This document shows positions 1 to 64,000 of a stretch of DNA of 64,000 bases, one piece after another. The DNA is from Planctomycetota bacterium (lineage in GTDB: Bacteria; Planctomycetota; UBA1135; UBA2386). Made by a program: the position numbers and the translations under genes. Below the pieces are notes generated by a model that saw only the letters and a list, made by a program, of their open reading frames with translations, ran no database searches and was not told the DNA's origin. Location of the stretch: assembly GCA_965223545.1 (NCBI GenBank), contig OZ245006.1:7968001-8032000 (forward strand), written 5' to 3'. Numbering within the stretch: the first letter of the stretch is position 1; the number at the start of each line of letters is the position of its first letter.

Positions 1-3
1 GCG

Positions 4-2022
4 GTGGAGAGCGACCGCGCCGCGCCGAAGGCCCTGCGGCAGAAGGCCGGCGCGCGCGCCCGCGCCGTCGCCGAGGAGATCGCCAGCAGCGATTTCGCGC
101 GGCTGATGCCGGCGGATGCGATCTTCTACCTCGAGCTCAACCGGCCGGGTCAACAGCTCGAGTCCCTGGTGAGTCAGCTCGGCCTGCTCGGCGACGGCAG
201 CGCCGAGCGACTCGGCATCAGCCCGAAGCTGATCGAGGGGTTGTTGGGCCTGCGCGGTGCCGCCGTGGCAATCACCGAGTTCGACCCCCGCCGCGGTCCG
301 CAGGACGGCGTGTTGATCGCCCACCCCGGCAAGCTGGACGTGGTGCGCGGCCTGCTGGAGACCGCGCTGCCGGCGGGCGCCAGTCCGGTGGCCGCGATCG
401 GTGGTCACCCGACGTTCGACGTCGAGGGACAGGCGCTGGTCACCCTCACCCACAAGCTGCTGGTGGCGGGCCGCAAGCGCGCGACGATCGAGCAGGTGGT
501 GGCGCGGTTGGCCGGTGATGGCGGTCCGTGTTTGGCCGACAGCGAATCTGCCCAGGGCGCGCTGCGCATGCGCGGCGACGACTTGGCGTTCTTCTGCCTC
601 AACGTGCAGCCGCTGCTGCCGATGATCGAGGGGCTCGCACAGCGCGCGGCGCGTCGCGATCCGGGCGTGATGGCCGCGATGATGCTGCTCGACGTGCGCA
701 GCACGCAGACGGTCGCCGGTCACCTGGGAGTCGATGATCAGGGCTTGGCCCTCGAGCTGGCCCTCGACCTCGACGAAGGCCACCGCAACATCGCCTTCAA
801 TCTGCTGCGCATGTCCAACCTGAGTGCGGAGTCGTTGGCCATGGTGCCGTCGGGAGCTGCGTTCTTCGCCGCCGGCGCGCTCAACCAGCGGGGCGATGTG
901 CCGGCCGGCAACGTCGACGGACGCGGGCGACCGGCCGTCAGCCTGATGGACCTCGGTCGCGAAGTGTTTGCGAACGTCGCGGAGTTCGCGCTCTACGTCA
1001 TGCCGCGCGTGCACGAAGCGCCATTCGGGCCGATGCCCGAGGTCGCGTTGGCCATGCACTGCAACGACGTCGAGCGCAGCATGGCGCTGTGGGATCTCGT
1101 GCTCGGCTCGGCGCAGGCCGGGGCTGGCGCCGCACAAGAGCCGCAGCAAGCCGGCAACGGCGTCCGCTACGAGATCGCCGGCGTGCCGATCTACCTCGGC
1201 ACGAAGGGCCACACGCTGGCCGTGTCGCCCAGCGAGGCGGCGGTCGCGGCCGCGCTGCGCGGTGGTGGCAACGGAGTCGCGCAGGACGAGGCCTTCGCCG
1301 GCGCGGTACGGCACTTCGGCAGTGACAGCACCGTGGCGGTCGCTGCCCAGGTTGGTCGCTGCATGGAGATCGCGCGCCACTTCATGCGCGGCCGCCAGAA
1401 GCAGGAGCTCGAGCAAGTCGCCGGTCTGCTGCAGAACACGAGCGTCGCCCTGCGGTTGGCGCAATCTTCCCACCGGCTCGGCGCCGCGGCGCGCGTATCG
1501 GGGATCCCGGACGTCGCTCCGATGGTCGAGCATCTGGTCGCCCAGCACCGGCAGCGCCGGGGTGGCCGGGCCGTGGCCGCGCGCAGCGCAGTGCGGGCAC
1601 CGGCGCGTGCCGTGGTCTCCGTGTCGCCGGTGGAGGCGTTCGAGCTCGCGCACGGCGAAGGCGAGATCGAGACCGCCCGCGGCAAGCTCAAGGGTCTCCT
1701 GAGCTCTGCCGGAGAAGATCCCCAGACGCTCAACGACTTGGCCTGGCGGCTGCTGACCGAAGAGCGCTACGGCGGCCAGTACGATGAGATCGCGCTGAGC
1801 CTGTCGCGGACCAGCAACGAGGCGTCGGGTTGGGAGAACTGGTTCTACGTCGACACCTACGCCCGCGCGCTGTTCGAGAACGGCGACATCGAGGGGGCCA
1901 TCCGCTACGAGAAGAAGGCCATCGAGCTCGGCAAGGACCATCCCCGGATCGGTGAGGCCAAGTCGCAGCTCGAGGAGTTCCTCGCCGCGGCGAAGGGACG
2001 CAAGGTCGGCGACGACAACTGA
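4..2022 (+). CDS. Hypothetical protein, DUF3352-like body with C-terminal TPR-like helices; probably 5'-truncated by the window edge
   Basis: Long ORF with normal amino-acid composition. C-terminal 'LNDLAWRL...YVDTYARALFENGDIEGAIRYEKKAIEL' is TPR-like. The frame is open at the window start. Confidence 0.6.
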   Translation: MESDRAAPKALRQKAGARARAVAEEIASSDFARLMPADAIFYLELNRPGQQLESLVSQLGLLGDGSAERLGISPKLIEGLLGLRGAAVAITEFDPRRGPQDGVLIAHPGKLDVVRGLLETALPAGASPVAAIGGHPTFDVEGQALVTLTHKLLVAGRKRATIEQVVARLAGDGGPCLADSESAQGALRMRGDDLAFFCLNVQPLLPMIEGLAQRAARRDPGVMAAMMLLDVRSTQTVAGHLGVDDQGLALELALDLDEGHRNIAFNLLRMSNLSAESLAMVPSGAAFFAAGALNQRGDVPAGNVDGRGRPAVSLMDLGREVFANVAEFALYVMPRVHEAPFGPMPEVALAMHCNDVERSMALWDLVLGSAQAGAGAAQEPQQAGNGVRYEIAGVPIYLGTKGHTLAVSPSEAAVAAALRGGGNGVAQDEAFAGAVRHFGSDSTVAVAAQVGRCMEIARHFMRGRQKQELEQVAGLLQNTSVALRLAQSSHRLGAAARVSGIPDVAPMVEHLVAQHRQRRGGRAVAARSAVRAPARAVVSVSPVEAFELAHGEGEIETARGKLKGLLSSAGEDPQTLNDLAWRLLTEERYGGQYDEIALSLSRTSNEASGWENWFYVDTYARALFENGDIEGAIRYEKKAIELGKDHPRIGEAKSQLEEFLAAAKGRKVGDDN

Positions 2023-2038
2023 GCGCCGCGCCGGCCCG

Positions 2039-3514
2039 TCACTGCAGGGCCGGCAGCAACCAGAGCGCCGCCGCGGTCACCAAGGCGACTGCGGCGGCGT
2101 TGAGCCAGACGCCCGCCCGCATCAGATCACGAACGCCGACGTAGCCGGAGCCGTAGACAATGGCGTTGGGCGGGGTCGCCACCGGCAGCATGAAGGCCAT
2201 CGAGGTCGACAGCGCGGCAGCGGCCATCAGCGTGACGGCCGGTACCCCCAGGCCGCTGGCGGTGCCGGCCATGATCGGCATCGCCATCGCGCAGGTCGCC
2301 AGGTTGGAAGTGATCTCGGTCAAGAACACGAACAGCGCCGCCACCAATGCGAACATCAGCCACGGCGGCAGGGTGCCCAGGCCGGCGACGCCGGAGCCGA
2401 TCCACGCCGCCAGACCGGTGTCGTTCATCGCCGTTGCCAGCGACAGCCCGCCGCCGAACAGCACGATGACCTCCCAGGGGAGCGCGGTGGCGGCCTTCCA
2501 GTCGAGGGCGCGTTGGCCGGGTCGCTCTCCCGGCAAGCAAAACAGCACCAGGGCGGCCAGCACCGCGATGGTCGAGTCGCGCATTTCTGGAAGCCAGGTC
2601 TGTAGGCCTGGCAGCTCCCAGCCGCCGAGCTGCTTGGGCGCGCGGAAGACCCAGGCCAACGCGGTCAGCGCGAAGACCAGCGCCACGGCGCGTTCGGTCC
2701 GGGTCGGCGGGCCCTGCGCGCGTCGTTCCGCGGTGAACAGCGCCGCGGCATCGCCGCGCAGAGTTCCCGGCGGGTACAGCCAACCGGTGAGGACGAGCCA
2801 CGTCGCCGGCAGGAACACCGCGGCGACCGGCACGCCGACCAGCATCCAGTCGAAGAACCCGATTTGCACGTCGAGCAGCTCCACAGCGGCGGCCGCGAAC
2901 ACCGCGTTGGGCGGGGTGCCGATCAACGTGCTGACCCCGCCGATGGTGGCGCCGTAGGCGACGCCGAGCAGCAGACAGATGCCGAACTCGTAGGTGCCGA
3001 CCCGATCGTGCGGGCGGAACATCTGCGCCACCGCGATTGCGATGGGCAGCATCATCGCGGTGGTCGCGGTGTTGGAGATCCACATCGACAGAAACGCCGA
3101 CGCCAGCATGAAGCCGAGCACGAGCCGTCGCGGTTGCGTGCCGACTCTCGCGACGATCGACAGTGCGATGCGGCGGTGCAGCTGGCAGCGTTGCATCGCG
3201 ATCGCCAGCATGAAGCCGCCCATCGCCAGGAAGATGATGTCACTGCCGTAGGGCCGGGCGGCGGTCGCCATGTCGCTGACGCCGAGCAGCGGCAGCGCGC
3301 ACAGCGGAACCAGGGCGGTGGCGGCGATCGGGATTGCCTCGGTGAGCCACCAGCACGCCATCAGCCAAGTGGTGGCGGCGGTGTACCAAGCTGCGGACGA
3401 CAACCCCTCGGGCGGCGAGGTCGTGACGATCACCGCGAAGCCCGTCAGGCCGATGGCGAGGCCGGCGACCGGCAGCCAGCGCCGTGCGCCCGGGTCGTCA
3501 CCGGTATCGCTCAT
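2039..3514 (-). CDS. SLC13/DASS family anion:sodium symporter
   Basis: Multi-TM protein with 'LSMWISNTATTAMMLP', 'TLIGTPPN', 'TEITSN' and 'AFMLPVATPPNAIVYGSG'. ATG at 3514 overlaps the upstream stop (ATGA). Confidence 0.92.
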   Translation of the reverse strand: MSDTGDDPGARRWLPVAGLAIGLTGFAVIVTTSPPEGLSSAAWYTAATTWLMACWWLTEAIPIAATALVPLCALPLLGVSDMATAARPYGSDIIFLAMGGFMLAIAMQRCQLHRRIALSIVARVGTQPRRLVLGFMLASAFLSMWISNTATTAMMLPIAIAVAQMFRPHDRVGTYEFGICLLLGVAYGATIGGVSTLIGTPPNAVFAAAAVELLDVQIGFFDWMLVGVPVAAVFLPATWLVLTGWLYPPGTLRGDAAALFTAERRAQGPPTRTERAVALVFALTALAWVFRAPKQLGGWELPGLQTWLPEMRDSTIAVLAALVLFCLPGERPGQRALDWKAATALPWEVIVLFGGGLSLATAMNDTGLAAWIGSGVAGLGTLPPWLMFALVAALFVFLTEITSNLATCAMAMPIMAGTASGLGVPAVTLMAAAALSTSMAFMLPVATPPNAIVYGSGYVGVRDLMRAGVWLNAAAVALVTAAALWLLPALQ

Positions 3515-3900
3515 CGGGGGACGGCGGGGAACACGACCTCGAGCGACGGGAAGCGAGCCTGCATGAACTCGAGCGCCAGCCACGTGTGGCAGCGCCGGAC
3601 GTCGGGGTTGGTGGCCGTCGGACAGCTGCAGCCGAGCCAGACGTCGCCAGCCGTCGCCTGCGCCGCGAGCGCGGCGAACGGCGCCGGGTCTTGTCGGAAG
3701 CGCGCCGCCAAGAGGGCGCGGTAGTTGCGCGCGAAAGTGCGCCAAGTCGATGTCGCCGGCGCCTCGAGATAGAGGCGTACGGCCTCCCTGTCTGGCCGCA
3801 GGCAGTGCTTTGTGTGCATGCGCGTGTCCTGTCGCGAACCGGCGGGTAGGGGATCGTCCGGCGGGCGGCGGCCGCGCGACATCCGGTAGCGGGACAGCAT
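3511..3900 (-). CDS. Small hypothetical protein, possibly DUF488-like
   Basis: 129-aa ORF coupled by ATGA to the transporter. 'W..F...Y...L' followed by 'LGCSC...RRCH' resembles DUF488-type proteins. Confidence 0.55.
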   Translation of the reverse strand: MLSRYRMSRGRRPPDDPLPAGSRQDTRMHTKHCLRPDREAVRLYLEAPATSTWRTFARNYRALLAARFRQDPAPFAALAAQATAGDVWLGCSCPTATNPDVRRCHTWLALEFMQARFPSLEVVFPAVPR

Positions 3901-3962
3901 GGCCAGAGTATCGCGCCGCTCCGCGCTGCGGTCGAGCGCTCCGCGGCGGCACGCTGCAGCGG

Positions 3963-5681
3963 CTATCGACTGCCGCGTTTGGCGAGAAGGTGCGCCGCCA
4001 CGGCCTCGGCGATCCAGTCGTAGCCTCGATCGGTGCAGTGACCGTCGGCGATGAACAAGTCGGCGCGCGGGAGAGTGGTCTCGGCAAAACGCTGCTGGGT
4101 GTCGATCAACGGTGTGCCGGTGCCGCGGGCGAACTCGCGCAGGACGGGTTCGAGGTCGCGCATGGGCTCGGGGTAGGTCAGCAGCACGAGAGTCGCCCCG
4201 CGCTGGCGGCAGAGCGACGCGATCGCCTGCAAGTGGCGCGCGTAGACGGACGCGACGCTGCCGGCGTCGGCGAGCGCGCGGTCGATGGCGTCGCGGGCCG
4301 AGGTGCGCGCGGGACCGCTGAGGTCGAGTGCTTGCAGCACTCGTTCGACCGTTGGGTCGTCGAGCGCTTCACGGTGGCGGCGCAGCAGCCGCACCGCGAC
4401 GGCCCAGTCCCCGCTGGCGACCCCGGCGAGGAGGGCGTCGCCCAGCGCGACCGTCGGCTCCCCGGCGAGCAGCCTGAGGTTGGAGCGGGTTGCCAAGAAC
4501 GCGGCGTACTGATCCGGCGAGTCCCGCAGTGCGGCGGCGGCCCGGTCGGCTGCGGCGAGCACGCGATCGCGAAAGCGGGCGTCGGTCAGCGCCGCCTCGA
4601 ACACTCCCCGCCACAGCTCCGGCTGCGAAGGGTCTGTGGCCAGCTCCTGTAGAGCGGTGGGAACTCCCTCGTCGAGTCGGCGCGTGGCCAACAACGCACC
4701 GGCCAGGGCAGCCCGCGCTGCCGGCGAGGGGTCGGCGCGCAGGCCCGCCAGCGCGTCGTCCCGCCGGCGCGCGTCGCCGGCGCGGTGCGCGAGCTCGGCG
4801 GCGAGGGCGCGCCCCGGCACGGACTCTCGCAACGCCGTGGCCGCGCCGGCAAGCGCGGCGTCGGCGGCCTCGAGCTCGCCGCGCGCCAGCGCGCGGCGGG
4901 CGACATCCAGCGCGTCGCCCGGCGGCGGCCCGCGCTGCAGGACCAGCGCACCGCCGGGCAGGTCGTCGCCGCGCAGGTGCAGGCGATCGCCGCGCAGCCG
5001 CCACTGCACGGTGCGCCGGTCGTCGCCGCTGCCGAAGTGCAACACCTCGCCATCGACCCGCCATGGCGCGACGATGCCGAGAAACCGCAGGGTGCCGTCG
5101 GCGAGGAAGGTGCAGCCGGCGCCGTCTGCGTGCCAGTCGCCGATCAGCTCTGCGCCGCCCGTCTCCGCTGAGCCTTGCTCGTCGAAGTGGCGGACGATGC
5201 GCTGGATGAGCGCCTTCGTGCGCCAACGCCATTCGAAGCCGGCGGGCGCGTCGCCGGTGCTCCGCGCCTCGGCCACGGTGACCTCCGGATCGAGGCTGGT
5301 GGGGTCGTTGTAGCCGATGAGCACGCAGACGGTGTGCGGCGCGTGGGTGCGCAGGTGTTCGTCCAAACGGCGCAGCAGGTCGGCGGACGAGGCGCCGGGG
5401 ACCCCTCGATTGAGCACCGCGTAGCGGCGCGGGGCCGCCTGCTCCAGCCGCTGGGCGAGACGCGCGGGGTAGCTGGCCTCCCGCGACGCGGCGCCGAGGC
5501 CGTAGGTGAACGAGTCGCCGACGCAGAGGACCGTGTGGGCCCCATCCCTGGCGGTCTCCGAGCGGTGGACCGCGCGCAGAGTGCGCCAGTTCCAATAGGC
5601 GCCCACCTGCATCACCACCTCGAGCGCCAGGAGTCCGAACACGACTCCCAGCAGCACCGCCGCCCCTCGCCGAGCACGCAT
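3963..5681 (-). CDS. Membrane-anchored SGNH/GDSL hydrolase with helical-repeat insert
   Basis: N-terminal TM helix, block I 'VGDSFTYG', block II 'NRGVPG', block III 'IGYND' and C-terminal 'DGHC'. Confidence 0.8.
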   Translation of the reverse strand: MRARRGAAVLLGVVFGLLALEVVMQVGAYWNWRTLRAVHRSETARDGAHTVLCVGDSFTYGLGAASREASYPARLAQRLEQAAPRRYAVLNRGVPGASSADLLRRLDEHLRTHAPHTVCVLIGYNDPTSLDPEVTVAEARSTGDAPAGFEWRWRTKALIQRIVRHFDEQGSAETGGAELIGDWHADGAGCTFLADGTLRFLGIVAPWRVDGEVLHFGSGDDRRTVQWRLRGDRLHLRGDDLPGGALVLQRGPPPGDALDVARRALARGELEAADAALAGAATALRESVPGRALAAELAHRAGDARRRDDALAGLRADPSPAARAALAGALLATRRLDEGVPTALQELATDPSQPELWRGVFEAALTDARFRDRVLAAADRAAAALRDSPDQYAAFLATRSNLRLLAGEPTVALGDALLAGVASGDWAVAVRLLRRHREALDDPTVERVLQALDLSGPARTSARDAIDRALADAGSVASVYARHLQAIASLCRQRGATLVLLTYPEPMRDLEPVLREFARGTGTPLIDTQQRFAETTLPRADLFIADGHCTDRGYDWIAEAVAAHLLAKRGSR

Positions 5682-5718
5682 CAGCGGGGCGGCGACCCGC
5701 CGCTCGTGGCGGGGCGGG

Positions 5719-7464
5719 TCACAGTGTCCCGCGCACGGTGGCGTCGAGTGCCTTCTCGGCGCGGAACTCGATCTCGAAGGCGGTGCCGGGGGCGCCGCGC
5801 ACGATCCAGCGGGCTTGCCAACGGCCGTGACCCGGTACGCCACCCTCGCGCCGCAGGGTTTGCGGCGCGCGCTCCTGCAGGTCGATGCGCTGCAGCCGGA
5901 AGCGGTCGGTGGGCTCGCCGCCGGCCAACACTTCGATGCCGTCGCCGCGCAGCGTCAGGCGGTCGGGCAAACCGATCTGCTTGGCCGCGGCGTGCGCCGA
6001 GCGCGTCGGGATCGTCCGCGCGTTGCGCACCTCGACGTCGACGTAGTGCAGCCCGCCCGGCGCCGGCTGGACCCGGGGCGCCGAGAGCGTGGTCTCGGGC
6101 ATCTCGCCGGCGTGGTAGATGACGAACGCGGCGTTGCGGTGCAGCTCCTCCTCCATCAGCCAGGTCGGTGGCAGGCGGCCGGTCATCTTCGCCGCGCCGC
6201 CGATCTCGATCGCACCGTACAGCGGGTGCTCGTAGCTGCGCCACGGCCGGTAGCTCTCGCCGAGCGTGAGCCGATCCTCCCAGCGCCGGCGGTCCTCGGC
6301 CGACAGGCGCTCGTCGTCCTGCATCATGCGACTGCGCGCCCACATCTCGTTGGTGAACGAGAAGATGCCAAGGCCTTCATAGGTCCAGTTCACGAAGCCG
6401 CCCCACACCGTGTAGAGATCCTTGTGGATCACCATGTAGCGGTAGAACGGCAGCAAGAACTCGCCCTCGCGCCCGAGGGTGTCGTACACCGCGACGTCGG
6501 CGCGCGGGTACTCGCCGTAGTCGGCATAGCCCGGTCCGCGCAAGATCATCCCGCCGGCGTTGTGGAACGCCTGGCAGCCGGCGATGTTGGGATGCGCCAG
6601 GATGAAGTCGGCGACCGCGCGGGATTCGGGTTGCGACAGCGGATACGCCCCGGCGCCGAACTGCACGTAGCCGGGTGCCCAGCCCGACGGCCAGTTGCGA
6701 TTGAGGTCGTAGCCCCCGGGACCGTCCTCGTTGACCCGTCCGTCGCCGTCGTTGTCGATGCCCTCGCTGCCGAGCATCAACCAGTCGCCCTGCTGTTCTC
6801 CGCGCACGCGCTCCATCAGGCCGGGATGGTCGCGCAGCTCGCGGTGGGTGCCCTCGCCGAGCGGGACGCGCTTGCGCATCTGCGTGATGTGGCCGTCGCC
6901 GTCGAGGTCGTCTGCGGGGTCTTCGTCGGCGCGGCCGTCGAGGTCGCTGTCGACCGGCATCGCGCCGGAGCGGAACGACGAGCTGGTGTTGGCCTCGGCA
7001 AACCAGTGCACGCGTGCGTCGACGTTCACCGACGGCACGATGTAGAGCGCGACGCGGTCGAGCAGCGCGGTGATCTGCTCCACCCGGCCATAGCGCTCGA
7101 GCAGATAGCAAACGGTGTACAGGTTGGCCTCCGCCCCCTGCACCTCGTTGCCGTGGATGTTGGCGTCACTGTAGAACGCGGGCTTGTCGGTGTGCGCGCC
7201 GGTGCGCGGGTTGTGGACGATCAAGATCCACAGGTCGCGGCCCTCGGTGCTCTGGCCGATCGTGCGCGCCTCCACCATTTCCGGCCAGGTCGCGGCGATG
7301 CGCTGCACGAGCTGGACGATCTCGTCGTAGTCGTAGAGGCGATTCCAGTGCACCGGCAGCTTGAGCACTGGCGCGCCCTGCGCGGTGACCGCGGGGGCGA
7401 TGGCCCCGGCGCCGAACAAAGCGGCCGCGCCGGCCGCGAACGCGTGCAACTTGCGAAGGGTCAT
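5719..7464 (-). CDS. Secreted M14 family zinc carboxypeptidase, catalytic motifs intact
   Basis: Signal peptide, 'IGQSTEGRDL', 'ANIHGNE' (HxxE), 'YDLNRNW', 'SQPE', 'AFHN' and DxDGDG Ca-binding-type loops. Confidence 0.88.
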   Translation of the reverse strand: MTLRKLHAFAAGAAALFGAGAIAPAVTAQGAPVLKLPVHWNRLYDYDEIVQLVQRIAATWPEMVEARTIGQSTEGRDLWILIVHNPRTGAHTDKPAFYSDANIHGNEVQGAEANLYTVCYLLERYGRVEQITALLDRVALYIVPSVNVDARVHWFAEANTSSSFRSGAMPVDSDLDGRADEDPADDLDGDGHITQMRKRVPLGEGTHRELRDHPGLMERVRGEQQGDWLMLGSEGIDNDGDGRVNEDGPGGYDLNRNWPSGWAPGYVQFGAGAYPLSQPESRAVADFILAHPNIAGCQAFHNAGGMILRGPGYADYGEYPRADVAVYDTLGREGEFLLPFYRYMVIHKDLYTVWGGFVNWTYEGLGIFSFTNEMWARSRMMQDDERLSAEDRRRWEDRLTLGESYRPWRSYEHPLYGAIEIGGAAKMTGRLPPTWLMEEELHRNAAFVIYHAGEMPETTLSAPRVQPAPGGLHYVDVEVRNARTIPTRSAHAAAKQIGLPDRLTLRGDGIEVLAGGEPTDRFRLQRIDLQERAPQTLRREGGVPGHGRWQARWIVRGAPGTAFEIEFRAEKALDATVRGTL

Positions 7465-9038
7465 GGCAGGGTCACCTCGGCGCGGTCGCGGCCGGCGAAA
7501 TCGGTAGTCAGGTCGAGGGTGAGGACGGTGCCGGGCGTGCCGTGCACCCACCACTGCAGCTCTTGCCGGCCGCCCGCCGGCAGGTTGTCGGTGGTCTGCT
7601 GCGGACGGCCTGCGAGGAGCGCGGCACCGCCGATGGCGAGGCTCAGTCGCGGCCGGCTGAAGCGCCGGCTCTTCGCCGAGATCGCGCTCAGGGCCGCCGC
7701 GCGCCCGTCGTTGACGACCGCGGCCTTGACCAGATAGGCGCCACCGCCGTGCGCTTCGGCGGCGAACGAGTCGATGCGGCAGCGCGGCCGCAGCTCGAGC
7801 AGCGCCAGCAGTGCTCGGTGGTGGCCGTCGAACAGGGTCTGCCGCTCGTCGTCCCCGAGCAGCGCGCCGACGGGTAGCTGGGCAAACCCGCCGATCTCGA
7901 CCGCGCCGTGCTGCGGGTGATCGACCCGGTGCCACGCGACGAAGCCGCGGCCGGCGGCCGTACAGAGCGCGTACCGGACGCGGTCTTCGGTGCTGCGCTG
8001 CTCGTCGTCGGAGTCGGGTTGGGGCGGACGCCAGAGATCGGCGGCGAACGCGGGCACACCGACGTCACAGTACAGCCACGACCACGTGCTGCCGTCGTGG
8101 CGGTCGCGGGCCTTGCCCTTGCGGCCCGTCGCATCGCGGTAGGCCTCGCCGGCGGCCTCGTAGAGCGCGGTGTCGCCGGCGAGAATGCCGCCGAGCGGCG
8201 CCCGGCGGTCGCCCTTGTCGGTCTTCGGAGTCGACAGCAGCGTGTCGTCCGGCCCGTAGACCAGTGCCATGCCGATGTTGCGCTGCGCGAAGACGAAGTC
8301 GGCCAGCGCGCGGCTCTCCGGTTCACCCAAGGCGAGACCACCGGTGGCGCGGTCGAACTCGGCGAAGTCGTGCGAGAAGCCGCGGTGCAGCTGCGCGCCG
8401 TCGCCGGGATCCTCGTCGACTTCACCGTCGCCGTCGTTGTCGATTCCCTCGGCCGCCACCTCGAACTCACCGCGTTCGCCGGCGGCGGGGTCGGCCCGTC
8501 GCATGAGCTGAGGCATCTCTTCGTCGATCAGCCACGTGCCCTCGGGGCTGCGCCAGCGCATCTGCGCGATGAGTCCGTCGCCGTCGAGGTCGTCGTGGGG
8601 GTCCTCGTCGGTGGCCCCGTCGCGGTCGAGATCGATGGCTCTGGCGTTTCCGCTGCGGCCGAGCGCCGCGCCGTCGGGATTGAGCTGGGGGATGACGTAC
8701 AACACCGTTCCGGTGAGAAGGTCGTCGGCCTCGGCGGCCCCGTCGGCGTCGATCAGGGTCTGCACGTGGTGTAGGGCGAGCTCGCCGCTCAAGCCGTAGT
8801 GGGCGTGTGCTCCGGCGACCAGGAGCACGCCCGGCCGCCGGTCGAGCGCGTCGGCGTCGCCGCGACCGACCACCAGCAGACCGATTTCGCGGTCGCCTCG
8901 CGAGCGGCCGATCGACCGGTAGCGGACGACATCGGGGGCGGCCTCGGCGAGGGCGCGTGCTCGTTCGGCGGTATCTTGCGGTGGCGCGGGTGGAAGGGCG
9001 GCGATGAGGGCGGCGCTGGAGAGGACGGCGGCGAGCAT
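7461..9038 (-). CDS. Secreted M14 family peptidase paralogue with degenerate zinc site
   Basis: Collinear with the neighbouring gene ('IGRSRGDREI', 'YVIPQLNPDG', 'EGIDNDGDGEVDED', 'EPESRA'), but HxxE reads HAHY. Coupled by ATGA. Confidence 0.8.
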   Translation of the reverse strand: MLAAVLSSAALIAALPPAPPQDTAERARALAEAAPDVVRYRSIGRSRGDREIGLLVVGRGDADALDRRPGVLLVAGAHAHYGLSGELALHHVQTLIDADGAAEADDLLTGTVLYVIPQLNPDGAALGRSGNARAIDLDRDGATDEDPHDDLDGDGLIAQMRWRSPEGTWLIDEEMPQLMRRADPAAGERGEFEVAAEGIDNDGDGEVDEDPGDGAQLHRGFSHDFAEFDRATGGLALGEPESRALADFVFAQRNIGMALVYGPDDTLLSTPKTDKGDRRAPLGGILAGDTALYEAAGEAYRDATGRKGKARDRHDGSTWSWLYCDVGVPAFAADLWRPPQPDSDDEQRSTEDRVRYALCTAAGRGFVAWHRVDHPQHGAVEIGGFAQLPVGALLGDDERQTLFDGHHRALLALLELRPRCRIDSFAAEAHGGGAYLVKAAVVNDGRAAALSAISAKSRRFSRPRLSLAIGGAALLAGRPQQTTDNLPAGGRQELQWWVHGTPGTVLTLDLTTDFAGRDRAEVTLP

Positions 9039-9128
9039 GGTTGCGCCATGTTACGCCGGCCACCGCGCCGCGGTGAGCGGTTCAAGAACTGGAACTCCGA
9101 GGCGACGCCGGGCATGGTCTGCCTGTCG

Positions 9129-12100
9129 ATGACCAGCTTGTTGCGGCGTGCAGTGCGATCTCTGGTGTGTCTCACCATCGCCAGCTGGGCCCCGGCGCAG
9201 CGTCCGCCCAACATCGTGCTGATCGTGATCGACGACCTGGGAGCGCACGACCTGGGCTGCGACGGCAGCAGCTACCACGAAACGCCGCGCATCGACGGGT
9301 TGGCGCGCGAAGGCGTGCGCTGCACGCAGGCCTACGCTGCCAGCGCCGTCGGATCGCCGTCACGGGCGGCCTTGCTGACGGGGCGGCACCCCGCGCGCTA
9401 CGGCATGACCGAGATGCTGCGCAGCGGCTCGCTCGCCGCGCGGCGCGCCGCGGCGCTGCGGCGCCAGCCCGCGGGGGAGACGCAGCGCGAAGGAGCGGCG
9501 ACGCGTACGCCGCGCGGTGCGGCGTGGCTGCCCCTGGCGGAGGTCACAGTGGCCGAGCAGCTCGCGGCGTGGGGATATGCCACCGGTCACGTCGGCAAAT
9601 GGCATCTGGGCATCGACGACTTCGGGCCGCGGGCGCAGGGATTCGCGTGGAGCGTCGGCAGCAGCCCGTACGACCGGCCGCCGAGCTACACGGCGCCGTA
9701 CCAAAGGAACCGGATCAAAGGCTTGGAGGGGTTGGAGGATGCGCCGCAGGGCGAGTACCTCACCACGCGAGAAGCTGCAGAAGCCGTCGGATTCATCGAG
9801 CGACAAGGGGCGGAGCCGTTCTTCTTGTACCTGGCACACCACGCGGTGCACCTGCCGCTGTCGGCCGAGCCGGCGCGCGTGCCCGCGTTTCGCGCCAAGC
9901 CGACGGGGTACCAGCGGCAGCCGGAGTACGCCGCGATGCTGGCGAGTGTCGACGCCGCGGTGGGGGCCGTGCTCGACGCGCTCGACCGCGGCGGCTTGAC
10001 CCGCGACACTCTGGTTTGGCTGACCTCGGACAACGGGGGCGTGGTGCATGCTCCCGCGACCAGCAACCATCCGCTGCGGGCGGGCAAGGGCTACCCGTAC
10101 GAGGGCGGCGTGCGCGTCCCGCTGGTGGTTCGCTATCCGGCGCGGCTACCCGCTGGGGCGGTGTGTGAGCAGGTCGTCAGCGGCCTCGACTTCGCGCCGA
10201 CGGTTGCCGCCTTGGTCGGCGCCGCCGATTCCGGCGGGGAGGCGATCCCGGCGATGGATGGTGTCGACGCGATGCCGTGGTTGGCGGGTGCTCCGGCGAC
10301 AGGGCCGCGCACCCTGCTGTGGCACTTCCCCCACGAGCTGCGCGGCGGCCGCATCGGTCCGTACGCGGCGCTGCGGAGCGGTCCGTGGAAGCTGGTGCGG
10401 TGGTTCGAGAGCGGTCGGCGCGAGCTGTACGACCTGACCGCCGATCCGGGCGAGCGTTTCGATCGGGACGACCCGGCGGCGCCGTCGGCGCGTCTCGATG
10501 CCGCCTTGGAGGCCGCGCTGGCCGCGGTGGGCGCCCGCTTGCCGACGCCGGTCGTGGCCACGCCGGCCGTCGAGCGGCCGCCGCCGCCGGCGTCCGCCGG
10601 TGAGTTCCGTGCCGGCTGGGACGAGGGCGTCGATCGGGCGTGGGTGGGGGCGGCGTACTGGGCGCAACCGTTGCACGACTGGCGCCTGCGCGCGGGCCGT
10701 GTCGAGGTCCTGGATCCGGCGCCCAACCGCGGATTGCACCTGTTGACGCATTGGTTGGCCGACGGGGCGCAGGCGCCGTTCGAATGCGAAGTCGAGATCG
10801 GCCGTCTACACGGTGGGCGTGGCAACGCCGGTTTCGCCGTGGGCGTGCGCGGTGGGCGCGACTATCGCTCGGCGGCAGTGCGCGGCGCCGGCATGTTCTT
10901 CGGCGTCAGCAGCGATGGCCGGTTGTTCTTGGACACCCCGGTCGGCGCGGCGCCGAACCCGGCAGTGGCGGCTCTGGCGCAGATGCAGCTGCGGTTGCGT
11001 GCCGAGCCCGACGACGGCCGGTTCTCGGTGCGGCTGTCGGTGCACGCTGCGGCCGGCGCGGAGGCCATCGCCAGCGCGGAGTTCCTGGTGCCGCGGGTCC
11101 ACGTCGGCGGTGGGCTTGCCTTGATCAACAACTACCGGCTGCCGGGGCGCCGCTCGGGCGCGTTCGAGGCACGGCACTGGTTCGGCGACTGGGTGGTGCG
11201 CGGAGAGGCTGTGCGCGAAGACCCGTCCCGTGCCTACGGTCCGCTTTGGTTCACGCAGCACAGCGTCGACCGTGGGGTGCTCCGGCTGAGCGCGCAGCTG
11301 GCACCGGCCGCCGGCGTGGGCGAGGCCGAGCTGTGGCTCGATGACGGCGCTGGTTGGCAGCTGGCGCAGAGTGCTTCGGTCGACCCCGTCGCCGCCAACG
11401 CCGTGTTTCAGGTGCCCGACTTCGACGCGACGACCCGGCACCGCTACCGCGTCGTTGCCGTGGGCGCGGCTTCGGCCGATGCGCTCGAGGGCAGCGTGCG
11501 GCCACCGAAGGAAGCGGGGCTGGTGCACGTCGCGGCGGTGCGGGGCCACGCCGAGCGGACCTTCCCGCACGGGGCGTTGGTGGACAATCTGCGCGAGGCC
11601 GATCCGGACGTGCTGTTGTTCGCCGGTGGTCAGATCGGGCCCCGCCCGCTGCCGGAGGCGGGCGAGGAACGGATGGTCGCGGCCTACCTCGGACGGCTCG
11701 GGGTGTTTGGCTGGGCGTTCGGCGATCTGCTGCGCGATCGGTTGAGCCTGATGCTGCTCGATCCGCACGGCGGCCCCTCACCGAGGGTCGGGCGCGGGGG
11801 CGGCGCGGGAGCCGCGCTGGATTTGGTCGTGCGGCGCACTTTGGCCGGTCATCTGCCCACGCCGACGGCGGCTGCCGGCGGCGAGCGCTACCGCGCGGTG
11901 GCGTACGGCGGGGTGGGCTTCGCGCTGCTCGACTTTGGCGACGGCACCGCGCCGGAGCTGGTGAGTGACCCGCAGCTGGAGTTCCTGCGCGGGTGGAGTC
12001 GCGACTGGCGCGGTGTCGAGCTCAAGATCGCCTGTGCGCCGCAGCTGCTGGCCGCGATGCCGAGCGGCGCGAATGCCACCGCGCCGTGGCCGCGGGCCCA

Positions 12101-12779
12101 GCGCGACGAGATCCTGGAGATCCTGAGGCGCGCGGGCATACCACTGGTTGCCGGCGGCGACGGTCCGCCGGTGTTCCTCCGCCACGGCGTCGATGCGTCG
12201 GCCGACGCGTCCTACGGTCTGCGGCTGCCGTGGATCGCCGTGCCCCCTGCTTTGTCGCCCGAACCCGGCTGGCCACTGCTGCAGGCCGCGCGCGACGCGC
12301 GCGGCAACCCGTTCACGCTGTTGGCGAGCGGCCACCCGCGTCCGGTGCGGCCGGAGGACGACGCGGCCGATGCGGTCGGCCACCGTCGCGGTGCGGGGCA
12401 TGCCGAGCTCTGGTGCGACGTCACCCGACGCCGCGTCGCGATCGACTGCTGGCGTCTGGCGTATGACCGCGACGAGCCCGCCGACGATGCCCAGCCGTCC
12501 GGCTGGCCGGTGTCGTTCGCGGCCACCGACAACGACGCCCGTTCCGGCGCGGTGCGACTCCCGCCGATCACGGTGAGTGGCGCGCGGCGCCCGGTGGTGG
12601 AGGTGTTCGATGGCGATCGCCTGTGGTCGACCGGGCCGCTGCCGGCCGACGGTCGGGTCACGGCCCCGCGCGCCACCGGCCGCTACCGCGTGGTGGTGAC
12701 CGATGCCGACCGCGGCGCCCGCGAGGAGCTGACGCTGGAACCCGGCGGTCCGGCGGCGTCGGTCGTGCTGCACCCCTGA
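9129..12779 (+). CDS. Sulfatase-family domain fused to a PhoD-like metallophosphatase module; both active sites look degenerate
   Basis: 'PNIVLIVIDDLG', 'GSPSRAALLTGR', 'GKWHLG', 'SDNGG', 'YEGGVRVP'. The C-terminal ~700 aa resemble PhoD-like proteins ('DPDVLLFAGGQI', 'FGWAFGDLLRD'). Confidence 0.75.
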   Translation: MTSLLRRAVRSLVCLTIASWAPAQRPPNIVLIVIDDLGAHDLGCDGSSYHETPRIDGLAREGVRCTQAYAASAVGSPSRAALLTGRHPARYGMTEMLRSGSLAARRAAALRRQPAGETQREGAATRTPRGAAWLPLAEVTVAEQLAAWGYATGHVGKWHLGIDDFGPRAQGFAWSVGSSPYDRPPSYTAPYQRNRIKGLEGLEDAPQGEYLTTREAAEAVGFIERQGAEPFFLYLAHHAVHLPLSAEPARVPAFRAKPTGYQRQPEYAAMLASVDAAVGAVLDALDRGGLTRDTLVWLTSDNGGVVHAPATSNHPLRAGKGYPYEGGVRVPLVVRYPARLPAGAVCEQVVSGLDFAPTVAALVGAADSGGEAIPAMDGVDAMPWLAGAPATGPRTLLWHFPHELRGGRIGPYAALRSGPWKLVRWFESGRRELYDLTADPGERFDRDDPAAPSARLDAALEAALAAVGARLPTPVVATPAVERPPPPASAGEFRAGWDEGVDRAWVGAAYWAQPLHDWRLRAGRVEVLDPAPNRGLHLLTHWLADGAQAPFECEVEIGRLHGGRGNAGFAVGVRGGRDYRSAAVRGAGMFFGVSSDGRLFLDTPVGAAPNPAVAALAQMQLRLRAEPDDGRFSVRLSVHAAAGAEAIASAEFLVPRVHVGGGLALINNYRLPGRRSGAFEARHWFGDWVVRGEAVREDPSRAYGPLWFTQHSVDRGVLRLSAQLAPAAGVGEAELWLDDGAGWQLAQSASVDPVAANAVFQVPDFDATTRHRYRVVAVGAASADALEGSVRPPKEAGLVHVAAVRGHAERTFPHGALVDNLREADPDVLLFAGGQIGPRPLPEAGEERMVAAYLGRLGVFGWAFGDLLRDRLSLMLLDPHGGPSPRVGRGGGAGAALDLVVRRTLAGHLPTPTAAAGGERYRAVAYGGVGFALLDFGDGTAPELVSDPQLEFLRGWSRDWRGVELKIACAPQLLAAMPSGANATAPWPRAQRDEILEILRRAGIPLVAGGDGPPVFLRHGVDASADASYGLRLPWIAVPPALSPEPGWPLLQAARDARGNPFTLLASGHPRPVRPEDDAADAVGHRRGAGHAELWCDVTRRRVAIDCWRLAYDRDEPADDAQPSGWPVSFAATDNDARSGAVRLPPITVSGARRPVVEVFDGDRLWSTGPLPADGRVTAPRATGRYRVVVTDADRGAREELTLEPGGPAASVVLHP

Positions 12780-12800
12780 CGCCCGCGGTCTTCCTCCTGG

Positions 12801-14078
12801 TCACACCAACTTGGTGTCGCCCGGCCGCGCCACCGATGGGGGTGGCAGCGCGCCGTCCATCGACAGGTCGGCCGGCATCAGGTCGAGGGTGGACTCGTTG
12901 GCGACGAAGTCCCAAGTCACGCGTTCGCCGGTGTAGGCCGCGAGCCGGCCCATGACCGCGGTCAACGAGCTCGCCGCCATCTCCTCGGCTTCGACGATCG
13001 GCTTGCCGGCGCGGATCGACGCGATCAAGTGCTCGTGCTCGGTGACGTAGGCGTTGGGCTCGTACCGCGTCTTCAACAGCCGCTCGCCGCCGTGCGTGGT
13101 GATCGTGGTGGTGCCGAACGGCGCGATCACCGCGATGCCCTTGGTGCCGACGATGCGGTTGCTGGTCTCGGCCGCGCCGGGCTGCTGGCGGCACATGAAC
13201 GACAGAGTCGCGCCGGTGCCGTACTCGTAGTCGACCGAGGTGCAGTCGTAGATCTCACTGTCGGCGGGCCTGAGGCGTTGGCCGCCCGCGCCGAACGCCG
13301 ACACCGGCGGGCCGCCCATGGCCCAGTTGATGGCGTCGATGTTGTGCACGGCCTGCTCGACGATCTGGTCGCCGCAGAGCCAGACGAAGTGGTACCAGTT
13401 CCTGAGCTGGTAGGCGACGTCGCTCTCGCCCTCCTCGCGGGCGTGGTACCAGATGCCGCCCGAGCAGTACCGCGCCTGGGCGAACAGCACGTCGCCGATC
13501 GCGCCCTCGTGGATCGCCTCGATGCCCTCGGTGTAGTTGTTGGCGCGCCGGAACTGGGTGCCGGTGACGATGGCGAGTCCCTTCTTGCGCGCGATCGCGG
13601 CGGAGGCCAGGATCGAGCGGTAGCCGGCGGGGTCGACACAGGCGGGCTTCTCGATGAACGAGTGCTTGCCGGCGGCGACCGCCGCGGCGAGGTGCAGCGG
13701 CCGGAAGCCGGGTGCGGTGGCGTGCAGCACGAGGTCGACGTCGGGGTGCTCGATCAGCCGCTGGTACGCGTCGAGACCGCCGAAGATGGCCTCGTCGGCG
13801 ACGTCGACGTGGGACTCGAACGCGCCGTCCTCGGTGGCGCGCAGCGCGTCGCGGGCGCCACGCGCCTTGTCGAGGAAGGCGTCGGCCAGCGCGACCAGCC
13901 GCACGCCCTCGCTCGAGCGGATCGACTGCAGCGCCGCGCCCTTGCCGCGCCCGCCGCAGCCGATCAGGCCGATGCGGATCTCGTCGTTCCCGGCATGCGC
14001 TCGGGTTCGGGGGGCGACGCTGACCGCGGCGGCGGCGGCGCTGCGGGAGAGGAAGACGCGGCGATCGACCTTGGTCAT
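12801..14078 (-). CDS. Gfo/Idh/MocA family oxidoreductase with Tat signal
   Basis: 'DRRVFL' twin-arginine motif, 'IGLIGCGGRG', 'FIEKP', 'EQAVHNID'. Confidence 0.92.
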   Translation of the reverse strand: MTKVDRRVFLSRSAAAAAVSVAPRTRAHAGNDEIRIGLIGCGGRGKGAALQSIRSSEGVRLVALADAFLDKARGARDALRATEDGAFESHVDVADEAIFGGLDAYQRLIEHPDVDLVLHATAPGFRPLHLAAAVAAGKHSFIEKPACVDPAGYRSILASAAIARKKGLAIVTGTQFRRANNYTEGIEAIHEGAIGDVLFAQARYCSGGIWYHAREEGESDVAYQLRNWYHFVWLCGDQIVEQAVHNIDAINWAMGGPPVSAFGAGGQRLRPADSEIYDCTSVDYEYGTGATLSFMCRQQPGAAETSNRIVGTKGIAVIAPFGTTTITTHGGERLLKTRYEPNAYVTEHEHLIASIRAGKPIVEAEEMAASSLTAVMGRLAAYTGERVTWDFVANESTLDLMPADLSMDGALPPPSVARPGDTKLV

Positions 14079-14133
14079 GACGGTCAGAGAGCGTAGCGCT
14101 CCGATCGCCGAGCGCCGAGTCCTTCGCCGTCGT

Positions 14134-15477
14134 CTACTTGGTCTCGTCGATCCAGGGCTGCCAGGCGTCGGCGGCGCGGTCGTTGCCCATGTCGCGCAGC
14201 AGCTCGATGCCGCGCGCCATCACTTCGCGCGCGACCGAGCTGACGTTCTCCCGGCGGCCGCGCGCCAGGCAATAGCCCTGGTCGATCAGGCACTGGGCCT
14301 GCTTGGCCACGGCCTGGATACCGCCGTAGCGCTGCGCCGCGATCTGGTACGAAGCCGCCGCCAAAGACCAGTCGCCGTCCGGGTTGCGGTTGGGCTGCAG
14401 GCTCCAGGCGAGCCAGTGCCGAAACTTGGCTTCCTCGGCGTTGGCTTCGACCCGCGCGCACAGCTTGGCGGCGGTCTCGTAGGCGGTCACCGCCTTCTGC
14501 CAGCTGCCGTTGGGGTTGCGACCCGGAATCTGCCAGTGCGCGAGCAGACCGAAGCACTCCGCTTGGCTCAGGACCTCGCCGGCGCGGTCGAACAGCCGGG
14601 CCGCGCGGGCGAACAGCGTGCAGGCGCGCTCTACCTTCGGCTGCGGGTTGCGGTCGTCGACGAGGATCTCGCCCATGGCGCGCAGGCTCGCCGCGTGGTC
14701 GGCGTGGGCGCCGGCGGCGCCGCTGAGCTCGGCCGCTTCGCTGTAGGAGAGCAGCGCCGTGCGCAGGTCGCCGTGATCGCGCTTGTGGTGGCAGTGCGCG
14801 AGGGCGCGCAGTGACTCGGCCAGCTCGACCGCGGGCACCTTGCCTTCGCGAGCCACTTCGAGAGCGCGTGCGTTGATCTGCAGGGCGGCGTCCCAATCGC
14901 CTTCGGGGTTCTGCGCGGTCGGCGTGACGCACCACGCCGCCCAGTGGAGGGCGGTGCGCAGCTCGCGTTGGTTGCCGAGCTGGCGGAACAAGTCCGCGCT
15001 CTGCTCGTGCAGGGTCTTGGCCTCCTGCCAATCGCCGGCGGGGTCGCGGTCGCGCTGGCGGCAGAGGGCCAGCTCGCGCAACGCCAGCGCGCGCGCCAAG
15101 ACGTCGCCGATCTGCTCGCGCAGGTCGATCGCGGTGCGCAGCAGCGTGGTGGTCTGTCGCCAGCTGCCGGCGGGGTTGGCGCCGGGCCGCGTGCAGCGCG
15201 CCGCGAGCTCGAGGCTGGCGGCGGCGCCCCTCGCGTCACCGTAGGTGTCGAACACCAGACGGGCCCGCTCGAGCTCGACTACGGCACCCTGTAGATCGCC
15301 CTCTTCTTGCGCGCGCTGGCCGCGCTCGAACAGCCATTGGCCCAGAGTGGGGAGCTGCGAGTAGCCTGCGAGCCCGAGCCCGCCGGCGACCACCAGGCCG
15401 GTGATCAAGGCGGGCATCTTCGAGCGCTTTCGCCGCAACAAATGGGGTGGCGTCCAGGTTCGGGCGGCCGGAGTCAC
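14134..15477 (-). CDS. Membrane-anchored TPR-like repeat protein (~44-aa repeats)
   Basis: N-terminal TM helix and recurring helical repeats with an NPxGxW loop. Alternative start is ATG at 15417. Confidence 0.7.
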   Translation of the reverse strand: MTPAARTWTPPHLLRRKRSKMPALITGLVVAGGLGLAGYSQLPTLGQWLFERGQRAQEEGDLQGAVVELERARLVFDTYGDARGAAASLELAARCTRPGANPAGSWRQTTTLLRTAIDLREQIGDVLARALALRELALCRQRDRDPAGDWQEAKTLHEQSADLFRQLGNQRELRTALHWAAWCVTPTAQNPEGDWDAALQINARALEVAREGKVPAVELAESLRALAHCHHKRDHGDLRTALLSYSEAAELSGAAGAHADHAASLRAMGEILVDDRNPQPKVERACTLFARAARLFDRAGEVLSQAECFGLLAHWQIPGRNPNGSWQKAVTAYETAAKLCARVEANAEEAKFRHWLAWSLQPNRNPDGDWSLAAASYQIAAQRYGGIQAVAKQAQCLIDQGYCLARGRRENVSSVAREVMARGIELLRDMGNDRAADAWQPWIDETK

Positions 15478-15568
15478 TTCCGCTTCATCGACGCGGCGCG
15501 AACACCGACTTGAGATCGAGGGGGCCCGTGGTGGCGAGCGCTGGGCACCGCGGCGCTATGGTGTCGGC

Positions 15569-18457
15569 ATGCGCAACACTGCCGGTTTTGTCACCGCCGC
15601 GCTGTGCGCCGCGGGCGTGGTCGCGGCCCAGAATCCCAGCGGCGTCCGCGTCGAGCAGGGAGCGGACGGAGTGCGGGTTTCGATCGATGACCAGCTGCTG
15701 ACGGTCTACCGCCACCAGGGTTTTTCACGACCGATCCTGTATCCCCTGCACGGTCCCGGTGGCACCGTCGTGGTGCGGCATTGGCCGATGCGCGACGACG
15801 TCGAAGGCGAGCAGCGCGACCACGTCCACCAGCGGTCATTGTGGTTCGCGCACGGCGATGTCAACGGCGTCGACTTCTGGTCCGAAGGCGCCGCCGCGGG
15901 CCGCATCGAGCACGTCGCCTTCGACCGCACCGAAGTGGTCGAGGACACGGGCATCATCGCAGCGCGCAACCGCTGGCTGGCGGCCGACGGCAGCGAGGTG
16001 TGCCGTGACCGGCGCGTGCTGCGGTTTCGTCCGGTCGATGGGGCCGTCGAGATCGACTACGACGTGACCCTCGAGACCAGCGCCGGTCCACTGCAGTTCG
16101 GCGACACCAAAGAAGGCACGATGGCGATCCGGCTGGCCAAGGAGCTGCGCTTGCGCGGCCCGGCGGCGGGCGGGCGTTGCATCACCAGCCGGGGACATGC
16201 CGACGCGTCAGCCTGGGGCAAGCGCGCGGAGTGGGTCGACTACTGGGGCGCCGTCGACGGGCACGTGGTCGGGGTGGCGTTGATGGCACACCCGGACAAC
16301 CACGCGCACCCCACCTGGTGGCATGCCCGGGACTACGGATTGCTTGCGGCCAACCCGTTCGGTGCGCACGACTTCGAGGGCGCTCCGCCGGGTACCGGCG
16401 CGCTGCGCTTGGCGCCTGGCGAGCGCCTGACCCTGCGCTATCGCTTCGTGCTGCATCGCGGCGACGCCGTCGACGCGGGCATCGCGGCTCGCTACGAGAG
16501 GTATGCCGCCGTCACACGCATGCTCGAGCGACGCTGGGAGTTCGACGGTCCGGCGCGCCTGGCACAGTGGAGGCTGTCGGACGACGCGGCGTGGCGGGTG
16601 CGCGATGGAAGCCTCGAGCTCCACGCCGCGAGCAGCTACTCCCCGCCGGTGCGTTCGCCCCGCGCGCTGGCCCTGGCCGACGTGCGGGTCGGCGACTTCG
16701 AGCTGGATGTGGTGGCGCAGCAGACCGGCCGCGAATACCCACACCGCGATCTCTGCATCGTGTTCGGCGTGCAGAGCCCGAGCCGCTACTACTACGCGCA
16801 CCTGGCGTCGGCCGCCGACGCGCACGCGCACAACGTGTTCTTGGTCGATGGCGCCGACCGAAGAGCGATCGGAACCGCACACACCGACGGTGTCGATTGG
16901 GGCGCAGGCTGGCACCGGGTCCGGTTGCGTCGATCGGTGACCGATGGTCGGATCGAGGTCTACTTCGACGACATGCAGCGCCCGGTGATCACCGCGACCG
17001 ACCACACCTTTGCCGACGGGGCTCTGGGCGTGGGCTCGTTCGACGACACCGGGCGGTTCAAGGACATCGTGCTGCGTGCTCCACGGCTGGAGGAAGCCCC
17101 GGCACCGCGGTTTCGCGCACCCCCCAACGTGGTCTTGATCATGGCCGACGACCTCGGCTACGCCGAGCTCGGCTGCTACGGACAGGAGCGCATTGCAACC
17201 CCGCACATCGACCGGCTGGCGGCGCAGGGAATGCGGTTTACCCAGGCCTACTCGGGCGCGCCGGTGTGTGCACCGGCGCGGTGCGTGCTGCTCACCGGCC
17301 GGCACTCGGGCCACGCCACCATCCGCGACAACTTCGAGCACAAGCCGGAGGGGCAGAAGCCGATCCGCGACGCCGACGTGACCCTCGCCGAGGTGCTGGC
17401 ACCCGCCGGCTATGCCAGCGGCGCGTTCGGCAAGTGGGGGCTCGGCTATCCGGGCAGCGAGGGCGATCCGCTGGCGCAGGGGTTCGACCGCTTCTACGGC
17501 TACAACTGCCAGCGCCACGCCCACAACTTCTATCCGCGCTACCTGTGGAGCGACGCCGAGCAGGTGCGGCTTGCGGGCAACGACCGCGGCGTCACCGGTG
17601 CGCAGTACTCGCACGACTTGATCGAGGCCGAGGCACTGGAGTTCATCCGCGCGCACGCCGAGCGCCCGTTCTTCTGCTACGTGCCCTTCACCATTCCCCA
17701 CCTGGCGCTGCAGGTGCCCGAGGCGTCGTTGGCCGAGTACGCGGGCCGCTGGCCGGAGACGCCGTACGAGGGGCGGAGCTACCTGCCGCACCCGACGCCC
17801 AAGGCGGCGTACGCGGCGATGGTCAGCCACATGGACCGCAGCGTGGGCCGGCTGATGGAGCTGCTCGACGAGCTCGAGCTCGCCGACAACACGCTGGTCG
17901 TGTTCACCAGTGACAACGGGGTGACCCACCTCAAGGGACAGGTCGACTACGAGTTCTTCCAGAGCTCCGGTCCGCTGCGGGGACTGAAGGGATCGGTCTA
18001 CGAGGGCGGCATTCGCGTGCCGTTGATCGCTCGCTGGCCGGGTGTGATCGAGGCGGGCGCCGAGACCGATCACGTCTGTGGATTCCAGGACGTGATGCCG
18101 ACCCTCGCCGATGTCGCCGGCGTCCCGCTGCAGGGCGAGTGCGATGGCATCAGCCTGCTGCCCACCCTCACCGGCGGCGAAGGACAAGGGCAGCACGACT
18201 ACCTGATCTGGGACTTTCCCGGCTATGGCGGACAGCTGGCCGTGCGCAAGGGCCGTTACAAGGCGGTGCGGCGCAACCTGCGCAAGGAGCCCGACGCCCC
18301 GCTCGAGCTGTACGACTTGCAGAACGACATCGGCGAGCAGCAAGACCTCGCGGCCGAGTTGCCCGAGGTGGCCGCCGAGCTGGCGCGGCTGATGCGCGTC
18401 GGGCGCACCGAGCCGATGCACGAACGGTTCCGTTTCGGAGAATACGGTGACCGCTGA
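15569..18457 (+). CDS. Secreted three-module protein: DUF6807 ('PmoA-family') domain, lectin-like beta-sandwich, Cys-type arylsulfatase
   Basis: Signal peptide, 'RPILYPLHGP', 'DHVHQRSLWFAHGDVNG', 'WHARDYGLLAANPFG', middle 'GVGSFDDTG', sulfatase 'MADDLG', 'CAPAR', 'GKWGLG', 'SDNG'. Confidence 0.82.
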   Translation: MRNTAGFVTAALCAAGVVAAQNPSGVRVEQGADGVRVSIDDQLLTVYRHQGFSRPILYPLHGPGGTVVVRHWPMRDDVEGEQRDHVHQRSLWFAHGDVNGVDFWSEGAAAGRIEHVAFDRTEVVEDTGIIAARNRWLAADGSEVCRDRRVLRFRPVDGAVEIDYDVTLETSAGPLQFGDTKEGTMAIRLAKELRLRGPAAGGRCITSRGHADASAWGKRAEWVDYWGAVDGHVVGVALMAHPDNHAHPTWWHARDYGLLAANPFGAHDFEGAPPGTGALRLAPGERLTLRYRFVLHRGDAVDAGIAARYERYAAVTRMLERRWEFDGPARLAQWRLSDDAAWRVRDGSLELHAASSYSPPVRSPRALALADVRVGDFELDVVAQQTGREYPHRDLCIVFGVQSPSRYYYAHLASAADAHAHNVFLVDGADRRAIGTAHTDGVDWGAGWHRVRLRRSVTDGRIEVYFDDMQRPVITATDHTFADGALGVGSFDDTGRFKDIVLRAPRLEEAPAPRFRAPPNVVLIMADDLGYAELGCYGQERIATPHIDRLAAQGMRFTQAYSGAPVCAPARCVLLTGRHSGHATIRDNFEHKPEGQKPIRDADVTLAEVLAPAGYASGAFGKWGLGYPGSEGDPLAQGFDRFYGYNCQRHAHNFYPRYLWSDAEQVRLAGNDRGVTGAQYSHDLIEAEALEFIRAHAERPFFCYVPFTIPHLALQVPEASLAEYAGRWPETPYEGRSYLPHPTPKAAYAAMVSHMDRSVGRLMELLDELELADNTLVVFTSDNGVTHLKGQVDYEFFQSSGPLRGLKGSVYEGGIRVPLIARWPGVIEAGAETDHVCGFQDVMPTLADVAGVPLQGECDGISLLPTLTGGEGQGQHDYLIWDFPGYGGQLAVRKGRYKAVRRNLRKEPDAPLELYDLQNDIGEQQDLAAELPEVAAELARLMRVGRTEPMHERFRFGEYGDR

Positions 18458-21400
18458 GGTCGCGCCGGCCAAGCCCGTGTTCCGAGTCCGGGCGTGGCTG
18501 CTCGCCGGCGCGCTGGCGTGCGGTGCCTGCCAGCGGCAACCGCCGCCTTTGGTCAGCGAGCCGTTGCGGCCGCTCGCCGGACAAGGTGAGCGGCGGTTCG
18601 TGCGGCTGGATCCGGACGCCACGGGCTTGCGTTTCGTCAACGAGCTCTTGCCGGAGAACGCATACCCCTACCTGAACAACGGCGCCGGCGTCGCGGTCGG
18701 CGACGTCGATGGTGACGGCCGCCCCGACGTCTATCTGGTCTCGCGCGATGGCCGCAACGCGCTGTTCCTGCAGCGCGCGCCGTTCGAGTTCGTCGACGCC
18801 ACCGAGCGCGCCGGCGTCGACGGCGGGGCCGCATGGGGATCGGGTGCGTCGTTCGTCGACATCGACGGCGACGGCGACCTCGATCTGTACGTGTGCAACA
18901 CCGAGTCGCCCAACCTGCTGTACGTCAACCGCGGCGATGGGCAGTTCGACGAACGGGCGGCCGAGTTCGGCCTCGATCTGGTGGCCGCGTGTCAGATGGC
19001 GACGTTCGCGGACTACGACCGCGACGGTGACCTCGACGTGTACATCGTGACCAACCGCGTCTTCGCCGGGGATCTGCCGGCCGAGATCGTCGCCGATGTG
19101 CGCGTGCCGGCCGCCGTGACCAAGACCGCCGCCGAGATGTTCGGCTCGACCGATGGCGTCGTGCTGGCGGATGGGGAATGGCGGATTCCCGAGGCGGCGC
19201 GGAGCCACGTGTTCGCGATGCGCGACCAGCTGTACTTCGGTGGCCAGCGCGACCGCTTGATGCGCAACGACGGCGGCCGCTTCGTCGACGTCACCGCCGA
19301 AAGCGGCATCGCCGACCAGGGCATGGGGCTGTCGGCGACGTGGTGGGACTTCGATGGCGACGGCTGGCTCGATCTGTACGTGGCCAACGATCTGGAGTCG
19401 CCGGATCAGCTCTACCGCAACCTCGGCAGCGGGCTGTTCGAAGAAGTCGCCGCCCGCACCGTGCCGCACACCGCCTACTACGGGATGGGCTCGGATGCGG
19501 CCGACCTCGACAACGACGGCCGCCTCGAGCTCATGGTGGCGGACATGTCCGCCACCTCGCACGAGAAGTCGAAGATGCTCATGGGGCCGATGGGCCGTCG
19601 CCGGTGGGTGCTGGAGAACGCACGTCCACCGCAGTACATGCGCAACGCGGTGTTCTGGAACAGCGGCACGCCACGGCTGCAAGAGATCGCGCATCTTGCC
19701 GGCTTGGCGAGCAGCGACTGGACCTGGGCAGTGCTGCTCGCCGACTGGGACCTCGACGGACACAACGACGTGTTCGTCACCAACGGCATCCCGCGCTTCG
19801 ACATGAATCCCGACAACGCGCTGCGCTTGGCCGGGGCTCCGCGTGCGCAGCAGGTGGCGTTCGCGCGGCGGATCGCCGCGCTGCCGGAACGCAACCTCGC
19901 GTTCCGCAACCTCGGCGACCTGCGCTTCGAGGACGTCGCCGAGGAGTGGGGGATCGACCACCGCGGCGTCAGTCAGGGCGCGGCCTACGGCGACATGGAT
20001 CGCGACGGCGATCTCGACCTGGTGGTCAACAACCTCAACGGCCACGCTTGGATCTACCGCAACGAGACCGTCGGTGCACACCGTCTGGTCGTCCGTTTGG
20101 CCGGCCGGGGCGGCAACTCGGCGGGCATCGGGGCGCGGGTCGTCTTGCGCACGGCGGGCGGCGTGCAGGTGCGCGAGGTGATGCCGGTGCGGGGTTACCT
20201 GTCGTCGTGCGAGCCGGCGGCGTTCTTCGGCTTGGGAACGGAGTCGCGGATCGAGCAGTTGGTCGTGTGCTGGCCGTCGGGGGTCGAGCAGAGCTTCGAT
20301 GACGTACCGGTGGACCACGCGGTGACGGTCACCGAGCCGCCTCCGCCGCAAGTGCGGTCCGCGCCGGCGGCGGCGGCCGGCGCTGGGCAGCCACCGTGGT
20401 TTCGCGAGGAGGCAGCGCGCTTGGGCTTGCCGTTCGAACATCGAGAGCGGGCCTTCGACGACTATGCGTTGCAGCCGTTGCTGCCGCACCGGCTGTCGCG
20501 AGCAGGACCGGGAATCGCGGTCGCCGACGTCGATGGGGACGGCGCGGACGACGTGTGGGTGGGAGGGGCCGCTGGGCAGGGCGGTGCTCTCTATCTACAC
20601 CGGGAAGGCGAGTACCGGCGGGTGGACGGTCCGTGGACGATGCACGGTGAGGCCGAGGACATGGGCGCGGTCTTCTTCGACGCCGATGCCGACGGTGCGC
20701 TCGACCTCTTCGTTGCCAGCGGGGGCATCGAGGCCGAGGCTGGCGCTGCCACCTACGCCGACCGGTTGTACTTGGGCGACGGCAGCGGTGGGTTTCGCGA
20801 CGCCACCGAACGTGTGCCGGGCCCGTTCGCCTCGAGCTCCGCGGTGGCGGCGGCCGACTTCGACCGCGACGGCGACGTCGACCTGGCGGTCGGCGGGCGC
20901 GTGGTGCCGGGCCGCTATCCACATGCGCCGCCTTCTCGGCTGCTGCGCAACGATGGCGGTCGGTTCACCGTCCTCGAAGACGCGCACGCGCCGGGCCTGG
21001 CCGACGCCGGCATGGTGACGGCGTTGCTGTGGGCGGATCTCGACGACGACGGCTGGTTGGACCTGATCGGCGCGGCGCACTGGCGGCCCCTGGTGTGGTG
21101 GCGGAACGCGGGCGATGGCGGGTCGTTGGCCGCAAGAGAGGCGCTGCCCGCGGGCACGGGCTGGTGGAACGCCGTCGCGGTGGGCGACCTGGACGCCGAC
21201 GGCGACCTCGACCTGGTCGCGACCAACAACGGCGAGAACAGCAAGTACCACGCCGACGACGACCATCCCGCCCTGTTGTACAGCGCCGACTTCGACGGCA
21301 ACGGGGTCCTCGACGTGATCGAAGCCAAGCTGCGCGGTGACGAGCAGCTGCCGGTGCGGGGCCGCAGCTGCAGCAGTGCGGCGATGCCGTTCGTCGCCGA

Positions 21401-22148
21401 GCGCTTTCCCACTTACGAGCGATTTGCGCACGCGGCCCTGGACGACATCTACAGTGCCGCGGCGTTGGCGGCGGCGCGCCGCGACACTGCCAGCGAGCTG
21501 CGCAGCGGTTGGCTGCGCAACGACGGTGGCGGCAGCTTCCATTGGCTGCCATTCGAGCGCCGGGTGCAGGTCGCTCCGGGCTTCGGCGTCGTGGTCCGCG
21601 ATCTCGACGGCGACAGCCTGCTCGATGTGTTCATGGCGCAGAACTCCGATGCGCCGGAGCCGGAGACCGGCAGGATGGCGGGCGGCCTCGGCCAGGTGCT
21701 CGCCGGCGTGGACGGCGGCCCTCCGGCCTGGCGGGGCGCCGCCGAGACCGGGGTGGTGATCGCTGCCGATGCGAGCGCCGCGGTGAGCGCCGACCTCGAT
21801 CGCGATGGCAGCCCGGATCTCCTGGTCGGGATCAACGACGGGCCGGTGCGCGTCCTGCGCAACACGGCGGCGTCGACGCGGTTCTTCGCCGTGCGCCTCG
21901 AGGGGCCGCCGGGCAACCCGACGGCGATCGGTGCGCGGGTCACCGTGCAGCTGGCCGGTGGCCGGCAACAGGTGTTGCCGGTGGTGTGCGGCAGTGGCTA
22001 CCTGTCGGCGGCCAGTCCGGAGTTGCTCTTCGGTACCGACGCGCAGACCGTCGCCGAGGTGCGCGTGCGTTGGCCGAACGGTGAGCACACCGTCCACCGG
22101 CCGGCCGAAGGTCAGCGGCGCGCGGTGTTGACCAGTCCCTCGCGCTGA
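18447..22148 (+). CDS. CRTAC1/ASPIC-UnbV family FG-GAP (VCBS) repeat lipoprotein
   Basis: Many 'DxDGDGxxDL' repeats, two UnbV-type segments ('IGARV...GYLS...FGLG') and a lipobox-like 'LACGAC'. Confidence 0.88.
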   Translation: MTAEVAPAKPVFRVRAWLLAGALACGACQRQPPPLVSEPLRPLAGQGERRFVRLDPDATGLRFVNELLPENAYPYLNNGAGVAVGDVDGDGRPDVYLVSRDGRNALFLQRAPFEFVDATERAGVDGGAAWGSGASFVDIDGDGDLDLYVCNTESPNLLYVNRGDGQFDERAAEFGLDLVAACQMATFADYDRDGDLDVYIVTNRVFAGDLPAEIVADVRVPAAVTKTAAEMFGSTDGVVLADGEWRIPEAARSHVFAMRDQLYFGGQRDRLMRNDGGRFVDVTAESGIADQGMGLSATWWDFDGDGWLDLYVANDLESPDQLYRNLGSGLFEEVAARTVPHTAYYGMGSDAADLDNDGRLELMVADMSATSHEKSKMLMGPMGRRRWVLENARPPQYMRNAVFWNSGTPRLQEIAHLAGLASSDWTWAVLLADWDLDGHNDVFVTNGIPRFDMNPDNALRLAGAPRAQQVAFARRIAALPERNLAFRNLGDLRFEDVAEEWGIDHRGVSQGAAYGDMDRDGDLDLVVNNLNGHAWIYRNETVGAHRLVVRLAGRGGNSAGIGARVVLRTAGGVQVREVMPVRGYLSSCEPAAFFGLGTESRIEQLVVCWPSGVEQSFDDVPVDHAVTVTEPPPPQVRSAPAAAAGAGQPPWFREEAARLGLPFEHRERAFDDYALQPLLPHRLSRAGPGIAVADVDGDGADDVWVGGAAGQGGALYLHREGEYRRVDGPWTMHGEAEDMGAVFFDADADGALDLFVASGGIEAEAGAATYADRLYLGDGSGGFRDATERVPGPFASSSAVAAADFDRDGDVDLAVGGRVVPGRYPHAPPSRLLRNDGGRFTVLEDAHAPGLADAGMVTALLWADLDDDGWLDLIGAAHWRPLVWWRNAGDGGSLAAREALPAGTGWWNAVAVGDLDADGDLDLVATNNGENSKYHADDDHPALLYSADFDGNGVLDVIEAKLRGDEQLPVRGRSCSSAAMPFVAERFPTYERFAHAALDDIYSAAALAAARRDTASELRSGWLRNDGGGSFHWLPFERRVQVAPGFGVVVRDLDGDSLLDVFMAQNSDAPEPETGRMAGGLGQVLAGVDGGPPAWRGAAETGVVIAADASAAVSADLDRDGSPDLLVGINDGPVRVLRNTAASTRFFAVRLEGPPGNPTAIGARVTVQLAGGRQQVLPVVCGSGYLSAASPELLFGTDAQTVAEVRVRWPNGEHTVHRPAEGQRRAVLTSPSR

Positions 22149-23392
22149 ATCGGCCGGCGCCACCGCGCCAGAATCGCGCGGGCGCCGGCGGCGGCCGACA
22201 GCAGGGCGAAGCCGTACAGCTCCGGCCGGAGCGGAGTGGCATACCGCGGCCAGGGGGCGAACACCGTGTAGACCGCGGTGGCGTAGAGCAGCGGCGCCAG
22301 CAGCAGCCAATCTCGTCCGAGCCCGTGGCCGCGCAGGCGCCGCCACAGCGCGGCGGCCGCGCCGGCGGCGGCGAGCACTACGAGCAGCGGGTGGAGTATC
22401 TGCATGCCGCGGCGCGTGGCCTCGGCTGCCAGTTGGGTCTCGTAGAGCGAATCGGCGACCGGAAACACGTACACGTCGCCTTGTCCCTGCAGGATCGACC
22501 AACCCCACAGCGCCGCCGGTTTGCCCAGCAGATACCAGGCGAGGTACTTGCCGGGCTGTTGGCCGACGCGCTCGGACAGCACCTCGGCAAAGCGCTGCCA
22601 CGAGCGGCCGAACTCGGGTTGGGCTTCGTCCTCCAGGTACGCCGAGTAGCGGTAGCGCGGGTCGCGGTGCACCCAGTCGGGGTAGGCGCCATGCGTCATC
22701 GTCATCAGGGCGCGCTGGCTGCCGCGCAGGGCCGGATCGTCGATGCCGTGCGAACGCATTGCCCATGCGCCGACGCCGGCGCCGACGATCAGCAGGATGG
22801 TGATCGCCTGGCGGCGGTTGGTGAAGACTGGCAGCAGCGCCAACGGCAGCAGGGCAAAGCTCTCGTTGATGGCGGCCGTGGCGAGGAGCAACACGCCGGC
22901 CAGAACCGTTCGGTGTCGGGCGACTGCCAGCAGGGCGCCGAGCAGGCTCACGCTGCACGCGGTCTCGGTCAGGATGTAGCTGCAGCTGGTGACCAAGTGT
23001 GGGCTGAGGGCGGTGAGTGCGGCGGTGCCCAAGGCGATGGCGTCGCCGGCGATGGGGCGGAGCAACGCGAACGCGAGCCAAACCGCCAGCGTCGACAGAG
23101 CGACCTGCAGCCAACGAACGGCCGCGTACCAGCCATCGCTGCCGGCGATCGCCATCGCCACCGCGAGCAGCGCGGGGTAGCCCGGGGAGCGGAGCGAATC
23201 GGGCCGCGGAGGGGCTTGGCGGTCGACCGAGAACGTGCCGTGCTCGACCAGGTTGTGCGCCGCCTGGGCGTACTGGCCGGCGTCGGTGCGCAGGGGGTCC
23301 TTGACGTAGGTGACGGCGACGTAGCCGGCGCGCAGCAGGAGCGCGACGGCGCAGACGAACACCAACAGGACGTAGCGCTCGGGGGCTCGCAT
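22112..23392 (-). CDS. Membrane GT-C fold glycosyltransferase (GT39/ArnT-like)
   Basis: Multi-TM protein with 'DAGQY..AAHNL', 'RSPGYP', 'ILTE' and C-terminal 'PRY..P'. Confidence 0.65.
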   Translation of the reverse strand: MRAPERYVLLVFVCAVALLLRAGYVAVTYVKDPLRTDAGQYAQAAHNLVEHGTFSVDRQAPPRPDSLRSPGYPALLAVAMAIAGSDGWYAAVRWLQVALSTLAVWLAFALLRPIAGDAIALGTAALTALSPHLVTSCSYILTETACSVSLLGALLAVARHRTVLAGVLLLATAAINESFALLPLALLPVFTNRRQAITILLIVGAGVGAWAMRSHGIDDPALRGSQRALMTMTHGAYPDWVHRDPRYRYSAYLEDEAQPEFGRSWQRFAEVLSERVGQQPGKYLAWYLLGKPAALWGWSILQGQGDVYVFPVADSLYETQLAAEATRRGMQILHPLLVVLAAAGAAAALWRRLRGHGLGRDWLLLAPLLYATAVYTVFAPWPRYATPLRPELYGFALLSAAAGARAILARWRRPIQREGLVNTARR

Positions 23393-23599
23393 GATGGGGG
23401 GCGGTGCTCGAGGGGGCGGTCGCCGCCTCCTGGGGTATCGGCCGGCGCCGGGTCCGGAGTGCAGCGCGCCGGCCTTTCCGTTCAGAACCGTTCGGTTCAT
23501 CGGGCCGCGCGGGTTGGCCGATACCATGGGTGCGCTTTGCGCCACCCGGCCACGCGGCAGCGCTTGGCCCCCAAAGCGCCCTTCGACCCCCCCCTCGGA

Positions 23600-24766
23600 A
23601 TGACCAGCTTGCACGAGACGACGGCGGCTTCACCCGTCACCGCCGGCCGGCGGCGCGTACTGCTCGCCGTCGGCACCCGCCCCGAGGCGGTCAAGATGGC
23701 GCCGGTGATCACCGCGCTGCGCGCGCGGCCCGAGCTCCAGGTGCGGGTTCTGGCCACCGCGCAGCACCGGGACATGCTGGACTCCGTAATGGAGTTCTTC
23801 GGCGTCGCTCCGGATGTCGACCTGGATCTGATGCGCCCGGGCCAGGGACTGGCGGATTTGACCGCCCGCATGCTGTCGGCGGTGGACGCCGTCTTGGCGC
23901 GCGAACAGCCGGACCTGGTGCTCGCCCAGGGGGACACCACGACGGTGATGGTCACCGGGTTGTGCTGCTACTACCGCGGCATTCCGTTCGGCCACGTCGA
24001 GGCGGGACTGCGCACCGGCGATCGCCGGCAGCCCTTTCCCGAGGAGATGAATCGCGCGGTCGTCGGGTGGCTCGCCGACCTGCACTTCGCGCCGACCGAA
24101 GCCGCGGCCGACAACTTGCGGCGCGAGGGCGTCGCCGAGGACCGGCTGCACGTCACCGGCAACACGGTGATCGACGCCTTGCTGTGGGCTGCCGAGCGGG
24201 ACTTGCCGCATCACTACGGCTCCGGCGAGCGGCCGTTGGTCCTACTCACCGCGCACCGCCGCGAGAGCTTCGGTGCGCCGCTGCGCGCGGTGTTCGGCGC
24301 GGTGCGTGCGCTGGTCGAGGCGCGCGACATCGAGGTGCTCTACCCGGTGCATCCCAATCCCAACGTGCAGCGCGCGGCGCAAGAGCTGCTCGGGGGGCAC
24401 GCGCGGATCCACCTGGTCCCGCCGCTGACCTATCCACAGTTCGTCGCGGCGATGCGGCAGGCCCACCTCGTGCTCACCGATTCCGGCGGGGTGCAGGAGG
24501 AGGCGCCGTCCCTCGACCTGCCGGTGTTGGTGTTGCGCGACGTCACCGAGCGGCCGGAGGGGGTCGCGGCGGGTGCCAGCCGGCTGGTGGGAACCGAACC
24601 GGAGCGGATTCTGGCGGCCGCGACCGCGCTGCTCGATGACCCGAAGGCGCATGCCGCGATGGCGGGCGCGCGCAATCCATACGGCGACGGCCGGGCCGCC
24701 GAGCGCATCGTCGCGGCGGTCAGCGGGTTTCTGACGCCGGCTCCGCGCGGCGCAGATGGCGTCTGA
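23600..24766 (+). CDS. wecB: UDP-N-acetylglucosamine 2-epimerase (non-hydrolysing)
   Basis: 'GTRPEAVKMAP', 'QGDTTT', 'HVEAGLRT', 'PEEMNR', 'TDSGGVQEEAP', 'NPYGDG'. Confidence 0.96.
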   Translation: MTSLHETTAASPVTAGRRRVLLAVGTRPEAVKMAPVITALRARPELQVRVLATAQHRDMLDSVMEFFGVAPDVDLDLMRPGQGLADLTARMLSAVDAVLAREQPDLVLAQGDTTTVMVTGLCCYYRGIPFGHVEAGLRTGDRRQPFPEEMNRAVVGWLADLHFAPTEAAADNLRREGVAEDRLHVTGNTVIDALLWAAERDLPHHYGSGERPLVLLTAHRRESFGAPLRAVFGAVRALVEARDIEVLYPVHPNPNVQRAAQELLGGHARIHLVPPLTYPQFVAAMRQAHLVLTDSGGVQEEAPSLDLPVLVLRDVTERPEGVAAGASRLVGTEPERILAAATALLDDPKAHAAMAGARNPYGDGRAAERIVAAVSGFLTPAPRGADGV

Positions 24767-26243
24767 GGTCGGTCTCCTCGCGCGTCGGATGCCACCAGGC
24801 CAAGACCGCGAAGGCGAGCAGGACCACTCCCAGCTCGAGCGCACCGAGGTCCAGCGCTGGCCACAGCCGGCCGGTGAGATCGACGACCGCCAGCAGGGCC
24901 GTCAGCTGCAGGGGGCGGCGGAAGACGCGGCGCCACGCCAGGTCGACGCCGGCGGACCGCAGCGCGCCGGCGAGATGCAGAACGTACCACAGTTGGGTGG
25001 CGACCATCGCGAGCACGGCGCCGAGCGCGCCGCCGCCGGGGACCAGGACGGCGTTGGCGCCGACGTTGAGTAGAACTGCCAGGCAACAGGCGCGGCCCCA
25101 GACCTGTTGGCGGCCGACCGCGCGCAGCGCATTGTCCAGCGGTGCGGCGACGAAGCGCAGGAACAGCACGGGCGCCAGGGCGACGGCGAGCGGCCCCGCG
25201 CCGGCGTAGCTGCTTCCCAACAGAAGAGTGATCAGCCCATCGCCGTGCAGGGCGAGCAGCAGCGCGCCGGCCCAGCCCACCGTGCCGACGACCGTCGCGT
25301 CGAGGTGGTAGAGGCGGGCGACTGCCGTAGGGCCGTGGTGGCCGAGCTTGTAGGCGAGCGGCGAGATGGCGGTGGTGACCACCTGCGGCAGGAGCAACGC
25401 CAACACCAGTAGACGGGTGGCAGCGTGATAGCGTCCGACTTCTTCGACGTCGCGCCACAGTCCGAGCAGCAAGACGTCGAGCTGGCCCATGGCGAGCACC
25501 GCGAGAACGCCGACGGCAAAGGGCATCGAGGACCGCAGCGTCGTGGCCATCGCGTGCGCGGAGATCGCGGGCCGCACTTGGCGCACGATGCCGACCCACG
25601 GCAGCGCGGCGGCGAGCACCGCGGCACCGGCGTAGGCGTAGGCCAGGGTGTCGACACCACCCCCGGCGAGGAGTACCGCGGCCATGGCGGCTCCGCGCAG
25701 GAGGCTGCGGTGCATGGCGATCCGCGCCGTCCACTCCATCCGCTCCCAGGTTTGGTACACCGACGACGCCAGCATGCCGGCGCCATCGGCGAGGCTCGCG
25801 ACGAACAGGGCGGGCAGCAGCGCGATGACCTCGGCGGGATAGCCGGCCAGCATGCTGATGCCGAGCGCAGCGACGAACACCGGCACTGCCAGCAGCGCCC
25901 GCCAGACGAGGGCCGCGCCGAGGAAGCCCGGCAGGGCCTCGGGCTGCCGCGTGCAAGTGTGCACCAGAGCGACGCTGGTGCCCAAGTTGCAAAACGGGGT
26001 CGCCAGCAGGGCGACGGTGAGCGCCAGCGAGAACACTCCGTACGCCGGCACGCCGAGGTAGCGGGCGACCAGAAAGAACAGGGCGTACTGGACCGCCGCG
26101 CTGCCGACCACGCCGATCCCGACGAAGGACAGGTTGCGCACCAACCGGTCGGCCGAAGCGCGCACGGAGTGGTCGGCCGCGGCGCCCTCGATCTCTCCGG
26201 GCAGCGCGCTGCCGCGTGAAGATTCTCGGCCCCGGACGCTCAC
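24720..26243 (-). CDS. wzx: Oligosaccharide flippase (Wzx)
   Basis: About 12-14 TM segments, 'ARYLG...YG.F', 'D..LLG...VGRY'. GTGA coupling to the upstream gene, within the polysaccharide locus. Confidence 0.8.
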   Translation of the reverse strand: MSVRGRESSRGSALPGEIEGAAADHSVRASADRLVRNLSFVGIGVVGSAAVQYALFFLVARYLGVPAYGVFSLALTVALLATPFCNLGTSVALVHTCTRQPEALPGFLGAALVWRALLAVPVFVAALGISMLAGYPAEVIALLPALFVASLADGAGMLASSVYQTWERMEWTARIAMHRSLLRGAAMAAVLLAGGGVDTLAYAYAGAAVLAAALPWVGIVRQVRPAISAHAMATTLRSSMPFAVGVLAVLAMGQLDVLLLGLWRDVEEVGRYHAATRLLVLALLLPQVVTTAISPLAYKLGHHGPTAVARLYHLDATVVGTVGWAGALLLALHGDGLITLLLGSSYAGAGPLAVALAPVLFLRFVAAPLDNALRAVGRQQVWGRACCLAVLLNVGANAVLVPGGGALGAVLAMVATQLWYVLHLAGALRSAGVDLAWRRVFRRPLQLTALLAVVDLTGRLWPALDLGALELGVVLLAFAVLAWWHPTREETDLRRHLRRAEPASETR

Positions 26244-27565
26244 CGCCGCTGCGCTTCCGTCGCCGGCACGCTCTGGCACGCAGCCATCAGCATGCCCAGC
26301 GCCATGAACAAGAAGTGGTTGCGGATCCAGTCGCCGACGGCCTGCACACCGACGACGGCGAACACGGCGAACGACAACGCGAGCGCACGGTTTGCCGATG
26401 GTGGGGCGCCGCGCGTGCGCCAGACCCGGAGGCCGACGGATCCGAGCAGGCCGACCAACAAGAGCAGGCCGAGCAGGCCGCACTCGCTGGCGAACTCGAG
26501 AAAGATGTTGTGCGGATACGAGCGTTCCGCCCACGCGTCGAGCTCGGCGAATCCGCCGGGGCCGACGCCGATCAAGGGCGACGACAAGAACGCCTGCCAG
26601 GACGTTTGCCAGGCGTAGGCGCGCTCTTGATAGGCCAGTGACTCGAGGACTCGTCCCGGGTCGAAGCGCTGCTCGAGCACTTCGGATGCCGACGAGCTGT
26701 AGAACGCGACGATGGTGACCGTGGCGATCGCCGCCGGCCAGAGCACGGCGCGTCGCAGGCGGATCGCGAGCGGTGCCAGCGCCACCAGCGCCGCGATGGT
26801 GTAAGCGCGGGCCCCGGAGATCGCGATCAAGCCGAGACAGATGGCGAACACCGCCATGCTGAGCCGGCGCGGACCCGTGCGACCGCGATGCCACACCCAC
26901 AGTGCCGCGGCGCCGAACGCGATCTTGGCCAGCGCGAAGGCCAGCGCCTGGTGGGCGGGTTGGACCAGCACGCCCGCGTAGGCGTGCAGCCGATAGAAGT
27001 AGTCGATCGTCAGCCGCGCCGGCTCGAGGGCGAGCGAGGCCAAGCTGCAGAGCAGCAACGGTGCTGCGAACAGGATGAGCCAGCGCGCCGGCGGCGGCGC
27101 CACGGCACGGCCGGCGGCCCAGCCGAGGAGCAGGGACGGGCCGCAGAGCAGGAAGAAGGCCGCCGTCTTCTGTTCGCCGTAGCCGTTGAGCGTCCGGCCG
27201 GTGACCGCGAGCAGCGCCACGTGGGCCAGCATCACCGCGCCGAGCCCGGCGAAGATCCAGACCTCGCGCTGGCGCAGGATGCCGCGCAGCTGGCCGCTGA
27301 CCACGGCCAGCGGCAACAGCACCAGCTGCGCGACCGCTGCGCCGGCGATCCAGTTGCCGCTCTCGCCGGTCAGCGCGTGCGAGATGGACAACGACAGGTA
27401 GTCGCCGAACAGCAGGAAGGCGAGGCCCACGTGCAGCGTGGCGGTCAGTGCCGCGCGCGATGCCCGTCCCGGAGCTGCACCGCGCGCCGCGACCACGGCC
27501 GCCGGGGAGTCGGGCAGCAGCGGCTGCCAGCCGTCGGCGACCGCCCGTCCGGCGGCCCGGCTCAC
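26240..27565 (-). CDS. O-antigen ligase/polymerase (Wzy_C) family protein, probable Wzy
   Basis: Multi-TM protein with 'SGAR', 'PLIGVGPGGF' and 'YPHNIFLEFASECGLLG'. GTGA coupling. Confidence 0.8.
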   Translation of the reverse strand: MSRAAGRAVADGWQPLLPDSPAAVVAARGAAPGRASRAALTATLHVGLAFLLFGDYLSLSISHALTGESGNWIAGAAVAQLVLLPLAVVSGQLRGILRQREVWIFAGLGAVMLAHVALLAVTGRTLNGYGEQKTAAFFLLCGPSLLLGWAAGRAVAPPPARWLILFAAPLLLCSLASLALEPARLTIDYFYRLHAYAGVLVQPAHQALAFALAKIAFGAAALWVWHRGRTGPRRLSMAVFAICLGLIAISGARAYTIAALVALAPLAIRLRRAVLWPAAIATVTIVAFYSSSASEVLEQRFDPGRVLESLAYQERAYAWQTSWQAFLSSPLIGVGPGGFAELDAWAERSYPHNIFLEFASECGLLGLLLLVGLLGSVGLRVWRTRGAPPSANRALALSFAVFAVVGVQAVGDWIRNHFLFMALGMLMAACQSVPATEAQRR

Positions 27566-28689
27566 TGCGCGGCGACGCGCAGCGCGCGCGCCAGCACGGG
27601 TTGTAGCTCGGCGCGCCAGCGCGGCAGGCCGTAGAGCTCGGGGCAGGCCTGCATCGCGTTGCGGCCGAGGCGGACGCGCAGGTCGGAGTCGGTGATCAGC
27701 TGGTGCAGGGCGGCTTCGAGATCGGTCGCCGTCGGCGCGACCAGGCGGCCGTTGTGCCCGTTCTGGATCAGGTTGGGCAGCCCGCCGACCCAGGTGCCGA
27801 CGACCGCGCAGCCGTGATACATCGCCTCGATCGCGCTCAGCGAAGTTCCCTCCCCGCAGATCGTCGGAATCACCGCGATCGCGGCCTGCCCGTAGGCTTC
27901 GCCCATCCGCTCGAACGGCAAGCTGCTCAGCTGCCACTGCTCGCGACGCATGCCGGAGTCGATCAGCTGCCGGCGGAGCGGCTCGGTGTGATAGCCGGAG
28001 CCGACGACGAAGTCGAAGCGCAGGGCGTGGTGTCGCCGCGCCAGCCGCGGCGCGACCTGGGACATGAGCCAGATCCCGCGGCGCGGCTCGCTCCGCCGGG
28101 GGAAGCAGATGGTCAGCGGCGCGCCCGGCCGCTGCACGGCCGCCGGTTGCAGCGGCTGAGGGCCCCATTGGTCGGGGTCGATGAAGTTGGCGACGTAGTG
28201 CAGCTTGCGATCGTGCCCGGCATCCGGCCAGCGGGCGCGGTACCAGTTGAGGAAGTTGGTATCCACGCAGACCATCGCGCCGGCGCGACTTACCGCGTGG
28301 CGGGCGACGCGTTCGGCCAGCCGCACCTTGGCCCAGCCGTACTCGCCGTCCCACCAGATGCCGTGCTGCACGACGATGCTCCGCGGGCGGCAGAGCGGGA
28401 AGGCCAGGTCCTCGAACATGTAGACCACCGGCGCACCGGCCGGCAACGAGCGGTGGCAGGCGAGGTTGAAGGCCGGCGATGCCCAAGCGCGGGCCGGGCA
28501 GCGGTGGCCGACGATGCGGGCGCCGGCGTGCAAGGCGCGTTCGAAGGCGCGCGTCGCGCGCTGGTGCACGACCACTGGATGGCCGTTCGCGTTGAGCAAC
28601 CGCACCAGCTCCAGCAGCCAGCGCTGTTGGCCGCCGTAGGTCATCGCCTCGCCTTCGTAGTCCAGCAGGCGCCACGTCAGCACGTGCAC
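27562..28689 (-). CDS. Glycosyltransferase family 4
   Basis: 'YGGQQ', 'EGTSLSAIEAM', 'VGGLPNLIQNGHNG'. Start uncertain: GTG 28689, or a CTG at 28746 overlapping the upstream stop. Confidence 0.85.
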   Translation of the reverse strand: MHVLTWRLLDYEGEAMTYGGQQRWLLELVRLLNANGHPVVVHQRATRAFERALHAGARIVGHRCPARAWASPAFNLACHRSLPAGAPVVYMFEDLAFPLCRPRSIVVQHGIWWDGEYGWAKVRLAERVARHAVSRAGAMVCVDTNFLNWYRARWPDAGHDRKLHYVANFIDPDQWGPQPLQPAAVQRPGAPLTICFPRRSEPRRGIWLMSQVAPRLARRHHALRFDFVVGSGYHTEPLRRQLIDSGMRREQWQLSSLPFERMGEAYGQAAIAVIPTICGEGTSLSAIEAMYHGCAVVGTWVGGLPNLIQNGHNGRLVAPTATDLEAALHQLITDSDLRVRLGRNAMQACPELYGLPRWRAELQPVLARALRVAAQ

Positions 28690-28742
28690 AGCCTCGGCCT
28701 CGAGCGGGCCGGCCGGTGCCTCGATGGCGGTGGCGGCAGGAG

Positions 28743-29705
28743 TCAGTGGGTCTTCGGCCCGAGCACCGCGTGCGCGAGGAAGCGCGACCAGATGCCGGCG
28801 ACCAGTGTCCAGGTCAGTGGGTGCCATTTGCTGCGGTACTTGAGCACGAACTGGGTCATCGAGCGGTGCCGGAGCCACGTGCTGCGCAGCGGCGCGCGCC
28901 GGCGCGAGCCGCCGACGAGGTGCACGATCTCGGCGCGGGGGTGGTAGACCACGGTGTAGCCGTGCGCGCCGCTGGCGCGGCACAGGTCGACGTCCTCGCA
29001 GAACATCGGGTAGCGATCGTCGAGGCCACCGAGGGCGCGGAACAGCTCGCCGCGCACCAGCATGCAGCAGCCGCTGACCCAATCGGTCGATTGGGTGTCG
29101 GTGGGAGGCGCGTCGAGGTTGAGGTACGACCGGGTCCAGGGGTTGTCGGGCCACAGTCTGCTGAGCAGCGAATAGCGGTTGAACAGCGCGGCCGACAACG
29201 TCGGAAACCGGCGCCAGGAGCGCTGCAGATGCTCGCGGCTGAGGTCGTCCCAAACGCGCGGCCCGACGACGCCGACGCCGGGCGCCGCGTCGAGGTAGCG
29301 CACCAGCTCTTCGAGGCAGCCGTCGGTGAGCAGGGTATCCGGGTTGAGCAGGGCGACGTGGCGGCCGCGAAAGCCGCGCAGGGCGATGTTGTTGGCCTTG
29401 GCGAACGACACCGAATCCTCGAGCACGATCACCGTCGCGCGGGGAAACACCTCGCGCAGGCGCGTTGCGACCGGCTCGCCGGTGCCGTTCTCGACCACGC
29501 GAAAGTCGACCTCGAGCGCGCCGCACGCGCGCGCCCAGGTGTGGGCGCTGTCGAGCAGGAGCTCGAGCGAGCGGTAGTTGACCACCGCGACGGTCAGGTC
29601 GACGGTGGCCTTGGGGCGCTTCTGCGGTAGCGGCCGTTCGGGGGCGGCGCGCAGGAGCCGGCCGGGGGCGGCGGCCGGCTGCGCCTGGGTCTTTGCGGAT
29701 GCCAT
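28743..29705 (-). CDS. Glycosyltransferase family 2 (WbbL/rhamnosyltransferase-like)
   Basis: 'VVNY', 'FAKANN', 'LLNPDT', 'DWVSGCCML', 'EDVDLC'. Confidence 0.9.
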   Translation of the reverse strand: MASAKTQAQPAAAPGRLLRAAPERPLPQKRPKATVDLTVAVVNYRSLELLLDSAHTWARACGALEVDFRVVENGTGEPVATRLREVFPRATVIVLEDSVSFAKANNIALRGFRGRHVALLNPDTLLTDGCLEELVRYLDAAPGVGVVGPRVWDDLSREHLQRSWRRFPTLSAALFNRYSLLSRLWPDNPWTRSYLNLDAPPTDTQSTDWVSGCCMLVRGELFRALGGLDDRYPMFCEDVDLCRASGAHGYTVVYHPRAEIVHLVGGSRRRAPLRSTWLRHRSMTQFVLKYRSKWHPLTWTLVAGIWSRFLAHAVLGPKTH

Positions 29706-29790
29706 GGGTCGGGGGGGGCGCGCGAACGCGCGTTCCGCCCTTGGGATCGGCATTTGCACCGGGAAAGCTGCAGTCGGACTGCCGAAAAAA

Positions 29791-31275
29791 TCAGCGCGCG
29801 AACGGCTGCAGCTGGACGCCGCGGGTGCCGGCGATTCCGCCGGGCGTGCCGGGATCGGCGACGAGGGCCTGCGCGTACAGCGAGGCACCGAGCAGGCTTG
29901 CCGAGGTGGGGACCGGTGTCGGCCAGGTCGCGAGGCCGCCGGCATCCGTGCGTTGGGGCAGCAACAGCGCCGGCGAGCCGGGGCGGCCGAGCTCAACCAA
30001 GACGCGCAGCGAGCCGAGGGCGGCGTTGGCCGGTGCCGTGCCCAAGAGGAGCAACGCCGGCGCGCCGGCGGGCGCGTCGTCGATCTGCAGAGCGAAGCGC
30101 CGGTTGCCGAGCCACGGAGCGCCGAAGAAGTGGAGTGACGGCGGCCGTGCGCTGCCGTTGCCCGTGGCGGCGCCGTAGCGTCGCCCGAGCGCCGCCGGCC
30201 GCAGGACGAACAGGCCGCGGTTGGTGTCACTGATGTACACGTTGCCGGAAGGTTGACCGGCGTAGCAGCCCCAGGCCCCGGACCAGGCGCCCGTTCCCGG
30301 GCTGGTGACGTAGTGCCCGACCTCGATGGGATTGCGCGGGTCGCTCAGGTCGACCGCCCGGTATCCCTCGGCGTAGTACGCGATGTGCACCACCCGGTCG
30401 CGCAGCGTCGGGTTGTGGATGATCGAGCCGGCGGGCCCGGTGCGGTAGCTGGCGATCTGCTGCGGCAGGCGGGGATTGGCGATGTCGAAGATCCGCAGGT
30501 GGCCGCCGGGCAGCTCGCTGCCGGTGACCGCGTAGCGGCCGTCGCGAGTTGGCCAGGCCGAGTGGGCGGACGGGACCGCGATCGCGCCGAGGGGTGCCAT
30601 CGCCGGCAGCGCGCTGACGTCGACCGTGACGTAGCGGCTGGCGTTGAACTCGGCCATGTGAGCGACGCCGTCCTGCACGAACAGGTCGTGCACGTAGCTG
30701 GTCCCGTACGATCGCAGCCAACGCGGTGCCACCGGGTTCTGCAGGTCGATCACGCCGACGCCGACGTCGGTTCCGCACGGATAGGCGATGCCGCGCTCGA
30801 CGTCGATCGCCAAGTTGTGGGCGTTGCTCCACAACGATTGCCCCCACGTCGTGACCAGCCGCGGTTGGTCGGGGTTGCCGAGATCGAGGATTTGCATGCC
30901 GCCGCCGCCCTCGGTGACCACGTACGCGTAGCGACCGAAGGTGCGGATGTCGTGCGGCACCTCGTCACTCCAGCCGGAGAGTCCGTTGGCGAAGAAGGCG
31001 CGTTCGACCGGGTTGCGCGGGTCGGTGCACTCGATCACCCAGACCCCGGGTTCGCCGGACAGCAGCGCGAGCTCGCGGCCGCTCGGGCTGGCGTAGCCCC
31101 AGACGTCGGCGAACTTGCCCGCCGGCACGCCCGCCGGCGTGTAGACCGACTGCAGGGTGACGTTGCGGGCGGACTGCGCCACGGCGGGAGCCGCGAGAAT
31201 GGCGCACGCCGCGAGGGGGAGCGAGCGGAGCAAAGGTGGGGTGGAGAAGGGCGCGGGGAGGCGACGTTCAAGCAT
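29791..31275 (-). CDS. Secreted LVIVD-repeat / choice-of-anchor B-like protein with ~120-aa C-terminal domain
   Basis: Signal peptide, 'DVWGY', 'YAYVVTE', 'AHNL', 'YVHD', 'HNP', 'GAWGCY'. Confidence 0.8.
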   Translation of the reverse strand: MLERRLPAPFSTPPLLRSLPLAACAILAAPAVAQSARNVTLQSVYTPAGVPAGKFADVWGYASPSGRELALLSGEPGVWVIECTDPRNPVERAFFANGLSGWSDEVPHDIRTFGRYAYVVTEGGGGMQILDLGNPDQPRLVTTWGQSLWSNAHNLAIDVERGIAYPCGTDVGVGVIDLQNPVAPRWLRSYGTSYVHDLFVQDGVAHMAEFNASRYVTVDVSALPAMAPLGAIAVPSAHSAWPTRDGRYAVTGSELPGGHLRIFDIANPRLPQQIASYRTGPAGSIIHNPTLRDRVVHIAYYAEGYRAVDLSDPRNPIEVGHYVTSPGTGAWSGAWGCYAGQPSGNVYISDTNRGLFVLRPAALGRRYGAATGNGSARPPSLHFFGAPWLGNRRFALQIDDAPAGAPALLLLGTAPANAALGSLRVLVELGRPGSPALLLPQRTDAGGLATWPTPVPTSASLLGASLYAQALVADPGTPGGIAGTRGVQLQPFAR

Positions 31276-31300
31276 AGCCCGTCGCGGGTCGCGGGTCCCG

Positions 31301-32500
31301 TCACGGCGCCGTGGCGACCACCGCATCGTAGCTGTCGGCGACACGGCTGGCGTAGCGCTGGGCACCGAACCGGTCTTGGGCAAAGCGAGCGGCCCGGGCG
31401 CCCATCGCCGCCAGCGCGTCGCGATCGCGCAGCATCTCGGTGGCGGTGTTCACCGCCGCGTCAAGATCGCCGACGGGCACCAGCCGCCCGGTGTCGCCGT
31501 CGCGCACTGCATCGACGATGCCGCCGTGCGGCCAGGTGAGGACCGGTACGCCGACTGCCTGGGCCTCGACCAGCGTGCGGCCGAACGGCTCCTGCAAGAC
31601 CGGCAAGTGGACGAACAGATCCATCTCGGCGTACGAGGTCTCCGGAGTCGGAGAGCTGTCCCGCCACTCGATGCGCGCGGCACAGGCCAAGCGGTCGGCC
31701 CGCCGGCGCAACGCGCGGGCGTGTTCGCCGTGGGCGGCGACGGGTGCGGTCTGCAGCAGAAGCCGCGCGTCGGGTATCGCGCGGCAAACTCCATCGAACA
31801 CCGTCAGTACGTGGTCGACACCCTTCCATGGCACCAGCCGTCCGACCCAGCCCAGCACGGGGGCGCGCCCCGGTCGAGGCCTTCGCGGCGCGAAGCGCTG
31901 CAGGTCGACGCCGTTGTGGATCACCTCGATCGGCGGTGGCAGTGGAGCGCCGCGCACCAGCTTGTCCTGCAGCGGCGAGGAGATCGTCAAGATCCGATCG
32001 GCCCACCAGCGGACCAAGCCGAACACGGCGCTCTCCACGGCGCGCGGCTTGAGGTCGAGCTCGCGCACGTGCCACACCAGCTGCGCGCCGGTGCGGCTGC
32101 AGTGGCGTCGCGCCGCCAGCCCGGCGAGCAGCTCGACGCTGACGTTGATGTGGACGATGCGCGGCTGCAGCGCTTCGAGCAGCTTGGCGATCCGCCAGAT
32201 GCGCGCCGGCGCGCGGCCGAGCCAGGCCGCGTGCCACAGTGGATTGAGGGTGTGTTTGAGCTTCTTGAGAGGCACGTGGTGCACCCTCACGCCGAGGGCG
32301 CGGTAGCGCTCCGTGTAGGGACCGGCGTGCGGAAGCACCACGTGCGGTGTGTAGCGTTCTCGATCGAGGCAGCGGACCAGCTCGTACAAGCTGGCGTCGG
32401 CTCCCCCGATCTCGTTGGTCGCGGCGATGTAGACCACCGTCGCCGGCCCGCTCGCGGGCGGCGTGTCGGTGCGCGTGATGGGCGGCACGGATGGAATCAC
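31301..32500 (-). CDS. Glycosyltransferase family 4
   Basis: 'IGGAD', 'IHNGVD', 'GRLVPWKG', 'EPFGRTLVEA'. Confidence 0.92.
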   Translation of the reverse strand: MIPSVPPITRTDTPPASGPATVVYIAATNEIGGADASLYELVRCLDRERYTPHVVLPHAGPYTERYRALGVRVHHVPLKKLKHTLNPLWHAAWLGRAPARIWRIAKLLEALQPRIVHINVSVELLAGLAARRHCSRTGAQLVWHVRELDLKPRAVESAVFGLVRWWADRILTISSPLQDKLVRGAPLPPPIEVIHNGVDLQRFAPRRPRPGRAPVLGWVGRLVPWKGVDHVLTVFDGVCRAIPDARLLLQTAPVAAHGEHARALRRRADRLACAARIEWRDSSPTPETSYAEMDLFVHLPVLQEPFGRTLVEAQAVGVPVLTWPHGGIVDAVRDGDTGRLVPVGDLDAAVNTATEMLRDRDALAAMGARAARFAQDRFGAQRYASRVADSYDAVVATAP

Positions 32501-33780
32501 GATTCGCTCCGGGACAGTGATTGTGGGGTGGCGTGTGGACGGCGGCGCTGCGCTGCCGGGGCGCGCGGTGGTTGCGGAATCAGCACGTCGTCCCGGTCCG
32601 GGCTCGGCAAGACCACCGTCGGCTCGCGCGGTGCGCTGGAATCATCGGCGCGGGTTGCCGGGCGCAGAGCGCTCAACCGCAGCAGCATGTAGGCGCTGGC
32701 GAGCGTCGCGCCGGCGAAGGCGCGCAGCGACGGCCGCTCGCTGGGCAGCATCAGGAGGGCGCTCAGTCCGAGCGCGAGCGTGACCAGGCTGAGCACGCGC
32801 GCGACTTGTGAGTGCGACAGGCCGCGGCCGAGCAGCCGGTGGTGGATGTGACCGTGGTCGGCCACGGTGGTGGCGCGCAGCGCACCGCGCAGCGAGCGCA
32901 CGTCGTCCGCCGCGCGCGCCCGGCGAAAGCGCCGCAGGAAGCTCTGCGCCGAGTCGGTGAACGGCACCGCCAGCGCCAGGAGAGCGGCGGTCAGCAGCAG
33001 TGCGGTGGCACGCTTGGTGCTGCCGGCCGCCGAGATGGCCGCCAGCAGGAAGCCGAGCAGCAGGGAGCCCGAGTCGCCGAGGAAGATCGTCGCCGGATGT
33101 CGGTTGTGCAGCAGAAAGCCGGAGCTCGCGCCGGCGACGGCCGCCAGCAGCACCGCGCTGACCGGGTCGCCGACCCCCAGCGCGACCAACGCCAAGACGA
33201 ACGCGGAGACCGTCGCGACTCCAGAGCCGGCGCCGTCGACGCCGTCGATCAGGTTGACGGCATTGGTGCACGCCAGCACCCACAGCACCGTCGCCGGCAG
33301 GGCGAGCCAGGCCAGCTCGAACCGGTCCGCCCCGGGGAGCGCCAGGAAGTCGATGCGCACGCCGCAGAGCGGCAGCGCCACGGCCGCGGCGGCGAGGCCG
33401 GCGAGCTTGGCCATGGGCGACAGGCCGCGGACGTCGTCGAGCGCGCCCAGCGCGCAGACTCCGGCGCCGATCACGAGAATCGGCAGCACGCTGCGCCAGC
33501 GGTCGTCGAACTCGCCCAGCGGCATTGCCTCGGCGCCGAGCGCCACCGCGCTGCCGAGCCAGACCGCGACGAGCACCGCCAGGCCGCCGAGGCGCGCCGT
33601 CGGCCGCGCGTGGATGCGACGGCCGCCCGGCTGGTCGATGGCTCCCAAGCGGAGGGCCAGCCACCGCGCCGGCAGCGTCGCAATCGCGGCGACCACGAGC
33701 GCGGTGATGAATGCCAGGATGCAGACGAAGCCGTCGCGGCCGAACGGAATCCAATCGGGCATCGTGGTGGCGCCGGTCAT
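32497..33780 (-). CDS. WecA/MraY-family undecaprenyl-phosphate N-acetylhexosamine-1-phosphate transferase
   Basis: 'DQPGGRRIH', 'LGALDD', 'NAVNLIDGVDG', 'IFLGDSGS', 'HIHHRL'. ATGA coupling. Confidence 0.9.
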   Translation of the reverse strand: MTGATTMPDWIPFGRDGFVCILAFITALVVAAIATLPARWLALRLGAIDQPGGRRIHARPTARLGGLAVLVAVWLGSAVALGAEAMPLGEFDDRWRSVLPILVIGAGVCALGALDDVRGLSPMAKLAGLAAAAVALPLCGVRIDFLALPGADRFELAWLALPATVLWVLACTNAVNLIDGVDGAGSGVATVSAFVLALVALGVGDPVSAVLLAAVAGASSGFLLHNRHPATIFLGDSGSLLLGFLLAAISAAGSTKRATALLLTAALLALAVPFTDSAQSFLRRFRRARAADDVRSLRGALRATTVADHGHIHHRLLGRGLSHSQVARVLSLVTLALGLSALLMLPSERPSLRAFAGATLASAYMLLRLSALRPATRADDSSAPREPTVVLPSPDRDDVLIPQPPRAPAAQRRRPHATPQSLSRSES

Positions 33781-36422
33781 GGTCGTTCCGCGAAGAAGGT
33801 GCAGTCGAGCACGATCGGCTCGTCGTGGCCGGGCAGGATGGCGAGCCGCTGGCCGTCGAGCGCGGGGAGCGCAAAGCGGTGGTGCGTCGCCAGGCCGGCA
33901 TCGCGCGGTGGAACGGGTTGTCCATCGAGCTGTGCCGTGAGCGTGCTGGGCGCGGCGCACCGCACCAGGAGCTCGCCGGGACCCTTCGTGCGCACGGCGC
34001 GCTCCAACCGGTCACCCGGCCGCAGCGGCACGCCGGGATCCGGAGTGTGGCGTCGCAGCGGGTCGGCGGCGAACCAGTGCCAGCGCGCGGCCGTCACCGG
34101 CGCGGCGTGCGTCATCGCGAGGACGCGGTCCTCGACGGTGAAGGCGCCGATCGGCAGCGGTGGGGCGTCGCGGGTAAAGGTCAGGGTGACGGCGTAGCGT
34201 CCCGGGGGAAACGAGTGGTCGGCAACGAAGGTCCACGCGGCGCGCGGCTGGTCGAGGAACACGCGGCGGGCCCCCGCTGCGCCCGGACCGTCGAACCGCA
34301 ACCACGCGTGCGGTGGCAGTGCCGGCGGCGCCGGTGGGGAGTAGCGCGCGCGATCGGTGGTGAGCGCCAGGTCCACCGCGATGCGCTGGCCGCGCGGATC
34401 CGGCTTGGCCTGCATGTCGGCGGAGCGCAGCACGATACCATCGGTCAGCGTGACCTGACCTGCGGCGATCTCGTGTCCGTGCAGGGTGGCCAGCTCTTGC
34501 TCGCGGCCGGCGAAGTCGCCGTGGCGGGTCAGCACCTCGATCCACTGCCGGCGCACCGGCGCGCTGTCGGGCACCGCCAGCCGGACCACCTCGTAAGCCG
34601 GGATGGAGCGGTAGAGCTCGTCGAGCACTTCGCCGGCGAGCTGTGGGTTGCGGCGCAACAGATCGTGACACCACTGCAAGCCGCGGCCGAGCTCACCCGC
34701 GGCGATGTGCGCGCGCGCAACGCCGAGCTGGTGGCTCGGCCGGTCGTGTGGGTTGGTCAGTTGCAGGCTGCGGCGAAACGCAGCGTCGGCGACGCCCGCG
34801 TCGGCGTGCAGCGCGGCGCGGCCGAGCAGTCGGTGCGCGGTCGGCGACAGCGGGTTGTGGCGCAGCGCCGCTTCGGCCGCGGCGCGGATCGGCGCGGGTA
34901 CTCCCTCTTGCGCGGCGTGCTCGGCTGCCGCCAAGAAGCCCTCGCCTGCGCGCGGGTGGATGCGGTTGGCGAGCGCGTAGCGGCCGCCGTCGGTGAGCGC
35001 GGCGGCGCTGCCTTCGGCGATCGCGAACCACGCGCCAACGGCGGCGGCACAACCGGCGACCGCGGTGGTCATCGTGCCGAGGCGCTGTGACCACGCGCGT
35101 TCGCGTCGGATCGGCGCATCCCCGCGCAGCAGGCCCGCGGTCGTCCCGGCGAGAGCCGCGCACCACAGGGCGTTGGCGGGGATCTGCAGGTTGAAGTCGA
35201 CCAGGCCGTGGGCCGCCATCGCCAACAGCCCCGCGGCCATCCCACAGACGAGATACGCAACCGCCGGATCCGCGACCCGGGGCAGGCGGCGCCAGAGGTG
35301 GATCCAGAAGGTGAGCGCCGCGAGCAGGAGCAGCACCGCGCCGACCGCGCCGGTCTCGACCATGAACTCGAGCGGGTCGCTGTGCGCGTGTTCGATGCGG
35401 CCGCCGATCGCGGTGGCTTGTGTCAGCGGCGACACGTCGGCGTAGGTGCCGAGCCCGGTGCCGAACCACGGAAATGCCGCCAGCAGTGCTGCGCCGCTCA
35501 GCCAAATGTCGGGCCGCGTGCCGGCGTCCGCCCACTCGGCAGCGGTCCCGCCGAAGCGTTCGACCAGCGCGCGCGGAGCGCTGGCCGCAACCACGATGGC
35601 GACAGCGCCGAGGGCAAGCCACCAACGGCGCGCCGGCCGGCTTCCGCGGTGGCGGGCGATCAGCACGGTGAACGCCACGGCGCCGACGCTGGTGGCGACC
35701 ACGCCACCGCGCGAGTGCGTCATCAACAGCGCAGCTGCGCAGAGGAAGAGGCCCGCGAGCAGCGCGAGCTGGAGCGGCAGGTGGTGGGGGTCGCCGCCGC
35801 GGTGCGCGGCTTGGCGCGCCGTGAACAGGCCGGCGCCGGTCAGCAGCGCGAGCTCGAGCAGGCCGGCGAAGTGGTTGCGGTTGAAGTAGGTGGCGGACAC
35901 CACGTCGCGCACCTGGCCCGCATCGACTGGCGGCACGGCGCCGCCGGTGACCAGGATGCCGTAGGCGGACAGCGCGGTGGCCAACACCACGAGCCCCGCG
36001 GCCAGGGCGCTCGCGCGGGCGACGCCGCGCCAGACGGCGCCGGCGAGACAGAACAGCAGCACTCCGGCGAGCACCTCGCGGCTGCGGCTGGCGGTGCGCG
36101 CGGGCACCGCCGAGATGGCGGCGTCGACCCGCTCCGGCAGCAGCGCCGCGCCGCTCGCGGTGACGACGGGCGGTGCCAGCACCACCTGCGCGAAGCCCCA
36201 GGCGGCAAACGCGAGCAGGGCCGTACCGCCCGGCGGCAGCCGCCAGCGCTCGAGCAGCCGGCGGTTGGTGAATGCCAAAGTGGCGGCGAAGCCGAGCAGG
36301 GCGGCGGTCAGCCAGGCGCGAGGAGTGGCCGGCACGCAGGCCAGCGGCAGCGGAGCCAACAGCAAGAGGGCGGTGAGCTCGATGGCCACCAACCGCGGCG
36401 TGGTGTTGGCCGGGGACTTCAC
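33777..36422 (-). CDS. Large O-antigen ligase-family protein with TPR-like and soluble C-terminal extension
   Basis: 'TYFNRNHFAG', 'THSRGG', 'FGTGLGTY', 'HAHSDPLE', 'HGLVDFNLQIPAN', then about 400 aa soluble region. Confidence 0.8.
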   Translation of the reverse strand: MKSPANTTPRLVAIELTALLLLAPLPLACVPATPRAWLTAALLGFAATLAFTNRRLLERWRLPPGGTALLAFAAWGFAQVVLAPPVVTASGAALLPERVDAAISAVPARTASRSREVLAGVLLFCLAGAVWRGVARASALAAGLVVLATALSAYGILVTGGAVPPVDAGQVRDVVSATYFNRNHFAGLLELALLTGAGLFTARQAAHRGGDPHHLPLQLALLAGLFLCAAALLMTHSRGGVVATSVGAVAFTVLIARHRGSRPARRWWLALGAVAIVVAASAPRALVERFGGTAAEWADAGTRPDIWLSGAALLAAFPWFGTGLGTYADVSPLTQATAIGGRIEHAHSDPLEFMVETGAVGAVLLLLAALTFWIHLWRRLPRVADPAVAYLVCGMAAGLLAMAAHGLVDFNLQIPANALWCAALAGTTAGLLRGDAPIRRERAWSQRLGTMTTAVAGCAAAVGAWFAIAEGSAAALTDGGRYALANRIHPRAGEGFLAAAEHAAQEGVPAPIRAAAEAALRHNPLSPTAHRLLGRAALHADAGVADAAFRRSLQLTNPHDRPSHQLGVARAHIAAGELGRGLQWCHDLLRRNPQLAGEVLDELYRSIPAYEVVRLAVPDSAPVRRQWIEVLTRHGDFAGREQELATLHGHEIAAGQVTLTDGIVLRSADMQAKPDPRGQRIAVDLALTTDRARYSPPAPPALPPHAWLRFDGPGAAGARRVFLDQPRAAWTFVADHSFPPGRYAVTLTFTRDAPPLPIGAFTVEDRVLAMTHAAPVTAARWHWFAADPLRRHTPDPGVPLRPGDRLERAVRTKGPGELLVRCAAPSTLTAQLDGQPVPPRDAGLATHHRFALPALDGQRLAILPGHDEPIVLDCTFFAERP

Positions 36423-37312
36423 CGCCGGCCTCGCACCGCCCGCCGGCCCCGGGCCGGCCGGATCTCGTGGACCGGGGCGCCGCGGGCGATCGCCGCCGGG
36501 TTGTCGACGAAGAGCGCGCGTGCCGCGTCGTTCCCGACCAGGGCGCGCACGCAGCGCACGGCGGCCTGCATCGCCGGCGGGCGCTTGCCGGGCGAGTGTG
36601 CGTCACTGGCGACGACGTGGGCCCAGCCGCGCCGCAGCAGCCGTTCGGCGCAGCGGCCGATGGGCCCACCGAACGCGCCACTCAGGCTGCCAGCCGTCAG
36701 CTGCAAGAGCACGCCGCGCTCGACCCAAGCCTCGACTTGGTCGGGGTCGCGGCGGACGCCGAGGTTGCGCTCGGGGTGGGCGATGACCGGCGTGGTCCCG
36801 CGCGTCTGCAGCGCGAACATCAGCTGCGGCAGTCCCGCCGGGACCTGCTCGTGCGGCAGCTCGAGCAGCAGGTAGCGGCCCGCGCCGTCGAGCGAGACGT
36901 CCGGGGAGTCGCGCAGCAGCGTGGGCAACGCGGCGTCGTAGCGACACTCGGCGGCGAGCTCGACGCGCAGCGGAATGCCCTCGCGACCCAGCGCCGTCCG
37001 CAGCGTTTGCAGCGCGCGCCGCGCGGTGGCGCGTTGGACGTCGTAGACGCCGTCCAACGTGTGCGGCGTGGTGATCGCCACCGCCACGCCCTCCTCGCAG
37101 GCTCGGCGGCACAGCTCGAGGGCGGTGTCGAGATCGCGGGCGCCATCGTCGACGCCGGGCAGCAGGTGGCAGTGCAGATCGGTGATGCCGGTGAGCGGGG
37201 GTTGGACGGCTGCTGCCGTGCCTGTGCCCGGGCGCGGCCACAGCTTGCTGCGCGTGGCACGGACCAGGCCGGCGAAGCTGCGCCGGCCGCCGCGATGCTG
37301 GCCCGCGGTCAT
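36419..37312 (-). CDS. CpsB/CapC (PHP-family) tyrosine-protein phosphatase
   Basis: 'DLHCHLLPGVDDG', 'TPH', 'IAHPERN', 'ASDAH'. Confidence 0.93.
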   Translation of the reverse strand: MTAGQHRGGRRSFAGLVRATRSKLWPRPGTGTAAAVQPPLTGITDLHCHLLPGVDDGARDLDTALELCRRACEEGVAVAITTPHTLDGVYDVQRATARRALQTLRTALGREGIPLRVELAAECRYDAALPTLLRDSPDVSLDGAGRYLLLELPHEQVPAGLPQLMFALQTRGTTPVIAHPERNLGVRRDPDQVEAWVERGVLLQLTAGSLSGAFGGPIGRCAERLLRRGWAHVVASDAHSPGKRPPAMQAAVRCVRALVGNDAARALFVDNPAAIARGAPVHEIRPARGRRAVRGRR

Positions 37313-39450
37313 CCCTGCCCCCCGGTGGACCCCTCCGCGTCCTCGGCGGAGTAGTCGTAGGCCAGGTAGCTGTACTCGTAGCTCGTGTCGTAGCGGCCGG
37401 CGCGCACGTCGCAGTGGTTGACGATGCACCCCGCCAGCTTGGCGCCGACGCGGTGCAGCTGGGCGACCGAGCGCCGGCAGTGGCCGCGGTGGGCCTTGAA
37501 GCTGCGCACGACGAAGACGGTGCGATCGGCCAGCGTCGCCAGCACGCAGGCATCGCTGACGACGCCCACCGGGGGCGAGTCGATCAGCACGACGTCGAAT
37601 GCGCGCAGCGCGTTGGCGAGGAACTGCCGCGTGTGCTCGCCCGCGAGGAGCTCGACTGGATTGGGCGGAATGATGCCGCAGGGCAACAGCGACAGCCCGT
37701 CGACGCCGGTCTCGACGGTGACGTCTTCCAGGGCGGCCGCGCCGACCAGAACGCTCGACAAGCCGAGCTCGACGTCGATCTCGAACGCCCGGTGCAGACG
37801 CGGGCGGCGCAGGTCGGCGTCGACCAGCAGCACGCGTTTGCCGCCGCGCGCCAAGCTGACGGCGAGGTTGATCGACACCAGGCTCTTGCCCTCCTCGGGC
37901 GTCGCGCTGGTGATGACCAGCGAGCGCATGTCGCGGCCGGCCTCCGAGAACGTGAAGTTGGTGCGGATCGTGCGAAACGCCTCCGACAGCGCCGAGCGGG
38001 GGTCGAAGGTCTCCGGATCGACCGCGCCGCGCGCCGCCCGCTTGCCCTCGAGCCGCGGCACCATGCCCAGCACCGGCAAGGCGAGCAGCTCGCCGGCGTC
38101 GGCCGGCGTCTTGATCGAGGAGTCGAGCGCGTCGACGGCGAACGCGAGGCCGCAGGCGCACAGCAAGCCCAACAACAAGGCGAGCCCCAGGTTGACCAGG
38201 ATGCGCGGCCGCACCGGGCGCTGGCTGACCTCGGCGGCGCCGAGGGCGTGCACGTTGCTGGCCTGGTGGTCGTTGATGACCTCGACCTCCTTGAGCCGGG
38301 CGAGCACGGCGTCGTGCATGCGCCGCACGTTGTCCGCCTCGTTCTTGAGGATGTCGAACTCGATCGACTTCTGCTCCAGCTCCAGCAGCTGGTCGGCTTG
38401 CTCGGTGAGGCGTTGGCGCACGTCGGCCTCGTGCCGCGTCAGCCGTTGGTGTTGTTCGACGATGCCGCGGTGGATCGCATCGACCTCGTGCCGCAGCTGC
38501 GCTTCGATGGCCTCGATGCGCCGGGTGTTCTCGAGCATCCGCGGATGCTTGCCCAGGTAGCGCTGGGACAGCGCCGAGCGCTCGCCCTGCGCCGCGAGCA
38601 GCTCGCGCTTGTGATCGGCGACGACGCGACTCTCGAGCACTTCGGGGAGCTCGCCGCCGAAACTGGCGTCGGTCGCGGCGCCGTCGGCCGCCTGCAGCCG
38701 CGACTCGGCTTCGCGGTTCTGGCGCTCGATGTCGGCGAGCTCGTCCGACAGCTTCTCGAGGCGCGCGGCGACCAGACTCTGCTGGTCGCTCATCGACACG
38801 ATCTTGTGGCGTTGCTTGAAGTCCTGGGTCGCCTGGCTGGCGCGCACCAGCTTGGCCTGCAGGTTGGCTGCCTCGGCGCGCAGCCGCTCGAGCGCGGTGC
38901 TCGACGCGGTGGTGCGCCGCTCTTGCACGTTGGCGACGTACGCGGCGACCAGCGCCCCGGCGATGCGGGTGGCGACGTGGCCGTCGGGATGCTCGGCCTC
39001 GATGTCGACCAGGCGGCTCTTGGCCACCGGTTTGATGCGGCGCAGCTGCATCAAGCGTTCGACGGGGTCTTCGGCCCGGGCGAAGAACTCGCGCTCGGAC
39101 GCGGTCAGCTGCTCGAGCGCCGCCGCCGCGACGGCGCGGCTCTCCAGAATGCGATACTGCGTGACGTAGTAGTCATCGGCGCCGGTACCGAGGCTGTAGA
39201 TCTCCTGGAACGTGAGCGTGCGCTCGCCCTCGCGTTCGATCAGCAGGCGCACCTTGGCGCGGTAGTACGGCGTCGCGGTGAAGCTGTACAGCGCGGTAGC
39301 GCCGACCAGGATCGCGGTGGTGACCGCGATCAGCCAGCGCTGTGTCGACAGCGTTCGCCACACGGAGCGCAGGTCGAAGCCGGCGAGGGAGTGCTCCGCC
39401 GCCGGGGCGTCCGGCGTCGCAGCGGCCGATGGGCTTGGCGTGGCGAGCAC
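37309..39450 (-). CDS. wzc: Polysaccharide co-polymerase / BY-kinase Wzc
   Basis: Two TM helices around a coiled coil, 'SEAFRTIRTN', Walker A 'PEEGKS', 'DADLRRP', 'IDSPP' and C-terminal Tyr cluster 'YDTSYEYSYLAYDY'. Confidence 0.93.
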   Translation of the reverse strand: MLATPSPSAAATPDAPAAEHSLAGFDLRSVWRTLSTQRWLIAVTTAILVGATALYSFTATPYYRAKVRLLIEREGERTLTFQEIYSLGTGADDYYVTQYRILESRAVAAAALEQLTASEREFFARAEDPVERLMQLRRIKPVAKSRLVDIEAEHPDGHVATRIAGALVAAYVANVQERRTTASSTALERLRAEAANLQAKLVRASQATQDFKQRHKIVSMSDQQSLVAARLEKLSDELADIERQNREAESRLQAADGAATDASFGGELPEVLESRVVADHKRELLAAQGERSALSQRYLGKHPRMLENTRRIEAIEAQLRHEVDAIHRGIVEQHQRLTRHEADVRQRLTEQADQLLELEQKSIEFDILKNEADNVRRMHDAVLARLKEVEVINDHQASNVHALGAAEVSQRPVRPRILVNLGLALLLGLLCACGLAFAVDALDSSIKTPADAGELLALPVLGMVPRLEGKRAARGAVDPETFDPRSALSEAFRTIRTNFTFSEAGRDMRSLVITSATPEEGKSLVSINLAVSLARGGKRVLLVDADLRRPRLHRAFEIDVELGLSSVLVGAAALEDVTVETGVDGLSLLPCGIIPPNPVELLAGEHTRQFLANALRAFDVVLIDSPPVGVVSDACVLATLADRTVFVVRSFKAHRGHCRRSVAQLHRVGAKLAGCIVNHCDVRAGRYDTSYEYSYLAYDYSAEDAEGSTGGQG

Positions 39451-39463
39451 TTGGAGCCTCGGG

Positions 39464-40525
39464 TCAGCGGAGGTTGTAGCCGACGTGGAACAGGCCGCGG
39501 AACAGGTCGGCGATGCCGCGCGCGAAGCGCGAGCCGCTGCTCTCGTTGACCTGGACGACGTCGTCCGGTTGCAGACGGATGTCTTGATCGGAGCCGGCCT
39601 CGACTTCGGTCAGGTCGATCGGGATCGTGACGCGGCCGGCGTCGGTCTTGCGGATGAGAACCGTCGCGGCCGGCGTGGCTTCGTCCTTGAGTCCGCCCGC
39701 CATGGCGATGGCGCGCAGCACCGTGATCTCGCCGCGCAGCGGGAACCGCCCGCCGCGATGCACCATGCCGGAGACGAAGAAGTGCGGGACGGGTGGCACG
39801 TGGACGACGTCGCCGTCCTCGAGGACGCAGTTGGCGGACAGATCTCCCCGCTCGATGAGGTCGATCAGGTCGATGCGCAGCATGCGCGGCATCGGCGCGG
39901 CGGTCGGTCCCACCGCGGCGTCACCGGACGCGCTGGCCTCTGCCGCGGCGCCGAGGCCGACTCCACTGCGCAGCACGAACACCTCGGATCCCGCCTTCTC
40001 GGTGACGCCGCCAGCGACCGCCAGCGCGCCGACCAGAGTGGTCGAGTTCTCGCGCAGGTTGAACGTTCCCGGTGCCTGAACCGCGCCGAGGACGGTGACG
40101 CTGCGCGCTTGGAACTCTTCGACCAAGACGCTGACCGAGGGATCGACGAGGTAGTCGGCCGCGAGCTTGCCCTCGATCGAGCGCTGCAGGCCCTCGGCGG
40201 TCAGGCCGGCGGCCCGCACACTGCCGATGAGGGGCATGGTGATGTCGCCGGTCTGCGAGACACGGCTGTGGATCACCTTGGTCTGATCCGGCTCCTCCAG
40301 CTCGTAGACCTCGATCTCGAGCAGGTCGCGCGGACCGATGCGGTACTCGGTCTTGACGGGTGGCAACCAGCTGCTCGCCGGGTCGGCGGCGGCGCTGCCT
40401 TCGCCGGCGTCGGACTGTGCGAGGATTGCCTCGTCGTTGACCGAGTCCACCGAGGTGCAGGCGGCCGCGGCAAGGCAGACGGTGATGAGCAGCAGGCCAG
40501 GCTTGCGCTTTGGGTCGGGGAGCAC
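39464..40525 (-). CDS. wza: Polysaccharide export lipoprotein Wza (Poly_export plus SLBB domains)
   Basis: Lipobox 'AAAC', 'YRIGPRDLLEI', 'GDITMPLIG', 'GAVQAPG', 'AIAMAGG'. GTG start preceded by GAAAGGG. Confidence 0.88.
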   Translation of the reverse strand: MLPDPKRKPGLLLITVCLAAAACTSVDSVNDEAILAQSDAGEGSAAADPASSWLPPVKTEYRIGPRDLLEIEVYELEEPDQTKVIHSRVSQTGDITMPLIGSVRAAGLTAEGLQRSIEGKLAADYLVDPSVSVLVEEFQARSVTVLGAVQAPGTFNLRENSTTLVGALAVAGGVTEKAGSEVFVLRSGVGLGAAAEASASGDAAVGPTAAPMPRMLRIDLIDLIERGDLSANCVLEDGDVVHVPPVPHFFVSGMVHRGGRFPLRGEITVLRAIAMAGGLKDEATPAATVLIRKTDAGRVTIPIDLTEVEAGSDQDIRLQPDDVVQVNESSGSRFARGIADLFRGLFHVGYNLR

Positions 40526-40592
40526 GAGAGCCCTTTCGGGTCCCAAGGGGGGGTGGGGGGGGAGTGGTTGCGCCGCGAGCGGCGCGGGGCCG

Positions 40593-41267
40593 TCAGCGGC
40601 GTCGCAACGGCGACGCGGGGCTGACGACGTTCTCGTCGCCGTCGTCGGCGGCATCGATCGCGATCGGCACCGCGATCGCGGCGGCGCCGACGCCGATGAT
40701 GGTCCAGCCGACGACGCCGAGGCCACCCGCGGCAGCGCTACCTCCGGCGCCCGCGGCTGCGGCACTGCCGGCGGCTCCGGCTCCGGCGCCCTGGGCACCG
40801 GCGGTTCCCGCCGCCGCGGTCTTCGCACCTGCACCTGCACCGGCACCGGCACCCGCGCCTGCACCCGCGCCGGCGGCGCCGCCCGGCGCTGCCGGGGCGG
40901 CGGCGAGCGCCTGCTTGGGCACGACGATGTCGAGGGACTTGATGGTCGCGTTGGGCCCGGCGTTGAGTTGCAGCTGCATGCCGTCCGCAACCTCGAGCAC
41001 GTAGGACTGGCCGTCCTGCAGGGCCGGGGTCGTGTAGGTGCCGTCGGGGTTGGTGACCACCTTGCCGACCTCCTGGCCGTCGACGGTGCGCAGAGTCATC
41101 GAGTGCCCGTCGGCGCCGTTGCGCGTGCCGCTCTCCAAGATCTTGCCCGAGAGCTCACCAGGGCTGACCTGCACCTGCTTGGCGACGCCGGGCGCTTGGC
41201 CCGTGCAGGGAGCGAGCAGCGCCGCGATGGCGAGGGCTGCGACCGAGACCGTCTTGTGGATCCGCAT
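40593..41267 (-). CDS. Exported protein with prealbumin-like domain, Gly-Ala linker and C-terminal membrane helix
   Basis: Strong RBS (GAGGAGGA), signal peptide, 'VTNPDGTY', (GA)n tract, hydrophobic 'GLGVVGWTIIGVGAAAIAVPIAI'. First gene of the wza-wzc run. Confidence 0.7.
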   Translation of the reverse strand: MRIHKTVSVAALAIAALLAPCTGQAPGVAKQVQVSPGELSGKILESGTRNGADGHSMTLRTVDGQEVGKVVTNPDGTYTTPALQDGQSYVLEVADGMQLQLNAGPNATIKSLDIVVPKQALAAAPAAPGGAAGAGAGAGAGAGAGAGAKTAAAGTAGAQGAGAGAAGSAAAAGAGGSAAAGGLGVVGWTIIGVGAAAIAVPIAIDAADDGDENVVSPASPLRRR

Positions 41268-41384
41268 AGCTGACTTGAGTCCTCCTCGTACTTCGAGCCA
41301 GCTATCGGCGACGGAGCCGCCGCGGGTGTAGGGCGATCGGCGGGAATCGCCGACTGCCCTCGGGGCGAAGGGCGGACCGCAGTC

Positions 41385-43067
41385 TCAGCCCTGGATCACA
41401 CGTTCGCGCAAGTACGCCCAGTTGAGCGGCGTGAAGTGCGCTCGGCCGGATTGGAAGTGGCTCCAGATCAGCGCCAGGTTGTTCACGGCGGCCGGCGCCG
41501 GTGTCGAGTTGTTGCCCGACATGAAGTTGCCGCGACCGTCGTCGAAATGGCCACCGGTCGAGTGGCCCCAGCGCTCGGCGCCCAGCAAGCCCGCCCCGCC
41601 GAGGGAGCCGTTGGCCACCAGGCCCATCGAGTGGCTCGTCTCCTGAGTGAGCACGAACGCGACCGCCCGGCTCATGTGCAGGACTCCCGTGACGATCTGC
41701 TGGTGGCGTTGCCGCTCGGCGGCGGTCGCCTGGCCGGGATCGAACGACGGCGCGGTGACCACGGCGTCGAGGGGGTCGTTGCCCACCGGGTTGGCGATCA
41801 GTGGATCGAACACGCGCATGAACTCGGCCACGCCGTTGAACAGGTGGAAGATCGAGCGCGGGTGCACGCCGAGGTTGCCGCCGCAGTTGACGAAGTTCTT
41901 GCGCTGGTTGCGGGGGTTGAGGAACGCCGAGCCCGTCGTCTCTTGTGCACCGGGCGGCAGCTGCGACGCCGGCCAGCCGTTGCGGCCGCCGACACAGATG
42001 CGGGCGTGCGTGGTTGCCGGCCGGCTGTCGAAGAACGCGACGTCGACCGGATCGGTGCTGCCCGCGCCGTAGTAGGCGCGCAGGTAGGCGAGCGTGGCGT
42101 CTCGACACCAGGTGGCGACGGTCGCCGCAGGCCCGGTGACGGCGGTCGCGCTGTTGCCCAGGCCGAACAACAGCAAGTCCTCGCGGTAGTCGGCCACGCC
42201 GCTGCCGTCGAGATCGTGTGCGTCGAAGTCGACCCACCACAGCTGCCGGCTGGCGAACGGGCGGTTGGCCGAGGTCAGCGCCATCGCGCGCACCCGGTAG
42301 GTCTCGACAGGCGAGCGCGTGCCGGCGCGGTTGGCGACCGAGGCGGTCAGCGTCACCCTGCCGACCGGGAAGCTCCAGCTGGCGTCGACGACGGCCGTCG
42401 CCCCGGCGCCCGTCACCTGGAACCGACCGGCGAGCTCGGCGCCGGCGGCGATCTGACCGAGTCCCAGCGGCTGGTCGGCCGTGATGCTCAGCGAGGTCGG
42501 GTCGATGGGCATGCCACCGCGGTCGTCGAAGACGAGGTCGATCGAAAAGCCGGTGAGCGGGACGGCGAGCCGTCCCTCGAGCGGCTCGCTGCCGTTCTGG
42601 TCGCGCGGAATGCGGTTGACGGTGAGCAGCGGAACCAGGGGCTGGCCCCGCTCGCGCAGCAGGGTGACCGCCTTGCTGTCGGTCGCGGTCAGCCCCCCGA
42701 TCGCCGACGAGTCCTGGCCGAAGCCCTGGAAGAACAGGCGGGAGCCGTCGAGGCCGGGGACGTTGGGGATCGGCAGTGCGTGCGCGCTCGCCCCCGCCGG
42801 CGGCAGAACGCCGCTGCCGGCGACGAACAGACTGCCGAGCCCCAGGTGCACGGTCAGGTTCTGGTACGGGTAGCGCGCGCGAGCGCCGGCGCCGAACACC
42901 ACGTACGGCACCCCCGGTCGGCCGCGCACCGCGAACTGCAGCGGGCCGCCCATGACCGTGCGGTGCGGCATCTCCAGCAGCAGGAAGTCCCAGCCCTCGT
43001 CCGGACGTGGGCCGAGGGCGGACGCGCCGGCGGTCAGCCAGCAGAGGGTGGCAGTGGAGAGCAGCAT
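41385..43067 (-). CDS. Secreted hypothetical protein with zincin-like C-terminal domain (QExxH variant)
   Basis: Signal peptide from ATG 43067, Ig-like middle segment, 'VLTQETSHSMGL...H...NFM'. Confidence 0.6.
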   Translation of the reverse strand: MLLSTATLCWLTAGASALGPRPDEGWDFLLLEMPHRTVMGGPLQFAVRGRPGVPYVVFGAGARARYPYQNLTVHLGLGSLFVAGSGVLPPAGASAHALPIPNVPGLDGSRLFFQGFGQDSSAIGGLTATDSKAVTLLRERGQPLVPLLTVNRIPRDQNGSEPLEGRLAVPLTGFSIDLVFDDRGGMPIDPTSLSITADQPLGLGQIAAGAELAGRFQVTGAGATAVVDASWSFPVGRVTLTASVANRAGTRSPVETYRVRAMALTSANRPFASRQLWWVDFDAHDLDGSGVADYREDLLLFGLGNSATAVTGPAATVATWCRDATLAYLRAYYGAGSTDPVDVAFFDSRPATTHARICVGGRNGWPASQLPPGAQETTGSAFLNPRNQRKNFVNCGGNLGVHPRSIFHLFNGVAEFMRVFDPLIANPVGNDPLDAVVTAPSFDPGQATAAERQRHQQIVTGVLHMSRAVAFVLTQETSHSMGLVANGSLGGAGLLGAERWGHSTGGHFDDGRGNFMSGNNSTPAPAAVNNLALIWSHFQSGRAHFTPLNWAYLRERVIQG

Positions 43068-43178
43068 GGCGGGCACCACGTGATGATAATGGCCGACGCG
43101 CGCCGTGTGCGGGGCACTCGTCGGTCGAGGACCTCTCCTGGCTTTCGTGGCGCGGTGGTGGTTTCGGCAGGATCGAAC

Positions 43179-43565
43179 ATGAAGCGAGTGACAGGGATCG
43201 GCGGCATCTTCTTCAAGGCCAGGGACCCAGCCGCGCTCCAGGCTTGGTACAAGCGCCACCTCGGCATCGATGTCCAAGAGTGGGGAGGAACGGCCTTCTC
43301 CTGGGCAGGCCCGGACGGCAAGCCGGCGGGTGGGACGACGGTTTGGTCCATCGGTCCGCAAGAGGACGGGCGGTTCGCACCGGGCACCGCCCCCTTCATG
43401 ATCAACTATCGCGTGGAGGATCTGCACGCTCTGCGCGCGGCGCTCGTGGCCGAAGGCTGCAACGTCCTCGACCAAGTCGAGGACGGCGAGTTCGGCATCT
43501 TTGGATGGGTGGTCGACCCCGAGGGTAACAAGGTCGAGCTGTGGCAGCCGCCTACGGGGCAGTGA
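43179..43565 (+). CDS. VOC/glyoxalase family protein
   Basis: 'MKRVTGIGGIFFKARDP', 'FMINYRVEDL', 'FGWVVDPEGNKVELWQP'. Confidence 0.93.
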   Translation: MKRVTGIGGIFFKARDPAALQAWYKRHLGIDVQEWGGTAFSWAGPDGKPAGGTTVWSIGPQEDGRFAPGTAPFMINYRVEDLHALRAALVAEGCNVLDQVEDGEFGIFGWVVDPEGNKVELWQPPTGQ

Positions 43566-43747
43566 GCGTCCGGGGCCGACAATCTTCGTGTGGCGACAAC
43601 ACTTCCGAAAGGCCGGTTGTCGTCAGGGCTTCGACACCGCAACTCCCGGCCGCTCGAAAGCAACACTGGCGTCTACGCTCAGCGCCGCCGCCCGGGACCG
43701 CTGGAATCGCGGGCTCCGCTCCTGTCGCGGCGCGCTCGGCCTTTGAT
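43563..43747. repeat. Copy A of a ~200-bp structured tandem repeat, interrupted at its 3' end by the IS110 element
   Basis: Collinear with 45900-46083 through shared blocks TGAGC, AATCTTCG, GGCGACAAC, TTCGACA, CTCCCGG, CTCGAA, AACACTGGC, GCTCAGCGC, GTCGCGG, CGCTC, TTTG. Confidence 0.85.
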
Positions 43748-43760
43748 ATCTCCTAAGTCA

Positions 43761-43766
43761 TGTCAA
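43761..43766 (-). promoter_or_regulatory. Outward-facing TTGACA (-35-like) hexamer in the IS right end
   Basis: Exact TTGACA on the minus strand, 13 nt before the AT core. This is the arrangement known for IS110 junction promoters. Confidence 0.5.
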
Positions 43767-43808
43767 GGGGTTTTCGCTGGGGCTCGACATCGCGTGTGCA
43801 CGGCTTGT

Positions 43809-45311
43809 TCAGGACTCTTCCACAAGACCAGGGAAGTGTTCTTGCATGAGATCACCGATCGGGTGAGGTTGACGTGGGGATTCCACGGCCAGGCCTGTGG
43901 CGTCCATTGGGCGGCCACTCAAGTCCCTCGTCGTCGGAGTCCCCACTCGTCCCTGTCGCCGTTGGTCGCGCTCATGCCGCTGTGGCGCGACGATGCTGCG
44001 CGTGAACTTGGCTGCGATGAGCGCGCGCGCGGCAACCTTCGTGAGCTCGTTGCCGTCGGCGTCTCGCAGGACGTAGCGGACTTGCGTCGACGCCGGCTTG
44101 TCATCGGCGCGCTGGCTGTCGCGACGCTTCAGGAGGGCGTAGACGCGGCGCGCCATCTTGCCAGCCAATGCGATGAGGATGAGGTTGTGGTGATCACCTG
44201 CGGCGTAGCGGCGAGCGTAGTACGCCGCGAAATCCGGATCCCACTGGCGAGCGACGTCAGCTGCTAGGTAGAGGTACTTCTTGAGTACTCGTTGGCCGGT
44301 TTTGGTGATTGGCATCGAGGGGTCGCTCATGCCCGTCTGCTTCCGGCGTGGACACAGTCCGCAGTAGCTCACGAACTTCTTGCCGTTCGAGAACCGCGCG
44401 ATGTCGCCTACCAAGGCTTCGATGGCCGCAGCGATCGTGGGACCGACGCCGCGCAGTTGCTCGAGTGTTCGGTCAGGATCGACGCCCAGGTAGAGCTTCT
44501 TGATCTTTGCGTCGAGCTTGCGAACGTCCGTGTTCTTGCGCTCGATCTCATCCAGCTCGTACACCACATCCTCTTGGATGGCCTCGTAGTCGAACGGCAT
44601 CTGCCCCGCAGCTCGCAGCTCAGCGTAGTACTCGGCGGCCTGTCGGCAGGACTCGAGCACGCGGTCGACCAAGCACGGGTCATGCGTTCCCTTGGATCGC
44701 TTCGTCAAGAAGCGCTCCAAGCGACTCTTCCCAAGGCCGACCGCTTTCACCGGATCGACGTAGCGCCGCAGAAACCCCATCTTAGCGGCACTGAACTTCT
44801 CTGCCCCCAAGGCCTTCATGAGGCTGGGATTCGCCAGTACCAGTATCGCGTGCACACGACGCTTGTGGTCGCTGAGCTCGCGCGCCAACCGCTCACGCCG
44901 CTTCACGAGTCGACGGATCGTCGTCTCGTCGGCAGTTGGAACACGCAGCTGGTGGACGCCCTTTGGATCCATCTGCGGCAGACGCGCAGCGGCCTCGGCG
45001 TCTACTACGTCGGTTTTGGTGTGCTTGCTATAGAACTTCCGCAGGTCGCTCAGCTTCTGTGGTTTGCTCACGTAGATCTGGAACCCTGCGGCGTTCACGT
45101 GCGCCGCGATGGGCAGCCACGCCAACCCCGTTGGTTCCATCACGAAGCTCACCGGACCCTCGGCACCTTCCTGTGCACGGCGCAGCAGAAGGTCAATACC
45201 CTCACGGCTGTTCTCGACTGAAAACGGTCTGCCCCGAGACTTCGCACCATCCAGAACGACGGCTCGGTGCTTGCTCCTCAAGCCGAGATCCAATCCAACG
45301 AATCGATTCAT
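43809..45311 (-). CDS. IS110 family transposase/recombinase (DEDD RuvC-like plus Tnp20 domain), 500 aa
   Basis: 'FVGLDLG' (D), 'VMEPTG' (E), 'KTDVVDA' (D,D), 'LRGVGPTIAA', 'GDIARF', 'YCGLCPRRKQTG'. RBS GGAGG upstream. Confidence 0.95.
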   Translation of the reverse strand: MNRFVGLDLGLRSKHRAVVLDGAKSRGRPFSVENSREGIDLLLRRAQEGAEGPVSFVMEPTGLAWLPIAAHVNAAGFQIYVSKPQKLSDLRKFYSKHTKTDVVDAEAAARLPQMDPKGVHQLRVPTADETTIRRLVKRRERLARELSDHKRRVHAILVLANPSLMKALGAEKFSAAKMGFLRRYVDPVKAVGLGKSRLERFLTKRSKGTHDPCLVDRVLESCRQAAEYYAELRAAGQMPFDYEAIQEDVVYELDEIERKNTDVRKLDAKIKKLYLGVDPDRTLEQLRGVGPTIAAAIEALVGDIARFSNGKKFVSYCGLCPRRKQTGMSDPSMPITKTGQRVLKKYLYLAADVARQWDPDFAAYYARRYAAGDHHNLILIALAGKMARRVYALLKRRDSQRADDKPASTQVRYVLRDADGNELTKVAARALIAAKFTRSIVAPQRHERDQRRQGRVGTPTTRDLSGRPMDATGLAVESPRQPHPIGDLMQEHFPGLVEES

Positions 45312-45505
45312 GTCCCCTCCATGTTCAACGAGTGAGTGTCGACGAGAGGACTCTCCCTACCCGCGCAGTCCGCCTGAGGAGGCGAGTCGCCAAAACGGTT
45401 CGTGTTTCGGGGCCGTGATTTCTCACGCCGCCAATCTCCTAAATCGGGTCCCCCACGCGGGAGGAGAGTCGCAGAACCAAATGAGGGGCCGCTCGAAGCG
45501 CCACC
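45312..45505 (-). ncRNA. Candidate bridge/seek RNA in the IS110 5' non-coding end
   Basis: Long stem 45349-45365 / 45456-45470, hairpin 45371-45384, and an internal near-copy of the donor junction at 45426-45442. Transcript ends unknown. Confidence 0.65.
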
Positions 45506-45685
45506 ATTGCGGCAGATCGCGAAACCTCTCCGTCGCACGCCGGGGGACCCTAAGCTCTCTTGCGGCCGATGACCAGACTCCCGACACGACTCCTGCGGCT
45601 GCACCATCGCGCGAGTCTTCCACACCGCTACGGCGCGACGGGTGTGGAGAACTCTAGCTTCGCAGATCATGGAACCACACATACC

Positions 45686-46104
45686 GTTGCGGCCCCGGCC
45701 GCGCTGAGCCTCCGGCGCCTCGAATCTTCGAGCTGCGACAACATTTTCTAGGCGACGCCGCTGCCATGGCAAAGTCGCCGCCGCGCCGGAGGCTCGGAGA
45801 GACAGTGCCTCCTGGCTCAGCGCGGCGGCGGATTGGTCGGACCTTCCAAACCGCTCCGGCGAGAGCGGCATCCGAGTTTGGTTGCGGCCGTGGCCGCGCT
45901 GAGCCTCAGGGTCCGCAAATCTTCGCGCGGCGACAACCTTTCGGAAGGCTCGATGCCGCTGGAACTTCGACAACGCAGCTCCCGGAGGCTCGAAGACAAC
46001 ACTGGCCTCTGGGCTCAGCGCGGCCGCCGGCGACCGCGGGACCCGCGACCGACGCTCGGGTCGCGGAACGCTCCGTGTTTGGTTGCGGCCTCGACCGCGC
46101 TGAG
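45686..46104. repeat. Copies B (45686-45880), C (45881-46081) and partial D (46082-46104) of the ~200-bp structured repeat
   Basis: GTTGCGGCC..(G/A)CCGCGCTGAG recurs at 45686, 45881 and 46082 (periods 195 and 201). Each full unit has nested inverted repeats. Confidence 0.88.
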
Positions 46105-46196
46105 GGGCGGCGTCCGCGAATGAAGAGAGTGGCCGAGAGCGCGAGCGGCGAATGAGTATCCGATTGTCACGCCGCGGTCGATCGTTCGACGCGCGG

Positions 46197-49070
46197 TTAG
46201 GCGCCGCCACCGGCACCGATGAACGTGGGCGCGGCCCAGGCGGACTCGTCGCCAGTATCATTGGAGATGGCGTGAGTCTCGAGCAGAAGATCCACCGTCT
46301 TGCCGGCCCACGGAGAGAGGTCTGCGAAGCGGATGGCCCACTCGTTCGCGCGGTACTCCTCGCTGAACACCGGAACGAGCTCGCGAGTCTCGTGGTCGCG
46401 GAGCAGCACGCGGAAGCGCACGCCGTCCGCGGATGCGTTGCCATCAACGATGCCCATGCCGAAGCGCAGCTTCAGTTCCGCGTCATTGGGAAGGGTCAAT
46501 CGACGGTAGCGCCCCGTCTTGATCTGCCCCATCAAGCGAGAGGCTGGTGCGACGATCGCTGACCGGGCGACCCCACCGCAGGTGACGGTGGCGGGGTAGA
46601 AGTTGCCGGCGTAGCCAAAGTCCTCGTAGTTCGTGTTGTTCGCGTCGGGATCGTTGCCATAGACGACCAGGCGCGAGTCGGCGCTGCCGTTGCCGAACGC
46701 TTGAGGGATGATCAGGTCAAGTCGAGCACCTAGAGGCGGCGCAACTGGTAGGAGCGCGAGCGCGGGCCGCGGTGTACTCCGTTTGGCAACCAAGAGGTCC
46801 TTCATGGCGGTCGTGAAGTGGTTGTTGCCGAACAAGGTCAGCTCCAGCACGCTCGCCCAGCGATCGACGTGGCCGACCGGGTGGTAGCGCAGGCCCGTGA
46901 TCGTGCCGGAGTAGTTCACCGGGTCTTCGCGGCTGAGGTCGATGCCCCACCAGTGTGTGGCATCGGTGCCGTAGCGCATCCAATTGGGTTTGACCACCTG
47001 ATGCCACTGCCCACCCGCTTGGAATTCCACGCGCATGTCGAATTGCACGTCTGGGCTGCCGTCATCGAACGCGATCGTGTTCACGCCCAGGCACGGGTAG
47101 TCTTCGGCCTGGTAGGAGAACGATGGGCCGTTGGCCCCTGGCCACTCGAGGTATGACGCGTTGGCCGTCGTCGCCTGCCACGTGCCGCCCTTGGGAATCA
47201 AGTTCACGGGCGTCCAATCCTCCAAGCTCGTCGGGTGCTGGAGCAGGAGCGTGATCGGATCCCGCGTCCAGTAATGGGTGTAGACGTCTGCGGCCGGGTG
47301 AGACGGGCTGCCCCAGGAATGCATCCAAAGGACCTGCGCTCGCCTCGCCCACGCCTTGTCGAGGATCAGTTGGATCTCCGACAGCGTTGCGCCGACTGGT
47401 GCGTAGGGAGTCGACACCTGAACCCACGGGTTGTACTCCGGCGCCCCCCAAGCCTCATCGCGACGCGCGAGGTTCTCGTAGTACGCGTTCTTCTTTCCAC
47501 CGCTGATACCCATCACGCCGAACTTCTGATACTGGGTGATCCCAATGTAGCCGCGGGAGCTCTCGAGGTGCGTCCAGTCGTCGAGCCACTGCTGGTTCTT
47601 TCCGTTTACACGATTGGGGTGATACGAGCCATTTGCCAACGTCTGGTGCGTAAAGATGCGGGACGGCGGCACGCCGGCCTCGACCGCCGTGTCGACGAGC
47701 TCCTCCAAGAACTCGTCGAGCACCCGGGTCTGAAAATTGCACCACTCCTGCCAGTAGGCGCTTCGTGGTGAGGTCAAAGAAAGCGGATAGTCGCGCGGCG
47801 CGTCGACGTCCTCCCAGGTCGTGGGTAGTGTGTGCACGTGACCGAAGCCGCCAGATGCCAGGTAGTCCGCGCCGAAGTCATCCCAGAATGCGTTCAAGTC
47901 CCCCGCATAGCGATCACGCAGGTAGTACGCGAACTCTCGGACCATCGCTGGGTGATAGTCTTCGAAGAACGGACGTGGCAGGGGTGGTCCGCTTAGGCTT
48001 GGCAGGTTGTAGGTGTCGTTCCGATGAGACGGATTTGAGATCTCCGGGTCGATGGCAACCGCAACGAAGCGTCCCGCGTAGCGTGGGTCATTACCGATGG
48101 CGACCAACTGCTCGATCGCGTCCGCAAGATTCCTCATGAGGAGGTCCCGATACGGGAGCGGGCTCATCCCCATCGCCACTGCGAGGTCCGAGTCCGCCAG
48201 GGTCGGAGTGGCGAACGAGAAACTTCCCCACGTCGCCCCCGAGGGCACTAGCTGCGAGGGGTCGTTGGCTGGGTAGGTAGAACCGTTACCTAGGTTGACA
48301 TTGCAGAGATCCGACACATCCCACATACACTGGTCTGCACCACGGCTCTCTGTGTAGGCGTCCAAGTCCGTCTCTCTGGGGAAATAGACGACCGGCGAGA
48401 GCCCGGGTATCGCGCCATCGAACAAGCCACCGTGGCTCACCGACGTCTGGAGCTGGAAGGAGATGGGCATGTTCAGGTAGCGAGCCCACTCGATCGCCGC
48501 GATCGTGCGCGGAAACTTGGCCAGAGTCGCCCAGTCGGCCAGGTCATCGTCCGGGCTGTTCGAGTCCAAGCCGAACCGTACCACGTCCGGGAGTTCGCCA
48601 ATGGACAGCACATCCGGGGGCAGAGGCATCGAGTTCGACGATCGCCCCCGGTTGATGTAATATCGCATGTGCTTCGTTGGGTCCGTGAGGTCTGGGCCTT
48701 CGGTGTCGGCGGAGTAGTACACCTGCACCGACAGCCCGACCTTCGTGTGTTGACCACCTCCCATCAGGGTCGGGTCACTGGCATGCTCGTAGGCGGTATC
48801 TCCTCCGCCGATCATTGAATACAGCATGGGACCGGCCAGTACTGCGTCACCGCCGGGTGTTACGAAGAGCGTGTCGGAGTACTCCGCCTCGGGCGTCCAT
48901 GCGGGGCCGGGCTGAGCGTGGAGAGTGCTAGGCCATCCGAGGCCGCCCGCCGTGAGGGCCGCGGCCAATGCTGGCCCTACACGCCTTGGCCTGAGGGGTG
49001 ACCGGCTGACACGTGGGTTCAGGGCCGGACAGCCCCATTGAAGAGACGGGCGGGGACGAGCGGCATGCAT
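46197..49070 (-). CDS. Large secreted glycoside hydrolase, GH42-like/clan GH-A, with C-terminal carbohydrate-binding (NPCBM-like) module
   Basis: Signal-like N-terminus. 'DPEIS', 'DYHPAMVREFAYYLRDRY..DLNAF', 'YWQEWCNF' and 'WGAPEYNP' resemble GH42-type barrels. C-terminal 'LRFGMGI..SADGVRFRV'. Confidence 0.55.
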   Translation of the reverse strand: MHAARPRPSLQWGCPALNPRVSRSPLRPRRVGPALAAALTAGGLGWPSTLHAQPGPAWTPEAEYSDTLFVTPGGDAVLAGPMLYSMIGGGDTAYEHASDPTLMGGGQHTKVGLSVQVYYSADTEGPDLTDPTKHMRYYINRGRSSNSMPLPPDVLSIGELPDVVRFGLDSNSPDDDLADWATLAKFPRTIAAIEWARYLNMPISFQLQTSVSHGGLFDGAIPGLSPVVYFPRETDLDAYTESRGADQCMWDVSDLCNVNLGNGSTYPANDPSQLVPSGATWGSFSFATPTLADSDLAVAMGMSPLPYRDLLMRNLADAIEQLVAIGNDPRYAGRFVAVAIDPEISNPSHRNDTYNLPSLSGPPLPRPFFEDYHPAMVREFAYYLRDRYAGDLNAFWDDFGADYLASGGFGHVHTLPTTWEDVDAPRDYPLSLTSPRSAYWQEWCNFQTRVLDEFLEELVDTAVEAGVPPSRIFTHQTLANGSYHPNRVNGKNQQWLDDWTHLESSRGYIGITQYQKFGVMGISGGKKNAYYENLARRDEAWGAPEYNPWVQVSTPYAPVGATLSEIQLILDKAWARRAQVLWMHSWGSPSHPAADVYTHYWTRDPITLLLQHPTSLEDWTPVNLIPKGGTWQATTANASYLEWPGANGPSFSYQAEDYPCLGVNTIAFDDGSPDVQFDMRVEFQAGGQWHQVVKPNWMRYGTDATHWWGIDLSREDPVNYSGTITGLRYHPVGHVDRWASVLELTLFGNNHFTTAMKDLLVAKRSTPRPALALLPVAPPLGARLDLIIPQAFGNGSADSRLVVYGNDPDANNTNYEDFGYAGNFYPATVTCGGVARSAIVAPASRLMGQIKTGRYRRLTLPNDAELKLRFGMGIVDGNASADGVRFRVLLRDHETRELVPVFSEEYRANEWAIRFADLSPWAGKTVDLLLETHAISNDTGDESAWAAPTFIGAGGGA

Positions 49071-49306
49071 ATCGGCTCCGAGCGGAATGAGAATGTTCTC
49101 GTGTTCCGAGGAACCGTCCGGGGGGAGGACCGCGGTTGAAGAAATCGAGTTCTCCTAGACGTGCTGCGATATCGCCCAGAAGAAATCGACCGCAACACAG
49201 GAGGATCGTACCCATCAACTGCGCCGCCGAACAAAAGTGGACGCGCGGTGACTGCATTCTCGAGTCCCGGGACGGCGCCCGGCCCCGGCTCTGCCCGAAC
49301 CACGCC

Positions 49307-51208
49307 CTACAAGATGTCCAACACGCCCGACGCCCCGTTGCTGAGCGTCCCGACCATCGCGCGGTAGTTCATGTCGCGCGCGATCGCGGCGTTCCACGGA
49401 AGCCAGTCGTGGTCGGCGATCATGCCGATCGAGGCCACCGCGAAGGCGCGCAGCAGCTTGGGCATCTTCTCGGCGCCGACGACCTTCAGCAGCGGCTCGA
49501 CGCTGTGGTCGTCGCCGATCCAGCCCAAGGCGCTGGCGGCGGCCGCGAGCGTGATGCTCTGGTGGTCGGTGCGGCGCAGCATCGGGTGCAGGACCTCGGC
49601 GGCGCCGCGCTCTTGCAGGCGGGCGAGCGCGACCGCGGCTTGCGCCATGAGCACCGGGCGCCGGCGCGCGTCCCGCAGGATGTCGACCATCAGCGGGATC
49701 GCGTGGCGGTCGTCCATGAGCGCGAGGCCGACGCAGAGGTAGCCGGCGAGCTCCTGCTGGTTGCGGTACTTCTTGAGCATCGTCCGCAGCTGCTCGGCGG
49801 CGCTGCGGTGCCCGGCCAGGCCCAGGGCCACCGCGTGCGCGCTGAGATCCTCGGGATTGCGAGTGGTGTCGAGGCCGTCGACCAACAAAGTGCCGACCCG
49901 TTGGGCGACCGATGGCCCCTGCTGGCCGGTCACCTCGGGGGCGTGGTGGGCGAGCAGGCCGAGGGCGAGCGCGGCCCACGAGCGGTCGGCCCCTTTGGAA
50001 TCTCGCCACAGCGCGGTCAGCGCCTGCAGGTTGGCCTCGCCGCCGATCTGGCCCAGCGCCAGGGTCGAGAAGTAGCGCACCTGCACGTCGCGGTGCTGGT
50101 CGATGGCGCGGCGCAGCGCGGTGGCGTAGACCGCGTCGGCATCGCGCTCTTCGCGCGGCGCGACCATGACCCCGAGCGCGAGCGCTGCCGACTGGGCCAG
50201 GGTCGCGTTGCGCCGGTCGCGGCCGAGCAGCGCTTCGGCCAGGCCGCGCTTGACGCGGTGGTGGTCGTCGGTGTCACCGCGGCCGAGGATGCGCGCCAGC
50301 GCCGGCGCGACGTGCGCCTGGATGACTTGGCGGCCGACGCCGAGGTCGAGCCGCAGGTAGTCCTCGAGCGCCGCCAGGCAGCGCCAAGCCAAGCGCACGT
50401 GGCGCGGACCCTTCTCCGGGCTGGGATCGACCAGCCGGATCGCGTTGATCACCGCCACCAGCACGTCGCGGTCGTCCTCGCGGCCGTCGGCGAGCAGCGG
50501 CACCAAAGCCTCGAACACCTGGTTCTTGACGGTCAGATCGGGCGTCCCGGTGGCGATCACGCCGAGCCCGTAGGCGGCGAACGCCCGAGTGCGGTCGTCG
50601 ACCCTCTCCTGCTGCATCAGACGGTGGCCGTCGCTGGTGTCGTGCAGCAGGCTCTGCAGCAGTGGAATCGCGTCGGTGCGCTGGGCGATGCCGAGCGCCA
50701 GCGCGGCGGTCTCGCGGATCTCCTGATCGCCCCGCCGCAGTTGCTTGCTGAGCAGCGGCAGGATCTGGAAATCCTCGTGGTCGATGCCGATCTTGGCCAG
50801 TGCCACCATGCAGGACGAGGTGATATCCCGGTTCGAGGTCGTGCGCATCAGCCGGCGCAGCGCGGGCAGGATCGCGTTGCGCTTGTGGTCGAGCGTGACC
50901 GGCAGCCCGCTCGGCAGCTCGATCCCGCCCTCGGTGACGCCGCCTTCGCCGGGACGGCGGCGGAGGTAGGCGTCCTTGTTGAACTCCCACCACAGCTGCC
51001 AGCGCGTGCGGTCGGTGCTGCCGCTCGCCCCCGTGGTGCGCGACCCCGGGCCGCCGGTCGTGGGACCGCCGGGCGTGGTCGGGCCCGGCACCGAGGGCAG
51101 GGGCCCGCGATACGCCCCGCCGTGCGCGGGCAGGGTCGCCGCAAGGAGTGTCGCCCCAAGGAGACACACCGCGAGGCTAGTCGAGAACGGTTTGAACCTG
51201 GCGATCAT
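49307..51208 (-). CDS. Secreted HEAT-repeat protein
   Basis: Signal peptide, Pro/Gly/Thr linker, repeated 'AALALG' HEAT motifs. Alternative starts at 51214 and 51232. Confidence 0.8.
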   Translation of the reverse strand: MIARFKPFSTSLAVCLLGATLLAATLPAHGGAYRGPLPSVPGPTTPGGPTTGGPGSRTTGASGSTDRTRWQLWWEFNKDAYLRRRPGEGGVTEGGIELPSGLPVTLDHKRNAILPALRRLMRTTSNRDITSSCMVALAKIGIDHEDFQILPLLSKQLRRGDQEIRETAALALGIAQRTDAIPLLQSLLHDTSDGHRLMQQERVDDRTRAFAAYGLGVIATGTPDLTVKNQVFEALVPLLADGREDDRDVLVAVINAIRLVDPSPEKGPRHVRLAWRCLAALEDYLRLDLGVGRQVIQAHVAPALARILGRGDTDDHHRVKRGLAEALLGRDRRNATLAQSAALALGVMVAPREERDADAVYATALRRAIDQHRDVQVRYFSTLALGQIGGEANLQALTALWRDSKGADRSWAALALGLLAHHAPEVTGQQGPSVAQRVGTLLVDGLDTTRNPEDLSAHAVALGLAGHRSAAEQLRTMLKKYRNQQELAGYLCVGLALMDDRHAIPLMVDILRDARRRPVLMAQAAVALARLQERGAAEVLHPMLRRTDHQSITLAAAASALGWIGDDHSVEPLLKVVGAEKMPKLLRAFAVASIGMIADHDWLPWNAAIARDMNYRAMVGTLSNGASGVLDIL

Positions 51209-51368
51209 CGGCATCCGCGCATCCAACGGCATTGTCGGCCGAGTCAGGCCGGCGTCGGGCGGCGCCGGCGGCTGCGAGTCGCAGCGAAGATCATACCAAC
51301 GCCGTCCCGCCCGACGGACCGGGTCGGGAAGAAGCGGGGACACTCCTCGCCACAAGCCGTAGAGCACG

Positions 51369-51818
51369 ATGAGCAAGCCGAGCCAACCCCAAGACCGCTT
51401 CTCCTTCAGCACCGAGGTTCGCGTGCGGCTGCCGGAGACCGATGCGATGGGCATCGTCTTCCACGGCACCTACTTCACCTATCTCGAGGTCGGGCGCGTC
51501 GATTATCTCCTCAACCTCGGCCTGACCGAGGGCAACCGGCCGATCCGCGACTTCGACAACGTGGTGGTCTCGGCGCACTTGGACTTCGCCCGGCCGGCGC
51601 GGCTGCACGATGTCGTCGCCATCGACGTGTGCACCCGCGCGATCGGCAACGCGTCGTTCACCTTCGGCTTTCGCCTGCGGCACAAGCGGAGCAACGAGAC
51701 CATCGCCACCGGCCACACCACGCACTGCGCGGTCGACCCCGAGCTGCGACCGATGCGGGTGCCCGAGTCGTTCCGCGAGACCATCGCTCGCTTCGAGCAG
51801 TGGCGGCCCCAGGCGTAG
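51369..51818 (+). CDS. Acyl-CoA thioesterase (4HBT/YbgC family)
   Basis: 'VRVRLPETDAMGIVFHGTYFTYLEVGR'. Confidence 0.9.
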   Translation: MSKPSQPQDRFSFSTEVRVRLPETDAMGIVFHGTYFTYLEVGRVDYLLNLGLTEGNRPIRDFDNVVVSAHLDFARPARLHDVVAIDVCTRAIGNASFTFGFRLRHKRSNETIATGHTTHCAVDPELRPMRVPESFRETIARFEQWRPQA

Positions 51819-51910
51819 CCGCGCGCGGGCCGGACGACGGCGCGCTGAAGGCCTCGGCGCTGCTGTTGCGCGGGCTGCGGGTCGGCGAGCGCGCGTCGCT
51901 GCTGGCCGCG

Positions 51911-52441
51911 ATGCGAGGCAGCGTGCTGCGTCTCGGTTTGGATGCCCCCGACAGCTTCGATTCGGCCGGCGTGGTTCCGCTCGCGGCCCTTGGGGCGCGG
52001 ACCGTGGTTTCGGCGGCACTCGGTGCGGCGGAATCCGAGGGCGGCGTCGGTCCGGATCTGCGCGTCGATGGCGAGCGGTTGCCGTTGGCCAGTGGCACGG
52101 TCGACCTCGTCGTGCTGGGGCCGGCGGCTTGTGCCGACCCGATCCTCCGCGCGTTGCCGCGCATCCTGCGGGCCCCCGGCTTCGCGGTCGCTGTCGTGCC
52201 GGCGGGGGCCGGGTTGGCCGCTGGAATGCGCGCGGCGCGCGAGTGGTTCTTCGAGGGGCGGGTGCGGCCACGGCCGGCAGCGGCCGCCATGGCGCGCGGT
52301 GCGCTGCGGCGTCGGTTCGAGGCCGCCGGCATGCAGGTCCGCCGCTTGGCCGAGGCGCGGGCCGCGGGCGAACGCGTGTGGCACTGCCTGGCGGTCGTCG
52401 CGGACTCATCCGCCGACGAGCGCATGCCGCGCTCGCTCTGA
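51911..52441 (+). CDS. Hypothetical protein, degenerate class I SAM methyltransferase-like
   Basis: 'VDGERLPLASGTVDLVV' and 'RILRAPG' resemble methyltransferase motifs II/III. Start uncertain, and the ORF may begin near 51845. Confidence 0.45.
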   Translation: MRGSVLRLGLDAPDSFDSAGVVPLAALGARTVVSAALGAAESEGGVGPDLRVDGERLPLASGTVDLVVLGPAACADPILRALPRILRAPGFAVAVVPAGAGLAAGMRAAREWFFEGRVRPRPAAAAMARGALRRRFEAAGMQVRRLAEARAAGERVWHCLAVVADSSADERMPRSL

Positions 52442-52515
52442 CGTCGGGCGGCGGGTCTCCCCCGAACAGCGGGGGTACTTTGCCGGTCGCCTGTTTATGG
52501 TGCTGCCAGGGCGGT

Positions 52516-54138
52516 ATGCAGCACGAGAACAGAACCGAGTACGAGCGCGGTCGCCTCGCTGCAGCCCGCGCGCGTGGTCCCGCCGCCAAGCTCGCCACCT
52601 ATGCCGCGCTGTCCGGGCCCGGCTGGCTGCAGAGCGCGATCACTCTCGGGGGCGGTTCGCTCGCCGGCAGCCTCTACCTCGGCGTGCTCGGCGGCACCTC
52701 GCTGCTCTGGCTGCAGCCGTTGGCGATGGCGATCGGCGTGGTGATGCTCAGCGCCATCAGCCATGTCACCTTGTCGACCGGCGAGCCGCCGTTCCGCGCC
52801 ATCAACCGCCACGTCAACCCGGTGCTCGGTTGGGGGTGGGCGCTCGCGTCCCTCGTCGCCAGCATCGTCTGGTGTCTGCCGCAGTTCTCGCTGGGCACGG
52901 CCGCCGTGCAGCAAAACCTCCTGCCGGGGTTGCCGGCGGATCGAGGTGCGGCGATCGCGTGCGCGCTGATTCTGGTCGCGGCCGTGTCCGTGGTCTGGAT
53001 GTACGACCGCGGCAGCCGCGGCATCAAGGCGTTCGAGCTGGTGCTCAAGGCGATGGTGGGGCTGATCGTGGTCAGCTTCTTCGGCGTGGTCGTCGTCCTG
53101 GCGCAGCGCGGTGGCCTCGATTGGCCGGCAGTCGCGGCCGGCTTCGTGCCGGACCCGTCCCTGCTGTGGGCACCGGCGGCGTCACTGCGCGAGATGCTCG
53201 CGGCGGTGCCGGAGCCGGCGCGCGGCCACTGGCAGGCGGTCGTGGTCAGCGATCAGCGACAGGTGATGGTCACCGCCGCGGCGACCGCGGTGGGCATCAA
53301 CATGACCTTCTTGCTGCCCTATTCGATGCGGGCGCGCGGCTGGGACCGCGAGTTTCGCGGGCTGGCGGTGTTCGACCTCGCCACCGGTCTGTTCCTGCCG
53401 TTCGTCTTGGCGACCAGCTGTGTGGTGCTCGCCGCGGGCGCGCGGTTCCACGCCCAGCCCGACGACGCCCTGCTCGCGCGGCAGACCCCGTCCTCGAGCG
53501 CGGCGGCGAGCTACGACCGGCTGCTGGCGGCCCGACTCGGCGTCGCCGACGCCACGCCGGCGCAGCTCGACGCCCTGCCAGAGGCCGAGCGCCGGCTGGC
53601 CTCGGTCTTGGTGCGCCGGGACGCGTTCGACCTGGCGACCGCCCTGACACCGCTGACCGGCGCGGGCGTGGCGCGGACCGTGTTCGGCATCGGCGTGTTG
53701 GCAATGGCGATCTCGACCGTCATCGTGCTGATGTTGATCGCCGGCTTTTGCATCTGCGAGATGCTGGGCATCGAGCCGCGCGGTCGGCCGCGGCGGTGGG
53801 CCAGCATGGTGCCCGCGGTGGGAGTGCTGGGGCCGTTCGTCTGGAGTGGGGATGCGCAGTTCTGGCTCGCGGTGCCGACCTCCGTCTTCGGCTTCACGCT
53901 GCTGCCGATCGCCTATTGGACGTTCTTCTTGATGCTCAACAACGCCCGCTTGTTGGGCGCCGACCGGCCTGTGGGGGCACTGCGCTGGGGGTGGAACGTG
54001 GCGATGCTGGTCGGGCTGGCGCTGGTGTCGGTCGGCGCGGCGTGGGCCGTCTGGAACCAAGCTGGCTGGTTCGGCGCAGGCGCGGCGCTTGCGTTCCTGT
54101 GCGCGGCCGCCGTCGCGCACCGTCGCCGCCCACGTTGA
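52516..54138 (+). CDS. NRAMP-like divalent metal cation transporter
   Basis: Multi-TM protein with 'GPGWLQSAITLGGGSL' and 'ATAVGINMTFLLPYS'. Confidence 0.75.
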   Translation: MQHENRTEYERGRLAAARARGPAAKLATYAALSGPGWLQSAITLGGGSLAGSLYLGVLGGTSLLWLQPLAMAIGVVMLSAISHVTLSTGEPPFRAINRHVNPVLGWGWALASLVASIVWCLPQFSLGTAAVQQNLLPGLPADRGAAIACALILVAAVSVVWMYDRGSRGIKAFELVLKAMVGLIVVSFFGVVVVLAQRGGLDWPAVAAGFVPDPSLLWAPAASLREMLAAVPEPARGHWQAVVVSDQRQVMVTAAATAVGINMTFLLPYSMRARGWDREFRGLAVFDLATGLFLPFVLATSCVVLAAGARFHAQPDDALLARQTPSSSAAASYDRLLAARLGVADATPAQLDALPEAERRLASVLVRRDAFDLATALTPLTGAGVARTVFGIGVLAMAISTVIVLMLIAGFCICEMLGIEPRGRPRRWASMVPAVGVLGPFVWSGDAQFWLAVPTSVFGFTLLPIAYWTFFLMLNNARLLGADRPVGALRWGWNVAMLVGLALVSVGAAWAVWNQAGWFGAGAALAFLCAAAVAHRRRPR

Positions 54139-54151
54139 CGCCGTCGCCGCG

Positions 54152-55117
54152 TCAGCCGCCGTCTTCGGCGGACTTCTTCTTGTCCTCCGCCGGTGACTTG
54201 CCCTCGGCCCTGTATTGCTCCACGGCGGGACCGAGCACCCACTGCTCGTACTCTTCGTTGAGCGTGTCGAGGTCGATGCCTCGGAAAGCGCGCTCGGTGA
54301 TGGCCTCGAAGTTCGTGTCGTCGCGAATCAGCCGGATGTAGGTCGGCACCACGGCGCGGTAGCGCTTGTCCTCGTGGTGCTGCAGGAAGTGGCACAGTGC
54401 CCAGCCCTGTGGGTAGCAGATGGTGCCCTTGTCATAGAACTGCTTCTTCGACATCGTGATGAGCTCGGCGATCGGCACGTTCTGGCCGGTGTTGACCGCG
54501 CCCCACACCGCGGGCATCCGCTGGCGGTTGATCGCGCCGAGGTCCGCGGTGCGGCGCCGTCCCTCGCCGACCGGCTTGGCGCAGTAGAAGTAGTCGCCCA
54601 TGCCCTCGTTGATCCACGACGGGATCTGCACCCACGACGTGATGTACCAGTGGAAGTACTGGTGCCAGCCCTCGTGGGCGGCATTGCCGAGGGTGTCCAT
54701 CACCGTGCGACTGCGCCTTTTGGCCCCGCCGGTCGCCGGCGGATCGTCGGCCCACTTGCCGGTGTCGTAGCAGACCATCTCGCGGTCGACCGGGTCGTAG
54801 TAGGCCGCCGCCGACGGGGAGGCTCCGTAGGCGAGGAAGCTCTCGCGGTCCTTGAACAGCTTGACGGCGTAGCGGTTGGCGGGTGCCTTGTCGACGCGGA
54901 AGGACTTGCGGTAGATCCTCAGCATCGCGTCCATGTGGGCGCCGAGCCGCTCGGCCTTCTCCTTGCCGGCCTGGGACTGGATCTGGTAGCCCCGCGTCCG
55001 GTGCACGATCCAGCCCTCCGGCGGCTTTCGGTTCTTCCAGAGCCCCTTGCGAATGTCCTGCGCGGCAGCGGTCGAGAGCAGGCAGAGCGCGGCGATGGCG
55101 ACGGTGTGAGCGGTCAT
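54152..55117 (-). CDS. DUF1570 domain protein (zincin-like HExxH)
   Basis: Signal peptide, 'HEGWHQY', 'PSWINEGMGDYF', 'YPQGWALCHFL'. Confidence 0.8.
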   Translation of the reverse strand: MTAHTVAIAALCLLSTAAAQDIRKGLWKNRKPPEGWIVHRTRGYQIQSQAGKEKAERLGAHMDAMLRIYRKSFRVDKAPANRYAVKLFKDRESFLAYGASPSAAAYYDPVDREMVCYDTGKWADDPPATGGAKRRSRTVMDTLGNAAHEGWHQYFHWYITSWVQIPSWINEGMGDYFYCAKPVGEGRRRTADLGAINRQRMPAVWGAVNTGQNVPIAELITMSKKQFYDKGTICYPQGWALCHFLQHHEDKRYRAVVPTYIRLIRDDTNFEAITERAFRGIDLDTLNEEYEQWVLGPAVEQYRAEGKSPAEDKKKSAEDGG

Positions 55118-55262
55118 GCGTGGAGATGCGACGACGGACGGCACCGCATTGTGCCGTGGCAAGGTCGATTTGTCGGCCCCCCGCGGGGCTTAGGCAAGAG
55201 AACCCGGCGCGCCCGACGGCTACGGTCTTCGAAGGCCGCCAAGTTCCACCGTTTCCTCCGCC

Positions 55263-56432
55263 ATGACCGACGCCGTCTCCGACGCACTGCTGCAGACGTT
55301 GCGCACCGTGCGCCATGATCTCCACCGCCACCCCGAGTTGGGCTTTGAAGAGCACCGCACGCAAGCCGCGGTACGAGCGTGGCTGGAAGAGCGCGGCTTC
55401 GCGCCCCGCGATGTGGCCGAGACCGGCCTGGTGGTGGACACCGCGCCGGGCACCGACGGCGGCATCGCCCTGCGCGCCGATCTCGACGCGCTGCCGATGC
55501 AAGAGCACACCGACCTCCCGTACCGTTCGGTGCACGAGGGGCGGGCGCACAAGTGCGGGCACGACGGCCACACCGCGATCCTGCTCGGCGTCGCCGCGTG
55601 GCTGGCGGAGAACCGGGATGCCCTGGCCGGCAATGTCCGACTGCTGTTCCAGCCGGCGGAGGAGGGTGTCCGCGGCGGGGGCGCGCGCGTGATGGTGCGC
55701 GAGGGCGCCCTGCGGGGGATTCGCGAGGTCTATGGGCTTCACAACTGGCCGGGCTTCGAGAAGGGCACGGTGCGCGTGGCCGCCGGGCCGGTGATGGCCT
55801 CGGTCGACACCTTCGTCACGGAGTTGATCGGCCGCGGTGGGCATGGGGCGCAGCCGCAAGTCTGCCGCGACCCGATCGTCGCCGGCGCGGCGGTGGTGCA
55901 GGCACTGCAGACGGTGGTGTCGCGCCGCGTCGGCAGCCGCGGGATCGCCGTGGTGACGGTGGGCGCCTTCCAGGCCGGCACCGTGCAGAACGTGATCCCC
56001 GAGCGGGCGCGCCTGCTCGGCACGATCCGCACCTTCGACGCCGCGCTGCGCGACGAGGTGATCGCGCACGTCGAGCAAGTGATCGACGACACCGCGCGGG
56101 CCTACGGCGTTCGCGCCGAGACCGAGGTGGCGCGCGAATACCCGGTGCTGGTCAACGCGGCGCGCTGTGCCGAGGCGGTGGGCGAGGTCGCGGTGGACGT
56201 GGTGGGCGCCGACCGGGTCAGCCCCGATGGACTGCCGTTGGCGGCGGCCGAGGACTTTGCCTACTTCGCGCAGGAGGTCGAAGCGGCGTACTTCTTCCTC
56301 GGCGCCGGCGACCCGGTCGGGGAGACGCCGGGCTGCCACCATCCCGACTTCGACTTCGACGACGACCTGCTGGCCACCGGCATCGCGATGTTCTGTGGGC
56401 TGGTGCGCGCGCGGGTCGGGTTGCGCGGCTGA
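55263..56432 (+). CDS. M20D family amidohydrolase (N-acyl-amino-acid/hippurate hydrolase-like)
   Basis: 'LHRHPELGFEE', 'LRADLDALP', 'CGHDGH', 'FQPAEEG', 'EDFAYF', 'HHPDFDFDD'. Confidence 0.93.
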   Translation: MTDAVSDALLQTLRTVRHDLHRHPELGFEEHRTQAAVRAWLEERGFAPRDVAETGLVVDTAPGTDGGIALRADLDALPMQEHTDLPYRSVHEGRAHKCGHDGHTAILLGVAAWLAENRDALAGNVRLLFQPAEEGVRGGGARVMVREGALRGIREVYGLHNWPGFEKGTVRVAAGPVMASVDTFVTELIGRGGHGAQPQVCRDPIVAGAAVVQALQTVVSRRVGSRGIAVVTVGAFQAGTVQNVIPERARLLGTIRTFDAALRDEVIAHVEQVIDDTARAYGVRAETEVAREYPVLVNAARCAEAVGEVAVDVVGADRVSPDGLPLAAAEDFAYFAQEVEAAYFFLGAGDPVGETPGCHHPDFDFDDDLLATGIAMFCGLVRARVGLRG

Positions 56433-56441
56433 CACCGAGCC

Positions 56442-57446
56442 CTACGCGTGCGAGCGAAACCAGCTCAAGACTTGCGGCACCAAGCCGCGGCGGTCCGACA
56501 GGCCCAAGTCCAGGCGCCCCGGGAAGGCCACGTGGCCGCTGCGCGGCGCCCGCCGGAACTCGAGCGGTGACGATGGTCCCGGCAAGAACGGTTCGACCAT
56601 GCGCAGCGGCACCATCGGATCGTCCTCGGCGAGGACCAGCAGCGCCGGCGAGCGCAGCTTCGGCAAGCGCGGCGCGATCGACAGCTCGCTGTAGTAGTGC
56701 TCGGGGTCGCGGTAGCCGTAGCGCGGTGCAATCGTCAGCCGGTCCCAGTCGTAGATGGTCTCCACTGCCTGGACTTCGGCGACCGGCGACGGCACCGCGC
56801 GGCGGGCGGCCACCGCCGTGTAGATCTGCTTGAGACCACCGAGCACCCAACGCCGGTAGGTCGCCACGTGCGGGCTGTCGATGTGACGCTGAGCGGCGCC
56901 GAGGTCGAGGGGCGTACAGAGCGCGGCGACGGCTCGCAATCGCGGGTGCGGTGGATCGCAGGCCAGGTGCAGCGCGACGTGGCCGCCCATCGAGAAGCCG
57001 AGCACGTAGAGGTGGCGATAGCCCTTGAGCTCGGGGCTCTGCAGCGCCGCGTGCAGATCGGCGGTGAGGGCGATGTTGTAAAAGTCCTCGCCGCGGCGGT
57101 CGGCGCCGCGCAGGGCGAGCCGCAGAGTCGAGTAGCCGGCGCGGGCCAGCGTGATCGCTGCCCCCCGCATGTAGACGCTGTCGGGGCTACCGCCGAGGCC
57201 GTGGACCAGCACGACCAGGGATTCGGCGCCCGGCACCTGCCGGAGTTGGCCGGTCAAGCGCAGCGCGCCCGTCTTGGGGTCGTGCACGGTGGTGTGCCAT
57301 GGCTGGCTCCGCTTGACCTGGGTCCGCCAGACGCGGTCGCGCAGGATTGGCCACACCGTGCGCATGTGCCCGCGCAGGGGCGCCCGGTGCACGCCGAAGG
57401 CGAGCCCGGGGGCGGTTTCGATGTTGGTGGCGGGATCGGTCTCCAT
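56442..57446 (-). CDS. YheT-like alpha/beta hydrolase
   Basis: 'HGLGGS...Y', 'GFSMGG', 'EDDPMV', 'GHVAF'. Confidence 0.88.
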   Translation of the reverse strand: METDPATNIETAPGLAFGVHRAPLRGHMRTVWPILRDRVWRTQVKRSQPWHTTVHDPKTGALRLTGQLRQVPGAESLVVLVHGLGGSPDSVYMRGAAITLARAGYSTLRLALRGADRRGEDFYNIALTADLHAALQSPELKGYRHLYVLGFSMGGHVALHLACDPPHPRLRAVAALCTPLDLGAAQRHIDSPHVATYRRWVLGGLKQIYTAVAARRAVPSPVAEVQAVETIYDWDRLTIAPRYGYRDPEHYYSELSIAPRLPKLRSPALLVLAEDDPMVPLRMVEPFLPGPSSPLEFRRAPRSGHVAFPGRLDLGLSDRRGLVPQVLSWFRSHA

Positions 57447-57558
57447 CGGGGCGTTGCGGCCAGCGGGCGATGGGCCGCCGCCGGGCCGCGAAAGAGTGTA
57501 CCTCGGTGGCGGCCGTGTCGAGCATCGCTCGCCGACAGAACCGCCGGCGCGACCGCCT

Positions 57559-58659
57559 TCAGGCGCCGCGCTGAACCGGCTGGCGCCGGCCGCGCAGCAG
57601 CCGGCGCATCCGCCGGCGCGGGTGTGGCACCGGCACCGCCGGGATCGCGTCAGCGCGCGTTTCGCCGGCCGCCAGGGCAGTCGGGCGCGGTGCGAAGTCC
57701 GGGTGATGGTCTTCGGCGAATCTGCGGCGGCCGCCCTCGGAGTCGGTCAGGGACGCGACCCGATGCGCGGCGCCGTAGTAGCCGTAGCTCACGTAGTGCG
57801 CACCGCCCTCGATCAGCGCGGCCTTCTTCTGCTCGTGGAACTCCGGCAGGTCGGCCCAGTGCACCCCCGGGTAGTCGTGGTGCTCGATGTGGTAGCCGAT
57901 GTTGAACATCGTCAGGTTGAAGAACGCCGAGGTGAAGCCGTTCGAGTGCTGCACCGGATGGGTCTCCGACTTGGCCCGACAGCCGGCGTGCTGGACGTAC
58001 ATGCCCGACCCCATCGTGACCGCGTTGCCGACCCACTGGGGCAGCACCCACAACCACAAGGCCATCTGCACGTCGATCCAGAACGGGATCGACCACAGCG
58101 CGGCGAAGATCGCGAGCTCGCGCAGCGCGCGCCGGCCGACGCGGTGGCCGCCGCGGCCGGTGGTGAAGTCGTGCCACAGATGCACCGCGTAGCGCCACGG
58201 CCAGTGCAGCAGGACGTAGCGGTAGATGTTCTCGAAGCTGCCGTCGGCGCGGCGCTTCGGCAGCGTCCAATCAGTCGGGCCCAGCAGATTGGCGTGGTGC
58301 ACCTTGACGTGCGCGTGCTGCCAGAAGAAGGAAGGCCAACCTCCCGAGAAGGTCCACAGCCGACCGAACCACCGGTTCAAGAACGGCCGGGTGAAGATGC
58401 GGCGGTGGGTGTGGTTGTGGAAGTTGACGCCGACGTCGATCCCCGAGGCCCAGCCCAACAAGAACGCGGCCGACGCGACGAACGCCGCCTTCGACCAGCC
58501 GTCGTGCAGGCCGGCGGCGTCGGGGTGCAGCCAGATCCAGAACGCGACGCCGTAGCCGACGAGGACGACCAAGTGGAACACGACGCAGTGGATGTCCTCG
58601 GGCCGGGCCAGCAGCCCGCGCCGCGGAGTGCGCGGCGCCGTCGTCGATGCGGCCGGCAT
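57559..58659 (-). CDS. Membrane fatty acid desaturase
   Basis: Three His boxes 'HNHTH', 'HVKVHH' and 'HIEHH' plus TM helices. ATG overlaps the upstream stop (TGATG). Confidence 0.88.
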   Translation of the reverse strand: MPAASTTAPRTPRRGLLARPEDIHCVVFHLVVLVGYGVAFWIWLHPDAAGLHDGWSKAAFVASAAFLLGWASGIDVGVNFHNHTHRRIFTRPFLNRWFGRLWTFSGGWPSFFWQHAHVKVHHANLLGPTDWTLPKRRADGSFENIYRYVLLHWPWRYAVHLWHDFTTGRGGHRVGRRALRELAIFAALWSIPFWIDVQMALWLWVLPQWVGNAVTMGSGMYVQHAGCRAKSETHPVQHSNGFTSAFFNLTMFNIGYHIEHHDYPGVHWADLPEFHEQKKAALIEGGAHYVSYGYYGAAHRVASLTDSEGGRRRFAEDHHPDFAPRPTALAAGETRADAIPAVPVPHPRRRMRRLLRGRRQPVQRGA

Positions 58660-58829
58660 CAGGCGCTCCAGGTGACGATCCGCCACCAGATGATCGTGAG
58701 GACGAGGCTGACCCAGGGGCCCCAGAGCAGGGTTCCCGAGATCAGCGCCAGCGCCACGATGGGAAACAGCGAACGTCCGACGAGCTGGAACAACACGGCG
58801 GACGGGGAGGTGGTGGGGGTGCGAGTCAC
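58659..58829 (-). CDS. Small membrane protein (~56 aa) coupled to the desaturase
   Basis: Hydrophobic 'LFPIVALALISGTLLWGPWVSLVLTIIWWRIV'. Its TGA overlaps the desaturase ATG. GTG start assumed. Confidence 0.55.
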   Translation of the reverse strand: MTRTPTTSPSAVLFQLVGRSLFPIVALALISGTLLWGPWVSLVLTIIWWRIVTWSA

Positions 58830-58953
58830 GGTTGCGGAGGTGCGGCGCTGCCCGACCTGCTCAACCCTGCCATGGAATCGACGATCGGGGAAGCGACCCC
58901 GGGCGGAAATTTTGCGAGATCCCGTCGCAGCCGGCAACCGCAACGCCCTTGGC

Positions 58954-59763
58954 ATGCGAGACTTCCCCCCGATGACGCGCCCTCCGCAAGCCCTCCCTCC
59001 GCTGCCCGAAGTCGGCCGCCGCTACGCGATGGAGCGCGTGGTGCGGCAGACCGACGTCACGCCACAGCGCCGCCTGCGGCTCGATGCCGTGGCGCGCTAC
59101 CTGCAGGACATCGCCACCGATGACGTCGTCGACGCCGGCCTCGACGAGCTCGAGTGGGTGGTGCGCCGGACGTTGATCGACGTCGCCGCGTTCCCCGTTG
59201 TCGGCGAGCGGGTCGTGGTGACGACCTACTGCTGGTCGCTCGGCAGCCGTTATGCGGAGCGGCGCACGACCATCGAGAGCCCTTCCGGGCGCATCGACAC
59301 GTTGACGCTTTGGATCCGCGTGGACGGCGGCACCGGCCGGCCGGCCGCGCTCAGCCCGGCGTTCCGCGCGCTGTACGAGACGGTGATCGAGGGCCGCCGG
59401 ACGCGGCCCCAACTGCGGTTGGGAGACGGCCGCCCCGACCCCGCTTCTCCGTCGACGGCTTGGGTGGTGCGGCCCACCGACCTCGATGGTCAAGGGCACG
59501 TCAACAACAGCGTCTACTGGGCGGTGGTCGAGGACGCCGTGGCCGCCGCGGGCAATGGCGACGCGCTGGGCGCGTACGAGATGGAGTTTCGCGCCGCCGC
59601 TGCGTTGGACGATCAGACGCGGTTGTTCACCGAGCAGCGGGAGGGCCGCCCTTGGTGGTGGCTCTGTGACGGCGAACGGGTCTTCACCGCCTGCGTCCAG
59701 TGGCCGGCCGGCGTGCTCCGTGGGCCCGCCGGTCAGACCAGATCGGAGTCGCCGAGCGTGTAG
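58954..59763 (+). CDS. Acyl-ACP thioesterase (double hot-dog)
   Basis: 'RLDAVARYLQDIA', 'WVVRR', 'DLDGQGHVNNSVY'. Confidence 0.85.
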   Translation: MRDFPPMTRPPQALPPLPEVGRRYAMERVVRQTDVTPQRRLRLDAVARYLQDIATDDVVDAGLDELEWVVRRTLIDVAAFPVVGERVVVTTYCWSLGSRYAERRTTIESPSGRIDTLTLWIRVDGGTGRPAALSPAFRALYETVIEGRRTRPQLRLGDGRPDPASPSTAWVVRPTDLDGQGHVNNSVYWAVVEDAVAAAGNGDALGAYEMEFRAAAALDDQTRLFTEQREGRPWWWLCDGERVFTACVQWPAGVLRGPAGQTRSESPSV

Positions 59764-60749
59764 TACCAGTGCGCGGCCAACACCTCGGGGGTCAGGCCGG
59801 GCTGTCCGACGCGATAGGTGAGCCGGCGCTCCAGGGTGTCGGCGGAGGCCACCACGTCGAAGCCGCGCGCGCGCAGGTGCGCGTACTCGCGGCAGGGCTC
59901 CGGCAAGATCGCCAACAGCCGCGTGCGGCCGGCGGCGCGGGCCCGTTCCAGGGTGGCCGCGAGCAAGGCATCGGCCACGGCGGTGTCGCCGGGAGCCAGC
60001 ATCCACTCGGCGATCGCGCAGGCGCCCGGCACCAGCGTGTCGTGCTCGGCGCGCAGCACCGCCAGCCCGCAAAGCGCGTTGTCGCGGCGAGCGGCGAGAA
60101 ACTCGTAGCGCGCCGACGGGCTGCGGCAGTAGCGCCAGTCGAGGTACGACGGTGTGCGTTCGATCGCGCAGCGCTCGCTGCCGATCACCTGCTGCGCCAA
60201 GCGAGAAACCTCCGCTTCGAGCGCGGGCTCTTCGAGCCCAGCCAGCGGCCCGACCTCCAGATCGCCGGCCACCGGCGGCGGGTTGCCGTCGGTGGAGCGC
60301 ACCAGGAAGTCGACGACGCGCAGCATGCTGTACTGCAAGTAGCGCTGGCCGACGCGCTCGGCTGCGCGCACCGGATAGCCGTAGAGCAGACCGTCGCCGC
60401 GCTCGATCCACTGCTCCAAGGCCGGACCCGCGGTCTGTACGAAGATTCCGGGCCGCTTGAGTCCGCGGCGATAGTCGGGGTGGACGAAGCTGTCGACGAT
60501 CTGTGAGAACGTCGTCGGCCCCAGTGGGGTCCGGGCCGCGTACGGCAGTGCGGCGTACTGCGCCGCGACGGTGCCGTCGGTGTCGACCGCCAGCAGGATG
60601 CGGTGGCCGTGCGGGTTGTCGGCGAACATCCAGCGCCAGGTCGCCAGGTCGCGGTCGACGTAGCCGGCGCCGCAAACCTCGCGAAAGACGAGGTTGAAGG
60701 ACTCCAGAATGCGCCGCTCGTCGCCCGGCTGGTAGTCGCGGACCAACAC
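59733..60749 (-). CDS. GNAT family acyltransferase (tandem GNAT fold)
   Basis: 'WRWMFADNP', 'DSFVHPDYRRG', 'YGYP', 'YLDWRY', 'LGDSD'. Start uncertain (GTG 60749 or ATG 60848). Confidence 0.75.
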   Translation of the reverse strand: MLVRDYQPGDERRILESFNLVFREVCGAGYVDRDLATWRWMFADNPHGHRILLAVDTDGTVAAQYAALPYAARTPLGPTTFSQIVDSFVHPDYRRGLKRPGIFVQTAGPALEQWIERGDGLLYGYPVRAAERVGQRYLQYSMLRVVDFLVRSTDGNPPPVAGDLEVGPLAGLEEPALEAEVSRLAQQVIGSERCAIERTPSYLDWRYCRSPSARYEFLAARRDNALCGLAVLRAEHDTLVPGACAIAEWMLAPGDTAVADALLAATLERARAAGRTRLLAILPEPCREYAHLRARGFDVVASADTLERRLTYRVGQPGLTPEVLAAHWYYTLGDSDLV

Positions 60750-60908
60750 TTGAACGCAGGCTATCGCCGCGCGCGGTGCGGTTCCAGGTCGGGTCTCGCC
60801 GTCGGCACGGCAAAGAGGGTCTCGACCGCCGGCCAAATGGCGTAGCATCGCCGGCCACCGCCTGGCGCGGCGCGCCGGACGCGACACGAATCAGACGAGG
60901 CTGCTTGT

Positions 60909-61934
60909 ATGGCGCGACGGGCGAGGATCTTGGCGGTCGGGAGTGCGGTTCCCGACGCGGTGGTCGAGAACGACGACTTGCTCGAGTGGATGGACACGTC
61001 GGATGCGTGGATTCGGCAGCGCTCCGGCATCGAACGCCGCCGCTGGGTCGAGCACGCCGCCGGCAACGCGACCTCGGACCTCGGCGAAGCCGCGGCCCGG
61101 CAAGCCTTGGAACGGGCCGGCCTGCAGCCGGCCGACGTCGACCTGATCGTGTTCGCCACGCTCAGCCCCGACCGGTCGTTTCCCGGCTCGGGCTGCTACC
61201 TGCAGGCCAAGCTCGGCGTGCCGGGGATCCCGGCCTTCGACATCCGCCAGCAGTGCTCGGGCTTCCTCTACGGCCTGTCGATGGCCGACCTCTACATCCG
61301 GTCCGGCCAGTACGACACGGTCCTGTTGGTCGGTGCCGAGGTGCAGTCGAAGTGCCTGGATCTGTCGACGCGCGGCCGCGACATGTCGGTCTTGTTCGCC
61401 GACGGTGCCGGCGCGGTCGTCATCGGCCCAACGGAAGTCGACGACGACGCACCGACCTCGGGCGAGTCGTTTCTGATCTCCCACCACCTGCACGCCGATG
61501 GCGCGTTTGCCGACGAGCTGCTATGGCCGGCACCGGGCACGGCCAACCGCGTCTGGATTCCGCCGGAGGCGATCGGCGAGGCGGCGGTGTACCCGCAGAT
61601 GAACGGGCGGCTGGTGTTCCAGCACGCCGTCAAGCGCATGCCCGAAGTGACGCTGGAGGCTCTGTCGGCCAACGGGCTGAGCGTCGACGACGTGGATCTG
61701 TTCGTCAATCACCAGGCCAACCAGCGGATCAACGACAAGGTCGCGGAGATCCTCGGTGTGCCGGCGGAGAAGGTCGTGCACACGATCGCGGACTACGGCA
61801 ACACCACGGCGGCGACGATCCCGATCGGTCTCGACACTGCAGAGCGCGACGGACGGTTGCGGCGCGGCATGCTGGTCTGCTCGGCGGCGTTCGGCAGCGG
61901 CTTCACCTGGGCGGCGTCGCTGTTCCGCTGGTGA
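60909..61934 (+). CDS. fabH: 3-oxoacyl-ACP synthase III family protein
   Basis: 'DTSDAWIRQRSGIERR', catalytic Cys 'QQCSGF', 'HQANQRI', 'GNTTAATIP', 'FGSGFTW'. Confidence 0.9.
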   Translation: MARRARILAVGSAVPDAVVENDDLLEWMDTSDAWIRQRSGIERRRWVEHAAGNATSDLGEAAARQALERAGLQPADVDLIVFATLSPDRSFPGSGCYLQAKLGVPGIPAFDIRQQCSGFLYGLSMADLYIRSGQYDTVLLVGAEVQSKCLDLSTRGRDMSVLFADGAGAVVIGPTEVDDDAPTSGESFLISHHLHADGAFADELLWPAPGTANRVWIPPEAIGEAAVYPQMNGRLVFQHAVKRMPEVTLEALSANGLSVDDVDLFVNHQANQRINDKVAEILGVPAEKVVHTIADYGNTTAATIPIGLDTAERDGRLRRGMLVCSAAFGSGFTWAASLFRW

Positions 61935-61937
61935 CGG

Positions 61938-63467
61938 CTACTCGCTCTCGGTGGCCTGTGCGCGCAGCGCGCGCTTGAGGATCTTGCCGGTCGGCCCCTT
62001 GGGCAGAGCGTCGAAGAAGCGGACGATGCGCGGGTACTTGTAGGCGGCGAGGTGCTGCTTGCAGTACGCGATGATCTCGTCGGCGGTGGCTTGCTGGCCA
62101 GGCTTGAGGGCCAGCATCGCCACGACTTCCTCGCCGTGGCGTTCGTCGGGAATGCCGATGACCGCGGCCTCGGCGATCGCGGGGTGCGCGTACAACACCT
62201 CCTCGATCTCGCGGGGGTACACGTTGAAGCCGCCGCGCAGGACCATGTCCTTGATCCGGTCGACGATGCGGTAGTAGCCATCGGCGTCGACCGTGCCGAC
62301 GTCGCCGGTGCGGAACCAGCCGTCGCGCAGGGCGGCCTCGGTCTCTTCGGGGCGGCGGTAGTAGCCGCGCATGACGTTGTGTCCCTTGATGCAGATCTCG
62401 CCGGGGGTGTCGATCGCGCTGACCGTCGCGCCGCTCTCGTCGATCAGCCGAAACTCGACTCCCCGGATCGGTTGGCCGACCGTGCCGGGTTTGCGCGGTA
62501 GGCTGAGCACGTTGAAGCTGGCGACCGGGGACGTCTCGGACAGGCCGTAGCCCTCGAGGATGTTGACGCCGAACTTCTGATCGAAGGCGTGCATGACCTC
62601 GACCGGCATCGGCGCGCCGCCCGACACGCAGTAGCGCAGCCGCGGTGGCGGCTCGTCCTCTTCGTGGTGCAGCAGCGCGAAGAACATCGTCGGCACGCCG
62701 GCGAACGCGGACACGGCGTGGCGGCGCATCAGCGCCAGCGCAGGCCCCGGCTCGAAGCGGGGTTGCAGCACGATGGCGCCGCCGACCGACAAGTGTGCGT
62801 TCTGCAGCGCGGTCTGGCCGAAGCTGTGAAACAGCGGCAGCGCGACCAGCGCGACGCCGGTGTGGTCGACCGGGGTCAGATGGCTGGCGACGTACTCCGC
62901 GTTGTAGAACAGGTTGAACTGGGTGAGCTCGGCGCCCTTGGGATGACCCGTGGTTCCCGAGGTGTAGAGGATCACCGCGACGTCGTCGGCAGCCGTCGGC
63001 GTTGGTTCGTCGTCGGGTGTCGCGGTCTCCACCAGGGGGGCGAGGGCCGTGGCGGGCGCCGCGGCCTCGTCACAGCCGGCCAGCAGGAGGTGCCGGCAAC
63101 CGGCGACGCGCTCGAAACCGTCGCGCGCGGCCTCGGCGAAGCCGTGCCAGGCGATCAACGCGACCGCGTCGCAGTCGTCGAGGTGGTACTCGATCTCATC
63201 GGCGACCAGCAGCACGTTGAGCGGCACGACCACTGCGCCGATGTGATGGCACGCGAAGTAGCAGATCGTGAAGTCGGGGACGTTCGGCAGCAGTAACGCG
63301 ACGTGGTCGCCGCGGCCGATGCCGAGCGCGCGGAGCGCGCCGGCGGTCGCGCGGCAGCGCCGGTAGAGCTCGCGGTGATCGAGCATCGCGTCGCCGCAGA
63401 ACACCGCCGGCCGCGCGGGGTGGCGGCGCGCGTTGTCACGCACCCAGGTTGCCAAGTTGAGGGTCAT
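61938..63467 (-). CDS. Long-chain fatty acid--CoA ligase
   Basis: 'YTSGTTGHPKG', 'GYGLSETSP', 'WFRTGD', 'NVYPREIEE', 'GPTGKILK'. Confidence 0.93.
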   Translation of the reverse strand: MTLNLATWVRDNARRHPARPAVFCGDAMLDHRELYRRCRATAGALRALGIGRGDHVALLLPNVPDFTICYFACHHIGAVVVPLNVLLVADEIEYHLDDCDAVALIAWHGFAEAARDGFERVAGCRHLLLAGCDEAAAPATALAPLVETATPDDEPTPTAADDVAVILYTSGTTGHPKGAELTQFNLFYNAEYVASHLTPVDHTGVALVALPLFHSFGQTALQNAHLSVGGAIVLQPRFEPGPALALMRRHAVSAFAGVPTMFFALLHHEEDEPPPRLRYCVSGGAPMPVEVMHAFDQKFGVNILEGYGLSETSPVASFNVLSLPRKPGTVGQPIRGVEFRLIDESGATVSAIDTPGEICIKGHNVMRGYYRRPEETEAALRDGWFRTGDVGTVDADGYYRIVDRIKDMVLRGGFNVYPREIEEVLYAHPAIAEAAVIGIPDERHGEEVVAMLALKPGQQATADEIIAYCKQHLAAYKYPRIVRFFDALPKGPTGKILKRALRAQATESE

Positions 63468-63542
63468 CGAGGGCAGCGGGCTTGATCGCGTTCGATCTTG
63501 ATCCATTTCGAAGGACAGTGCAACGCCGTAGAGTTGCCGGCG

Positions 63543-64000
63543 ATGCACCGCCACCATGTCCTGACGCTGCTCGAGCACTACCACCGCCGCCAACCGGCCG
63601 AGCGGGCTCGCGTCGACGACGTCGTGCATTTCGTGCAGGCCCGGCCCGACTGCTTCCTCCGCACCTGCCGGCCGGGGCACGTCACGGGTTCTGCCTGGCT
63701 GACTTCCGCCGACGCGCGCCGCTGTGTGCTGGTGCAGCACAAGGCGCTCGGCCGGTGGTTGCAACCCGGCGGGCATTCGGACGGCGAGCCCGAGGTGCAC
63801 CGCACCGCGCTGCGCGAGGCGCGCGAGGAGACCGGCATGTGGGACGCCGAGCTGTGGATGCCGAGCGACGGCCCGCGATTGCTCGACGTCGACGTGCATC
63901 GCATCCCGGCGCGCGAGCGCGCCGACGGCTCGGTCGAGCCGGCCCACCTGCACTACGACCTGCGGTTCTGGGTCATCGCACCGGATGACGCGACGCCGCA
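63543..64000 (+). CDS. NUDIX hydrolase, 3'-truncated by the window edge (not in the ORF track)
   Basis: Hand translation from ATG 63543: 'MHRHHVL...GHVTGSAW...WLQPGGHSDGE....ALREAREETG', which contains the Nudix box. Confidence 0.88.
   Translation, partial: MHRHHVLTLLEHYHRRQPAERARVDDVVHFVQARPDCFLRTCRPGHVTGSAWLTSADARRCVLVQHKALGRWLQPGGHSDGEPEVHRTALREAREETGMWDAELWMPSDGPRLLDVDVHRIPARERADGSVEPAHLHYDLRFWVIAPDDATP

Follow-up and report, generated by a model that had tools for sequence, protein, structure and literature searches.

The locus raises the question of how an RNA encoded beside an insertion-sequence recombinase would direct that enzyme to its sites: through a single contiguous guide copying the element's own circle junction on one strand, as a preliminary description of 45312-45505 had proposed, or through guides split between two loops, as in IS621. 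The locus was analysed within a 64,000-nucleotide stretch of a Planctomycetota genome (the window), and coordinates below are those of the window unless a contig is named, with (-) marking the minus strand. Our best explanation, to which we give a probability of about 0.85, is that an active or recently active IS110-group element carries a two-loop, split-guide RNA in its 374-bp left end and inserts at the host-repeat sequence GCCGCAAC/CAAA (the slash marking the point of insertion). Judged by sequence, the element belongs to the IS110 group and is IS621-like in its working, its left-end RNA is a two-loop IS110 bridge RNA with split guides of the IS621 type, and it departs from IS621-type elements in three features: the shared core, the separate stems and the catalytic serine.

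The element, its ends and its target were placed as follows:

43746..45685 (-), IS110-group insertion sequence of 1940 bp without target duplication, with 11 exact copies
45678..45685 (-), true left end, starting GGTATG (right donor GGT), from copy comparison and homologues
43746..43756 (-), right end, made up of the left donor TTAGGAGAT (43756-43748) and the element's own crossover bases AT (43747-43746), in 11/11 copies
45686..45694 (-), left target flank GGCCGCA plus the target crossover bases AC (45687-45686), in 11/11 copies, the first G excepted
43742..43745 (-), right target flank CAAA, in 11/11 copies
45686..46121, host extragenic repeat array with a unit of about 195-201 bp, which carries the target and has empty sites at 45877 and 46078

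The genome holds 11 full-length copies that are 100% identical over 1940 bp; recent movement follows, and from the sequences this identity is read as a recent burst. Every copy is bordered by GCCGCAAC on the left and CAAA on the right with no duplicated base (11/11), and removal of 43746-45685 in silico restored GCCGCAAC/CAAA at all 11 copies, the resulting sequence being identical to an existing empty site at 40/40 positions in 4 of the 11 and at 37/40 or better in 8. Divergence among the copies starts only past 45685 plus the shared target motif, and within 45508-45685 all 8 sampled 20-mers were found exactly 11 times, as is the element itself. The empty-site joint (43745 to 45686) is present in public contigs; the circle joint (45685 to 43746) is absent from the contigs of three runs, contigs being assemblies that drop rare forms. 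The left non-coding end measures 374 bp against 63 bp on the right, a trait of the IS110 group and not of IS1111, and no terminal inverted repeat appeared among the 25 longest inverted repeats listed. Another copy lies at C1:8049972-8051842 (about window position 81900, outside the window), with nine more besides.

Genome-wide, the target occurs at 106 sites in 77 clusters, 11 filled and 95 empty, against a chance expectation of 0.8 for the 12-mer; two of the 11 insertions have no repeat context on their left, and the 12-bp motif is still present there. Within the host repeat (43534-43745 and 45686-46121), inverted GCTCAGCGCGGCC arms adjoin the target. The array is also adjoined by an ordinary glyoxalase-like gene (43179-43565, (+)). 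Elsewhere in the host genome a 461-aa reading frame recurs at about 22 places (for example C1:5180809 and C1:1013519) with weak similarity to recombinase residues 283-417, and is probably another insertion sequence.

Homologous loci were assembled for comparison (88 in total: eight plus the best 80 of 93), of which 41, together with the window, carried the donor-guide-like motif; four without a usable left end (L048, L073, L075 and L084) were dropped, leaving 38, or 33 after merging of duplicates. Guides were placed through RNA alignment anchors and ends through their own motifs, independently of one another, with the right end of L033 shifted by hand by one base. Permutations of the guides ignore kinship, and empty targets are known for this genome only, homologue targets being rebuilt from the flanks of one copy. 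Among 300 genomes of the same order, no relatives were found at E 1e-60 when the top four candidates per genome were scored. The closest homologue fetched (L031:660-1181, 58%) has a normal right end and no upstream guide region, and its left end looks, from its sequence, replaced or truncated. In seven more distant ones (L027, L074, L076, L082, L088, L096 and L102; 33-42%) the upstream RNA is shorter and of another kind and the end motifs differ; by sequence, their RNA would form a separate bridge RNA subtype.

The candidate bridge RNA of the preliminary description was upheld by sequence comparison as an IS110 bridge RNA whose guides could be located and covary. Its parts, in the order of the minus strand, are:

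45617..45650 (-), 5' stem-loop, TCCACA...TGTGGA, from folding, its motif recognised by eye in many homologues
45519..45550 (-), arm A, which pairs with the middle strand M and closes the target-binding loop
45506..45514 (-), left target guide UGCCGCAAU, in the sense of the left target and pairing with the bottom strand
45485..45505 (-), target-loop internal hairpin, starting GGUGGCG
45475..45481 (-), right target guide UUUG-GU-U, the reverse complement of A-AC-CAAA and pairing with the top strand
45446..45474 (-), middle strand M, able to pair with either arm A or arm B
45434..45442 (-), left donor guide UUAGGAGAU, ending at donor position 7 and stopping short of the crossover bases
45409..45432 (-), donor-loop internal hairpin, starting GGCGGCG, columns 169-200 showing compensatory changes
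45394..45399 (-), right donor guide ACC-GU-U, pairing with the left-end GGT and the incoming target A-AC
45349..45382 (-), arm B, which pairs with M and closes the donor-binding loop (the long stem of the preliminary description)

Guides were compared with the ends and flanks of their own elements. The left target guide matched its own left flank at 6.83 of 9 positions, against 3.92 after permutation (0/20000 as high; n = 29, taken as the best of three registers with L065, L066, L067 and L081 left out for a shifted anchor). The last target position that this guide reaches varies by subclade (7, 8 or 9, with 8 in the present element), a register that a fixed IS621-like geometry does not explain, and its loop strand is 12 nt long in most elements. 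Agreement of the right target guide with the reverse complement of its own right flank reached 3.84/4 (permuted 1.33; 0/20000; n = 25), which bears out as a target guide the segment TTTGGTT that had been noted earlier as a weaker, target-like resemblance. In 31/31 elements the right donor guide changes with the first base of the left end (G with C in 21, T with A in 10; L042 and L081 left out). For the left donor guide, the match to the left donor was 7.33/9 when ending at position 7, compared with 3.4 and 3.0 at positions 8 and 9 (n = 24), and it covaries weakly (position 5 matches in 24/24 with two states, positions 4 and 7 in 13/24 each) because the left donor is nearly invariant. The covariation with ends and targets that the preliminary description had looked to was therefore found for three of the guides (left target, right target and right donor), weakly for the left donor guide, and not for the contiguous segment. 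At handshake position 7, the donor-loop base forms a Watson-Crick pair with the target in 16/31 and a wobble in 6, and the target-loop base in 16/31. An Rfam search returned no match, and single-sequence folds were no better than those of shuffled sequences (z -1.28 and -0.63).

Several observations behind the contiguous guide stand: the minus strand does read TTAGGAGATTGGCGGCG at 45442-45426 and TTTGGTTCTGCG at 45481-45470; the long stem is real (arms 45349/45463 and 45360/45456) and covaries in homologues; and the match of the 9-mer TTAGGAGAT to the right end (two occurrences in the window, at 43748 and 45434, against 0.06 expected) is not due to chance, since none of 100 shuffles reached two. 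The circle junction predicted from them was wrong, its left end having been put at about 45507, 178 bp short of the true end at 45685, a misplacement attributable to the RNA carrying GCCGCAAT at 45513-45506, which resembles the target flank. Because the element ends at 45685, GGTGGCG lies within the RNA as part of the hairpin that follows the left target guide, and the second half of the claimed 16/18 junction match, taken to join distant ends, compares RNA with RNA 70 bases apart. The corresponding hairpin after the left donor guide is on average 4.0/6 identical to the target-loop hairpin versus 2.1/6 to the true left end (n = 28), and the base 3' of the left donor guide is G in 30/31 elements. 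A single same-strand guide spanning the circle junction at 45442-45426, although a short likeness persists with the true junction (TTAGGAGAT, one gap, T, GG), has a probability near zero, since the junction used for the match does not exist, its downstream half is a covarying hairpin stem, and the change of the left end from G to T in 10/31 elements is followed by the opposite-strand right donor guide in 10/10 and by the contiguous segment in 0/10 (the base after the left donor guide is still G in nine and A in one). The architecture is that of split IS621-type guides and not a different one, and the contiguous guide as first framed carries no significance, being an error of end calling.

The ends also show that element and target need not share the crossover dinucleotide. 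In this genome, left junctions read AC and right junctions AT (11/11 each), and empty sites in repeat context read AC in 86/89 and AT in 0/89. Across homologues, the dinucleotides of element and target are equal in 12/25 and unequal in 13/25 (L042, which fits no simple end model, being left out of the core count); the element's own is AT in 23/25, and target dinucleotides found at the site in the clade comprise AC, AT, GC, CC, GG, TG, CG and AG. In 31/31 elements (permuted mean 11.3), the second crossover base of the target can form a Watson-Crick pair with both right guides; at the first crossover base both guides read A, and the target has A there in 22/31. On the protein tree, the crossover base of the target changes at least six times. 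Among the 13 mismatches, nine leave room for a G-T wobble against the T of the element, and in four a guide C faces that T. One of the genomes sampled (L023) holds a single copy of its element.

An alternative placement, with crossover between the two bases, a one-base core A, the C belonging to the left end and real targets reading AT, would agree with the A at the first crossover position of both junctions here and in both right guides (31/31). It is nevertheless very improbable: it is contradicted by the repeat's empty sites, by the 40/40 identity to existing empty sites in 4/11 copies after deletion of 43746-45685, and by the right target guide, which reads C rather than T. Blunt cutting of both strands was likewise considered and rejected, as the starred positions in the accessible part of PMC11208158 follow the bottom strand, giving a four-base stagger.

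An unmatched crossover fits chemistry already described, because IS621 exchanges positions 6-9 and integration by CazIS110 is dominated by the top strand. In the available text on IS621, top-strand positions 6-9 are swapped and positions 6-7 are naturally unlike (PMC13626964), the CT core being invariant and its T almost so among orthologues (PMC11208158, PMC13626964); that on CazIS110 describes integration mainly via the top strand (10.1101/2025.10.25.684509). The mismatch is also less surprising because PMC11187229, in the part available, maintains that insertion of IS110 elements involves no duplication, the apparent repeat being part of the element itself. By analogy with these systems, position 9 here would behave like a handshake base.

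The two loops of the RNA appear to compete for one strand. The 29-nt M (45474-45446) is complementary both to arm A (45550-45519, -43.9 kcal/mol) and to arm B (45382-45349, -36.0 kcal/mol), and over 30 distinct RNAs an average of 21 of its bases are claimed by one helix and 22 by the other, about 17 of the 29 being shared. When partners were swapped between lineages (one RNA for each of 14 lineages assigned by hand), each helix scored higher with its own partner than with a swapped one (0/20000 each), the own partner being the best in 10/14 for each. Changes on both sides of a helix were seen in 11/16 pairs for the 5' helix and 12/13 for the 3' helix, both exceeding slid controls, in structures derived from the same sequences and with the 5' helix only 75% paired in a fixed register. 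With the guides held open, the lowest-energy structure was the target-loop form in 24/30, the donor-loop form in 6/30 and a hybrid in none. Covariation of M with two competing partners suggests alternative folds, and we infer, less surely, a two-state RNA in which each molecule firmly closes one loop; exclusion may be incomplete because the other loop of each form may keep a closing helix of 3-6 bp.

This one-loop-per-molecule reading agrees with IS621 structures, in which the two loops of one complex stem from two RNA molecules, and with CazIS110 transcripts, of which 90% are target-loop-only RNA in the accessible text (10.1101/2025.10.25.684509). Three other arrangements were rejected: a three-way junction with both loops (the hybrid was lowest in 0/30 and within 5 kcal/mol in 4), direct pairing of arm A with arm B (weak, own partner best in 5/14), and a fold switch acting on the ribosome-binding site (which the target form left more accessible in just 12/29). 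For that site, computed accessibility averages 0.22 and 0.31 in the two folds, both low values. A CCUC-rich stretch 3' of arm B (45345-45312, (-)) complements the ribosome-binding site in many homologues, and on this modelling may simply damp translation.

The protein encoded downstream of the RNA and the sequence that could drive RNA expression have the following coordinates:

43809..45311 (-), DEDD recombinase of 500 aa with a C-terminal extension and D8/E59/D101/D104, from domains, 69 homologues and fold
44334..44336 (-), codon of Thr326, which a profile alignment sets against the IS621 catalytic Ser241 (RYESG in IS621 and ISCro4)
43761..43766 (-), -35 box TTGACA, 17 nt from a -10-like box once the ends are joined, the 17-nt spacer occurring in 26/26 elements

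Both IS110 domains were recognised in the recombinase (PF01548, DEDD RuvC, E 1.9e-24; PF02371, E 4e-21), and an AlphaFold model built from the 69 homologues (pLDDT 88) matched IS621 and ISCro4 best. Residue 326 is Thr in 22/69 homologues and Ser in 47/69, with nothing else, and is followed by an invariant Gly; in IS621, Ser241 is the residue of the covalent intermediate. Thr326 is by sequence the likeliest nucleophile, a less certain point than the guides, with residue 329 (Ser in 53/69) as the rival candidate, and the threonine reads as a conservative variant inside the clade with no sign of a separate family. Past PF02371, a C-terminal extension that IS621 lacks (residues about 400-500; 43812-44120, (-)) has conserved helices, a disordered tail and three residues invariant in the 69 (A428, R429 and R438), and could contact the longer RNA stems. 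The sole other IS110 recombinase examined in the genome (L022, about four copies, C1:615167 and three further places) has FASG at its catalytic loop and is about 33% identical to this one over one stretch; it seemingly adjoins the same host repeat, one copy lying about 900 bp from a copy of the present element.

In all 26 elements with both ends, as read from sequence, a spacer of 17 nt separates the -35 box from a hexamer that starts with TAT. The hexamer here, TATGTG (45683-45678, (-)), is weak at 3/6, TATAAT occurring in three homologues, and a sigma-70 scan of the linear element found no promoter. Immediately 5' of arm A lies a putative internal promoter (45551-45545, (-); also in L052, L055, L057 and L062-L067), which reads TATAAT or TATATT in distant subclades and TAGGGT or TAAGGT in near ones; it could drive transcription of the RNA while the element is integrated.

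From IS621 and CazIS110, the following course may be proposed. Joining of the ends would form a TTGACA-17-TATGTG promoter; recombinase dimers would bind the target and donor loops; and the top strands would be cut right after the two crossover bases and exchanged. The top strand would dictate the product, so that every insertion has AC from the target at its left junction and AT from the element at its right. A shared core would be unneeded, both right guides being tuned to the target's second crossover base, and with this tuning the donor loop would gain its full pair only after strand exchange, in the manner of a handshake. Less surely, M would switch between the 5' and the 3' arm as its partner, so that one RNA molecule firmly closes one loop at a time, and Thr326 would act as nucleophile.

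The competitor that survives best accepts the ends and guides and denies the rest: a wholly ordinary bridge element, in which the mismatch is tolerated drift, the second helix is a folding aid or a processing stem and functionally meaningless, as is the threonine, and nearby Ser329 is the nucleophile. We consider this quite possible, at somewhat less than even odds. The crossover data are divided, as 9/13 mismatches are G-T wobbles, and the accessible part of PMC11187229 already argues for no duplication with the apparent repeat being the element's, yet a guide C faces the element's T in the other 4/13. As to the second helix, the structures counted were drawn from the very sequences on which they were scored, and since 24/30 RNAs reach their lowest energy in the 5'-arm form, the other may be rare; both helices nonetheless pass the partner swap over 14 lineages (own best in 10/14 each), and the 3' helix changed on both sides in 12/13 pairs. 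For the nucleophile, Ser at 329 in 53/69 has to be set against column 326, where Ser or Thr alone occurs in 69/69 before an invariant Gly.

The wider alternative to the ordinary-element view is that this clade of recombinases of about 500 aa has a bistable RNA and no fixed or shared crossover dinucleotide, with many members cutting via threonine, and so would form a natural split, core-free bridge system; we hold this tentatively and think it unlikely as a whole. If true, a shared strand closes either the target or the donor loop, each molecule brings one loop to the synapse, and the ratio of folds sets insertion versus excision. Guides matched to a target base that varies, in elements whose own base is retained, would extend the range of joinable sites, and the clade tests whether the core is a need for homology or just part of the handshake. 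An RNA unable to fully close both loops would show how two-molecule complexes are enforced, and one closing a loop at a time might tune direction; a threonine nucleophile, if true, would be a new catalytic state for the IS110 family. Current bridge editors are designed with CT or GT cores matching in both sites, according to the available text of 10.1101/2025.05.14.653916.

Comparison with known systems draws on the accessible parts of the cited sources. Literature searches, covering text outside figures, supplements and ISfinder, found no account of the shared-strand fold, the threonine or the unmatched core, and the one relevant match on unmatched cores concerns bases beside the core. COMPASS long-guide clusters (10.64898/2026.10.21.760802) likewise comprise bridge RNAs of diverse kinds, their guides being shifted or lengthened relative to those of IS621; this clade may be among its 86 models, and COMPASS may miss elements with unmatched cores because its sites are built round a shared core and imprecise boundaries are discarded. 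ISPpu10 (10.64898/2026.03.19.712850) and ISPpu9 (PMC12288879) are likewise multi-copy IS110 elements with one conserved intergenic or REP target, and the inverted GCTCAGCGCGGCC arms of the host repeat recall the target stem-loop reported for ISPpu10. The ISEc21 seekRNA (PMC11187229) and CazIS110-1 (10.1101/2025.10.25.684509) share with this element an upstream RNA in which the bottom-strand match lies 5' of the top-strand match, abutted ends and duplication-free insertion dominated by the top strand; target-loop-only RNAs are their commonest species, and no shared-strand fold, guide tracking of an unmatched base or threonine was found in their descriptions as available.

The closest counterpart is IS621 (PMC11208160, PMC11208158, PMC13626964), which has the same DEDD and Tnp domains (fold match E 1e-12, about 20% identity), a left-end RNA, a junction promoter and insertion into extragenic repeats. 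Its RNA likewise runs from target loop to donor loop, each ordered as left guide, hairpin and right guide, and its two loops are likewise pseudo-symmetric (PMC11208158); its right donor is TGTAT, where elements here have GGTAT or TGTAT. The differences, within the accessible text, lie in size, in the reach of the left donor guide and in the three features named at the outset. The IS621 RNA is 177 nt long, compared with a two-loop core of about 200 nt within the 374-bp end here, and its left donor guide reaches position 8, compared with 7. Donor and target of IS621 share an invariant CT core, whereas the target's second base here is C, T or G and often unlike the element's; the IS621 loops have separate stems (nt 34-98 and 110-177; PMC11208158), whereas those here compete for one strand; and the IS621 recombinase has 326 aa with Ser241, whereas this one has 500 aa with Thr.
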